NCBI GenBank assembly: GCA_030668875.1
Contig: DAOVER010000032.1
Coordinates: 1 to 31,247, forward strand
Length of the DNA stretch: 31,247 nt
Source of the DNA: Candidatus Heimdallarchaeota archaeon
Lineage (GTDB): Archaea; Asgardarchaeota; Heimdallarchaeia; Heimdallarchaeales; Heimdallarchaeaceae
Direction of reading: 5' to 3'
The position numbers and the translations under genes were made by a program. The notes below the pieces were generated by a model that worked only from the letters and a program-made list of their open reading frames with translations, did no database searches and had not been told where the DNA came from. This document shows, piece after piece, positions 1 through 31,247 of this stretch. The number at the start of each line of letters is the position of its first letter. The stretch's first letter is position 1.

Positions 1-150
1 AAGTTTGAACCATACAGCACGATGCGCAATGGCAGGAATGTTGGCGTAGTAAATGCGCACTCCCTTCCTTCCTTCCCCAATCATGATCCTCATGATTCTT
101 CCCCTCAACGCACGTGAGGGGACCCACTTAAACGACGGTTAGACCGCCTC
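1..150. other. GC-rich, hairpin-rich island; candidate mobile-element end or structured ncRNA (runs off the window edge)
   Basis: 78/150 G+C by hand count, far above the AT-rich flanks. Perfect stems CCCCTCA-N7-TGAGGGG (101-121) and AATCATGA-N3-TCATGATT (79-97); TGCGCA twice; GGCGGT-CTA-ACCGTC on the minus strand across the stop codon of the adjacent gene. Confidence 0.3.
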
Positions 151-2091
151 TGGCAAGTTTAACCAAGTTTCATAACGTGCGTCTTTACTTACAGCTATTT
201 CAAAGGTTACATTAAATGTTGATTCTTCACCCACAATATTTTCTAGTTGGTTAATGGGGACTCTAATGTCTACCTCTCCAGCTGCATTTGTAGTAAATGG
301 TCCCAATGATTTTGCTCCATAAGTAATATTTACTTGAGCATTTTTAATAGAAATCTCTTGCTCATCTACGCACTTAATAGTGAAAAATACATCTTCATCA
401 TAACCTTGGATAGCTCGAATTTGAGATGGATTTGTTGATATTCCTATCTCCTTCTCAATATAGAAATATAGAGTAAAATCTAGTATGGTAAAACCTGAGT
501 GTGTTACTAAAACATCCATCTCGTGTTCTCCTCCTACTTCTGCTGAAAAATTGAGGAAAATTTCTTTGGGATTATTTATCTTTTCTCCAACAAAAAATGT
601 TGTTGCAAGAGGTACATAAGTAATGTATGAAACATTCAAATTGGAGTGAGAAGATATCATTAACTTCAATTCCATACCAGTTGAACTGTTACTACTACCA
701 AAAATTGAACTTGTTTCTGCAAATTTCAGATAATACTTGAAAGTTGTTTCTTGAAAGATTCGTAGATACTGATCTCTTAACAACATAGAATCTAGAGGTA
801 GGATTTTGGTTAGCATTGTTATTACTTGAGCATTCACAATGACTGGATTTCTATACTGCTTTAACCAGTCAAGATATAAAATAGAGCCAGTTGTCGTCAT
901 ACCTGCTTCAAAGAAGGCAGGGAAAACAAATAAATTAAAAAATAATTGGTCTACAACAGGTAAAACTTCTATCAGGCTCTGAGGAGATCCTGTAAAATCA
1001 TATTTCATTCTATTGAATTCAATTATCTGTGAGAGAGCTAAACAATTATCATAGGTTCTAGCTTCATCTTTAAGGACTGGTCCGCTTAAATCATATACTG
1101 AATGAAACAATCCTGTATCAGGGCTTCTGAACATTTCTAAAGCTGCTAATTCAAATAAATCAGCAGCATTAAAATAGTAATTTGCTAATCCAGTTGCTGC
1201 AATAGATGCTTGATAAGCACTGTGTTGTAATAAAGCAGTATTCATATACAGATTTCCTTGTAAATCAGCTTGATTATCAGTATCAGAACCAGAATTATTT
1301 GTACTTCTGAATAAGTAGCCAATACTTGCATCCAACAATGTTACAGAGACATTCCCATTCAAAAGGTAGAAATCCACTGTTTTCTTAGCTTCTGCATAAT
1401 AGACAGAACTATCATTAAGCAAATTATTTGCCATAGTAAAGAGTCCTGTGGACTTTGCAGATTGTTGACTTAAACCTCCTGTAACATTCCCAGATGGTAA
1501 ATCTACATACATTGTTTCATTTATTGATCCTGTTGGAGTATGATAGAAAACATCTACAATGCCATCCATTGTTATATTTGCTAAGTCCCAAAAAACATCA
1601 GCTAAAGAATCACCAATAAGATCCAGTGCTTGAGCTAATCTACAGTAAGCTATTACTAACAATAAATTATCTTCAGCATGGAAATCATAAAACATACCAT
1701 CGAAATTTCCTGATATATAGGTAAAGTTAACTTCAAGGTTCAATGAAGCTGAGTCAAATAATGCATCAACGAGAAAGTTTGTATCATTAGTGACATAAAA
1801 CATATCGATAGAAGCAAGCATCATTTGAATTATAGATAGATCCTCTAAACGATTTGTAGGATTGTCACCAATAGGAAAAATATCTCTTATACTATTTTCA
1901 ACGTTAAAAGCATACTCTATCCCTGAACCCCAACAATAATCTGCAATTTGATCATTTCTAGGTTCTGGAAAGAATTTGGTAACACTTTCTTCCAGATAGG
2001 TAGATGTTTCTTCTATAGGAACTAACTCCACAGCAAGAACGGTTTTCTCTATTGTACCAAAGAAAGGAAAAACGAGTAACATGAATATCAT
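139..2091 (-). CDS. Secreted/membrane-anchored protein with six-hairpin glycosidase-like (alpha/alpha)6 region and C-terminal beta/Ig-like region
   Basis: 650-aa ORF with N-terminal hydrophobic segment. Repeated helical units with xEDNxxxxxA and RTYDNCLA motifs resemble AGE/GH76/YyaL-type barrels; beta-rich C-terminus. The frame stays open upstream to 2217, so the true start may be earlier. Confidence 0.55.
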   Translation of the reverse strand: MIFMLLVFPFFGTIEKTVLAVELVPIEETSTYLEESVTKFFPEPRNDQIADYCWGSGIEYAFNVENSIRDIFPIGDNPTNRLEDLSIIQMMLASIDMFYVTNDTNFLVDALFDSASLNLEVNFTYISGNFDGMFYDFHAEDNLLLVIAYCRLAQALDLIGDSLADVFWDLANITMDGIVDVFYHTPTGSINETMYVDLPSGNVTGGLSQQSAKSTGLFTMANNLLNDSSVYYAEAKKTVDFYLLNGNVSVTLLDASIGYLFRSTNNSGSDTDNQADLQGNLYMNTALLQHSAYQASIAATGLANYYFNAADLFELAALEMFRSPDTGLFHSVYDLSGPVLKDEARTYDNCLALSQIIEFNRMKYDFTGSPQSLIEVLPVVDQLFFNLFVFPAFFEAGMTTTGSILYLDWLKQYRNPVIVNAQVITMLTKILPLDSMLLRDQYLRIFQETTFKYYLKFAETSSIFGSSNSSTGMELKLMISSHSNLNVSYITYVPLATTFFVGEKINNPKEIFLNFSAEVGGEHEMDVLVTHSGFTILDFTLYFYIEKEIGISTNPSQIRAIQGYDEDVFFTIKCVDEQEISIKNAQVNITYGAKSLGPFTTNAAGEVDIRVPINQLENIVGEESTFNVTFEIAVSKDARYETWLNLPEAV

Positions 2092-2182
2092 TAAGTAAAC
2101 TACAAGTTTTTTCTTAGAATAAATAAAAAGAAATTGATTACTTTTAAAAAAAGGGACTGTATTATTAGAAAAATATCTGGAA

Positions 2183-3916
2183 CTATTTGTTGTTTTCTTT
2201 AATGAGTAAATATTCCCTTACTATTTTCTCTAAATTCTCTTTCGTTATCCTAGTATCTTTACTAATTTTTCCATCTAGCATCTCTATATGACGGAATCCT
2301 GGTCTCAGTAATGTTAAATCGTGAGAACATGTTACAACGGTTGCTTTGTTGATTCTAACAATATCCATCAGAAGATCTATAATATGTCTTGCTAGTTCAG
2401 TATCAAGGTTTGCTGTGGGTTCATCAGTTAGGATGATTTTTGTCTTTCTTGATAGAGCTGATGCTAAGGCCGCTCTTTGTTTTTCACCTTCTGAGAGTTC
2501 ATAGGGATAGGCATCTAAACGATGGACAATATGACACTCTTTAGCAATTGAATCACTGTATTCCACATCGAATTCTTGATCTGAAAAAATACTGGGTATA
2601 AGGAAGTTCTCATGAACCATTATAGGATCAAAGAGGTTATTATGTTGAGAAACATAAGCAATGTTTGCAAGTCTAAAAGAGGAAATTTCTCTTTCTTTCT
2701 CTTCACTAATAGGATAGTTCATAACATTCACAAAACCGTCATTTGGTTTGAGTAAACCAGCTATCATGTTAAGAAGAGTGGTTTTACCAACACCACTAGG
2801 TCCAGATATGAAAACAAAGTCACCTTCATGAATATCTAAACTCATATTCTTGATAACTTCGTTATAACCTGCTTGAGAATGATAACCTTTTGTCACATTT
2901 TTGATTTTAATCAGTTTTTTCTTCTTAGCAGGAGGTATAAATGCTCTACTTAAGAGATGCTCAACATCTTTGAAAGTTATCTGTTCAAGCTTTTCTTCAC
3001 TTTCTTTAGCAGGTTTAGAAATTATCTCGTAAATCTTATCTCTACTTATTGCTTCAGGGTTCCAGAAAAGACCAAGTTTCCTAGAGGGGTGAGTGTCAAA
3101 TTCCACAATATCCTTGATAGCAGCTGTAGCCTTAACTTCATCAGGAACCCGAACAAAATTAGATGCATCCATATAGGAACGATTAATGTCAGAAGAATGC
3201 ATAAGAAATTCAAGTTCATCTCTTTCCATATCTCTACTTATACCCGCAAGTCTCCCATCTCTGATAATGAAGCTTTTCTCGAAAATGGTTCTGAACCTTA
3301 TATCATGAGTAACAACTACAATGGTCTTGCCTAAAGTTAGGTTAACCTGTCTCATCGCATCGATGAGATCTTGAGTGTTTTTTGTATCTAATTGACCAGT
3401 CGGTTCATCGGCTAGTAAAATCAAAGGATCCTTTGCAAGCGCGACGCCCATAGATAAGCGCATGGCTTCACCACCGGATAGTTTTCCCACTTTGTTATTG
3501 TATACGTGTCTAAGATTCAGCAATTTAGCGATTTCTTCAACATCCTTCCTTGCTTGCTCTTTGGGTAAATAGAACATCTTCTTAGGAATCATCAGGTTTT
3601 GTTTTACCGATAAATGTGAGAAGAGATTGTCACTGATAAATTGATTAATCAATCCAAGGTTATGAAAACGAAACTCCCTTCTTTCAAATTCCAGGAGGTG
3701 ATCATACCTTTGACCTTTCACACTTATTTGACCACTTGTTGGAAGTTCAATACCGGCAAGAATTTTTATTAGTGTGGTCTTACCTGCACCGCTAGGGCCG
3801 ATTACGGAGACAAGTTCTCCTTCTTTTATATTTAAATCCAATCCTCTTAGAGCAGCTACTTTGTAATTAGTTATTGGATCATGGTAGACCTTTATTACAT
3901 CAATACAGTTTATCAT
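2183..3916 (-). CDS. ABC ATPase with two tandem LolD/MacB-type nucleotide-binding domains
   Basis: NBD1: GPSGAGKT, LSGGE, ADEPT, VTHD. NBD2: GPSGVGKT, LSEGE, TDEPT, CSHD. Start moved to ATG 3916 (MINCIDVIK), which follows GGAGTG and lies just after the permease stop at 3922. Confidence 0.9.
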   Translation of the reverse strand: MINCIDVIKVYHDPITNYKVAALRGLDLNIKEGELVSVIGPSGAGKTTLIKILAGIELPTSGQISVKGQRYDHLLEFERREFRFHNLGLINQFISDNLFSHLSVKQNLMIPKKMFYLPKEQARKDVEEIAKLLNLRHVYNNKVGKLSGGEAMRLSMGVALAKDPLILLADEPTGQLDTKNTQDLIDAMRQVNLTLGKTIVVVTHDIRFRTIFEKSFIIRDGRLAGISRDMERDELEFLMHSSDINRSYMDASNFVRVPDEVKATAAIKDIVEFDTHPSRKLGLFWNPEAISRDKIYEIISKPAKESEEKLEQITFKDVEHLLSRAFIPPAKKKKLIKIKNVTKGYHSQAGYNEVIKNMSLDIHEGDFVFISGPSGVGKTTLLNMIAGLLKPNDGFVNVMNYPISEEKEREISSFRLANIAYVSQHNNLFDPIMVHENFLIPSIFSDQEFDVEYSDSIAKECHIVHRLDAYPYELSEGEKQRAALASALSRKTKIILTDEPTANLDTELARHIIDLLMDIVRINKATVVTCSHDLTLLRPGFRHIEMLDGKISKDTRITKENLEKIVREYLLIKENNK

Positions 3917-3921
3917 TTTTA

Positions 3922-6900
3922 TCACTCCAGATTCCTTGGTTGGTACTTTGCAAAATTCCTTTTCATTGATAAATAGTATATACCGAAAAACACCAGAGGT
4001 ATACCGAAAAACAAACATATCACTAGCACATACGGGAATGGCATAGCATAAGGTAATATATCATAAGCTAGTTCAATTAAGATAGAATTGAAAGCCCTCT
4101 CTATTCCATATCCTGCTAACGCACCTAGTAGCAACCCTGGCACTATTGCAGCTATAAACAACTCTATTGCTGACACAATAATAATTTGCCTCGTTGAAAT
4201 CCCTATTTTCTTCAAAGAGTCGTGTTTCACTTTTCTCCTCTGAAGAATTTTTAATGGATTACTTAGGCTTGTAAAAACAACTGCTGCGAGACATATAATT
4301 ATACCAAACACAAATTCCGCTACTATCATAGAATAGAAGGGGAAATACTGAAGTAGAGTTGCATCTGCATTTTCTTCTGAACTATGAACATTGAATCCAT
4401 AATCATCTTCAATCTCCTTAGATAGTTCGATATGATCTGTTAATGGTTTAAGTTTTACAATAAGTCTATCTAGTGAAATACCTAAGATATTGAATCTATC
4501 GAAAATTCTCAGAAAATTAGCCTTTGACATTACTATATCATATGAATATGAATACGCTCCTTCTAAATCACCTACATCATATATTATTGGGAAGTAATCA
4601 AATACTCCAGAAATACTAAATTCTACATCAGTTTCATCCTCTTTCAAGAAAGTATATGAATCTTCTTCAGCTGCATAGAATATTGAGAAAGGTGTTGAAA
4701 CCAACATCGTATTATTTTCTTGGAGGCTTTTGATATCTTGATCCCAATTTTCATAGAGATTACTTGAAGGCTTATAGGACGTTGCCAAATAATTTAGAGG
4801 ATCCTCGATAAGTAATATATTTAAATTTGCATTACCATGACTCACAGCTAATTGTGTGATATTTGCAAGTTTTGCAATTTCTGCATATTCTGCCTGAAAC
4901 TCTTCTAGAGAAACATTAGCCATACTCCATTCATTGACATACAGATCTCCTCCTCCATAGAAATAGGCTTGATTAGTAACTTGGTTTTGTATTTTGATAG
5001 GTGTTATTATGAAGGGTAACAAAAGCCCAACCAAAATAGTATATGTAAGGAAGGTATTATTGAACAAATTGATATCTGCTCGAACCTCAACTAATGAGAA
5101 TGAAGTTATTGATTTTCTTGCTGACCAAGAAAGTTTACTAATTACAAACATCAAAAGCTTATGCACACCTTTTAGCAGAAGTCCAACTCCTAACAGAGTT
5201 ATCATAAGCCCTATCCCCATCGAATAATAGAATATCAAGACGAATTGTTCAAAACCAGGCATAAATAGAAAAATCCCACCAAAGACGATCATAAAGAAAT
5301 AGCCAATGAAAAAGATACCTACACCCCAAGATATCAAGATAAAGGGTAAGAGGTATGGTAACAGTTGTTTAAGCAACTGAACCCACCTTTTTGGTGGTTT
5401 AACTTTTTTCTTATCTTTTCTTGCTAGAATTATTATTCTAGGGATGGATAGAAGTATTAGTATCACAAATGTTAGACTAATGAAAGCTGGTAAGCTAGTG
5501 AGAACTAAAGAATATATTTGATCATTAAACGTCAGGAATTTGTTTACTTTTAATAAAATCGGTAAAAGAATCATCGTTAATCCAAACCCTAACGCTATAG
5601 AAACCAAGGATTCAAAGAGTTTCATCATAGAATAGGAAAATGTAATCGTCCCCGTTGAGACTCCTTTCGATCTCAGAATTTTTATTTCTTGTTCAAAACT
5701 ACTTCCAAATAATTCGTTAACCTCGAAAACAAGGAACAAGGCTAGATATAGTATAGGAATGGACAGAAATATGAATAGAAGATAAGATACAGATAGGATA
5801 ATATCAATACCTGTAAATTCGATAATCAGCTCATACCCTATTGACCAATAACCTGATGAAGAAGATGATAATGGGTAAGGTCCTTCTTCCCTTAACAAAT
5901 AAACTTCTTCAATAAGATTTGTTATTTCTTGAGCATCTGAATCATCAAAATCATATTCAAACTGCATTTCTCCATATATTTGCAAGTGATATTTCGTTAC
6001 ATTTTCAAAATTTCTAAGAAAATACTCCATAGGAACCACAAGAGAATGATCATATGCTAAAGATTTGATGGGATCAGATGGTAAACTTAGTAATGCACAA
6101 GCATTTTCAATTTGATTGTGTGATGGTTGTTGAAATAGTCCCACAATCTCTATTTCAATTGTGTCAATATCAATGTCACCAGGAGAGCTAGTGGCATTTA
6201 TTGTAAGGACATCATTCAGCTCAATATTATAAGCTAATGCCGCACTCGAAGGTAGTATTGCTTCATTTTCTGAAGCAGGTAATCTTCCACTTGTAAGAAA
6301 ACTTCCAAAAACCGCAGAGTAATTTGACATGTATCCCCTGTATGTCAGATGAGTCATTTCTTCATACGGTGACAATTGAAACCCTACGACTCCTGTATGT
6401 ATATCATAATAGTAATTGTCGATCAATTTAGGTAGAATTTGCGATTTTGATTGTATTCCATACATAATTTCATCTAAGGTTTGTTCTGTAATATTTGGAT
6501 TTATTAGGCTTGTTCCTGATTCTGAGAGTGACATCAGATCTAAATTGAATCGGGCAGATGCACTATTATTATTACCAAAATCTGCATTTCTGGCAAATTC
6601 AACAATTAGATTATTTGCCTTTGAATCATAGAGAGTTGCACTTGTAAAAATGATTGATGCTAGTATTGTAAGACCTAGTAGACTGATAATCAGTCTCTTC
6701 TTATTAGCTTTCCATAAAGAAAATATTACACTGAAGATGTTGGTGAGAAAGAGCCAGAAATTGATAAAAACTAATTTAAATGTCGATACATCAGGTTTTA
6801 TCGGTCTTGTTAGGAACTTTTTAAGCTTAACAAATCCTCTGTTAATTCTTTTCATGAATATAAGGTAAATAGTACCAATAATCACTACTGGAATTACGAC

Positions 6901-8232
6901 AGTATACCAATATTTCATCCAGAAATATACAAAATCAGAATAACTTACAAGATCAAATAAAAAAGCCTTAGTTGGAAGCTCAACATTTGAATTTGTTTGA
7001 ACATTTATTGCCATTACAGTGCGTGATTTGAAATTGTAATCATCAAGTGTTTTTGATTCTATTAAAGTGGGGTAACTCGCTACATACGTTCTATTTTCAA
7101 AAAGAGTTATTGAAACCCTCTCAACATAATCTTCATCTCCGTAAAAAGAGTAGAAGTGTACATTTTCAATCAAAAATGAGAATAGTGAAATTGTTTGATT
7201 GTCATCTTCAATAATTGAAATTTTAGCTGATCGAAAATTTGGATTATATCTAGACATATCTAATATTTCAATAAAAGATGATGTAACAAACAAGAAAAAG
7301 GATGTGTTCTGATATGAAATCATCCTATATTTTTCATAATGATATACACCTAAATTGATAGTCTGGAAAGATTCCATGTTTATTGTATCATTTACAGAGA
7401 ACGAAACACTGTAAAACAGTTGAAATTCGAGTATAGTTAGATGGAATTTACCATCTTCACCAACGAATAACTGCGCTCTATCAAAACCACTTTCTATAAT
7501 AAGTATAGTAGAGTTGTAGTAAGAATAACTGCCTGTTACTCCAACGATAATAAGAGTTCTCAAAGAAGAATAACTGCTTTCATTATAGCTATAAATATCA
7601 AAAAATGCGAATAATTCACCATCAAGCATATGGAGAGATACTAATTCATTTGAGGGCATAGGTAAAATGAATAATTTCTCTGAAAGTGTACCATTCAAAT
7701 AAGCTGTAACTTGCGTAATTAACGTTCCTGAGGCGTGTTGTTCTTTGAAGAGAAGGTTGAAATAATTGTTACCTGCTATTATATTGATACTGTAAAAACC
7801 ACTTGAACTAGTGTATATTTGCTGATAATTACTTCCTGTCTCACTCCAACTAAACATCATTATAATGGATTCATAGTAACTTCCAGCGTGAGAGAAGAGA
7901 AGAACAACTTGCTCATCCATCATATAAGCTTTGAATATGTTATCATATGAAAAAGAGCTTCTGTAAATTTCAACCATTTGATTGTTGAATATGTGCAAAA
8001 TCACAAATGTGTTGTTCTCAAAGTTCTTCTTCACAAACACATGTAATTTTCCCTCACTGTCTACAACATTAGAAGAAGAAAATCTTGTAACATAATCATT
8101 TCCTGTGTCAGAAAGAAATATCGTAATATTTTGATCTGTAGCATTCACAGAAGTAGCTATAAATGTAGACAAAAACAATAAACAGAATAAAACAGGTAAT
8201 AACTTCCTCTTGCTGAAACCATCCATAAACAT
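3922..8232 (-). CDS. Giant FtsX/MacB-like ABC permease with an N-terminal extracellular domain
   Basis: 1436 aa. Signal peptide, about 430-aa ectodomain, TM helix, then two FtsX-like halves (EIKILRSKGVS; SLKKIGISTRQI...ELF...GLLLG). Directly upstream of a LolD/MacB-type ATPase. Confidence 0.82.
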   Translation of the reverse strand: MFMDGFSKRKLLPVLFCLLFLSTFIATSVNATDQNITIFLSDTGNDYVTRFSSSNVVDSEGKLHVFVKKNFENNTFVILHIFNNQMVEIYRSSFSYDNIFKAYMMDEQVVLLFSHAGSYYESIIMMFSWSETGSNYQQIYTSSSGFYSINIIAGNNYFNLLFKEQHASGTLITQVTAYLNGTLSEKLFILPMPSNELVSLHMLDGELFAFFDIYSYNESSYSSLRTLIIVGVTGSYSYYNSTILIIESGFDRAQLFVGEDGKFHLTILEFQLFYSVSFSVNDTINMESFQTINLGVYHYEKYRMISYQNTSFFLFVTSSFIEILDMSRYNPNFRSAKISIIEDDNQTISLFSFLIENVHFYSFYGDEDYVERVSITLFENRTYVASYPTLIESKTLDDYNFKSRTVMAINVQTNSNVELPTKAFLFDLVSYSDFVYFWMKYWYTVVIPVVIIGTIYLIFMKRINRGFVKLKKFLTRPIKPDVSTFKLVFINFWLFLTNIFSVIFSLWKANKKRLIISLLGLTILASIIFTSATLYDSKANNLIVEFARNADFGNNNSASARFNLDLMSLSESGTSLINPNITEQTLDEIMYGIQSKSQILPKLIDNYYYDIHTGVVGFQLSPYEEMTHLTYRGYMSNYSAVFGSFLTSGRLPASENEAILPSSAALAYNIELNDVLTINATSSPGDIDIDTIEIEIVGLFQQPSHNQIENACALLSLPSDPIKSLAYDHSLVVPMEYFLRNFENVTKYHLQIYGEMQFEYDFDDSDAQEITNLIEEVYLLREEGPYPLSSSSSGYWSIGYELIIEFTGIDIILSVSYLLFIFLSIPILYLALFLVFEVNELFGSSFEQEIKILRSKGVSTGTITFSYSMMKLFESLVSIALGFGLTMILLPILLKVNKFLTFNDQIYSLVLTSLPAFISLTFVILILLSIPRIIILARKDKKKVKPPKRWVQLLKQLLPYLLPFILISWGVGIFFIGYFFMIVFGGIFLFMPGFEQFVLIFYYSMGIGLMITLLGVGLLLKGVHKLLMFVISKLSWSARKSITSFSLVEVRADINLFNNTFLTYTILVGLLLPFIITPIKIQNQVTNQAYFYGGGDLYVNEWSMANVSLEEFQAEYAEIAKLANITQLAVSHGNANLNILLIEDPLNYLATSYKPSSNLYENWDQDIKSLQENNTMLVSTPFSIFYAAEEDSYTFLKEDETDVEFSISGVFDYFPIIYDVGDLEGAYSYSYDIVMSKANFLRIFDRFNILGISLDRLIVKLKPLTDHIELSKEIEDDYGFNVHSSEENADATLLQYFPFYSMIVAEFVFGIIICLAAVVFTSLSNPLKILQRRKVKHDSLKKIGISTRQIIIVSAIELFIAAIVPGLLLGALAGYGIERAFNSILIELAYDILPYAMPFPYVLVICLFFGIPLVFFGIYYLSMKRNFAKYQPRNLE

Positions 8233-8298
8233 CCAACTACAAAGATAATTATAAACCTAGCTTATCAAAGATTTTATGTTTGAACTGTGGGGAAGATT

Positions 8299-8676
8299 TT
8301 ACTCTTTCAAAAATAATTGCCAGAACTTATTAAATAGCCATGAAAGTGGTAGTACGAAAAATCCCACTGTTATCACAAAAATTATCGTTTGAATTACAGA
8401 ATCCGACAATACATCCATACTTACCACAAAACCGTTTGTAAAAGATCCCAAATAAATCCACGGGTTAGTATGAAAATAATGAAAGTATACATTTATTCTT
8501 ACAAAATATCCACCAATAAATGTCCCTGTTGCAAAAATAAGTGATATTATAAAGAATGGAAGGTTATCAAACCATTTTTTATGTTGATTATCTAAAGCAG
8601 CACTGATATTTCTCGTCTCTTCTTTTAATTCTTCTTTTTTTATTGCTTCAGCAGGGGTAATGGTGTCTGGATTCAT
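8299..8676 (-). CDS. Small hypothetical membrane protein (2 TM)
   Basis: Two hydrophobic segments. ATG at 8676 (MNPDTITPAE) is preferred over the track start at 8775. Confidence 0.6.
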   Translation of the reverse strand: MNPDTITPAEAIKKEELKEETRNISAALDNQHKKWFDNLPFFIISLIFATGTFIGGYFVRINVYFHYFHTNPWIYLGSFTNGFVVSMDVLSDSVIQTIIFVITVGFFVLPLSWLFNKFWQLFLKE

Positions 8677-8804
8677 CGTCACTAGGATTTGTCCACTTAA
8701 AACGATAATAAACTTATCGAAGAAACCAGAATGGAAATTACAGATAACAGTTTTTTTAGAAAAAGTTAAGTACAATATATATTATTTTCTGTAGGTTGGA
8801 TATA

Positions 8805-9842
8805 ATGGAAATAGATTATGGAGTATCAGGGGTTCTAAACTATATTCAATTAGAGAAATTTTGTAAAAGATTCAACCTTCTTCCAAACCAGATTAAAGCT
8901 AATTTTGATGGTTGGAGAAAATTAGTACTTTATACTGATAAGTTAATTTTTCTATTTCCTAGAGATCCAAGAGGAATTGAATGGTTAGAAAAAGAAGCAT
9001 TAGCATATGAAATAATGGATATCTCTGGTAATTTACCAGTTCCCAAGCTAATCGAGAGAGTTTCTGACAAAGAAATATCTTATTATGATTTTGTTGTTGT
9101 AACAAAAATTAAAGGAACTGCTTATGCCAGGTTTGAGGATGAAGTTGATAAACAAGATGTTCATAGAATGCTTATTAACTTAACACAAATTATTCCTTTA
9201 TGGCATGAAACGGTACTTGAAGAAGATCAAATCAAAATATTAAAAGTTCCTTCAAAGAAAATTGAGATAATTAGCCTTGGCAATTGGGAACAAGCTACTC
9301 TAAATCCAGATCAAGTTGAAAACTCCTTGCTTTATTTACAAGGAGTATTAGAATACTGGGGAAATAAATTTAATTTTCATTCAACAGATTTACTGATATC
9401 CAAAGCTATACATTTGAAATGGTCTAACTGCCTTTCTGAAATTGCATCTTTGAAACATGTACTTATTCATGGAGATATTCATGAAGATCAAATTCTTTTA
9501 GAATCAAAAAAGTCAATGACAATTACAGGGATTATTGACTGGGAAACTGTTAAATTTGCTAATCCAATCTGGGATTTTGATTTTGGAGAATGGGGACTTA
9601 AAATCTGGGAATGGAGAGAGTTCTTTTCCGAATTTAGAAGAGAGATATGGAAGATCTATTCAGATAAAAGAAAAATTGATTTAAAATCATTCGAGGGACT
9701 AGACTTATTCTATTCCATGAGAGAGCTGCTCTGGGTTCTAAAGACACCAGAAAAAGAATACTTCCCTATTACCGGATTAGATTACGAAGGTTCTATACAA
9801 TATTATTTAGAAAAACTAGTTAATATTTCAGAAAAAATTTAG
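8805..9842 (+). CDS. Aminoglycoside/choline phosphotransferase-like (APH family) small-molecule kinase
   Basis: LIHGDIHEDQILL catalytic loop and ITGIIDWE...NPIWDF motifs; first ATG at 8805. Confidence 0.8.
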   Translation: MEIDYGVSGVLNYIQLEKFCKRFNLLPNQIKANFDGWRKLVLYTDKLIFLFPRDPRGIEWLEKEALAYEIMDISGNLPVPKLIERVSDKEISYYDFVVVTKIKGTAYARFEDEVDKQDVHRMLINLTQIIPLWHETVLEEDQIKILKVPSKKIEIISLGNWEQATLNPDQVENSLLYLQGVLEYWGNKFNFHSTDLLISKAIHLKWSNCLSEIASLKHVLIHGDIHEDQILLESKKSMTITGIIDWETVKFANPIWDFDFGEWGLKIWEWREFFSEFRREIWKIYSDKRKIDLKSFEGLDLFYSMRELLWVLKTPEKEYFPITGLDYEGSIQYYLEKLVNISEKI

Positions 9843-9846
9843 AGAA

Positions 9847-9869
9847 AAGGAGAGTAATAAACTCTCCTT
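9847..9869. terminator. Hairpin between convergent genes; candidate bidirectional terminator
   Basis: Perfect 9-bp stem AAGGAGAGT-AATAA-ACTCTCCTT in the 29-nt gap between two stop codons, followed by T-rich sequence on the plus strand. Confidence 0.5.
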
Positions 9870-9871
9870 AT

Positions 9872-12127
9872 TTATCTTTTATTTTTATGTTTTTCACTGA
9901 TTTGAAGGAGCATTTTCTTTAGTTCTTCAGGGAAATCTTCACCAGTTAATTTCTTCATCTTTTTCATCATTGCTTTGATATCCTCTGGATTCAAGCCTTT
10001 TGCTCGTTCTTTTAGATTTTCTATCATTTCTGGAGTTAAACCTTTACTAGATTGTTGTTCCATTGGAGACACACCATCCTTTTCCTTTTTCATCTTTTTC
10101 ATTTCTCTCTTTGATGGTTTTTTGCCTTTCATACCACCATGCTTTTGTCCCATTGCCATTTTATGAGCGTTGCCTTTCTTTGTTTGAATATCTTGGTCAA
10201 GTGTTTCTATCCCTAGATCTTCGGGCTTAATCATTATATCAGCCAAACCTTGATGAACATAATAGGTATTATAGAGATCAGCATAGATACCTTCTTTTTC
10301 CATCAGTTCATTATGATTGCCAAGTTCTTTGAGTTCTCCCTGGTCTAAAACTACAATTCTGTCCGCATCTTTTATTGTTGAAAGACGATGGGCTATAACA
10401 AAAGTTGTTCTTCCCTTGAACAGCTCTCTCTGTGCAGCTTGTACCAGAGATTCTGTGTAAGCATCTAATCTGCTTGTTGCTTCATCTAATACAAGGATTC
10501 TAGGATCAGCGAGCATTGTTCTTGCAACAGTAATTATTTGACGCTGTCCGGCGGAGAGCTTCTTTCCACCTTCAACAACTTGATTGTCATATCCTTGTGG
10601 TAAAGCTTCAATAAACTCATCAGCATTAATTCTCTTGCTTATATCATAAACATCTTCCTCTGTTGCATTAGGAGCTCCATATAGAATGTTCTCCATAACG
10701 GAACCTGTGAAAAGAAATGGTTCTTGTGTAACTAAGCCGATTGCTTGCCTAAGCGAGGATTGTTTGACTGATCTGATATCTTGATCACCTATACTAATTG
10801 AACCGTTATTTACATCATAAAATCTCGTTAATAGAGAAGAAAACAAAGTGGTTTTTCCAGCTCCAGTATGACCAACAACTGCAATCATTTCACCGGGTTT
10901 TGCAGAAAAACTCACATTGGTCAAAACATACTCGTTTGCTTCATACGCAAAACTCACTTTATTGAAATTAACGGTATCATCTTCAATCTGTAAATCTTCT
11001 GCATCTTCTACATCTGCAACAGCTGGTTTTGCTTCGAATATGTCTATTACTCTATCCATTGCACCTAATGCAGATTCTAGTTGTGGAAACATCATAGATA
11101 ACATTACCATTGGGAACAAGAATGACTGTGATAGTTGGAGAACTTTGAAGATGTCTCCAATACTAAAGAAAGCTGACATATTTATCCAACCACTTGCTAA
11201 GATTACAACTATGAAAACCCCGTAACCTAAAGCGGTCATCGATGGAAAAACAAACATCATAAGCATTCCAAACTGTCTTGAATATTTGTAGTGCTGGTGA
11301 TTTAATTCTCTCAACTCAGTAGCTAATTCTTCTTCTCTATTGAAGGATTTAGCAACCGCTATCCCTTCTAATCCTTCAGCCATTTTACCTGAGACGATTC
11401 CAAATGCTCTTCTTACTCGTAATACTATTTTTCGAGCAAAAAAGCTCAAGCCACCTGCCATAATGAAAATTGATGGCAATGCTCCCAAAGTCATTAAACC
11501 TATAATCCAACTAGTTATCATTAGCATTACGAAGGATGCTATGATCAATAATAGTTGTGAAACTATCGATGTAAACATCTGAAGACCTACAGCTAATTCC
11601 CCTGTATCAGCTGTAACTCTAGCTGTAATGTTTCCAGATTGTTCATTTTTAAGATAAGCCATGTCAGAATAACTTAGTTTTGTGTAGAGATCTGATCGTA
11701 CCTCATGAAGCATTTTAGAATTCATGTTAGCCATTATCCGAGTTGAAAATGAGCTAATTACCCACCCAATAGCAGTTATAACAAGGAATACTATAACTAG
11801 AATTATTAGGGTAGTATATACTGAAAAACTCGAAAGGTCTGTTACATATGAAGCATTGTATCCTTCTCTAATTATCATAGTATATGCTGAAAAGCTCGAA
11901 ATGTTTGACACATCTAAGCCATTAAGTCCTTCTCCTATTATCAGTGGATTAACAACTGTAAGAGCTGAGTACAAAATCGATATTACTACAACAAGAAATA
12001 TTTCCCAGACATATTTTTTGATGTAACTCCACAAATAGCTAAGTAAAACACGAGTAGATCTAGCTCTCTTGTATTTCTCTTTCCCAAATCGAGCAGGTCC
12101 TCTACCTGCACCTGCACCGTGAACCAT
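9872..12127 (-). CDS. Type IV ABC exporter half-transporter (TMD+NBD), TM288/LmrD-like subunit with C-terminal extension
   Basis: TM domain, then GHTGAGKT, LSAGQRQ, ILVLDEATS (catalytic Glu present) and IAHRLST. ATG overlaps the upstream stop (TAATG). Confidence 0.92.
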   Translation of the reverse strand: MVHGAGAGRGPARFGKEKYKRARSTRVLLSYLWSYIKKYVWEIFLVVVISILYSALTVVNPLIIGEGLNGLDVSNISSFSAYTMIIREGYNASYVTDLSSFSVYTTLIILVIVFLVITAIGWVISSFSTRIMANMNSKMLHEVRSDLYTKLSYSDMAYLKNEQSGNITARVTADTGELAVGLQMFTSIVSQLLLIIASFVMLMITSWIIGLMTLGALPSIFIMAGGLSFFARKIVLRVRRAFGIVSGKMAEGLEGIAVAKSFNREEELATELRELNHQHYKYSRQFGMLMMFVFPSMTALGYGVFIVVILASGWINMSAFFSIGDIFKVLQLSQSFLFPMVMLSMMFPQLESALGAMDRVIDIFEAKPAVADVEDAEDLQIEDDTVNFNKVSFAYEANEYVLTNVSFSAKPGEMIAVVGHTGAGKTTLFSSLLTRFYDVNNGSISIGDQDIRSVKQSSLRQAIGLVTQEPFLFTGSVMENILYGAPNATEEDVYDISKRINADEFIEALPQGYDNQVVEGGKKLSAGQRQIITVARTMLADPRILVLDEATSRLDAYTESLVQAAQRELFKGRTTFVIAHRLSTIKDADRIVVLDQGELKELGNHNELMEKEGIYADLYNTYYVHQGLADIMIKPEDLGIETLDQDIQTKKGNAHKMAMGQKHGGMKGKKPSKREMKKMKKEKDGVSPMEQQSSKGLTPEMIENLKERAKGLNPEDIKAMMKKMKKLTGEDFPEELKKMLLQISEKHKNKR

Positions 12128-13992
12128 TATGCATTACCTCCCATTGAAGTATCATTATTTTGACGCTCGTTCTCAGTCATGGGTAAGTGTTTGCACATAA
12201 ACTGGTAATCTGGACTAGTTTTTAGTAATTCTTTATGTTTACCTATACCAATAATAGAGCCTCTTTTCATAAATATTATAATGTCCGCTGCAACAAGAGT
12301 GGTCAGTCTTTGTGTGACCACAATGCTTGTTCGATCCCTCATTAATTCATCCATGGCATATCTAAGACGAAGCTCAGTTTTGATATCTACTGCACTTGTA
12401 CTATCATCTAAAAGAAGTATTCTTGGATTTGATAACATAGCTCGCGCAATAGCTACACGTTGTCGTTGCCCTCCTGATAAAGTAACACCACGTTCTCCTA
12501 TTACAGTGTCATATCCTTCAGGGAGCGAATCTATAAATGTAGCAATTTGAGCTCTCTCAGCAGCTTTTCTTATTTCTTCAGAAGTAGCATCAGGTTTTGA
12601 AAAAGTGATATTAGCTTTGAGAGTATCAGAAAATAAGAATATATCCTGTTCTACCATTGTTACATTGGATCTAACATAGTTTGTATGCATTGATTCAATA
12701 GAAACGCCACCAACATTTATTGTACCTTCTGTCGGGTCATATAATCTCAAAATCAATTTAAGAATTGTTGACTTTCCAGATCCAGGGCCCCCAATTAGTG
12801 CTACTCTTGCACCTGGAGGAATACTAAATGAAACATTTTTCAATACAAGTTTTTCTGTTCCGGGATAAGCAAAACTAACATTATCGAATCCTACAGTTTT
12901 ATCCCAATCAGCATCTTGTGGAGTTTTTGGTTGAACTAATGGATCGTTGAAATCCATGACATTCCATAAACGTTTTGCGTTCTGTAAACCTGCTTGAAGA
13001 TTTATCAAGTGAGCTGGAATCATGAAATTTTGTCTGTTCAAATTCAGAAGTAAACCCAAAATAGATATGAGAACACCTGCACCTAGTAACCCATAGTTTC
13101 CTTGTATGACATTGTATAAACCATAGGCAAACGCAGCAGCAGTAATAATAATTGTTATGAGAGCTGGCCAATAAAATGAACTGAGATAACCTTCCCTTTT
13201 CATATCTGTAGCATATTCTTCACTTACATGGTTAAATTTTGTAATTTCTTTTTCATGATTGTCGAAAGATCTTACAGTATCTACTCCTTTAAACATCTCT
13301 TGTGAGACTGCAGAAAGATTTCCTAGATCTGTAGCTAGTTTCTTTCTTATCGGTCCTACACGTTCAGCATAAAACCAAGCTATTATGAAATAAACCACAA
13401 AAGCTGCTGCTAGAACTGTTCCGATTATCCAATCGTATTCTATCACAAGATATGTGGTTATGACAATTGTAAAAAATGAATTAAGTAGATGTCTAAATGA
13501 TGGGTGCATTGCTAATCTTATTTGGTTTACTTCATTCATACCCATTGATAATACGACCCCAGAATCATTCACATCAAAAAAAGCCATAGAATGTTGTTGA
13601 ATAACTTCATAGAATTCTTGTCTTATATCTCGTTGAAATCTGAAAGAAGTATCAGCCCAGATATAAATACTTCCACTTGAACCTACAAAACCTATTGCAA
13701 TATAAACAATCATCCAAATTATAGTTGTAATGAAATCACTAGAAAATATTGTAAGATTCTCGCTTACATTATAAGATAAAATTCCCACAACATTACCTAC
13801 AAGCGCCACAGTTTTAGCTGAGGTGAATGCACTTCCTGCCATCAATATGGTTGCGATTAGATATCGAATAGGATAGCGCAACAAAGCTGACCAAAACCAT
13901 CGGGTTTCTGTTTTATATTTTTTCAAGATCTCTTGTTGAATATTATCATTATAGTTCATTCCATTATCGTTTGTTACTGTTTGAACTGCCAT
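12127..13992 (-). CDS. Type IV ABC exporter half-transporter, TM287/LmrC-like subunit (degenerate site)
   Basis: TM domain, then GGPGSGKS, LSGGQRQ, ILLLDDSTS (Glu to Asp) and VTQR (His to Gln), the typical degenerate partner of a heterodimeric exporter. GGAG precedes the ATG. Confidence 0.92.
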   Translation of the reverse strand: MAVQTVTNDNGMNYNDNIQQEILKKYKTETRWFWSALLRYPIRYLIATILMAGSAFTSAKTVALVGNVVGILSYNVSENLTIFSSDFITTIIWMIVYIAIGFVGSSGSIYIWADTSFRFQRDIRQEFYEVIQQHSMAFFDVNDSGVVLSMGMNEVNQIRLAMHPSFRHLLNSFFTIVITTYLVIEYDWIIGTVLAAAFVVYFIIAWFYAERVGPIRKKLATDLGNLSAVSQEMFKGVDTVRSFDNHEKEITKFNHVSEEYATDMKREGYLSSFYWPALITIIITAAAFAYGLYNVIQGNYGLLGAGVLISILGLLLNLNRQNFMIPAHLINLQAGLQNAKRLWNVMDFNDPLVQPKTPQDADWDKTVGFDNVSFAYPGTEKLVLKNVSFSIPPGARVALIGGPGSGKSTILKLILRLYDPTEGTINVGGVSIESMHTNYVRSNVTMVEQDIFLFSDTLKANITFSKPDATSEEIRKAAERAQIATFIDSLPEGYDTVIGERGVTLSGGQRQRVAIARAMLSNPRILLLDDSTSAVDIKTELRLRYAMDELMRDRTSIVVTQRLTTLVAADIIIFMKRGSIIGIGKHKELLKTSPDYQFMCKHLPMTENERQNNDTSMGGNA

Positions 13993-14047
13993 CGTACTAT
14001 TGCTCCTTTGTCATTGTTAATTCATTGTTTTATCGTAATTTGCGTAA

Positions 14048-15043
14048 TTATTTTATTTTCTCCAAAATTCTTGTTATCTCATTTTTATGCTCAGATAATT
14101 TGGTTTTGAGAAACTCTTTTGTCATTTTTCTCTCCTCTTCACTTTCCAACCTTTCTAAAAATTGAGGAATCATTTCAGGTTTTTGAAGTAAGAAGTGAAT
14201 ATTCGGTAGAGATAAACCATATTCCATCATCATGTGTGCAAATGGTCTTCGTTTGTGCCTTCCTCTTCTCATCATTATTTTCTTCCTTTGCTCATGTGGA
14301 ATATCACTTGCCAATCGTCTAAACAGCAATCTAAAAGGATTTATCACACCAAAGTCAGAATACTCCTTTCTCATTACTTTATGTGCTTCAACTCTGAAAA
14401 TGAAAGACGTAATGTCTATCATGGATAGAATTGATATATTTAGAGCTTTTCGTCCCAAATCTGTTATTCCATAAATTTTCTTGAGTCTTCCACCATCAAT
14501 ATTTTCAGCCTTTAATTCGATGAGACCATTTTTTTCGAGAGAATCAATTGCTGGGTAAATTCCACTTATGTTTGACCAAATTTCTGTGGTTGACTCTATT
14601 TCATGTTTTGTTTTTTCAAAGTTGGCGATCACTCCATCTAGGTATTCTAACTCATGTTCAATTGAAATGGAAGAATCTCTATTCAGAATTCTATTGATGT
14701 TAGGGTTTAATTTTAGGATTAAACATTTCTCTAGAGATTCTTCAATTTCTTGTTTCTTCCTGTTATATTCATCTGAATCTAACTCCAGTTTGTTTGCTAA
14801 ATGATGTATTTTTAATAGGTGTACGAGGTGATTCTCAACAAACTCAATTCCTTCTCGCTTATGTTTGAACAGAATATCAGAAGCTTTGGATCGGATTTCA
14901 TATGCATGATCACCTTCCTCAGTTCTAGCAAGATGAACTAGTATTGCGATTTCGCCTAGCCTTCTAGCTAGTTTTTCTTCAAATTTACTTGCTGCATCTT
15001 CCTTAAATTTACCTTTGTTTTCTGGTCTATTTCTTCTACTCAT
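14048..15043 (-). CDS. PadR-family transcriptional regulator with a large internal insertion
   Basis: AILVHL...HAYEI and SGIYPAIDSLEKNGLI...RLKKIYGITDLGRKAL are PadR wHTH motifs, here about 110 residues apart. Lies directly upstream of the ABC exporter pair. Confidence 0.8.
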   Translation of the reverse strand: MSRRNRPENKGKFKEDAASKFEEKLARRLGEIAILVHLARTEEGDHAYEIRSKASDILFKHKREGIEFVENHLVHLLKIHHLANKLELDSDEYNRKKQEIEESLEKCLILKLNPNINRILNRDSSISIEHELEYLDGVIANFEKTKHEIESTTEIWSNISGIYPAIDSLEKNGLIELKAENIDGGRLKKIYGITDLGRKALNISILSMIDITSFIFRVEAHKVMRKEYSDFGVINPFRLLFRRLASDIPHEQRKKIMMRRGRHKRRPFAHMMMEYGLSLPNIHFLLQKPEMIPQFLERLESEEERKMTKEFLKTKLSEHKNEITRILEKIK

Positions 15044-15106
15044 GGTCTCACGCGACTACATAGCCATATTTCTTAGTTTACAAAACCACTTCTGTTAAAA
15101 AGTGGC

Positions 15107-15126
15107 ATATTCAGATTTCTGAATAT
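15107..15126. promoter_or_regulatory. Candidate PadR operator palindrome
   Basis: Perfect ATATTCAG-ATTT-CTGAATAT inverted repeat between the TATA-like box (15141-15152) and the PadR start codon (15043). Confidence 0.5.
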
Positions 15127-15140
15127 TATGAAAAAAGTAA

Positions 15141-15152
15141 TATTTATAAATA
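15141..15152 (-). promoter_or_regulatory. TATA box of the padR-ABC operon
   Basis: TATTTATAAATA containing TTTATAAA, about 100 nt upstream of the padR ATG. Confidence 0.45.
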
Positions 15153-15189
15153 TAACTATCTGACGAACTCTAAAAAAGTTAAGAAGAGA

Positions 15190-15975
15190 TTATTCTACAT
15201 CAGGGATGTAAGGTTCTTCATCTTTGATTAGTTCAACAATTTCACTATAAGCCTGTTTAACTTCTAACTCCTCACCTATTAGTAAGAAATGTAAGGAACC
15301 TTCACCATCTCCTACTCCACCGGAACCGATGTGAAAAATAGTTAATTCAGGATAGAGAACGTCAAAGGCTTCCAACTCTGTAAATACTTCTCCAGGAATA
15401 GGCATTATACCTATAGGGAGACCCATACAATACTCTGGATCTACTGTTTGATTTCCGAGTATTTGGGAGAGTTCCCAGACACTATCATCTATTGTTCTTG
15501 AAAGACTGATTGGTACAATTATACTTATACCCCTAGCTGTTGCATGTGGTAATATTCCACCAATTGTTCCTCCTTCCGGATGGGCCATATAGACTCCAGC
15601 AATACCATCTGTACCCAAAGTATTTCCTCCTTTAAAGACAATATCACCAGGTTTGAAATTCTTGAGTTCTTCATGAAGAGAATCAATCTCTCTTTTTACT
15701 CCTTTATCAAGAACAACTTCTTTCAAACGTTTTTCTCCCTTCAAACCTCCATATCTATAGAGATTTTCTTTATCACCAGTCATCTGACCTGCAACATAAT
15801 GGCGTTTTTCAAAAGGGACACCAGTTAGTTCTTCTAATACATATGCAGTAGTTGAGCCTCTAGAAACAAATATTTTTCCTTCATCGAGAGCATATTTCAC
15901 TTCAGGATGTTCTTTTAATCCTCTAGCAATTAACCTTTTGCACTCAGAATGAGTTAATACAATTAAAGCGCGCAT
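15190..15975 (-). CDS. Conserved hypothetical protein (possible NagB/RpiA/CoA-transferase-like fold)
   Basis: 261 aa, Gly-rich motifs (RGSTTAYVLEEL, GDIVFKGGNTL, HPEGGTIGG, IGSGGVGDGEG) that read like a conserved soluble family. The fold guess is weak. Confidence 0.6.
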   Translation of the reverse strand: MRALIVLTHSECKRLIARGLKEHPEVKYALDEGKIFVSRGSTTAYVLEELTGVPFEKRHYVAGQMTGDKENLYRYGGLKGEKRLKEVVLDKGVKREIDSLHEELKNFKPGDIVFKGGNTLGTDGIAGVYMAHPEGGTIGGILPHATARGISIIVPISLSRTIDDSVWELSQILGNQTVDPEYCMGLPIGIMPIPGEVFTELEAFDVLYPELTIFHIGSGGVGDGEGSLHFLLIGEELEVKQAYSEIVELIKDEEPYIPDVE

Positions 15976-16035
15976 GAAATATATTCAGAGGTTAATTAAT
16001 AAAAACATTTCTTCAAAAGAAAAAATAAAAGGTAG

Positions 16036-16569
16036 CTACCAATTATCACTTGATGTTGGCGGTCTACCATGTGTCTGTAAGAACAGGTTGTATTTATTAG
16101 CAGTCCTATAAGCATCGATATGAGCGTATAAAGCTATAACGACTGCACCTATGCCACCTATAGCCATAAGTGCTATGGCTAAACCAAAGTTATAATACCA
16201 ATCAATTAGTATAAAAAACCCTCCATAAGTAACTCCAATACAAGCTACAGCACCAAAAAACAGACCAATACCTTTACCTGGTTTCCCTGCATATATATGC
16301 CCTGAACCCAACATTACAAACCACGACAAAATCACCGCAAGAGCAGGTTCTTTTCGTTTATGATAGTGTGTTGGGGGAGGAGTAAAAGGTTGTGTTCCTG
16401 AATATTGAGGTGTTGCTTGTGGATAAGGACCACTATGTTGCTGAGGAGCTGAATATTCTGGTTGATATTGAGCTTTAGCAGGTTGAGCAGCTAGTTCAGT
16501 ATCTGTTCCACAATTTTTACAATATTTTGTTCCATCAGGTAAATAAGCACCACAATTGTTACAATACAT
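16036..16569 (-). CDS. Zinc-ribbon + Gln/Pro-rich linker + TM2-like membrane protein (paralog 1)
   Basis: CNNC-x10-CKNC, QP-rich linker, KEPALAVILSWFVMLGSGHIYAGK TM2-like motif; GGTGG precedes the ATG. Confidence 0.8.
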   Translation of the reverse strand: MYCNNCGAYLPDGTKYCKNCGTDTELAAQPAKAQYQPEYSAPQQHSGPYPQATPQYSGTQPFTPPPTHYHKRKEPALAVILSWFVMLGSGHIYAGKPGKGIGLFFGAVACIGVTYGGFFILIDWYYNFGLAIALMAIGGIGAVVIALYAHIDAYRTANKYNLFLQTHGRPPTSSDNW

Positions 16570-16588
16570 TTAACCACCAAACAGTATG

Positions 16589-16630
16589 TGTTCGCGTCAT
16601 TAAGGTTAGTACTATTTAATAAAGTTATTC
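16589..16630 (-). promoter_or_regulatory. Promoter of paralog 1 (BRE/TATA-like 19-mer plus conserved ACGCGAACA)
   Basis: Minus strand GAATAACTTTATTAAATAG (16612-16630), 14-nt gap, ACGCGAACA (16589-16597). The same arrangement precedes paralog 2. Confidence 0.55.
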
Positions 16631-16695
16631 TAAAGAAAGATGGGAAAAAGAAACTTGTAGATTCTTACTTTTAAATCTTTAAAAGGTAATTAAGT

Positions 16696-17187
16696 TCACC
16701 ATTTATCTCCTGATGTGGGTACTCTGCCATGAGTATCAATAAAACTGTTATATTTCCTTACTTGCACATACGCATCTATTACACACCACAATTGGACTGC
16801 AAAAACTACAGGGATGATCCAGAACACTATGAATGGGTCATAAGTCGTAAGAACTAAAATTACTATAAGAACACCTAAAGACACAATTCCTCCAATGAAA
16901 GCGAATCCTCTACCCACTTTTCCAGCATACATCTGGCCAGATCCCAACATTACAAACATCGATAGAAGTACTGCTACAACAGGAGTTTTGCGTGAAAGAT
17001 GAGCTCCTTGTATTGGTTGAGCATAAGCTGGTTGTTGATAAGGACCACTATGTTGTTGAGGAGCTGAATATTCTGGCTGAGAGTGAGATTTAACAGGTTG
17101 AGTTGCTAAACCACTATCAGCACCACAATTAGAACAAAACCTTGTTCCTTCAGTCATTATAGAACCACAGTTATTACAATACGACAT
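16696..17187 (-). CDS. Zinc-ribbon + Gln/Pro-rich linker + TM2-like membrane protein (paralog 2)
   Basis: CNNC-x10-CSNC, QP-rich linker, KTPVVAVLLSMFVMLGSGQMYAGK; GGTGA precedes the ATG. Confidence 0.8.
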   Translation of the reverse strand: MSYCNNCGSIMTEGTRFCSNCGADSGLATQPVKSHSQPEYSAPQQHSGPYQQPAYAQPIQGAHLSRKTPVVAVLLSMFVMLGSGQMYAGKVGRGFAFIGGIVSLGVLIVILVLTTYDPFIVFWIIPVVFAVQLWCVIDAYVQVRKYNSFIDTHGRVPTSGDKW

Positions 17188-17207
17188 TTAATCACCAATT
17201 TATTATT

Positions 17208-17249
17208 TGTTCGCGTTAGAAACATCAATGCTATTTAATAAAGTTATTC
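17208..17249 (-). promoter_or_regulatory. Promoter of paralog 2 (same 19-mer plus ACGCGAACA)
   Basis: Identical 19-mer (17231-17249), 14-nt gap, ACGCGAACA (17208-17216). Confidence 0.55.
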
Positions 17250-17364
17250 CAATGAAATCTCAGAAGAAGAAAAGGGAGTAGATCTTTTTTCTTTCATTTT
17301 GTTACAGCACACTTTTAATATGTTATTCAGTATTCTATTCTGAGAATAAAAAGATGGAATTAAA

Positions 17365-17820
17365 GTGAATTTAAATATAAAATCTAGGTTAAAAAATCAG
17401 GGAATACCTTCCAAACCACCGTTGTTACGTTTTACAATTATAGATTTAAGCGGGGTTACAGTTTATCATAGAACTTACGTAAGTGAAGTTCTAGATGAGG
17501 TATTGTTTTCAGGGTTTAGTGCCGCTATGATCGCATTCTCAAGAGAATTAGGGACACAGCTCTATTGCATCAAAATGGAAGGTGTTGATTATTATTTTAA
17601 AACCAGAGGAGATTTTATCTTTGTTGTCGGCATGTATCCTCGCGTCCGTTCCCCTAGCGCCAAACGTTTCCTTAGATTAATTGACAAAGAAATCAACTGG
17701 GATGAAATAGACGGCTATCTCAACAAGGCAATTCATTTTCAAACTGAAGAATTTGAGGAAAAAGTTGAACAAACTATTTTAGATTTTCAGATTAGATTCA
17801 AACACATAATCAGAGATTAG
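17365..17820 (+). CDS. Stand-alone longin-fold protein (Asgard-type)
   Basis: FTIIDLSGVTVYHRT...DEVLFSGFSAAMIAFSRELG...LYCIKM-GVDYYF...FIFVVG: hydrophobic pattern fits the beta-beta-alpha-beta-beta-beta-alpha-alpha longin order. GTG start is uncertain. Confidence 0.65.
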   Translation: MNLNIKSRLKNQGIPSKPPLLRFTIIDLSGVTVYHRTYVSEVLDEVLFSGFSAAMIAFSRELGTQLYCIKMEGVDYYFKTRGDFIFVVGMYPRVRSPSAKRFLRLIDKEINWDEIDGYLNKAIHFQTEEFEEKVEQTILDFQIRFKHIIRD

Positions 17821-17878
17821 AATAATTCTAAACATTTAAATTTTACAAAGATAAAGTGTCTCACTGGAAGGTGACATA

Positions 17879-19126
17879 TTGCTAATAACAGCACAAAAGC
17901 CCTTAGAAGTTCAACCAAGAGACATGACAAACATCTTGAAATTTAAAGAGAAGAAGGAAATTACAGACATCAACGTTCGCAATAAACGCGTCCTTGTCCG
18001 AGTGGATTTCAATGTTCCTATGGATGAAGATGGCAACATAACTGATGATCGAAGAATAAGATATACACTTCCTACAATTTACTATCTTCTTAATGAAAAC
18101 TGTAAAATTATCATGATGTCGCATTGGGGTCGTCCTAAAGGAAAGATAGTCCCTTCATTAAAGATGGATGCAATTGCAAGAAGATTAAGAGAACTCCTTC
18201 CTCTTTACAGAATATATAAAGCTGATAGCTGTATAGGTAAGGAGGTTAAAGAACTCTCTAACAAACTCAATCAACAACAAATACTGCTATTAGAAAACAC
18301 TCGTTTTTATCCTGAAGAAGTTAAAAATGACGATGAATTCGCGCGAAACCTAGCTCTTCATGCTGATGTTTTTATTAACGATGCTTTTGCAACAGCTCAT
18401 AGGGAACATGCTAGCAACTGCGGAGTAGCTAAATATGTTGAGGAAAAGGGATATGGATTTTTAATGGCCAAAGAACTGAAATTCCTCTCTTCAACTATAG
18501 CTGAACCTCAACGTCCTTTGACTGCAATTATAGGGGGAGTAAAGATAGAAGATAAACTTCCAGCAATTAAGAATCTTATTGGTTTAGCTGATAATATTTT
18601 AATTGGAGGAGGGCTAACCTACACGGTCCTTCTAGCTCTAGGTTATGATGTTGGTAAGTCAGTCAGAGATCTCAACAAAGTAGAGATAGTAAAGCAATAT
18701 CTAGAAGAAGCTAAAAAAGTTGGAACAAGTATATACATACCAAGTGATGTTATTGTAACTGAAGATCTAAGGAGAATTGTTCCTGTAGAGACAGTTCCGA
18801 CAACTAATATTCAAAAGAATCAAATAGGAGCAGATATCGGTCCTCAAACCATCCAGGATTATAAGGAAGTCTTGATGAATTCAAAAGAAGTTCTTTGGAC
18901 AGGTCCGCTTGGAATATTCGAAACAAAGGAATTTGAGAAAGGAACTAGAGAGCTTGCACAATTTCTTGTAGAACAAAATATAACGACCTTTGTAGGTGGG
19001 GGAGACTCTGCAGCAGCATTTGAAAAGTTTGATTTCGAGAAGGATATCTCTTTTGTATCTACAGGTGGAGGAGCATCTCTCGCTGTAATGAAAGGAGAAC
19101 TTCTTCCAGCTATAGATTTTCTTTAA
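17879..19126 (+). CDS. pgk: Phosphoglycerate kinase
   Basis: RVDFNVPM, SHWGRPKG, LLENTRF, NDAFATAHR, GPLGIFE, GGGDS, STGGGASL. TTG start is 4 nt after AAGGTGA; alternative ATG at 17924. Confidence 0.97.
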   Translation: MLITAQKPLEVQPRDMTNILKFKEKKEITDINVRNKRVLVRVDFNVPMDEDGNITDDRRIRYTLPTIYYLLNENCKIIMMSHWGRPKGKIVPSLKMDAIARRLRELLPLYRIYKADSCIGKEVKELSNKLNQQQILLLENTRFYPEEVKNDDEFARNLALHADVFINDAFATAHREHASNCGVAKYVEEKGYGFLMAKELKFLSSTIAEPQRPLTAIIGGVKIEDKLPAIKNLIGLADNILIGGGLTYTVLLALGYDVGKSVRDLNKVEIVKQYLEEAKKVGTSIYIPSDVIVTEDLRRIVPVETVPTTNIQKNQIGADIGPQTIQDYKEVLMNSKEVLWTGPLGIFETKEFEKGTRELAQFLVEQNITTFVGGGDSAAAFEKFDFEKDISFVSTGGGASLAVMKGELLPAIDFL

Positions 19127-19462
19127 TTCTATCAAATTTCTATTCTTCGATTGTGTTTCTTCATGCCTTTTTGTGATGTTCCTTTCTATATTCAATTCGT
19201 GATTTCAGAACGAAAAGAAGGAATATATTGATTATCTATCACTATTAAAGGATAAAACTCAATGGAAGATTGCTACAAAAGTTTCTGCAATCAAAGAAAC
19301 AGATGTTTAACCCAAATTAATTACTAATTCTGTTAATTCTATTCAGTTACCTCAAGAGTAAGCTTGAAAAATGGATTAGGATTATTTTATCTATCTAGAA
19401 AGAGCATATCCCTCTCTTATTTCTGATAATACACAAGCTTGTAGGAAAAAGAAGGTGCCTTT

Positions 19463-21277
19463 ATGTCGACAAGAAAAATACTCAACGAAGTTCTTGATTT
19501 GATGGATGATATCCATAGAATCGTCAATAATGCCAATTGGAGTGATTATTCTGAAGTCAGGGTTAAGATTCTTGTTAACAGTAAAATGAATGAACTTAGG
19601 TACGTTCTAGGAGAACTCCCTGAGACTGATGTATTTAATTCTGAAGAAGCATCAACCTTTTTTGAGAAAATTCTAGATAAAATCACTCGAATCTTGGGAA
19701 ACCTACCCCAAGATAAAATGACTCTACAGTTTTATGAGTTAGAGATTTGGAGATTGAGATACGCGTCAATGTATGCTTTGCAATATGGTCAGGGAGGAGC
19801 TTTACAAGTAGCTGGAGCAGCTCATGCTTTAGCCAATGTCCTTATCGGCATTGAGACAATGGATGTTCAAGAACTGATTGTTGATTGGGATCATCCTGAA
19901 TTCGATAAAAGAAGAAAATTGATTCTTAATTATCTAAGTTCTGCTTATTTGTTCTTTTTTAGTTTATGTACATCATTAAACACTATCTATAAGCATGATT
20001 TAGAGCACTGGGTTTCAGAAGGTTTCAAGGCAAGTGCTCAATACATTCACTACATGGATGTCTTTTGGGATGTTCCAAAAAATATCGCACACTACAAGAA
20101 GACACACAGAAACGTTGCTGATCCCAATTATTCTCCATACTACGCAACATTTGCTGCAGTAGATTACATCATTACCTTTCTTCTAGATCTGCAGAAATTC
20201 TTTTTCAATGATAACGTTAAAATAGACAATTGCAAGGAGCTTGTCAACATAGCTGAACCAGAAGCGTTTTTTGAATCTATAGAAGATTTATTAGCAAAAG
20301 CAGAATATTACGTTACAGATTTTAAGAAACATGTCAATGAAGGCTTTTTCGATTTAAATGAAGATCCTTTCAATGATGGAGACATAAAAGAAACTATCTA
20401 CGAACTACAAGTGACAAAAGTATGGATAAAAGGACTAATTACACTCTATAGGGCAGTAATTAAAGATATACCCACTGAACTTCACATATTAGAGAACACA
20501 GTTATTCCAGAACTGTTCCAATATATTGACAAATATAAAGAGTTATTCACTAAGCCTGATTTCATCGAAAGCCAAATAGCAGATGGTATTAACTCAACAA
20601 TTATTGAAATTCTCCTTTTTGCAGGGGCAGCTACTGTAAAATCAAGGAAACGAAACCACATTGAAAAGATTGACAAGGATTATCATATGTTCTTTTCAGA
20701 AGATGGAATCAAACGTTATCCAATCCTAAATGGTCTTTATACAACCCTCAAAGTCACTTTAGATATTGCAGATGAAGACTACTCTAAATTGGAAGAGTAT
20801 GGTTACAGATTGAATAAATTATCAGATCTAACTCTGTATGAAGCTCGCAACTCTTTTGCTTTTGCTTTATTGGGAAATATGTTACTCCTATTAGAAGGGG
20901 AATTGAGCAAAGAAACATTTCTTCATGCAACAAAAGCAAAGTTTGAGGAACTCTTACCTTCATTTTCGGCATGTATAATTTCAGAAGTTGAAATCTATAT
21001 TTCAAACCTAGAATTAACTTTGAATGGAGAGTTAGCTTCATTCAACATGGGCAGATTGCTGTCACCAAAACATTATGATCCCTATTCAATTTTTGTTCCT
21101 GATATCTCAAAACTTGCCGTAGAAAGGAACTTAGGAGAATTAGTCTACATTCCCTTTAATCTTCAATCAGATTATTTAACCGATGCAGATTTCCAACTAG
21201 CGGAAATAATTGATATTACAACTGTAGAAAAAACTGATGCTACTGTAGAACCATCTGATACAACTTCAAACCCTTAA
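19463..21277 (+). CDS. Hypothetical, largely alpha-helical protein
   Basis: 604-aa ORF with host-like composition; GAAGGTG precedes the ATG; no motif recognised. Confidence 0.7.
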   Translation: MSTRKILNEVLDLMDDIHRIVNNANWSDYSEVRVKILVNSKMNELRYVLGELPETDVFNSEEASTFFEKILDKITRILGNLPQDKMTLQFYELEIWRLRYASMYALQYGQGGALQVAGAAHALANVLIGIETMDVQELIVDWDHPEFDKRRKLILNYLSSAYLFFFSLCTSLNTIYKHDLEHWVSEGFKASAQYIHYMDVFWDVPKNIAHYKKTHRNVADPNYSPYYATFAAVDYIITFLLDLQKFFFNDNVKIDNCKELVNIAEPEAFFESIEDLLAKAEYYVTDFKKHVNEGFFDLNEDPFNDGDIKETIYELQVTKVWIKGLITLYRAVIKDIPTELHILENTVIPELFQYIDKYKELFTKPDFIESQIADGINSTIIEILLFAGAATVKSRKRNHIEKIDKDYHMFFSEDGIKRYPILNGLYTTLKVTLDIADEDYSKLEEYGYRLNKLSDLTLYEARNSFAFALLGNMLLLLEGELSKETFLHATKAKFEELLPSFSACIISEVEIYISNLELTLNGELASFNMGRLLSPKHYDPYSIFVPDISKLAVERNLGELVYIPFNLQSDYLTDADFQLAEIIDITTVEKTDATVEPSDTTSNP

Positions 21278-21340
21278 AACAGAGCTTTCTTCTTATCTCA
21301 AATCTGAATATTTATCAACTGGAATTATTTTCCTTTGACC

Positions 21341-22390
21341 ATGTCTTTCGAGATCATTGATTTTATACCCAAAGAAGCAGATGAAAAGCTACTAGAAGCT
21401 TATTATGATTTTGCAGAAACATTGTTCAGGGAAACATATCCAACTGATCCATTAGTTCCAAGGGATCTTCATCACAAATTTTTATTGATGACTAAGACTG
21501 GGGAAAATGTAATTAGAAGATTGGTTCGCTCTGATATTTCCGGGAAGATTATTGGTCGGCTCTATCTAATGATTATTACTAAAGAAAACACAGGTTTTAA
21601 CGAAAACAAGCATTCAGCTGAAGTTTATATTAACGTTATCAAGAATCATAATTATGATACTATTTCACAAGAACTACTCAAAACTGCAATAGACGAGATG
21701 AAAAAATACGACTATGTTACTACAGCTGATACATGTAATTCTTTAGAAAGAGAATGGAAGTTTTGGGAAGGATTAGGAGCTAAATTGGCTTTAGAAGGCG
21801 CACAAAACAGATTGTTAGTCGAAGACATCGATTGGGATATGATAGAAAAGTGGAGACATGAAGGTCATAAACTTGCTGAGGTAGAACACGTTGATCTTTT
21901 CTCCTTTGAGAAATGTCCAGAGGAAATTATACAAGAATATACAACCACTTACAGCGAGATTATACGTTTAATTCCACTAGGTGAATTCGATTACATTCCT
22001 GAACCCACAACACCCTTCACAAGACGAGAAAAAGAAGAAAACTTAAGAAAAACAGGTTACGAGTGGCATACTTTAGCAACAAGAGAAAAAGATGGAGAAA
22101 TAAGTGGATTGACAGAGATTACTTATTCAAAATCTAGGCCCCATAAAGTAGATCAAGAGTTAACAGGAGTAAAACCCAAATATCGTGGAAGAGGTTTAGG
22201 TAAATGGATTAAGGCTGAGATGATGGTTTTCATAAAAAATAATTTTCCTGAAATTAAATATATATCAACTGGAAATGCAGATATGAATGCACCCATGCTT
22301 TCAATTAATGATCGAATGGGCTTCAAAAGTGTTCTAACTGAGAAGTGTTATACAATAAAGCTTGAAAAATTAGTGAAGGAACTGTTGTAA
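21341..22390 (+). CDS. Tandem-domain GNAT N-acetyltransferase (paralog 1)
   Basis: C-terminal domain TGVKPKYRGRGLGKWIK and TGNADMNAPMLSINDRMGF; N-terminal GNAT-like domain lacks a clear AcCoA motif. Confidence 0.88.
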   Translation: MSFEIIDFIPKEADEKLLEAYYDFAETLFRETYPTDPLVPRDLHHKFLLMTKTGENVIRRLVRSDISGKIIGRLYLMIITKENTGFNENKHSAEVYINVIKNHNYDTISQELLKTAIDEMKKYDYVTTADTCNSLEREWKFWEGLGAKLALEGAQNRLLVEDIDWDMIEKWRHEGHKLAEVEHVDLFSFEKCPEEIIQEYTTTYSEIIRLIPLGEFDYIPEPTTPFTRREKEENLRKTGYEWHTLATREKDGEISGLTEITYSKSRPHKVDQELTGVKPKYRGRGLGKWIKAEMMVFIKNNFPEIKYISTGNADMNAPMLSINDRMGFKSVLTEKCYTIKLEKLVKELL

Positions 22391-22611
22391 TTTCTTTTTC
22401 TACTTAAATTTATACCCAGATTCACCTCCAGAATTTCAACTTGATAACTTAAATGACATGGTTACTTTGCGATATTATATGGATAAATTACAGAATCTAG
22501 AATGTAGATCCTTTACCATTTTACGATCCGCATAAAAGCTGGGTGATTGAAAAATTAAAAAATAAAGTGAATTAATAGTGATAGAGAGAAATAGAAAAAC
22601 AGAATAAACAA

Positions 22612-23606
22612 TTAGGCTTTCAAAGGTGATTCTACTTCCAGATCATCCCATTTTCCGCATCGGCTACCCCATCTTGCAATTAATTCATCATTCTGTCTTA
22701 TTTCAACAATTTCACAAACATTAGGACACCGTCACACTCAAACCCTCGAGAGTTAAACTTCTGATCAGGTATGTCCCATCCATAAAATTTGGATGTGCCT
22801 CCAAGCTTCTGCATAGTTTCTTGAGCAAGAATAGCAGCTCCAATAGCACCCATTACATCATAGTGTTTAGGAATAATCACTTTGTGGCCAAAAGTATTCT
22901 CAAAAGATTCTTTTATTCCAAGATTTGCAGCAACTCCACCTTGAAACATTATTGGGGCAAGTATTTCCTTTCCTTTCCCTACATTATTAAGATAATTCCT
23001 GACTAAAGCTTCAGAGAGCCCTTTGATGATATCATTTGTTGGATGTCCTAATTGTTGCTTGTGAACCATATCACTTTCTGCAAAAACTGTGCATCTTCCA
23101 GCAATTGCCACAGCATTGTTGGATTTGAGAGCGCAAGCACCAAATTCTTCTATAGGGACATTCAATCGCCTAGCTTGTTGATCAAGAAAAGAACCTGTTC
23201 CAGCTGCACAAACTGTATTCATAGCAAAATCTACTGCAACACCATTTCTTATGATGATGATTTTACTATCTTGACCACCTATTTCAATAATTGTTTGAAT
23301 ATCTGTCCTTTCATTTAACGAAGCTAATGCATGAGCAGTAATTTCATTTCGCACAATATCAGCTCCAACGAGGACACCTGTTAAACGTCTAGCACTCCCT
23401 GTAGCTCCAGCTCCTGCAATTTCATAATGTTTTCCAAGTTTTTCTCTCATTAGTTGGATACCTTTTTGTACAGATTGAATTGGTTTTCCTTCAGTTCTAA
23501 TATAGACTGACTCAATTACGTCTCTTTCTTCATTGATCAATGCAATATTAGTACTAATAGATCCTACATCGACTCCAAGATAATATTTTTTTACTGATTC
23601 GGTCAT
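22612..23606 (-). pseudogene. Acyl-CoA dehydratase activase (BadF/BadG/BcrA/BcrD, HgdC-like ATPase), frameshifted near the C-terminus
   Basis: GVDVGSIST, EITAH, IEIGGQDSK, CAAGTGSF, GRCTVF, QGGVAAN. One base is missing near 22728; the other frame continues CPNVCEIVEI...RWGSRCGKW...PLKA to a stop at 22612. Confidence 0.8.
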
Positions 23607-23735
23607 TTAATTCGACTCCATTTTTCTTCTTTTTAATAAATCTACAAATGCTTCCAATCTTGTTCGAAATCTTACTTTTCTTGTATGTGTATTTTCTACG
23701 AATGAGAGGATAAGATTACTATGTTCCCTTCTAAC
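23607..23735 (-). pseudogene. C-terminal remnant of a 2-hydroxyacyl-CoA dehydratase/DUF2229-type partner gene
   Basis: Translates to VRREHSNLILSFVENTHTRKVRFRTRLEAFVDLLKRRKMESN-stop directly before the activase ATG. TRLEAFxDLL is the typical C-terminus of these proteins. In-frame stop at 23736-23738; no intact start. Confidence 0.7.
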
Positions 23736-23915
23736 TTAAAGAGTAATACTCCCATAAAAATTTTCAACTATAGATAATAAATAATTTAGGAGTAGTGAAA
23801 AAAAACCTACCTCATAATCTTCACAATTGGAATAGAGAACCACAATATGAATATGATGAGCTGCTTAATCTGTTGAAGCAAGATTTATATCTTAATTTAC
23901 AGTTAATATTTTATC

Positions 23916-25832
23916 TTGAATGATACAACTCCAAAGTATAAAGGGTATAGAAATCAGGTTTTGGTTATAGATTTAACAAAAAATAAAATTGAAAAAAAGG
24001 TGCTAGACCTCTCTCTTGTTGAAAATTATCTAGGTGGACGAGGTATAGCGATCAAATATCTTTTTGATAATCTTGAACAAGGTATTGATCCGCTTAGCCC
24101 TGAAAACATTCTTGTAATAGGCACAGGTCCGCTTACAGGAACTTTGGCCCCATCTTCAAATCGCTATACTATTGCAGCGAAATCCCCGTTAACTGGAGGA
24201 ATAGGTTATGCAAACGCAGGTGGTCATTTTGCTCCTGAGCTAGCTTACGCTGGTTATGACGCTATTTTCATCCATGGAAAAGCAGAGACACCCGTATATA
24301 TTCAAATTGAGGATGATATTGTTAAGATTCAAGATGCTCAACATCTCTGGGGAAAAGATGTTTGGGAGACAGATGAGTATTTTAGAGAAAAACTTGGGGA
24401 ACAAATACAAATCTTATCTATTGGTCAAGGAGGAGAAAATCTTGTCCGTTATGCTGCTATTCTAAACAACCTCTCCCGGGCAGCTGCAAGAACAGGTGTT
24501 GGAGCTGTGATGGGTTCCAAAAATCTTAAAGCAATAACAGTTCAAGGCACAGGTGTTGTAGAAGTTAATGAAGCTGATAAGTTTGACGAATTAATTGATG
24601 AAACCTTAGAGAAAATATATGCTGATCCTGCTTACCCTAGTTTATCATATTATGGGACATCTTTTCTCGTAGATCTTGCATTTATAAGTGGTGGATTATC
24701 TACGAGGAATCACCAAACAGGAATTTTTGAACACTATGAAGAGATATCAGCAGAAGCCTTTGATGAAAAATATAGAATAAAATCTGAAAGTTGTTTTGCA
24801 TGTCCAATTCATTGTGGAAAATACTCCAAAGTAACTACAGGAAAATATGCAGGTACAAAAGGAGGCAGCCCTGAATATGAAACAGTCGTTTGTTTAGGCT
24901 CCAAGTGTGGTGTAGGGAATCTTGCTGCAATACATCATGCAAATGAACTTTGTAATAAATATGGTATAGACACTATTTCTACAGGAGATGTCATTGCTTT
25001 TGCAATGGAAGCATATGAAAAGGGAGTGTTGACAAAAGAAGATACTGATGGATTGGAACTTGAATGGGGAAATGAGGATACAATGATAGAGCTGATAAAA
25101 AAAATCGCTCATAGAGATGGTGTAGGTGATTTACTAGCAGAAGGATCCAAGAGAATAGCAGCAAAAATCAATAAAGGTTCTGAAGATTATGCTCATCATA
25201 TAAAGGGGATGGAACCACCTGCATACGATGTAAGAACAGCTAAAGCATTTGGATTGGGATGGGCTACAGCTACAAGAGGAGCAGACCATTTAGCTGCTTT
25301 ACCAAATTTCGAACTACTCGGATACGAACCTGAAATTGGTGTTGAGTGGTTCGGATCAGAAAAGGCAGTTGATCCCCATGCGTGGGAAAGTAAACCTCGT
25401 ATGGTAGTCTGGCATGAAAACTTAGGTGCTATTGTAGATTCAGCTGAAATGTGTAAATACACCTGTTTCTCAGCATATGCTGTGAAACCAGAAGATATGG
25501 CTAGATTTATTGCATATAGTACAGGGATGGATATGAATGCTGAGAATCTTATGAGGATAGGAGAAAGAATCTACAATTTAGAAAGATTGTTCAATTTAAG
25601 AGAAGGGATAGGAAAAGATCAAGATAGATTACCAAAAAGATTTACTGATGAGCCTCTACCAGAAGGTCCTGCTAAAGGGCAAGTTGTAGAACTGGATAAA
25701 ATGTTGCCTGATTATTATAAACTCCGAGGATGGAATTGGGAAACAGGATATCCTACAAAAGAGAAATTGCAGGAACTTGGATTGTTAGAAGAAGCAGAGA
25801 AGTATAATTTAGTATCAAGGGGGAATGAATGA
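23916..25832 (+). CDS. aor: Tungsten-dependent aldehyde:ferredoxin oxidoreductase family, catalytic subunit
   Basis: YLGGRG, KSPLTGG, GAVMGSKNLKAI, CFACPIHC (CxxCxxxC), PEYET, YGIDTISTG, TRGADH, DSAEMCKY, DRLPKRF. TTG start; TATA-like TTTATAT about 26 nt upstream. Confidence 0.93.
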   Translation: MNDTTPKYKGYRNQVLVIDLTKNKIEKKVLDLSLVENYLGGRGIAIKYLFDNLEQGIDPLSPENILVIGTGPLTGTLAPSSNRYTIAAKSPLTGGIGYANAGGHFAPELAYAGYDAIFIHGKAETPVYIQIEDDIVKIQDAQHLWGKDVWETDEYFREKLGEQIQILSIGQGGENLVRYAAILNNLSRAAARTGVGAVMGSKNLKAITVQGTGVVEVNEADKFDELIDETLEKIYADPAYPSLSYYGTSFLVDLAFISGGLSTRNHQTGIFEHYEEISAEAFDEKYRIKSESCFACPIHCGKYSKVTTGKYAGTKGGSPEYETVVCLGSKCGVGNLAAIHHANELCNKYGIDTISTGDVIAFAMEAYEKGVLTKEDTDGLELEWGNEDTMIELIKKIAHRDGVGDLLAEGSKRIAAKINKGSEDYAHHIKGMEPPAYDVRTAKAFGLGWATATRGADHLAALPNFELLGYEPEIGVEWFGSEKAVDPHAWESKPRMVVWHENLGAIVDSAEMCKYTCFSAYAVKPEDMARFIAYSTGMDMNAENLMRIGERIYNLERLFNLREGIGKDQDRLPKRFTDEPLPEGPAKGQVVELDKMLPDYYKLRGWNWETGYPTKEKLQELGLLEEAEKYNLVSRGNE

Positions 25833-26329
25833 TGACTGAACAACTTGTCAAGAGACGTATCTTTGCACAAAAGGAAAAGTGTAATGGATGTCGAATATGT
25901 GAATTGAGATGCTCATTTTATCATGAAAAACTATATGCTCCATCACATTCTAGAATTAGGGTAAAAAAGGTAGAAATAGAAGGGACAACCATCCCTGAAA
26001 CTTGTAGGTTATGCTATAAGTGCATTGAATCATGCCCAGAAGGTGCAATATCAAAGTCAGAGATAACAGGGGCGATACAAATTGATGAACAGAAATGTAC
26101 TGGTTGTGAAGAGTGTGTGAAAGCTTGTCCTTTTGGAGTTATGCACATGCATCCAGTTTCTAATATTGCCATGACTTGTGATCTATGCGATGGAGACCCT
26201 CAATGCGTGAGATATTGCCCTGAAGAAGCTTTACATTATATGACAGCCAAAGAATTTGTTGAATTTAGGAAAAAAGAAAAAGAAAATATTGAAGCTGGTC
26301 GAATTCCAAAGCATTCCCCAATACCATAG
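25829..26329 (+). CDS. Multi-[4Fe-4S] ferredoxin-like subunit (DmsB/CooF/AorA type)
   Basis: Four Cys clusters (CNGCRICELRC, CRLCYKCIESCP, CTGCEECVKACP, CDLCDGDPQCVRYCP); ATGA overlap with the aor stop. Confidence 0.92.
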   Translation: MMTEQLVKRRIFAQKEKCNGCRICELRCSFYHEKLYAPSHSRIRVKKVEIEGTTIPETCRLCYKCIESCPEGAISKSEITGAIQIDEQKCTGCEECVKACPFGVMHMHPVSNIAMTCDLCDGDPQCVRYCPEEALHYMTAKEFVEFRKKEKENIEAGRIPKHSPIP

Positions 26330-26344
26330 TGAAAAATAATCTTT

Positions 26345-26557
26345 CTACCCACCAGCTATTGCTGGCATAAGTACAAACATGTCGTCATCTTTTAATTTTG
26401 TTTGAAACCCATCCAGTAAATTGATGTTTCTTCCATTCACAATGATTCGGTAGAAAGATCTTATTTTTCCTAATTCATCAAACAATTCATCCCTCAACTC
26501 TTTACCATATTCCGTAAAAAGTTTATCAAGCAAATCCTCCACAGATTCAGCTTCCAT
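26345..26557 (-). CDS. moaD: MoaD/ThiS/SAMP ubiquitin-like sulfur carrier; 5' end uncertain or damaged
   Basis: RIIVNGRNI...TKLKDDD...PAIAGG C-terminal di-Gly. The frame continues upstream without ATG to 26617 (QKFIITFANIKKIIGKKQFI) and is then closed by TGA inside the left inverted repeat. Confidence 0.8.
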   Translation of the reverse strand: MEAESVEDLLDKLFTEYGKELRDELFDELGKIRSFYRIIVNGRNINLLDGFQTKLKDDDMFVLMPAIAGG

Positions 26558-26598
26558 TATGAACTGTTTTTTACCTATTATTTTCTTGATATTAGCAA

Positions 26599-26633
26599 AA
26601 GTTATAATAAATTTTTGTCATGTTGTCATATTA
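26599..26633 (-). repeat. Left inverted repeat of the tnpB element
   Basis: Minus strand TAATATGACAACATGACAAAAATTTATTATAACTT; 30/35 identical to 28009-28043, and the inner 22 nt are 21/22 identical. Confidence 0.85.
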
Positions 26634-26714
26634 ACTACCATTATATCAGTTTAAATGGACAGTCTTGAGTAAATATTACGGGAGTTTTTATAAGAATCTC
26701 TAGGTAAAGAAGAG

Positions 26715-27963
26715 ATGACGAAAGTTCCTAGGGTGGAATGTATAGAAGTAAAGTATCAGCCTAGTTTAAGCAAGATTTGTCATCAAGTAAAAAATCTCTA
26801 TAATCGAGCGAATTTTCTGATAAAAACCTCCCTGAACAAACAGAACAAGCTCCTCTTTTACAATGATCTCAACAAGCTACTCAACCATGAGGAATGCTAC
26901 CGTGTTCTTCCTGCTCACACTGCCCAACATACCCTCAAACTCCTCACTCGAAACTGGAGAGGGTATTTTCGAGCAATGAAAGAATGGAAAGCCAACCCTG
27001 GAGATTTTTTCTCAATGCCCCACCCACCTAATTACAAAAAAAAGGATGGGGAAGTGGTAGCTATCTTCACTAACCAACAAGCGAGGATTGTTAATGGATG
27101 GTTGGTTTTGCCGAAAAAAGTGGGATACACCTACAAAACACGGTTGACCTCCCATACTGATTTACGAGAGGTGAGAATTATTCCAAGAAGAGTAGGGTAT
27201 ACCCTAGAATTAGTCTATCAGAAAACCTTACCTAAACTCCGCAAAAAATTGATAAGAAAGGGGGGGGTAGATTTAGGGATGATCAACCTTGCCACCTTTG
27301 TGGATAACCTCGGTGGGCAACCGATTGTTATCAAAGATGTAGGAAAAGGGATAAAATCCATAACACAATATTATTTGAAGAAACAGAAACAATTGCAGAT
27401 ACAATATGCTCAACAGCAAAGACAAAAACTGAAAGGAAGGAACCGATTGACCTATGGTCATACCTACTACAAACTCCGAGAAAAGTGGAGGAGGAAACTG
27501 AAAGACGCTATCCACAAGCTCACCTGCTATTTTGGTTGACTTGTGGGAGGAAAGAGGGCTACACGAGGTTATCATCGGTTATAATGAGAAGTGGAAACAA
27601 GGGGTGCAGTTCTGGAAGAAGATCACCCAGATGTTCGTCACCATACCCTTTCTACGTATCATCAACATCTTGAAGTATAAGGGAGCAGAGCGAGGGATAA
27701 AGGTAGAGATGATTCCCGAAGAATACACTTCCAAGTGTAGTTTCCTTGACAATGAATTCCCCAAAGAACGGAAAAGGTACAAGGGAAAAAGGATCCACCG
27801 AGGGTTGTTTCGTTCTGCTCAAGGCCACTTGATCAATGCTGATGTTAATGCTGCGTATAATATTCTGATAAAAAGCGATCCGAAAGCTTTGTCTAAACGC
27901 AAGGTGAACGGGGTAGGAGGATACGTAATGTATCCACAGAGAGTGAGTATAGAACTGTTATAG
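26715..27963 (+). pseudogene. tnpB: TnpB RNA-guided endonuclease, split by a +1 frameshift
   Basis: CHQVKNLYNRANF, GGVDLGMINL (RuvC-I), IPEEYTSKCSFLD, RGLFRS, NADVNAAYNI (RuvC-III). Extra T in the T4 run at 27530-27533 splits ORFs 26715-27539 and 27532-27963. Confidence 0.92.
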
Positions 27964-28008
27964 TACTATATGTTGACCTCTAATAAAGACACTCGACTAA
28001 AGTTGTCC

Positions 28009-28043
28009 TAATATGACAACAAGACAAAAACTCATCATGACTT
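28009..28043 (+). repeat. Right inverted repeat of the tnpB element
   Basis: TAATATGACAACAAGACAAAAACTCATCATGACTT; overlaps the hairpin GTTGTC-N7-GACAAC (28002-28020). Confidence 0.85.
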
Positions 28044-28178
28044 GGATTATACTCGTTGCTACACTAAGATACTACTGTTTCAAAAAATTTACTCTTCAAT
28101 AAATGGAAAACATATACCTAACTTCCGTTAGAGTAATGATACCAAATAATTTATGAATTTGGAAAGAGAGTCTACCTC

Positions 28179-29216
28179 ATGTCCTTCGAAATCGTAGATA
28201 TTGAACCTCTTTCTGAAAAGGATGAACTGCTTAATCTATATCTTGATTTAGATGACAAAATCAGAAGAGAGTATTTTCCTAAAGACCCAATTACCCCCCG
28301 TGGAGTCTCATTGGAAAAGATTAAGCAACAAATTCCAGGTATTTTATATTTTAGAAAAGCCATTCTAGATCAACAGAGAAACATTATAATCGCTAGGCTC
28401 ATTTTGAAAATGTTTACAAAAAAGCATCAAGAGTATCATAGCAACAAGCACATCGCTGCACTGGATATCAATGTAATTAGGGAATATCGGGATGAAAAAT
28501 ATGCTGACATATTATTCAAGGAAGCAATTAAGATCATTAAGAAGTATAAGGACATCTCTATAGTTGAAGGATGCTGCATCTGGCAACAAGAGTGGGAAAT
28601 GTGGCAAAAACATGGAGCAAAGGAGACATATTCAGCTGATGTAAATCGAGTATATCTGGACGAAATTGATTGGGATATGATGAATGATTGGAGAGAAAAA
28701 GGGCTAGAAAGAGCTAAAGCTGAGGAGATTACACTTGAGATTTTTGAGAACTGTCCAGAAGAAATTATAGACGAGTATACAACTCTCTATTATGAAATAT
28801 TAACATTAGTACCTTGGGGTGACATTGAATGGTCACCTCCTGAAGAGACACCAGAATACAGAAGAATCAAGGAAGAAAGACATGCAAAGATGGGTGAAAA
28901 GTGGTACACAATTATCACTAAAGAAAAAGATGGCAAGATAAGTGGATTAACAGAAATCCTCTATGATCCTAAGGATGATTACTGGGTTCATCAACTGTTA
29001 ACAGGTGTTAAGCTAGAGTATAGGGATAGAGGTCTAGGAAAATGGTTGAAGACTGAGATATTATCTTTCATCCAGGAAAAGTTACCAAAAGTCATCTTGT
29101 TGCATACTGGTAATGCGGAAGTTAATGCGCCCATGCTTTCGATTAATGAACGAATAGGTTTTAAGAGATATCTAACAGACAAGTGTTTTACAGTTAAATT
29201 AGAAAAAATAGTATGA
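28179..29216 (+). CDS. Tandem-domain GNAT N-acetyltransferase (paralog 2)
   Basis: TGVKLEYRDRGLGKWLK and TGNAEVNAPMLSINERIGF; colinear with 21341-22390 from MSFEI onward. Confidence 0.88.
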   Translation: MSFEIVDIEPLSEKDELLNLYLDLDDKIRREYFPKDPITPRGVSLEKIKQQIPGILYFRKAILDQQRNIIIARLILKMFTKKHQEYHSNKHIAALDINVIREYRDEKYADILFKEAIKIIKKYKDISIVEGCCIWQQEWEMWQKHGAKETYSADVNRVYLDEIDWDMMNDWREKGLERAKAEEITLEIFENCPEEIIDEYTTLYYEILTLVPWGDIEWSPPEETPEYRRIKEERHAKMGEKWYTIITKEKDGKISGLTEILYDPKDDYWVHQLLTGVKLEYRDRGLGKWLKTEILSFIQEKLPKVILLHTGNAEVNAPMLSINERIGFKRYLTDKCFTVKLEKIV

Positions 29217-29291
29217 TTTTTTAGTTGTACTTAGTGATTTTTCATTTAGGAAATGAGGGGATTAGAGAGAGAATGAAAGAAGAATACTTGT

Positions 29292-30998
29292 TTATTCTTC
29301 ATCATCTTCTTCTTGGATCTTATCTTTGAGCTCTTTTAATTCATTTTTCAAATCGATTATATCTTCCTTTAAATTGCTCATTTCATTATCTAAATCTCGA
29401 ATCTCTTTGGTGATTCTGCTAGCTTTCTTAAAATCATCTTCTGATTCAATTTGGCTAAGCATAGTTTTTTGTATGTTTAATTCTGTTTCTAATTCTCTAT
29501 ACAAAGTCTCTAATTTTTTATCCTTTAGAACAATTTCTTCCTGTGTTCTCTCTAACCTTCCTCTCTCTTTCTTAGATTTCTTGATAAGTTCAAGAAGCTC
29601 GTTGTGACATTTCTCAAGAGCTTCTTTATTGGTTTTAGAATTATCCCGACAATCACCAATATCTTCATCTATTTTTTCTAGCTCTTTTTCATGTTTCTTT
29701 ATTTTCTTCTCGTCAGTTTCTGTTGCTAGGAAGGTTTTAATCTCTTTCATTTCTCGCTCTTTTTCTTTGATATCTGTTTTTAATTCAGCTATGTCTTCTT
29801 TGTATTTTTGCTTAGTTTTGGTATACTTCTCAATATCTTTCTCAAAATCCTCGATTTTCTTCTCAAATTCCTTTAGCTCTTTATTCTTATCTGAGGATGT
29901 GAGTTTTATCTCTTCGATTTGATTATTAAGAGCGAGTATTTCCTGTTCAATTTGAGCGAATTTATCAAAATCTTCTTTAATATCAACAATCTCTTTCAGA
30001 TTCTTTTCCTTTTCTAGCTTGATTTCTAACTCTTTGTATTTGTCTTGTATTTGAAGGTCTATATGATGGATTTCAGTTTCAACGCTTGTAATCCTACTTT
30101 TGTCAGTTTCTAGCTTTTGTTTAAGATTATCAAGTTCTAACTTTATGTCTTGAACTTTTTGTTCTGCAATCTCAGACTTCTCTGTAATTTCTTTAGTTTC
30201 TGCAATTAGAATTTGAATTTTAGATTCATCCTTTTCTTCTTCAGGAGAATTTTCTAATGTTTGTCTCTTTTTATTATTTTCACGTAAAGTTCTGTTCAAA
30301 TCCCTAACAGTATCTTGTTTGATTTTAACCTCTTTAGACACCAACTCAATTCTTTCCTCTTCAAGAACAAGTTTATCTTTGATTTGTGATATTTCTTCTA
30401 CTGACTGTTCTTTTTCAACCTCTAATTTTTTGATACCATCTGTTAATTCACGAATTTCTAACTCTATTTTTTCTATATTTGATATATCAGATTTGGATGC
30501 GCCTAATAGAGTTTGAAGTTCTTTCTGTTTCTCTAATTTCTCATCCATGTTTTCATAGAGATGCTTTAAGTCTCTATCCTTTCTTCGAATATTTCGTTCG
30601 ATCAAATCCATTTGACCTATATCTATTAGTTTCTCAATTTTTGTGACATACTTCTGGATGGTGTTGATTTGTAGTTCTCCATCGACAACAAGTTTTCTGA
30701 AAAACAATGCCAAATTAGAGTTTTCACCTAGTTTTAAAATAAGAACGTCAACACTTTCAGTATCGAATAATAGCTGATTATAATTTTTGAAATCATAATT
30801 ACAAACCTCATAGAGTTTTTTAAAGCTAGAAAGAATATCAGCTAAATCATCACCTAGTTTTGGTATGTTTACCGATTCTTCAAATTGTTCGAAAGTGGTT
30901 TGAAAAACAGTTCCATCGTCGAAAAACATAGCTATGTGTTCAACTTCTGGGAGTGCTTTTCTTATTCTATCTATTGTTTTTTGTACCATTTTTTTCAC
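29292..30998 (-). CDS. Roadblock/LC7(MglB)-like N-terminal domain fused to a ~440-aa repetitive coiled coil
   Basis: N-terminal about 125 aa with alpha-beta-beta-alpha-beta-beta-beta-alpha pattern (RIRKALPEVEHIAMFFDDGTVF...QLLFDT..VDVLILKLGENSNLALFF), then continuous E/K-rich heptads. No Walker motifs. Start is GTG 30998 or ATG 30989. Confidence 0.7.
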   Translation of the reverse strand: MKKMVQKTIDRIRKALPEVEHIAMFFDDGTVFQTTFEQFEESVNIPKLGDDLADILSSFKKLYEVCNYDFKNYNQLLFDTESVDVLILKLGENSNLALFFRKLVVDGELQINTIQKYVTKIEKLIDIGQMDLIERNIRRKDRDLKHLYENMDEKLEKQKELQTLLGASKSDISNIEKIELEIRELTDGIKKLEVEKEQSVEEISQIKDKLVLEEERIELVSKEVKIKQDTVRDLNRTLRENNKKRQTLENSPEEEKDESKIQILIAETKEITEKSEIAEQKVQDIKLELDNLKQKLETDKSRITSVETEIHHIDLQIQDKYKELEIKLEKEKNLKEIVDIKEDFDKFAQIEQEILALNNQIEEIKLTSSDKNKELKEFEKKIEDFEKDIEKYTKTKQKYKEDIAELKTDIKEKEREMKEIKTFLATETDEKKIKKHEKELEKIDEDIGDCRDNSKTNKEALEKCHNELLELIKKSKKERGRLERTQEEIVLKDKKLETLYRELETELNIQKTMLSQIESEDDFKKASRITKEIRDLDNEMSNLKEDIIDLKNELKELKDKIQEEDDEE

Positions 30999-30999
30999 A

Positions 31000-31247
31000 T
31001 TATGAAATAATTAAAGACCTGAATCTATTTATTCCTCTACTAATATTCGATTTTGCCTGTTCAGTACCAAATCTGGAGATTATAAAAAGTATTCCAATTG
31101 TTAGAAGAACAGCGAAAATCATAATTAAACCGATGTAGTATGTATCTATTGAAAAGAAAGTAAAATAAGCTGTACCTAAGTATAACTGAAGAAGTGTTGT
31201 AGTAAATCCTAGTTTCCAAAAGGTTATCATTTTTATTGGACGATTGT
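31000..31247 (-). CDS. Membrane protein, possibly 5'-truncated by the window edge
   Basis: Two hydrophobic segments. The frame is open from ATG 31230 to the window end. The stop abuts the start of the Roadblock gene. Confidence 0.55.
   Translation of the reverse strand, partial: NRPIKMITFWKLGFTTTLLQLYLGTAYFTFFSIDTYYIGLIMIFAVLLTIGILFIISRFGTEQAKSNISRGINRFRSLIIS

Follow-up and report, generated by a model that had tools for sequence, protein, structure and literature searches.

A PadR-family regulator of Asgard archaea with a winged helix-turn-helix interrupted by a helical hairpin, and its predicted role in control of an ABC exporter operon

Large insertions between the helices of a helix-turn-helix are rare, and it is the junction between the helices that fixes the geometry with which the DNA is read. 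A gene of a Candidatus Heimdallarchaeota archaeon raises the question of whether a transcriptional regulator can carry such an insertion and still recognize its target, and of what the inserted segment would do there. The gene (P0001; positions 14048..15043, minus strand) lies in a stretch of 31,247 nt, called here the window, that comprises positions 1-31,247 of the forward strand of contig DAOVER010000032.1 (assembly GCA_030668875.1). It encodes a protein of 331 amino acids, identified as a regulator with a split winged helix-turn-helix (wHTH) of the PadR family from its open reading frame, a PF03551 match above the cut-off and 52 full-length homologues. An earlier note, made from the letters of the DNA, had placed the motif HAYEI at residues 46-50 and SGIYP at residues 160-164, and the 331-residue translation gives exactly these positions. 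It had also proposed that about 95 residues are inserted inside the helix-turn-helix. The comparison with ordinary relatives bears this out: the tyrosines of the two motifs are 115 residues apart, whereas in three ordinary PadR proteins of the same genome 20-24 residues separate the aromatic residue of helix 2 (Tyr or Trp) from the Tyr of helix 3.

By score, motifs and predicted fold the protein is a member of the PadR family. Its PF03551 (PadR) score is 34.3 bits, above the gathering threshold of 27 bits, and the Pfam PadR model is matched by all 28 of 28 diverse members of the family. The match spans only residues 157-201, which correspond to positions 29-73 of the 75 in the profile; hence the first third of the domain must sit elsewhere in the protein. 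Matches to the PadR-type models of NCBIfam are confined to residues 160-215. [quoted passage not shown] The helix-2 motif reads D-H-A-Y-E-I (residues 45-50), with H46, A47, Y48 and E49 invariant or nearly so in 34 homologues. The α3 motif reads S-G-I-Y-P-A-I-D-S-L-E (residues 160-170), its Y163 being invariant even when the distant homologues are included, in which P164 is replaced by Gln. The wing motif reads G-G-R-L-K-K-I-Y-G-I-T-D-L-G (residues 184-197), with R186, K188, I190, T194 and G197 invariant. In the databases the proteins of this family are named 'PadR family' or 'hypothetical'.

A PadR protein would be expected to show one contiguous, N-terminal wHTH of about 80-90 residues; here ~95 residues interrupt the domain. 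The first half (residues 20-58; positions 14870..14986, minus strand) comprises α1 and the start of α2 and holds HAYEI. The second half (residues 156-223; positions 14375..14578, minus strand) comprises α3 with the segment IW-x-x-S-G-IYP, the β wing GGRLKKIYGITDLG and α4. Between both halves lies the insert (residues 59-155; positions 14579..14869, minus strand), predicted to be an antiparallel helical hairpin in which the continued α2 passes through a small helical cap into a long return helix. The protein ends with a C-terminal helical extension (residues 224-331; positions 14051..14374, minus strand) that is conserved across the family. The insertion point is exact, after the canonical α2 and before the conserved Trp of the segment W-x-x-S-x-G-x-x-Y-P.

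The reassembly of the two halves was analyzed on an AlphaFold2 model, a check that the earlier note had proposed. The model, built from a 34-sequence alignment, has a mean pLDDT of 75 and a pTM of 0.61. In it, α1 spans residues 7-40 and is followed by a long helix, residues 47-85, that begins as α2, by short helices at residues 91-106, 108-111 and 114-120 and by the return helix, residues 129-152; then come α3 (residues 159-171), the wing strands (residues 175-193), α4 (residues 195-223) and less confident C-terminal helices. Helices 7-40 and 47-85 are those of the first wHTH half, where PadR chains of known structure align with their N-terminal portions. Using VIA-align, the whole PadR chain 7wjp was superposed with 98 of its 98 residues (rmsd 1.9 Å, Z 13.2) on model residues 22-222, 5dym with 95 of 96 (rmsd 2.3 Å) and 6abt with 98 of 98 (rmsd 2.2 Å). 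According to the model, therefore, the wHTH is split in sequence and intact in three dimensions, wHTH and α4 reassembling around the insert into one winged helix. A Foldseek search with the whole model gave nothing at E ≤ 0.001, just weak PadR matches, because the insert breaks the alignment. When the Foldseek candidates and ~48,000 representative chains were compared by VIA-align, the longest alignment with any chain reached 126 residues, so that none of them covers the insert and the wHTH chains skip it.

The insert itself is among the well-predicted parts, with a pLDDT of 80-93 in the whole-protein model. Modelled in isolation (residues 44-168, from a 23-sequence alignment obtained from genomic loci), it gave a pLDDT of 86, a pTM of 0.73 and again a hairpin of two long helices with a small helical cap. 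The supposition that the insert is helical thus agrees with both models, in which it is an autonomous antiparallel hairpin: α2 continues for about 25 extra residues, the cap turns the chain back and the return helix ends at the conserved Trp. The hydrophobic positions of the insert recur with a heptad-like spacing of 3-4, as in packed amphipathic helices, and the segment is mildly acidic on average (mean net charge -3.4). Against known structures, the isolated insert aligned over 80-125 residues with VIA Z values of 8-9.3 and identities of 3-17%, the best Foldseek E value being 0.23. The resemblance is to generic hairpins and sensor bundles, such as flagellin D0/D1, the hairpins of CHMP/ESCRT-III and the sensors KinB, NarX and QseE; judged on the model, these neighbours fall within the noise range for long helical hairpins, and no homology is claimed. 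Sequence searches gave a consistent picture. Pfam and NCBIfam at E values up to 10, and Pfam over the 28 diverse members, yielded nothing recurrent besides wHTH families; the ESM Atlas, queried with residues 52-157, gave no usable match; and in a PDB sequence search with the family profile the second wHTH half alone was matched. No Pfam, NCBIfam or PDB entry covers the insert, and a literature search on PadR proteins of Heimdallarchaeota and other Asgard archaea, on PadR insertions and on PadR subfamilies did not find the architecture described. The possibility, contemplated in the earlier note, that the insert belongs to a known PadR subfamily therefore found no support in these four sources. 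The HAAS-type Pfam models DUF1700, DUF1129 and DUF1048 matched no family member; the HAAS-PadR pairs described in the PSP paper constitute a separate two-protein system.

The spacing between the two motifs is maintained among homologues. Among 34 close homologues the Tyr-Tyr distance is 110-115 residues; in a diverse set of 28 it is 105-120. Close and distant homologues keep the same architecture of ~300-330 amino acids. The insertion is hence a conserved in-frame feature and not the product of chance, of a frameshift or of an assembly artefact; an intein, an intron or a frameshift is ruled out, the insert being in frame, helical and conserved. In the close family, the mean identity to the query amounts to 76% in the first wHTH half and 75% in residues 156-194, and drops to 32% in the insert, which keeps a fixed length despite having the lowest sequence conservation in the protein. 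Y48, W156, Y163, R186, K188 and G197 are invariant in the wHTH halves.

The 52 full-length homologues of the word-indexed search have about 320 amino acids; where a source is named, it is a metagenome-assembled genome of Heimdallarchaeota or of other Asgard archaea. When 1.84 billion representatives were searched exhaustively with the profile, 129 matched, about 35 of them full-length (295-350 amino acids) and the remaining ones ordinary short PadR proteins matched over the second wHTH half only. In the distant full-length clusters, the members that bear a name belong to Lokiarchaeota/Promethearchaeota, Odinarchaeota and Heimdallarchaeaceae. We take the split-wHTH family to be specific to Asgard archaea. 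Of 399 genomes of the phylum, about 30 encode a protein with the full-length architecture: the window's own genome and 21 of the 29 others of its family, 2 of the 22 of a second family in that class and, for two more distant families, 1 of 14 and 6 of 135, the absences being soft because many genomes are 80-90% complete. The distribution thus centres on one Heimdall family and is patchy outside it.

Two PadR subfamilies have been described: PadR-s1 (PadR, AphA, LadR type), with about 180 amino acids of which 80-90 form a multi-helix C-terminal domain, and PadR-s2 (LmrR type), of about 110 amino acids with a single C-terminal helix that bears a conserved Trp (PMC3506622). The protein studied here does not readily fit either of them. 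Its 331 residues, the 108 of them that follow α4 and the lack of a Trp in α4 set it apart from PadR-s2. PadR-s1 proteins (B. subtilis PadR, AphA, LadR) and the archaeal PadR proteins of ~184 amino acids have two parts, a wHTH and a multi-helix C-terminal domain, and the model places, with low confidence, a multi-helix C-terminal region here too; but those proteins have no insert, helix 2 being followed by helix 3 after about 20 residues, and their C-terminal region is shorter. The earlier note had mentioned a C-terminal extension of ~130 residues, a figure that holds if the count begins where the Pfam match stops; beyond α4 (residues 195-223) there are 108, partly aligned with the ~184-residue proteins. 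This extension is predicted with low to medium confidence (pLDDT 42-85) and gave no Pfam match, either in the protein itself or in the 28 diverse members. When the family profile was compared by hhalign with a 184-residue PadR of Bathyarchaeota (P0073), columns 153-304 were aligned with 97.5% probability (E 7e-12), a region that includes α3, the wing, α4 and part of the C-terminal region, with a gap of 22 residues in P0073. In view of this partial alignment with insert-less proteins, the extension is not wholly new, and the alignment suggests that the family descends from two-domain archaeal PadR proteins of PadR-s1 size that later gained the hairpin and an enlarged C-terminal domain.

The regulator gene is followed by two genes of the same orientation that code for ABC half-transporters, each made of ABC_membrane and ABC_tran (Pfam), that is, a transmembrane and a nucleotide-binding domain. 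The first (positions 12127..13992, minus strand; 621 amino acids) begins 55 nt downstream of the regulator and has a degenerate ATPase site. The second (positions 9872..12127, minus strand; 751 amino acids), assigned from Pfam, motifs and conserved synteny, has a Lys-rich C-terminal tail, and its start overlaps the stop of the first. In half-transporter 1, Walker B is followed by Asp (ILLLDD-S) and the H-loop carries Gln. Half-transporter 2 has the canonical Walker B-Glu, the H-loop His and the signature LSAGQ. We take this pattern to be that of a heterodimeric exporter with one degenerate ATP site, as in TM287/288 and LmrCD. The best solved relatives of the half-transporters are ABCB1/P-gp, Sav1866 and TM288. 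Twenty related loci were mapped by tblastn. The order regulator, half-transporter 1, half-transporter 2 is found in 14 of the 14 orthologous loci examined from the window's family (f1), either as such, as in the window, or preceded by a MacB-type permease and an ATPase, a pair identified by the Pfam models FtsX and MacB_PCD. In a paralogue clade (~38% identity) the regulator closes a permease-ATPase-regulator cassette, and one genome contains both paralogues in tandem. The regulator genes of distant relatives are divergent from a MacB-type pair, or lie beside a methyltransferase gene and one for a NicO-like membrane protein. By analogy with known systems, the predicted function is ordinary control of efflux.

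Upstream of the regulator, a perfect palindrome of 20 bp, ATATTCAGA-aa-TCTGAATAT (positions 15107..15126, no strand assigned), is the predicted operator. It has arms of 9 bp and a 2-nt spacer, can be written in its core form as ATATTCAG-N4-CTGAATAT, and is located 64 nt ahead of the ATG. A TATA-like box, TTTATAAATA (positions 15141..15150, minus strand), the putative promoter element, precedes the palindrome by 14 nt and is itself preceded by the conserved element ATAG(T/A)TA. The aligned promoters of relatives display the same succession of ATAG(T/A)TA, TATA-like box, a gap of 12-14 nt and the palindrome. Transcription in archaea normally starts about 25 nt after the centre of the TATA box; the palindrome should thus overlap the transcription start. 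The exact palindrome is unique in the 3.2-Mb genome assembly, in which a control pattern, the palindrome read backwards, found no matches. Five palindromes with two mismatches exist in this genome, and the three loci that were followed all fall inside open reading frames; they are thus probably due to chance, and a wider regulon at these sites was discarded. Among 27 related loci, which are not independent samples, an exact or one-mismatch palindrome heads the orthologous operon in 13 others, and all the intergenic copies of that quality are at the operon head: 28 nt before the permease where this is the first gene, 62-64 nt before the regulator, and 193 nt in L051. The pattern ATATTCA-N6-TGAATAT, with up to two mismatches, occurs at 50 sites in the related loci versus a mean of 12 in shuffled sequences.

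The paralogue clade presents at the same promoter position a different half-site, ATA(C/G)T(C/T)(A/G)G, in sites of the form ATACTCAG-N4-(T)ATGACTAT or ATAGTTAG-N4-CTAACTAT, and the α3 of these paralogues starts with NSTS or NITS versus NISG. In these sequence comparisons protein and site co-vary between paralogues. The operators of bacterial PadR proteins are inverted repeats of the type ATGT-N8-10-ACAT (PMC3506622); the predicted operator differs from them in its half-site and is similar in its span, 16-20 bp. The protein consequently departs from the PadR family in three respects, the discontinuous wHTH, a different half-site in the predicted operator, and the absence of the LmrR-type Trp.

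An insertion at the heart of a helix-turn-helix would normally be expected to disrupt it, and the split domain could accordingly be thought to have lost DNA binding, the protein being a protein-binding adaptor or a decaying regulator. This is very improbable, since no part of the protein is better conserved than the wHTH halves, with their 75-76% identity and invariant residues, and the conserved, paralogue-specific promoter palindromes argue for sequence-specific binding. The presence of a conserved 20-bp palindrome in the operon promoter rather indicates that the split-HTH repressor still seems to work; along with the exporter operon, this palindrome is the strongest functional evidence. From the architecture of the sequence and the way it is conserved, and from the gene order and the palindrome, we favour, as the probable explanation, that the protein is an Asgard PadR repressor that controls its own exporter operon through the palindrome and whose insert may serve as a contact arm. 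In the model that we propose, a repressor dimer would bind the palindrome ATATTCAG-N4-CTGAATAT and cover the transcription start, thereby blocking recruitment of RNA polymerase, the usual mode of repression in archaea. A substrate of the exporter or a stress signal would then free the repressor from the DNA, as in lmrR-lmrCD.

By analogy, the protein would work most like the LmrR/LmrCD system of Lactococcus lactis, an autoregulated efflux operon. In that system too, a PadR wHTH gene (PadR-s2) lies directly upstream of a heterodimeric ABCB-type exporter pair (PMC3506622), one ATP site is degenerate, and autoregulation takes place via an inverted repeat, as is predicted here. The wHTH and α4 core of the model superposes on structures of LmrR, such as 9h9y over 100 residues (Z 11.3, rmsd 2.4). 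There are also clear differences with respect to LmrR: the protein has 331 amino acids instead of ~110, a 95-residue hairpin between α2 and α3 and a C-terminal extension of 108; the drug-binding Trp of α4 is absent, with no conserved Trp at that place in the family; and the predicted operator half-site is ATATTCAG and not ATGT. Moreover, as the host is an archaeon, the target would be a TATA/TFB promoter, unlike that of LmrR.

Several roles can be considered for the hairpin. The earlier note had pointed out a His-rich stretch and a Cys within the insert, and both are there, as NHLVHLLKIHHL at residues 71-82 and as C107. It had also considered metal binding, and that an insert bearing these residues acts as a metal sensor is barely credible, although some distant relatives adjoin the gene of a NicO-like membrane protein. 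Neither the His-rich stretch nor the Cys is conserved: among 34 close homologues, only the protein itself and an 85% relative carry H75, H80 and H81 (2 of 34 for each residue); at position 72, 24 of the 34 have His, and distant ones L, V, I or F; and C107 is replaced by F, Y, H, W or L across the family. The sites of H72 and C107, occupied in relatives by L, V, I, F, Y or W, are thus positions of the hydrophobic core. Furthermore, the neighbouring genes encode multidrug-type ABC exporters, not metal transporters. The proposal of a metal-binding insert was consequently rejected.

A sensor of another kind deserves more attention. The insert, alone or packed on the C-terminal domain, might recognize an effector, and the ligand would shift the return and recognition helices. 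This is a possibility that we hold to be somewhat unlikely. In the model, the return helix leads straight into the conserved Trp and the recognition helix; the best matches, none of them significant, include KinB (E 0.23), NarX, the QseE complex (Z 9.3) and the ligand-binding domain of Vc1313 (Z 8.0); and PadR-s1 proteins are reported to sense effectors outside the wHTH (PMC5728393). But those structural matches are in the range of any helical hairpin, and the insert is the least conserved segment, its conserved positions being mostly of the hydrophobic core, without a conserved polar cluster that could line a pocket. Because of this conservation pattern only, the ~95-residue hairpin, which would project from the DNA-binding domain, may instead be a rigid arm of fixed length for protein-protein contacts, either between dimers or with the C-terminal domain. 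We tentatively prefer such an arm over an effector sensor, a preference drawn from the sequences and held with less than even confidence.

The arm could also have a function peculiar to archaea, as an adaptor that touches TBP/TFB at the TATA/BRE or that bridges dimers bound to tandem operators. Its strictly conserved length would suit a spacer or ruler, and the predicted operator starts only 14 nt past the TATA-like box. Relatives of the Loki type (~25-29% identity) contain in their divergent promoters two or three copies of the palindrome, and tandem copies offset by 16 bp are found in six loci (L049, L050, L061, L062, L064 and L065). The window's own promoter, however, has one palindrome, and the idea is speculative; we regard it as quite unlikely. 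Taken more broadly, the hairpin would be a lever or a ruler, either transmitting signals onto the recognition helix or bridging operator-bound dimers or TBP/TFB, which is conceivable without being our expectation; if true, it would represent a mode of repressor control undescribed in any winged-helix family and specific to Asgard archaea.

What is new is the architecture, in a regulator family that is itself known; lineages of Heimdall, Loki and Odin all retain the insert at a constant length. To our knowledge, almost nothing is known experimentally about the gene-specific control of transcription in Asgard archaea. The locus provides a concrete candidate for a cis-element in these organisms, made of a TATA-like box, a gap of 12-14 nt and a 20-bp palindrome with paralogue-specific variants, and the predicted repressor-operator pair is directly testable in vitro. 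The family constitutes a natural test of how much a helix-turn-helix can tolerate between its helices, and of whether an arm placed there can add regulation.

In the promoters of the long operons (MacB-type permease, ATPase, regulator and the two ABC half-transporters), the palindrome that is the predicted operator is followed, 5-13 nt to its 3' side, by a third element resembling one of its half-sites, ATTCTGAA or ATTCTAAA. The element was found at loci L042, L039, L046-L050, L057 and L058, and is placed between the palindrome and the GAGG-type ribosome-binding site. It may constitute a third binding half-site or be merely a conserved leader.

The Loki-type distant relatives of the regulator at L062 (9780-11248), L064 (7998-8780) and L065 (5821-6519) are divergent to genes for a SAM-methyltransferase, a NicO-like membrane protein or both, not to ABC exporters, and tandem palindromes are located within the promoter common to both divergent genes. 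At L044 (10699-11736, minus strand), the paralogue cassette of MacB-type permease, ATPase and regulator abuts at its end a zinc alcohol dehydrogenase gene.

The window also contains the gene of a 261-aa protein (15190-15975, minus strand) that gave no Pfam match; the protein shows 72-85% identity in relatives, and its gene is found 0.1-5 kb from the regulator/exporter operon in seven of the fetched loci. The two adjoining genes at 16036-16569 and 16696-17187, both on the minus strand, encode products with an N-terminal zinc-ribbon, the former containing in addition a linker rich in Pro, Gln and Tyr, as well as hydrophobic segments in its C-terminal part. Within the operon itself, the nucleotide-binding domain of the 751-aa ABC half-transporter is followed by a long low-complexity tail of about 130 residues (window 9872-10260, minus strand), rich in Lys and with runs such as KKMKKEK and MKKMKKL. 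This tail seems to be variable among relatives, since in several of them the tblastn matches stop around residue 630-655.

The genome from which the window derives contains 11 PadR matches in all. The PadR-like ORF of 209 aa at L005 (G000:C3:13673-16795, ORF 982-1611, minus strand) matches the Pfam profile at positions 34-74 only, and its start falls within helix α3. At L007 (G000:C23:57763-60957, ORF 1474-2826, minus strand), an open frame of 451 aa carries a full PadR wHTH, Pfam profile positions 1-74, at its C-terminal end. The long region that precedes the wHTH resembles, by eye, a PLP-dependent enzyme; on that visual judgement the frame would be a candidate enzyme-regulator fusion. Finally, the 316-aa protein encoded at L008 (G000:C23:4039-7260, ORF 1393-2340, plus strand), in which an N-terminal PadR wHTH is followed by a C-terminal domain of about 200 aa, is a further non-standard PadR architecture in this genome.

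Follow-up and report, generated by a model that had tools for sequence, protein, structure and literature searches.

In the window, the 31,247-nt stretch of a Candidatus Heimdallarchaeota contig analysed here, a mobile element of Heimdall (Asgard) archaea is present that is 1.43 kb long and has the inverted repeats as its real ends. We consider, with a probability of about 0.6, that this element is a transposase-less member of the IS607 lineage that is moved in trans by a candidate serine-recombinase-type enzyme. The initial annotation offered two readings, a non-autonomous IS607-like element and a TnpB captured by a terminal inverted repeat (TIR) element; the former is favoured by our results and the latter is not. 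The IS607-like reading is backed by the lack of a target site duplication, an AT shared by both ends, subterminal arms made of direct repeats, a conserved left junction motif as in the resident IS607 of the genus, and outgroup TnpBs linked to serine transposases. The element can be no more than a non-autonomous IS607 derivative, because its 1433 bp, in which tnpA is indeed missing as noted initially, leave no room for a serine transposase gene and because a screen of 79 loci of the element family (368 kb) gave no tnpA of any tested type.

A repeat search recovered the two 35-nt arms of the initial annotation (26599-26633 and 28009-28043) with 86% complementarity (30/35). They are by far the best inverted pair between 26000 and 28600, the next best pairs being 18-21 nt long with 71-83%. 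The arms mark the ends of a multi-copy element, but the outer 3-5 nt on each side are host DNA: AAG at 26599-26601 and GACTT at 28039-28043 match by chance. Likewise, the proposed 8-nt period of GAC units holds for GAC at 28015-28017 and 28023-28025 and for the mirror GTC at 26617-26619 and 26625-26627, but the supposed third unit (28039-28041) belongs to the host. These assignments follow from aligned ends of the same genome (11 left, 19 right) together with empty sites in three relatives, by which the ends were defined. The true junctions are TTAT|AATAAA (26605|26606) on the left and CATCAT|GAC (28038|28039) on the right. The empty sites, which the initial annotation had suggested looking for, read ...AAAAG-TTAT-GAC... 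in the congeneric genomes G002, G010 and G016. Therefore, the window holds a 1433-bp insertion at 26606-28038 (+ strand), 3' of TTAT; because of the ambiguous AT, its borders may equally be placed 2 nt away.

This genome has about 25-40 copies of the element, and further ones occur in other Heimdallarchaeota; the copies are diverged, and their presence is polymorphic between species. A profile of the end repeat matched 53 sites in the genome, nearly all of which lie about 1.43 kb apart around tnpB or at contig ends. Complete arm pairs enclose tnpB alone, except for one 71-bp mini element, and the other matches are contig-end or solo ends, so that no pair encloses another gene. It was also considered that the repeats are transcription-factor sites or promoter elements, since the left arm starts AT-rich and TATA-like in a divergent intergenic region. 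This idea is refuted by the empty sites, in which the 1433 bp between the arms are missing at orthologous positions of three relatives, and it retains practically no probability. The motif is almost confined to the left and right ends of tnpB copies: no promoters with the repeat but without tnpB were found in the genome-wide profile search, and the other tnpB copies carry the repeat. Moreover, a conserved promoter-like box sits deeper inside the element.

The host tetranucleotide TTAT (26602-26605, + strand) is kept in the empty sites and is the predicted TAM. Among 25 complete elements, TAT occupies positions -3 to -1 in all 25 and T occupies -4 in 20, giving the target logo A-A/T-T-T-A-T|R-A. 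All left junctions are nTAT and all right ends are TCAT. The same dinucleotide AT is found at both termini of all copies and in the unoccupied target, and the AT that forms the final two bases of TTAT is a putative crossover dinucleotide. Comparison of empty and filled sites agrees with the earlier remark that there is no target duplication, apart from this ambiguous AT. Since the AT ending the target is indistinguishable from the AT ending the element, the duplication at the junction is readable as either 0 bp or 2 bp long. Around AT, the target is only weakly palindromic (17/25 at +/-2 and 10/25 at +/-1), so the near-palindrome at the window's site is mostly due to chance. As for public sequencing runs, Logan contigs break at the arms, and none joins the two sides of the element. 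A related strain has two short contigs that stop at TTAT and start at ATGAC and are empty-site-like; this observation is weak and is not counted as support.

Both ends are built on the same plan, namely AT, 6 nt and two 8-bp TTGTCAT-type units, with identical spacer and unit positions. The left inverted arm (26604-26635, + strand), delimited by profile match and kept in relatives, consists of AT, 6 nt, the tandem units TTTGTCAT and GTTGTCAT (26614-26629, + strand; read from the sequence and from 34 aligned left ends) and ATTA. In the same alignment a weaker third unit, TCAnnTTAA-like, is found about 20 nt further inward at 26645-26655. The right inverted arm (28007-28038, + strand; profile match 28038-28007) consists of TAAT, ATGACAAC, AAGACAAA and 6 nt plus AT. 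Right ends finish with ATCAT, nearly all with CATCAT (19/19 in the genome plus the related right ends read). Within elements, left and right arms vary together, with a permutation p of about 0.001 for copies that are not independent. The right terminal tetranucleotide TCAT (28035-28038, + strand), defined from right-end alignments, differs from TTAT only at -3. By analogy with a bacterial IS607 element, this T-versus-C difference would give self/non-self discrimination.

In the IS607 family, a serine transposase, TnpA, composed of an N-terminal MerR-like HTH and a resolvase domain, is encoded upstream of tnpB, and the core dinucleotide is typically GG. The element resembles this family (H. pylori IS607, IS1535, ISC1926, CboIStron and ISTvo1-like elements) in that the target is not duplicated, that one dinucleotide recurs at both termini and in the target, and that inverted arms near the ends are made of short directly repeated motifs. 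It also shares a left junction motif of 4-5 nt that doubles as the TnpB TAM, with a right end that differs at -3, as well as tnpB with an omegaRNA at the right end and nearest TnpB relatives encoded behind IS607-type TnpA. Chen et al. 2018 (PMC6188088) define IS607 ends by an imperfect inverted repeat close to the termini and by short motifs in direct repetition. In the IS607 IStron of C. botulinum, the TAM is TGGG and the right end is TCGG, with discrimination at -3 (bioRxiv 10.1101/2023.11.20.567912). However, several features differ from the family, of which the AT core and the symmetry of the arms speak against our reading. No copy has tnpA, and the cognate type of tnpA was not found in the host family (29 genomes). 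The core is AT instead of GG, and the units are 8 bp apart whereas those of IS607 are helically phased at 9-10 bp. The arms are symmetric, equidistant from the core and reach the termini, unlike published IS607 ends; with this equal spacing they look like true terminal inverted repeats.

The only gene of the element is tnpB. In the window it is split into two frames in comparison with intact 415-aa copies, which was not remarked in the initial annotation. The 5' part (26715-27539, + strand, 274 codons) has the Pfam domain OrfB_IS605 and the RuvC-I Asp in GVDLG, and is 91% identical to residues 1-276 of the protein P0001. The 3' part (27532-27963, + strand, +1 frame) has the Pfam domain Cas12f1-like_TNB, an alternative RuvC-II Glu, a degenerate Zn ribbon and the RuvC-III motif NADVN. 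Alignment of this gene with C83 and C94, both of which are intact copies, places the frame shift in a T-run with one extra T at 27530-27533 (+ strand). In the family alignment D186, G288, E335 and D376 are invariant, G288 being at the canonical Glu position. Judged from its sequence, the family has the catalytic set D186/E335/D376 and is thus of the rearranged RuvC-II type, for which TnpB clades are known (PMC10691335). Sequence similarity to proteins of solved structure is very weak, the best match (E = 0.005) being to Cas12f. Upstream of the gene, a TATA-box-like motif, TTTTTATAA (26685-26693, + strand), lies about 27 nt before the ATG and is nearly invariant in aligned left ends; a promoter role is suggested by archaeal promoters in general. 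At this distance from the ATG, the tnpB mRNA is probably leaderless or near-leaderless.

An omegaRNA scaffold is predicted at 27840-28038 (+ strand; 5' limit approximate), overlapping the 3' end of tnpB and stopping at the right border. The alignment of 37 right ends shows a near-invariant nucleotide block and stems, and third codon positions are more conserved in the last 30 tnpB codons (0.84-0.87) than elsewhere (about 0.66). An Rfam scan of 26400-28300 returned no relevant family. The hairpin GTTGTC-N7-GACAAC (28002-28020, + strand), which shares its 3' half with the right arm as the inner 8-bp unit of the latter, is supported by covariation in the right-end alignment: 91.7% of cells are paired, 13 of them changed on both sides, a level reached by 0/500 shuffles, and controls with slid positions gave 31-59%. 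The right arm doubles as the tail of this conserved scaffold. The flanks of the copies diverge exactly at 28039, and from the end position of the scaffold the host DNA at 28039-28058 (+ strand) is the putative template of the guide part; guides of known TnpB systems are about 16-20 nt long, and this length was assumed. The likeness to TnpB-omegaRNA (OMEGA) systems such as ISDra2, CboIStron and RIIr-5-like clades therefore lies in the OrfB_IS605 and TNB domains, in the invariant Asp/alternative Glu/Asp with Gly at the canonical Glu and NADxN in RuvC-III, and in a predicted structured RNA that extends over the 3' end of the gene and stops at the transposon border. One difference is that three of the four Zn-ribbon cysteines are lost. 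By its RuvC residues and the predicted scaffold at the right border, the element family is assigned to the TnpB-omegaRNA systems.

What links the element to IS607 is also the lineage of its TnpB. The closest outgroup TnpBs, which are 37-46% identical, are encoded directly behind IS607-type serine transposase genes. Among the nearest 50%-identity clusters, P0123 (46%) and P0134 (43%) lie directly behind HTH-plus-resolvase genes of 195-198 aa, and no Y1 neighbour was found among the seven nearest TnpB clusters. In 10 of 15 Asgard loci with an IS607-type TnpA, a full-length TnpB that is 32-43% identical to P0001 is encoded directly downstream, and one homologue carries the source annotation IS607 family ISTvo1. 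The contigs of P0310, which might have shown where an autonomous relative ends, are all a single locus and did not define its ends. In the resident bona fide IS607 of the genus, the left junction is ACCGT in eight of nine copies and ACTGT in one, which is the same junction logic as in the element, a conserved left junction motif. The resident right ends finish in ...GCGT and AAACTT repeats are present in both ends. That the resident IS607 TnpA acts on ends with AAACTT and a GT/CGT terminus, not TTGTCAT and AT, weighs against our reading. Two candidates for close relatives of the element's TnpB, the 638-aa TnpB of the resident IS607 and the TnpB of an IS605 in the sister-genus genome G030, were rejected because BLASTP against P0001 gave no significant similarity.

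The insertion pattern by itself suits IS200/IS605 elements equally, as TTAT-specific insertion without duplication is also expected of them. These elements have subterminal hairpins at both ends, which are recognised by the Y1 transposase on one strand, and their tnpB-only IS1341 group is common in archaea, e.g., Haloquadratum and Natronomonas. The element is like the IS1341 group in that tnpB stands alone in many diverged copies, that it is inserted beside a fixed tetranucleotide without duplication and that it moves in a genome where no transposase is seen; the same puzzle has been raised for tnpB-only elements of haloarchaea (PMC3119063). Movement as a single strand by a Y1 (HUH) TnpA in trans, with TTAT as the left cleavage and target site and TCAT as the right cleavage site, would explain why insertion is strictly 3' of the tetranucleotide, and the covarying subterminal hairpin on the right, 18 nt from the border, and the coexistence in G030 of the element family and an IS605 with Y1 TnpA also fit it. 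We nevertheless consider it unlikely. The Y1 transposase (PF01797) was found in 0/24 genomes of the genus, in which the family is active, whereas controls and sister genera were positive. The left end forms no hairpin on either strand (alifold energy 0.0) and folds no better than shuffles as DNA (z = +0.16 and +0.6); the two ends of the element are inverted repeats. The right-end hairpin (DNA fold z = -2.2) is accounted for by the omegaRNA. The IS605 of G030 has unrelated hairpin ends besides its dissimilar TnpB, and where outgroup TnpBs have a transposase, it is always of the serine type.

The symmetric arms that reach the termini, together with an AT on both sides that is formally readable as a 2-bp duplication, could instead suggest a TnpB in a classical TIR transposon, whose 30-bp repeats would be bound by a DDE transposase encoded elsewhere that duplicates the AT of the target. 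A TnpB between symmetric inverted ends is likewise seen in Fanzors of eukaryotic TIR transposons, and an IS630-linked TnpB branch, DDE-6, was reportedly described by Altae-Tran et al. in 2023. Inverted terminal repeats are on record for TnpBs with a linked DDE transposase (PMC10691335). In the present family, however, no DDE gene and no gene other than tnpB was found between arm pairs, and the search for a transposase between the same repeats, which the initial annotation had proposed, yielded no autonomous partner in the 79 loci. There is no real duplication beyond the ambiguous AT. Furthermore, the target is one-sided, with T invariant at -3 and A at the mirror position +1 in only 10/25 elements, and the TnpB is of a different, IS607-associated lineage. 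This explanation is accordingly of low probability.

If the mover belongs to the serine class, it may still come from outside the element's lineage, being either a promiscuous resident IS607 TnpA or a small serine recombinase. Consistent with this, the serine transposase type of the closest outgroup TnpBs was found in none of 29 genomes of the archaeal family, which is at the same time a point against our preferred reading. Two small serine recombinases of about 250 aa with a resolvase domain are encoded in nearly every genome of the genus. The mean number of copies is about 13 with an IS607-type tnpA and 5 without it, which is only a tendency in incomplete, non-independent genomes. The copy-rich genomes G009 (18 matches) and G011 (17 matches), both incomplete MAGs, have no IS607-type tnpA, which counts against our preferred reading. 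Against a foreign mover, the small recombinases are also present in the family-free genomes G004, G013 and G017, and the resident IS607 ends use a different motif. No physical linkage supports such an enzyme: across all serine-recombinase loci of the genus and sister genera, the TIR profile matched only next to a coincidental neighbour on contig C18, which lies outside the element. Thus, a foreign mover is doubtful. Cas1, as in casposon-like or Asgard Cas1-TnpB arrangements, was not found in the genome.

Returning to the IS607 derivative moved in trans, the following mechanism may be proposed. The element family of Heimdallarchaeota would have derived from IS607-type transposons through loss of the serine transposase gene. 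Each end would serve as half of a site for a recombinase that acts on double-stranded DNA, composed of the palindromic AT, 6 nt and two TTGTCAT-type binding motifs, or perhaps three on the left. Supplied in trans, a transposase of the serine-recombinase type would cut around AT at both ends, freeing a circle with a near-perfect palindromic junction and resealing the donor as TTAT plus flank, and the circle would integrate at other (T)TAT sites. TnpB with its omegaRNA (a scaffold ending in ...CAUCAU and a guide from the right flank) would cut the emptied TTAT-plus-flank site, so that the element could be restored through homologous repair, and occupied sites would be shielded by the right end TCAT, which has C at -3. 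Against this mechanism, no serine transposase gene lies between or beside the element ends in the searched loci, and a regex search of the genome and all loci for a circle or tandem junction found none; no excision product is seen in the assemblies.

TnpB-only elements far outnumber autonomous ones, and their continued movement is a standing puzzle. The present family is suited to this puzzle, as its link to the IS607 lineage is clear and the cognate transposase is apparently absent from the whole Asgard family. It is also a clean study case, with borders exact to the base, empty sites and simple symmetric ends of 8-bp units, and it offers a compact TnpB of 415 aa whose catalytic site is rearranged, whose Zn ribbon is degenerate and whose predicted TAM (TTAT) is T-rich. 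Because TTAT versus TCAT mirrors the rule shown experimentally for a bacterial IS607, the family suggests that self/non-self discrimination between TAM and right end may be general. It is tentatively conceivable that in the archaeal family as a whole a TnpB-only element is maintained and spreads although no transposase of the element's lineage is present, the AT-centred arms docking a host-conserved small serine recombinase or an unrelated IS607 transposase. If true, a nuclease element with a guide RNA would here depend on a recombinase that is foreign or domesticated. A scan of viral contigs with P0001 gave no match. The element family is present in at least 24 of 30 sampled genomes of the archaeal family, and a metagenome scan with P0001 gave four loci, all of which are tnpB-only.

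Comparison with empty sites in related genomes places the element at 26606-28038 (1433 bp). Its flanking genes, encoding a ThiS-like protein and a GNAT acetyltransferase, adjoin each other in three congeneric genomes (G002, G010 and G016), in which the left flanks are 86-93% identical to that of the window. The empty-site junction in these genomes reads ...GCAAAAG-TTAT-GAC..., and the filled site in the window reads ...GCAAAAG-TTAT-(1433 bp)-GAC.... Thus, the element was inserted 3' of TTAT without duplication. Since the element and the target both finish in AT, the cut could lie before or after an AT. The initial annotation had reported an inverted repeat at 26599-26633 and 28009-28043, and this pair is indeed far ahead of every other pair in the region, with 30 of 35 bases matching. 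Its borders needed correction, however: according to the empty-site comparison, the outermost matching bases (AAG and GACTT) and the third GAC unit that had been assigned to the repeat are host DNA.

Targets were reconstructed for 25 complete elements, six from the own genome of the window and 19 from relatives. The consensus is A, A/T, T (20/25), T (25), A (25), T (25) before the insertion point and R, A (15/25) after it, so the target preference is one-sided. The two ends of the element follow one plan, which from the outside inwards consists of AT, 6 nt, TTTTTGTC(A/T)T, nTTGTCAT and ATTA. The first 8 nt are more variable in left ends, and the left end has a weaker third TCAnnTTAA-like unit about 20 nt further in. 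Right ends terminate in ATCAT in every examined copy and in CATCAT in nearly all, the exceptions being one copy on contig C59 (...AATCAT) and locus L044 (...TTATCAT). Arms within one element are slightly more alike (21.0/34) than arms of different elements (19.95/34), with a permutation p of about 0.001 that is indicative only because the copies are related. As the AT core is palindromic, the circle junction would form a nearly perfect palindrome some 60 bp long.

In the own genome, which comprises 3.23 Mb in 99 contigs and is 92% complete, BLAST found 41 matches to positions 26560-28100 at 66-100% identity, many of them at contig ends. Eleven left and 19 right ends could be aligned as far as the same bases and diverged outside them; the left junction falls between nTAT and (A/G)A..., and the right junction directly follows ...CATCAT. 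The left end of the copy on contig C5 is 100% identical to that of the window over 119 nt yet is flanked differently, which points to very recent movement of the element. An arm profile search found 53 arm sites in this genome. Complete arm pairs always have a spacing of about 1.36-1.44 kb with tnpB between them, and the other sites are contig-end copies, a few solo right-end remnants and one 71-nt mini element. The mini element (C36:29953-30023) consists of a left end joined to the final ~15 nt of a right end, with TTAT and CATCAT as its borders. One solo right-end remnant (C56:19243-19330) has three 8-bp GACAAGAA units, not two; therefore, the unit number can change.

In the window, tnpB is split into two overlapping ORFs between the arms, at 26715-27539 (Pfam OrfB_IS605) and 27532-27963 (Pfam Cas12f1-like_TNB). 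It is frameshifted because the T-run at 27530-27533 has one T more than in the intact 415-aa copies of the own genome. Since dozens of tnpB copies across genomes, at 55-93% identity, keep open frames, selection on the protein is implied. Across 42 aligned family and outgroup sequences, the residues D186, G288, N290, K294, E335 and D376 are invariant. G288 occupies the position of the RuvC-II glutamate of canonical TnpBs, and the RuvC-III motif is NADVN. These features make up the 'RuvC-II rearranged' arrangement, for which the site is predicted to be completed by an alternative glutamate (Altae-Tran et al. 2023, PMC10691335). Three of the four cysteines of the Zn ribbon are lost. Several outgroup TnpBs, including P0122, P0131 and P0148, have 100-120 additional N-terminal residues, with a faint MazE-like match in one; either an extra domain fused to the protein or a wrongly called start may explain this extension.

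Nucleotide conservation in the last ~200 nt of the element far exceeds the requirements of the protein. At third codon positions, identity is 0.84-0.87 over the final 30 codons versus about 0.66 over most of tnpB; codons 181-240 also reach 0.75-0.85. The right-end region contains recognisable stems, and the final hairpin (28002-28007 paired with 28015-28020) covaries, with 91.7% of cells paired and 13 cells changed on both sides; this was equalled in none of 500 shuffles, and slid controls gave 31-59%. Judged from these patterns, the right end looks like a TnpB omegaRNA scaffold that would take its guide from host DNA just past 28038. No Rfam model matches the scaffold region. At the left end, no consensus structure was found, and folding on either strand was no better than that of shuffled sequence. 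In the aligned left ends TTTTTATAA is nearly invariant about 27 nt upstream of the tnpB ATG, and it is probably the tnpB promoter.

What moves the element? None of the four tested types of tnpA was found in 79 loci (368 kb) carrying family copies. A Y1 enzyme may be considered, but this explanation is at odds with at least one of the tested features. The search for Y1 (PF01797) had no match in any of the 24 genomes of the genus and was positive in controls and sister genera; the IS605 of a sister genus (G030) ends in classic hairpins that are unrelated to the ends of the element. Movement by a DDE enzyme may also be considered, since DDE-linked TnpBs with inverted terminal repeats have already been reported (Altae-Tran et al. 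2023, PMC10691335), but this explanation likewise fails at least one tested feature. Cas1 was not found in the own genome. IS607-type tnpA genes are present there in a resident bona fide IS607 at C48:36122-38850 (L032), C87:1-2380 (L035) and C15:30720-31485 (L031). It encodes a TnpA with MerR HTH and resolvase domains and, after it, a TnpB of 638 aa. In the copy on C15, tnpA and the right end persist but tnpB is gone, which leaves a tnpA-only derivative. Across the genus its left junction is ACCGT in eight of nine copies and ACTGT in one, its right end is ...GCGT (ACGTGCGT at the terminus), and AAACTT repeats occur in both ends. The end logic is like that of the TnpB element, whereas the sequence words differ. 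The own genome also has two small serine recombinases of 238-250 aa (C18:25768-26484, L033; C29:40645-41397, L034), in which a resolvase domain at the N-terminus precedes a C-terminal part of no assigned family. Almost all genomes of the genus have one copy of each, with or without the TnpB family. The arm profile had no match in the recombinase loci of the genus and sister genera. A third IS607-type element occurs in G030 (L184 on its contig C9 and L186 on its contig C18). GG is found at its left junction, and a stop codon interrupts its tnpA. The two contigs break off at the identical base shortly after tnpA, so the sequence beyond is probably a repeat.

The TnpB lineage itself is linked to IS607. 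Among 1.84 billion cluster representatives searched, 592 clusters matched at E <= 1e-30, and neighbouring genes were inspected for seven of the nearest. P0123 (46% identity) and P0134 (43%) are encoded immediately after genes, which they abut or overlap, for 195-198-aa proteins that combine an HTH at the N-terminus with a resolvase domain; one of the seven has a small HTH remnant upstream, four are solo, and no Y1 gene is next to any of them. In Methanoperedens and Thermoplasmatota, homologues of these TnpAs bear the annotation IS607 family transposase, and one TnpB of the element family carries the source annotation 'IS607 family transposase ISTvo1'. TnpA of this type (E <= 1e-25) was found in 29 of 399 genomes of the phylum and in none of the 29 genomes of the window's own family. 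At 10 of 15 Asgard loci with it, a full-length TnpB follows directly, 32-43% identical to P0001, an intact TnpB. The right ends of these autonomous loci have two tandem ~10-nt repeats and then a terminal ...GATAACCT, the same plan as in the window element with a different sequence.

IS607 lacks terminal inverted repeats; an imperfect inverted repeat lies near its ends, TnpA binds short directly repeated motifs, and each terminus as well as the target has GG, without duplication (Chen et al. 2018, PMC6188088). In one clostridial IS607, TnpA integrates at TGGG, which is also the TnpB TAM, and the right end TCGG is discriminated at -3 (Zedaveinyte et al., bioRxiv 10.1101/2023.11.20.567912). The window element has TTAT as the corresponding target, TCAT at the right end and AT as the common core. 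Three features set it apart from published IS607 ends: its symmetry, a palindromic AT core and the loss of tnpA. Solo TnpBs sharing ends with autonomous elements have already been reported (Altae-Tran et al. 2023, PMC10691335). The element is best classified as a non-autonomous offshoot of the IS607 lineage, IS607-like in its workings and with unusually symmetric ends; because tnpA is missing, it is not a full IS607 member.

Elsewhere in the window, a 568-aa ORF without a Pfam match (29292-30998, minus strand) is very Glu/Lys-rich and coiled-coil-like. At 23916-26329 (plus strand), genes for an aldehyde:ferredoxin oxidoreductase (AFOR_N and AFOR_C, E = 1e-146) and a poly-ferredoxin (4Fe-4S) are followed by the convergent ThiS-like gene; this is an ordinary AOR cluster, kept in congeners. 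The insertion point lies in the short divergent intergenic region between the ThiS/MoaD-like gene (26345-26557, minus strand), whose start is 44 nt away, and the GNAT acetyltransferase gene (28179-29216, plus strand). Since the spacer without the insert would be about 190 bp, the insertion probably cuts off promoter elements of one of these genes or both.

Follow-up and report, generated by a model that had tools for sequence, protein, structure and literature searches.

A permease-linked protein family of Asgard archaea with a predicted Roadblock/MglB-fold head and a long form probably extended by internal duplication

The window analyzed here is a stretch of 31,247 nucleotides from a Candidatus Heimdallarchaeota archaeon (contig DAOVER010000032.1). 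Near its right-hand end, an open reading frame on the reverse strand (29292-30998) encodes a protein of 568 amino acids (aa) from a GTG start at 30998; in public annotations the start is the ATG at 30989 and the product has 565 aa. This is a genuine conserved gene of Heimdall (Asgard) archaea. Eleven orthologues, 44 to 88% identical to the long-form protein, align with zero internal gaps. The protein is called P0001 below, and its own family, the Heimdallarchaeaceae, f1. Database names for relatives are either hypothetical or, wrongly, "chromosome segregation ATPase." The features of the locus, all on the reverse strand, are as follows.

31000-31247, reverse strand: last 81 codons and stop codon (31000-31002) of an ArsB/CitMHS/MamN-like permease, cut by the contig end
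29292-30998, reverse strand: whole gene for P0001, stop codon at 29292-29294
30669-30998, reverse strand: residues 1-110, predicted Roadblock/MglB-fold head (AlphaFold2 and Foldseek)
30495-30668, reverse strand: residues 111-168, unit B0; the third Roadblock helix is predicted to be prolonged as a 55-residue stalk (helix 111-165)
30237-30494, reverse strand: residues 169-254, unit A1 with the D171 motif; predicted helix 169-249, first arm of hairpin 1
29979-30236, reverse strand: residues 255-340, unit B1 with the D257 motif; predicted return arm of hairpin 1, ending in an LYxxLE joint
29721-29978, reverse strand: residues 341-426, unit A2 with the D343 motif; predicted first arm of hairpin 2
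29442-29720, reverse strand: residues 427-519, unit B2 with the D429 motif; predicted return arm of hairpin 2
29295-29441, reverse strand: residues 520-568, unit A3 with the D522 motif; predicted half-length terminal helix (520-566)

The head had been proposed in a preliminary description to be a Roadblock domain, and structure prediction bore this out. An AlphaFold2 model of the head built from 47 homologues (pLDDT, 82; pTM, 0.77) placed helices at 2-15 and 45-65 and strands at 19-26, 31-34, 75-79, 83-89, and 94-101. The modelled order, helix-strand-strand-helix-strand-strand-strand-helix, is that of the Roadblock/LC7/MglB sandwich. When the model was compared with the PDB by Foldseek, the top 50 matches were all MglB, Roadblock, LAMTOR, or Rag C-terminal domains (best E, 6e-7, ranging to 5e-5; TM, 0.55 to 0.73), and Robl_LC7 clusters of the ESM Atlas matched it as well (TM, 0.66 to 0.77). 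The fold and order of elements are those of solved Roadblock/LC7 (PF03259) proteins such as MglB, 7f8m from Thorarchaeota, and 9jue and 9jq8 from Prometheoarchaeum MK-D1, with an identity of 10 to 22%. By sequence the relationship to Roadblock/LC7 is remote and lies below curated thresholds. P0001 had no Pfam match at an E of ≤1, the head alone had none in Pfam or NCBIfam, and Pfam Robl_LC7 gave weak matches, under curated thresholds, in 10 of 47 family members (best E, 4.6e-4). The family profile found Asgard Roadblock3 (9jue) as its best PDB sequence, over the full length of 9jue, at an E of 0.016. Together, these models describe a divergent Roadblock/MglB-fold head that standard profiles miss. 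Solved Roadblock proteins are stand-alone domains of ~120 to 160 aa, whereas P0001 carries a helical tail of 460 residues.

The gene upstream of P0001 is a permease. It was invisible in the preliminary description because the contig ends 250 bases upstream of the Roadblock gene. The product of 31000-31247 is 93% identical to residues 409-489 of the permease at another locus (L002), and a second contig of the same assembly (C48:58985-60328) covers permease residues 5-454, so that the ~450 first codons lie at the end of C48; the last 141 nucleotides of C48 are identical to the window end. Between the permease stop and the start of the Roadblock gene lie 1 to 10 nucleotides. The best curated match of the permease is MamN, at 117 to 120 bits against a cut-off of 500. 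Related transporters of its superfamily, the ion-transporter superfamily, are dimers.

The same pairing recurs throughout the family. By homology and adjacency, P0001 belongs to an Asgard permease-paired Roadblock family, and its head matches the family model with an E of 5.9e-48. In each of the 37 loci the permease was adjacent and co-oriented; it preceded the Roadblock gene in 34 and followed it in 3, with spacing from an overlap of a few bases to a gap of ~80 bases. Adjacency also holds for members that consist of the head only (126 to 142 aa). The pair is retained through inverted gene order and cassette duplication, and one genome (G086) carries a tandem permease-partner-permease-partner-permease array. 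In a set of 300 Asgard genomes, the permease (E, ≤1e-103) was present in every one of the 69 that matched the head strongly. Counts of head and permease were equal in f1 (21 of 27 genomes), f5 (9 of 21), and f27 (2 of 7); in f14 the head was found in 48 of 68 genomes and the permease in 39, and all 36 strong-head genomes had the permease. Seventeen sampled families, including the large f2, f11, and f17, had neither gene. The phyletic patterns of the two genes are thus nearly identical. Genome G296 (family f30) encodes a close permease (E, 1e-178) that stands without an adjacent Roadblock partner, so that the permease can evidently work alone. No conserved gene beyond the pair was found: the genes downstream differ among L002, L003, and a Logan contig, and a 387-aa protein and a GTPase at L005 recur in no other locus. 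A search for longer proteins found no permease-head fusion among 22 matches, a weak negative.

The constancy of this one neighbor bears on what the head does. The preliminary description had cast it as GTPase interacting. In such a reading the head would be an MglB-like platform (GAP or GEF) for a Ras-, Arf-, or Rag-like GTPase encoded elsewhere, and the rod would be a tether or ruler positioning that GTPase. The closest solved folds, MglB complexed with MglA and the Roadblock domains of Ragulator and Rag proteins, fit this reading, as do Asgard Arf/Ras GTPases fused to Roadblock domains in the Atlas and the JGI name "predicted regulator of Ras-like GTPase activity" on two head-only members. 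By an MglB-type criterion, however, no cognate small Ras-like GTPase is conserved in the gene neighborhoods. A single Arf/Ras-like gene was found, two genes downstream in the locus pair L005/L006, and none of the other 30 loci has an equivalent of the L005 GTPase. In bacteria, MglB and its GTPase MglA are encoded together; the strictly conserved neighbor here is the permease. Roadblock domains can also act simply in dimerization or as scaffolds, as in dynein LC7, and there is no catalytic signature of MglB to look for in a sequence. We regard the GTPase-regulator role as possible but unlikely. Regulation of a GTPase and binding to the permease would be compatible with each other. Since adjacency to one transporter is constant, the family is most likely the transporter's cytoplasmic partner and not a proven GTPase regulator.

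Ragulator offers a further comparison. In eukaryotic lysosomes, Ragulator (LAMTOR), the Rag GTPases, and SLC38A9 likewise tie a Roadblock platform to a membrane transporter. The likeness is one of analogy only: the homology seen to Ragulator is limited to the shared fold, SLC38A9 is of the amino acid/polyamine type whereas the permease here is of the ArsB/CitMHS type, and the pair has neither a linked GTPase nor an equivalent of the lipid-anchored LAMTOR1. An archaeal counterpart of transporter-Ragulator nutrient sensing could be imagined, in which a head anchored on a substrate-sensing transporter pairs with the Roadblock domain of a Rag/Arf-like Asgard GTPase and the double-hairpin rod of the Heimdallarchaeaceae, fixed in length, keeps further effectors at a defined separation from the membrane. 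We consider this speculative and improbable.

Relatives of P0001 differ in the tail, which is absent, ~100 aa, or 430 aa long, while head and permease linkage stay constant. Most are a short form of 205 to 229 aa from other Asgard families (e.g., P0021 and P0031; loci L009 to L038). The long form (553 to 572 aa) was seen only in f1, and other families have the 205- to 229-aa form or the head only. Short and head-only relatives belong to the same family as the long form, with heads 40 to 55% identical and the same permease neighbor. Long-form residues 4-210 are matched by the short form, the distal part of which aligns a second time, to 494-568: short-form residues 138-212 match 494-568 with a P of ~5e-6, so that A3 corresponds end to end to the short-form C-terminal helix. 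Stalk, joint with D-motif, and C-terminal helix are common to both forms, and the short form lacks the ~352 residues (units A1 to B2) present only in f1. An architecture that had been taken as an unrecognized type is better described as an expanded version of a 205- to 229-aa family in other Asgard lineages. A feature search of the ESM Atlas gave only one cluster, archaeal and 221 aa long, at 0.80; it is below trust level and is probably the short form.

The tail of the long form is built of repeats. Five D-motifs at D171, D257, D343, D429, and D522 (codons starting at 30488, 30230, 29972, 29714, and 29435), spaced by 86, 86, 86, and 93 residues, had been described, and all were found exactly there; the pattern matches just these five sites. 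Because the pattern was fitted post hoc, periodicity was tested independently. In an ungapped BLOSUM62 self-comparison, offset 86 was the best of all (z, 6.0) and outranked the heptad offsets 7 and 14. Good offsets were 2 mod 7 near 86, 4 mod 7 near 172, and 6 mod 7 near 258; the heptad phase therefore shifts by +2 once per unit. Runs of heptad phase switch near residues 165, 250, 335, 425, 450, and 513. Profile self-alignment of 11 orthologues by hhalign scored 97.9 (P, 1e-12) at offset 173-179 and 57.0 (P, 7e-7) at offset 86-93, with a P of 3e-5 at offset 352 and 7e-4 at offset 259-265. In column-block shuffle controls (60 each), the best off-diagonal score was ≤24.7 for 7-column blocks and ≤52.8 for 28-column blocks. 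Both scores exceed the controls, and the repeat is significant, as had been proposed.

The homologous unit is longer than 86 residues. Like units resembled each other (A1-A2, z of 3.5 at offset 172; A2-A3, 5.3; A1-A3, 3.0; B1-B2, 3.0), and likeness between A and B units was weak (z, 0.4 to 2.1). The homologous period is therefore an A+B double unit of 172 to 179 aa. This agrees with a 172-aa super-repeat suggested earlier, and the 86-residue periodicity that was described at the same time is real but represents half a period. Unit B0 resembles the ends of B1 and B2 (z, 3.2 and 3.0) and itself ends in a conserved LYxxM..LGAS joint in which G166, A167, and S168 are invariant. The longer spacing of 93 was correctly read as 86 plus one heptad: copies from genus g4 lack exactly 7 residues, 448-454, a lineage-specific heptad of B2 that includes the invariant C450. 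A metal site at the C-x-C of 448-450 was considered and rejected; of the two positions C450 alone is invariant, P0001 itself carries G448, and g4 has no such heptad at all. The junctions had also been likened to the UVR hairpin. This likeness was not upheld, as PF02151 gave no match at an E of ≤10 on residues 140-215, 225-290, 315-390, 400-465, or 490-568 or on the whole tail.

A full-length AlphaFold monomer (pTM, 0.40; arm pLDDT, >90) predicted helices at 111-165, 169-249, 258-426, 430-515, and 520-566, with the turn of hairpin 1 at 250-257. In this model the rod is broken at four of the five D-motifs. It folds back only at D257 and D429; D171 and D522 fall at breaks, and D343 is helical, a single helix (258-426) running through B1 and A2, although pLDDT drops to 78-79 where they join. 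The model treats the three homologous B-to-A joints differently: the helix is interrupted at 166-168 and at 516-519 and runs on through 340-343. The fold-back rod of the preliminary description, with arms of ~13 nm, was retained in part: the monomer model has antiparallel arms of 81 to 86 residues (~12 to 13 nm), but turns occur only at D257 and D429 and there is none at D343. Predicted arm lengths are 81 versus 83 residues and 84 versus 86.

The geometry of the rod was taken from residue ranges that superpose on solved hairpins, not from model coordinates. Residues 180-340 superpose on the YscO helical hairpin 4mh6 (159 residues; rmsd, 2.5), 308-522 on the Smc antiparallel coil 5xg2 (212 residues; rmsd, 4.1), 342-516 on EnvC (172 residues; rmsd, 3.5), and 359-500 on the dynein stalk (141 residues; rmsd, 2.3). 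Their Z scores of 11 to 15 are within the range reached by chance for long helical models. Foldseek of the full-length model gave meaningful matches for the head only, and its long-coil rows had rmsd values of 50 to 98 Å. The Smc/Rad50 arms (5xg2, 5nnv, and 5gox), the dynein stalk (8i3j and 5ayh), YscO (4mh6), and EnvC-FtsEX (8tzl) are therefore cited as structural analogues of modelled rod halves only, overlapping with them over 141 to 212 residues at an rmsd of 2.3 to 4.1. Unlike these analogues, P0001 has no ATPase, hinge, microtubule-binding, or LytM domain. EnvC is a coiled-coil hairpin that is bound to a membrane permease-like complex.

Monomer models from AlphaFold often fold long coils back artificially. 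If the fold-back were such an artifact, the tail could consist of two parallel strands in a segmented coiled coil, interrupted by linkers at the D-motifs as are proteins of the intermediate-filament type, and could form submembrane filaments or a lattice. A Roadblock dimer would place two stalks side by side and favor a parallel start, the rod is very charged with a hydrophobic seam at a/d only, and joint 340-343 is helical in the model. The distribution of indels argues against this arrangement. Copies from genus g4, 28 to 35% identical, have a 2-residue indel at 252 and lack 3 to 4 residues at 422-426 and 7 at 448-454; one copy also has two single-residue gaps, and the other g4 indels occur only at these three places. 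Since the indels are so confined, bar the two single gaps, both arm pairs stay length-matched. Indels thus lie at predicted turns and, with one 7-residue exception, are not whole heptads along the rod. The short form, too, in which a joint simply connects a stalk to a return helix of similar length, fits a hairpin more readily than a protein that builds filaments. A two-copy prediction of residues 105-568, which excluded the head and had no controls, scored 0.00 and counts neither way. On this evidence a parallel filament is doubtful, and residues 169-340 and 343-515 most likely form two antiparallel hairpins of ~12 nm each, as modelled.

The name "chromosome segregation ATPase," given by JGI to two orthologues (P0008 and P0009), would make P0001 an SMC/Rad50-like chromosome protein. 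The coil does match NCBIfam SMC_prok_B (E, 1e-11) and Rad50 models (E, 4e-6). These scores are ≤43 bits against cut-offs of 567 to 1000, however, and cover coiled coil only. Pfam detects no ATPase head, hinge and zinc hook are missing, the N terminus has the Roadblock fold, and there is no ScpA/B or Mre11 partner in the neighborhood. An SMC-like role is barely credible, and SMC/Rad50 identity was ruled out by the lack of any nucleotide-binding domain.

The explanation that we favor, with somewhat better than even confidence, is that the head of this family, long form included, is the dedicated cytoplasmic partner of the ArsB/CitMHS/MamN-like permease and that the duplicated rod is a fixed-length spacer or scaffold. 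To our knowledge, all characterized Roadblock proteins form dimers, which may be homo- or heterodimers and involve the strand edge and second helix. By analogy with this behavior, a head dimer would dock on the cytoplasmic face of the permease, and the helical tail would be an appendage for spacing, bundling, or recruiting other components. In the ancestral tail, a stalk helix may have led through a conserved joint to a return helix. Into this joint, internal duplication in f1 would have inserted ~352 residues, that is, two A+B double units of 172 to 179 aa each. Its four helices of 81 to 86 residues would most likely pair as two ~12-nm antiparallel hairpins, joined midway, with the stalk entering and the last helix leaving at that point. 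The resulting rod could act on the transporter as a spacer or scaffold of fixed length.

No description of the architecture or of the gene pair was found in the literature on Roadblock proteins with coiled coils or permeases in Asgard archaea. The "eukaryotic signature" modules of Asgard archaea include Roadblock domains, and the usual interpretation of these is that they regulate GTPases. Here the one gene that always accompanies the head encodes a membrane transporter and not a GTPase, and the pair offers a two-protein system for probing archaeal Roadblock platforms at membranes. Further, the long form would provide a natural example of coiled-coil growth by duplication of a 172-residue double unit with arm lengths kept fixed, and it may be useful for the study of length-measuring rods.

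The 31,247-base window spans all of contig C31 in an Asgard genome bin of 3.2 Mb; public relatives are labeled Heimdallarchaeota or Heimdallarchaeaceae. The features at its end are as follows.

29292..30998, minus strand: coil gene, 568 codons open from a GTG
30989, minus strand: alternative ATG start of the coil gene, three codons in, used by public gene calls (565 aa)
31000-31245, adjoining the coil gene: permease C terminus, 81 codons, 93% identical to that of the orthologous neighbor

Residues are numbered from the GTG. Eleven full-length orthologues (44 to 88% identity) aligned with zero internal gaps, which marks the open reading frame as a real gene under selection. The JGI name of two orthologues (P0008 and P0009), "chromosome segregation ATPase," is a coiled-coil-driven misannotation; they have no ATPase domain. 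An SMC reading of the coil protein was excluded by Pfam and NCBIfam searches.

A Roadblock domain had been proposed for the head. Residues 1 to 140 matched nothing in Pfam or NCBIfam. Residues 1 to 135 were searched exhaustively with HMMER against 1.8 billion representatives, which yielded 63 clusters, many of them stand-alone domains of 120 to 140 aa or proteins of 200 to 300 aa with a charged helical tail. Weak Pfam Robl_LC7 matches were present in 10 of 47 members drawn from these clusters, and the best PDB sequence match of the 47-member profile was the Asgard Roadblock3 structure 9jue (E of 0.016, full length). The AlphaFold2 model of the head from the 47-member alignment was confident (pLDDT 82) and had the Roadblock order of secondary-structure elements. 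Its best 50 Foldseek matches were exclusively MglB, Roadblock, LAMTOR, and Rag C-terminal domains, with E values starting at 6e-7 and TM scores as high as 0.73, and an ESM Atlas shape search agreed. The profile match, the element order of the model, and both shape searches indicate that the head is a divergent Roadblock fold, bearing out the original proposal.

The preliminary description also reported five D motifs (D171, D257, D343, D429, and D522), carried by coil units A1, B1, A2, B2, and A3, respectively. All five were found at these positions, and the pattern matched no other site in the protein. Since the pattern was fitted by eye, periodicity was also tested by other means. When the coil was compared with itself without gaps, the claimed offset of 86 topped all others (z of 6.0), including heptad offsets; the register of favored offsets moved by +2 per unit. 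Heptad-phase runs were interrupted near residues 165, 250, 335, 425, 450, and 513. Self-alignment of the orthologue profile gave its strongest off-diagonal match at offset 173 to 179 (score 97.9, P of 1e-12), another at 86 to 93 (score 57.0, P of 7e-7), and further matches at 352 and 259 to 265. Shuffled controls reached at most 24.7 with 7-column blocks and 52.8 with 28-column blocks (n = 60 each). Like units paired (A1-A2, A2-A3, A1-A3, and B1-B2, z of 3.0 to 5.3), compared with a z of only 0.4 to 2.1 for A versus B units. Taken together, the self-alignment scores, the controls, and the like-with-like pairing show that the repeat is real and that the A+B double unit, 172 to 179 residues long, is the homologous period, as the suggested 172-aa super-repeat anticipated, with 86 as the half period. 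The final spacing of 93 had been read as 86 plus one heptad, and copies from genus g4 indeed lack exactly residues 448 to 454. The supposed likeness to a UVR-type hairpin was not upheld: even with a cutoff of E ≤10, none of the junction segments gave a match to the UVR domain of Pfam.

Most orthologues carry D-I-C-D-C at residues 446 to 453 (window 29640-29660), with C-H 14 residues on (464-465; window 29604-29609). Only C450 is invariant, and the entire heptad is absent in genus g4. These residues may form a metal site or a disulfide that is specific to the lineage, or may be without significance.

The head family was present in 81 of 300 sampled Asgard genomes; in 12 of the 81 the only matches were weak (E of 1e-6 to 1e-9) and are suggestive of other Roadblock paralogues. 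Across the 300 genomes, open frames of 553 to 572 aa (the long form) were confined to f1, the family to which the window belongs, and occurred there in 21 of the 27 genomes, from genera g1, g2, and g4. Short forms of 205 to 229 aa occurred in families f5 and f14, and head-only forms of 131 to 142 aa occurred in family f27 and in a small number of genomes from other families. The profile built from 25 short forms was collinear with residues 4 to 210 of the long form, and its last 75 residues also aligned end to end with 494 to 568, a double alignment that matches the internal offset of 352. Because the short form aligns to both segments at this offset, the long form appears to be a short form (head, stalk, joint, and return helix) whose joint has received an insertion of two double units.

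A full-length AlphaFold2 model of the monomer, built from 11 sequences (mean pLDDT 78.8, pTM 0.40), contained helices at 111-165, 169-249, 258-426, 430-515, and 520-566. Arm pLDDT exceeded 90 and fell to 78 to 79 at 331-350. Rod geometry was taken from the residue ranges of an all-against-PDB structural alignment of this model. Superposition matched residues 180-340 to the hairpin of YscO (rmsd 2.5 over 159 residues) and 208-301 to prefoldin (rmsd 1.5). Residues 308-522 matched an antiparallel coil of Smc (rmsd 4.1 over 212 residues), 342-516 matched EnvC (rmsd 3.5 over 172 residues), and 359-500 matched a dynein stalk (rmsd 2.3 over 141 residues). Based on these ranges, the model holds two antiparallel hairpins, A1/B1 with its turn at 250-257 and A2/B2 with its turn at 427-429. 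Both share the long central helix 258-426, which brings the outer helix ends (169 and 515) together close to the midpoint; stalk entry and last-helix exit would lie at this place. Arms span 81 to 86 residues, or about 12 to 13 nm each, in a monomer model, a type that can fold coils back artificially.

Three features of the sequences fit hairpins independently of the model. Paired arms are length matched (81 versus 83 and 84 versus 86 residues), and orthologues down to 44% identity have no rod indels. In the g4 copies (28 to 35% identical), indels fall at 252 (2 aa) and 422-426 (3 to 4 aa) and at the extra heptad, after which the arms are again length matched; one copy additionally has two single-residue gaps. 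A reading of the coil as a filament is disfavored by the matched arms and the indel placement. The joints, where B units meet A units, share a motif in three homologous copies (LYxxLE ... S/E-D-x-x-K/N) and were modeled unlike one another, with breaks at 166-168 and 516-519 and a straight helix at 340-343, which counts against a uniform picture. Of the antiparallel fold-backs first proposed, the model shows turns at D257 and D429, breaks at D171 and D522, and neither at D343.

The contig ends beside the coil gene, so this upstream side was hidden from the preliminary description. The first ~450 permease codons sit at one end of another contig in this assembly, C48 (locus L039), and the final 141 bases of C48 match the window end exactly; the two contigs join within the permease gene, and the assembly break cuts through the permease/partner pair. 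An ArsB/CitMHS-type permease gene (450 to 510 aa) adjoined the head gene on the same strand in 37 of 37 loci examined, with spacing that ranged between a slight overlap of a few bases and a gap of about 80 bases. The permease preceded the head gene in 34 loci and followed it in 3 (L016, L023, and L028, of which L044 to L046 are longer stretches of the same places). These three are genus g45 genomes (G233, G057, and G203) with the Roadblock gene first and the permease trailing by about 12 to 85 bases or a small overlap; remaining g45 genomes have the usual order. Head-only members retained the pairing. A g4 locus (L043; G086:C31:12000-24000) carries, on one strand, a tandem array of permease, long partner (552 aa), permease, long partner (550 aa), and permease, both partners only 28 to 35% identical to the window protein.

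Genome by genome, every one of the 69 whose head match was strong also had the permease, and neither gene occurred in seventeen sampled families (the large ones being f2, f11, and f17). One family f30 locus (L049; G296:C15:5500-11500) has a close permease orthologue (E of 1e-178) with no Roadblock partner beside it; the C-terminal tail of this permease is longer and basic. The best curated match of the permease was MamN (117 to 120 bits against a cutoff of 500), followed by ArsB and DASS; it is an uncharacterized member of the ion-transporter superfamily.

Far-side neighbors of the pair varied among loci. The head had been described as GTPase interacting, and a role as a GTPase regulator is possible; gene context does not support it. 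A single pair of loci has a small Arf/Ras-like GTPase gene, located two genes downstream. Two paralogues of ~345 to 350 aa with a C-terminal GNAT acetyltransferase domain lie at 28179-29216 and 21335-22390 (both plus strand). The former is convergent to the coil gene, and a counterpart follows the coil gene in the close orthologue's locus (L002) and is absent there in more distant loci. Elsewhere in the window, a TnpB-type gene (26715-27963, plus strand) is broken into two frames, an OrfB_IS605 part and a Cas12f1-like TNB part. A 1436-aa protein (3922-8232, minus strand), in which Pfam recognizes only an FtsX-like permease domain at the C terminus, is a large MacB/FtsX-type transporter; its gene overlaps by ~100 bases the start of the next same-strand gene, a double ABC ATPase (2183-4018).

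A full-text literature search found no paper on the Roadblock-coil architecture or the permease/Roadblock gene pair, and the Asgard Roadblock papers checked do not mention coiled coils. For the coil protein, permease binding, oligomeric state, rod geometry, and any GTPase link are what we infer. Across the family, the Roadblock head and the permease stay constant and the tail varies; the protein is therefore read as the permease's probable cytoplasmic partner. The head would dock on the permease as a dimer, and the coil would be a lineage-specific appendage that in family f1 may have been turned into a fixed-length double-hairpin rod.
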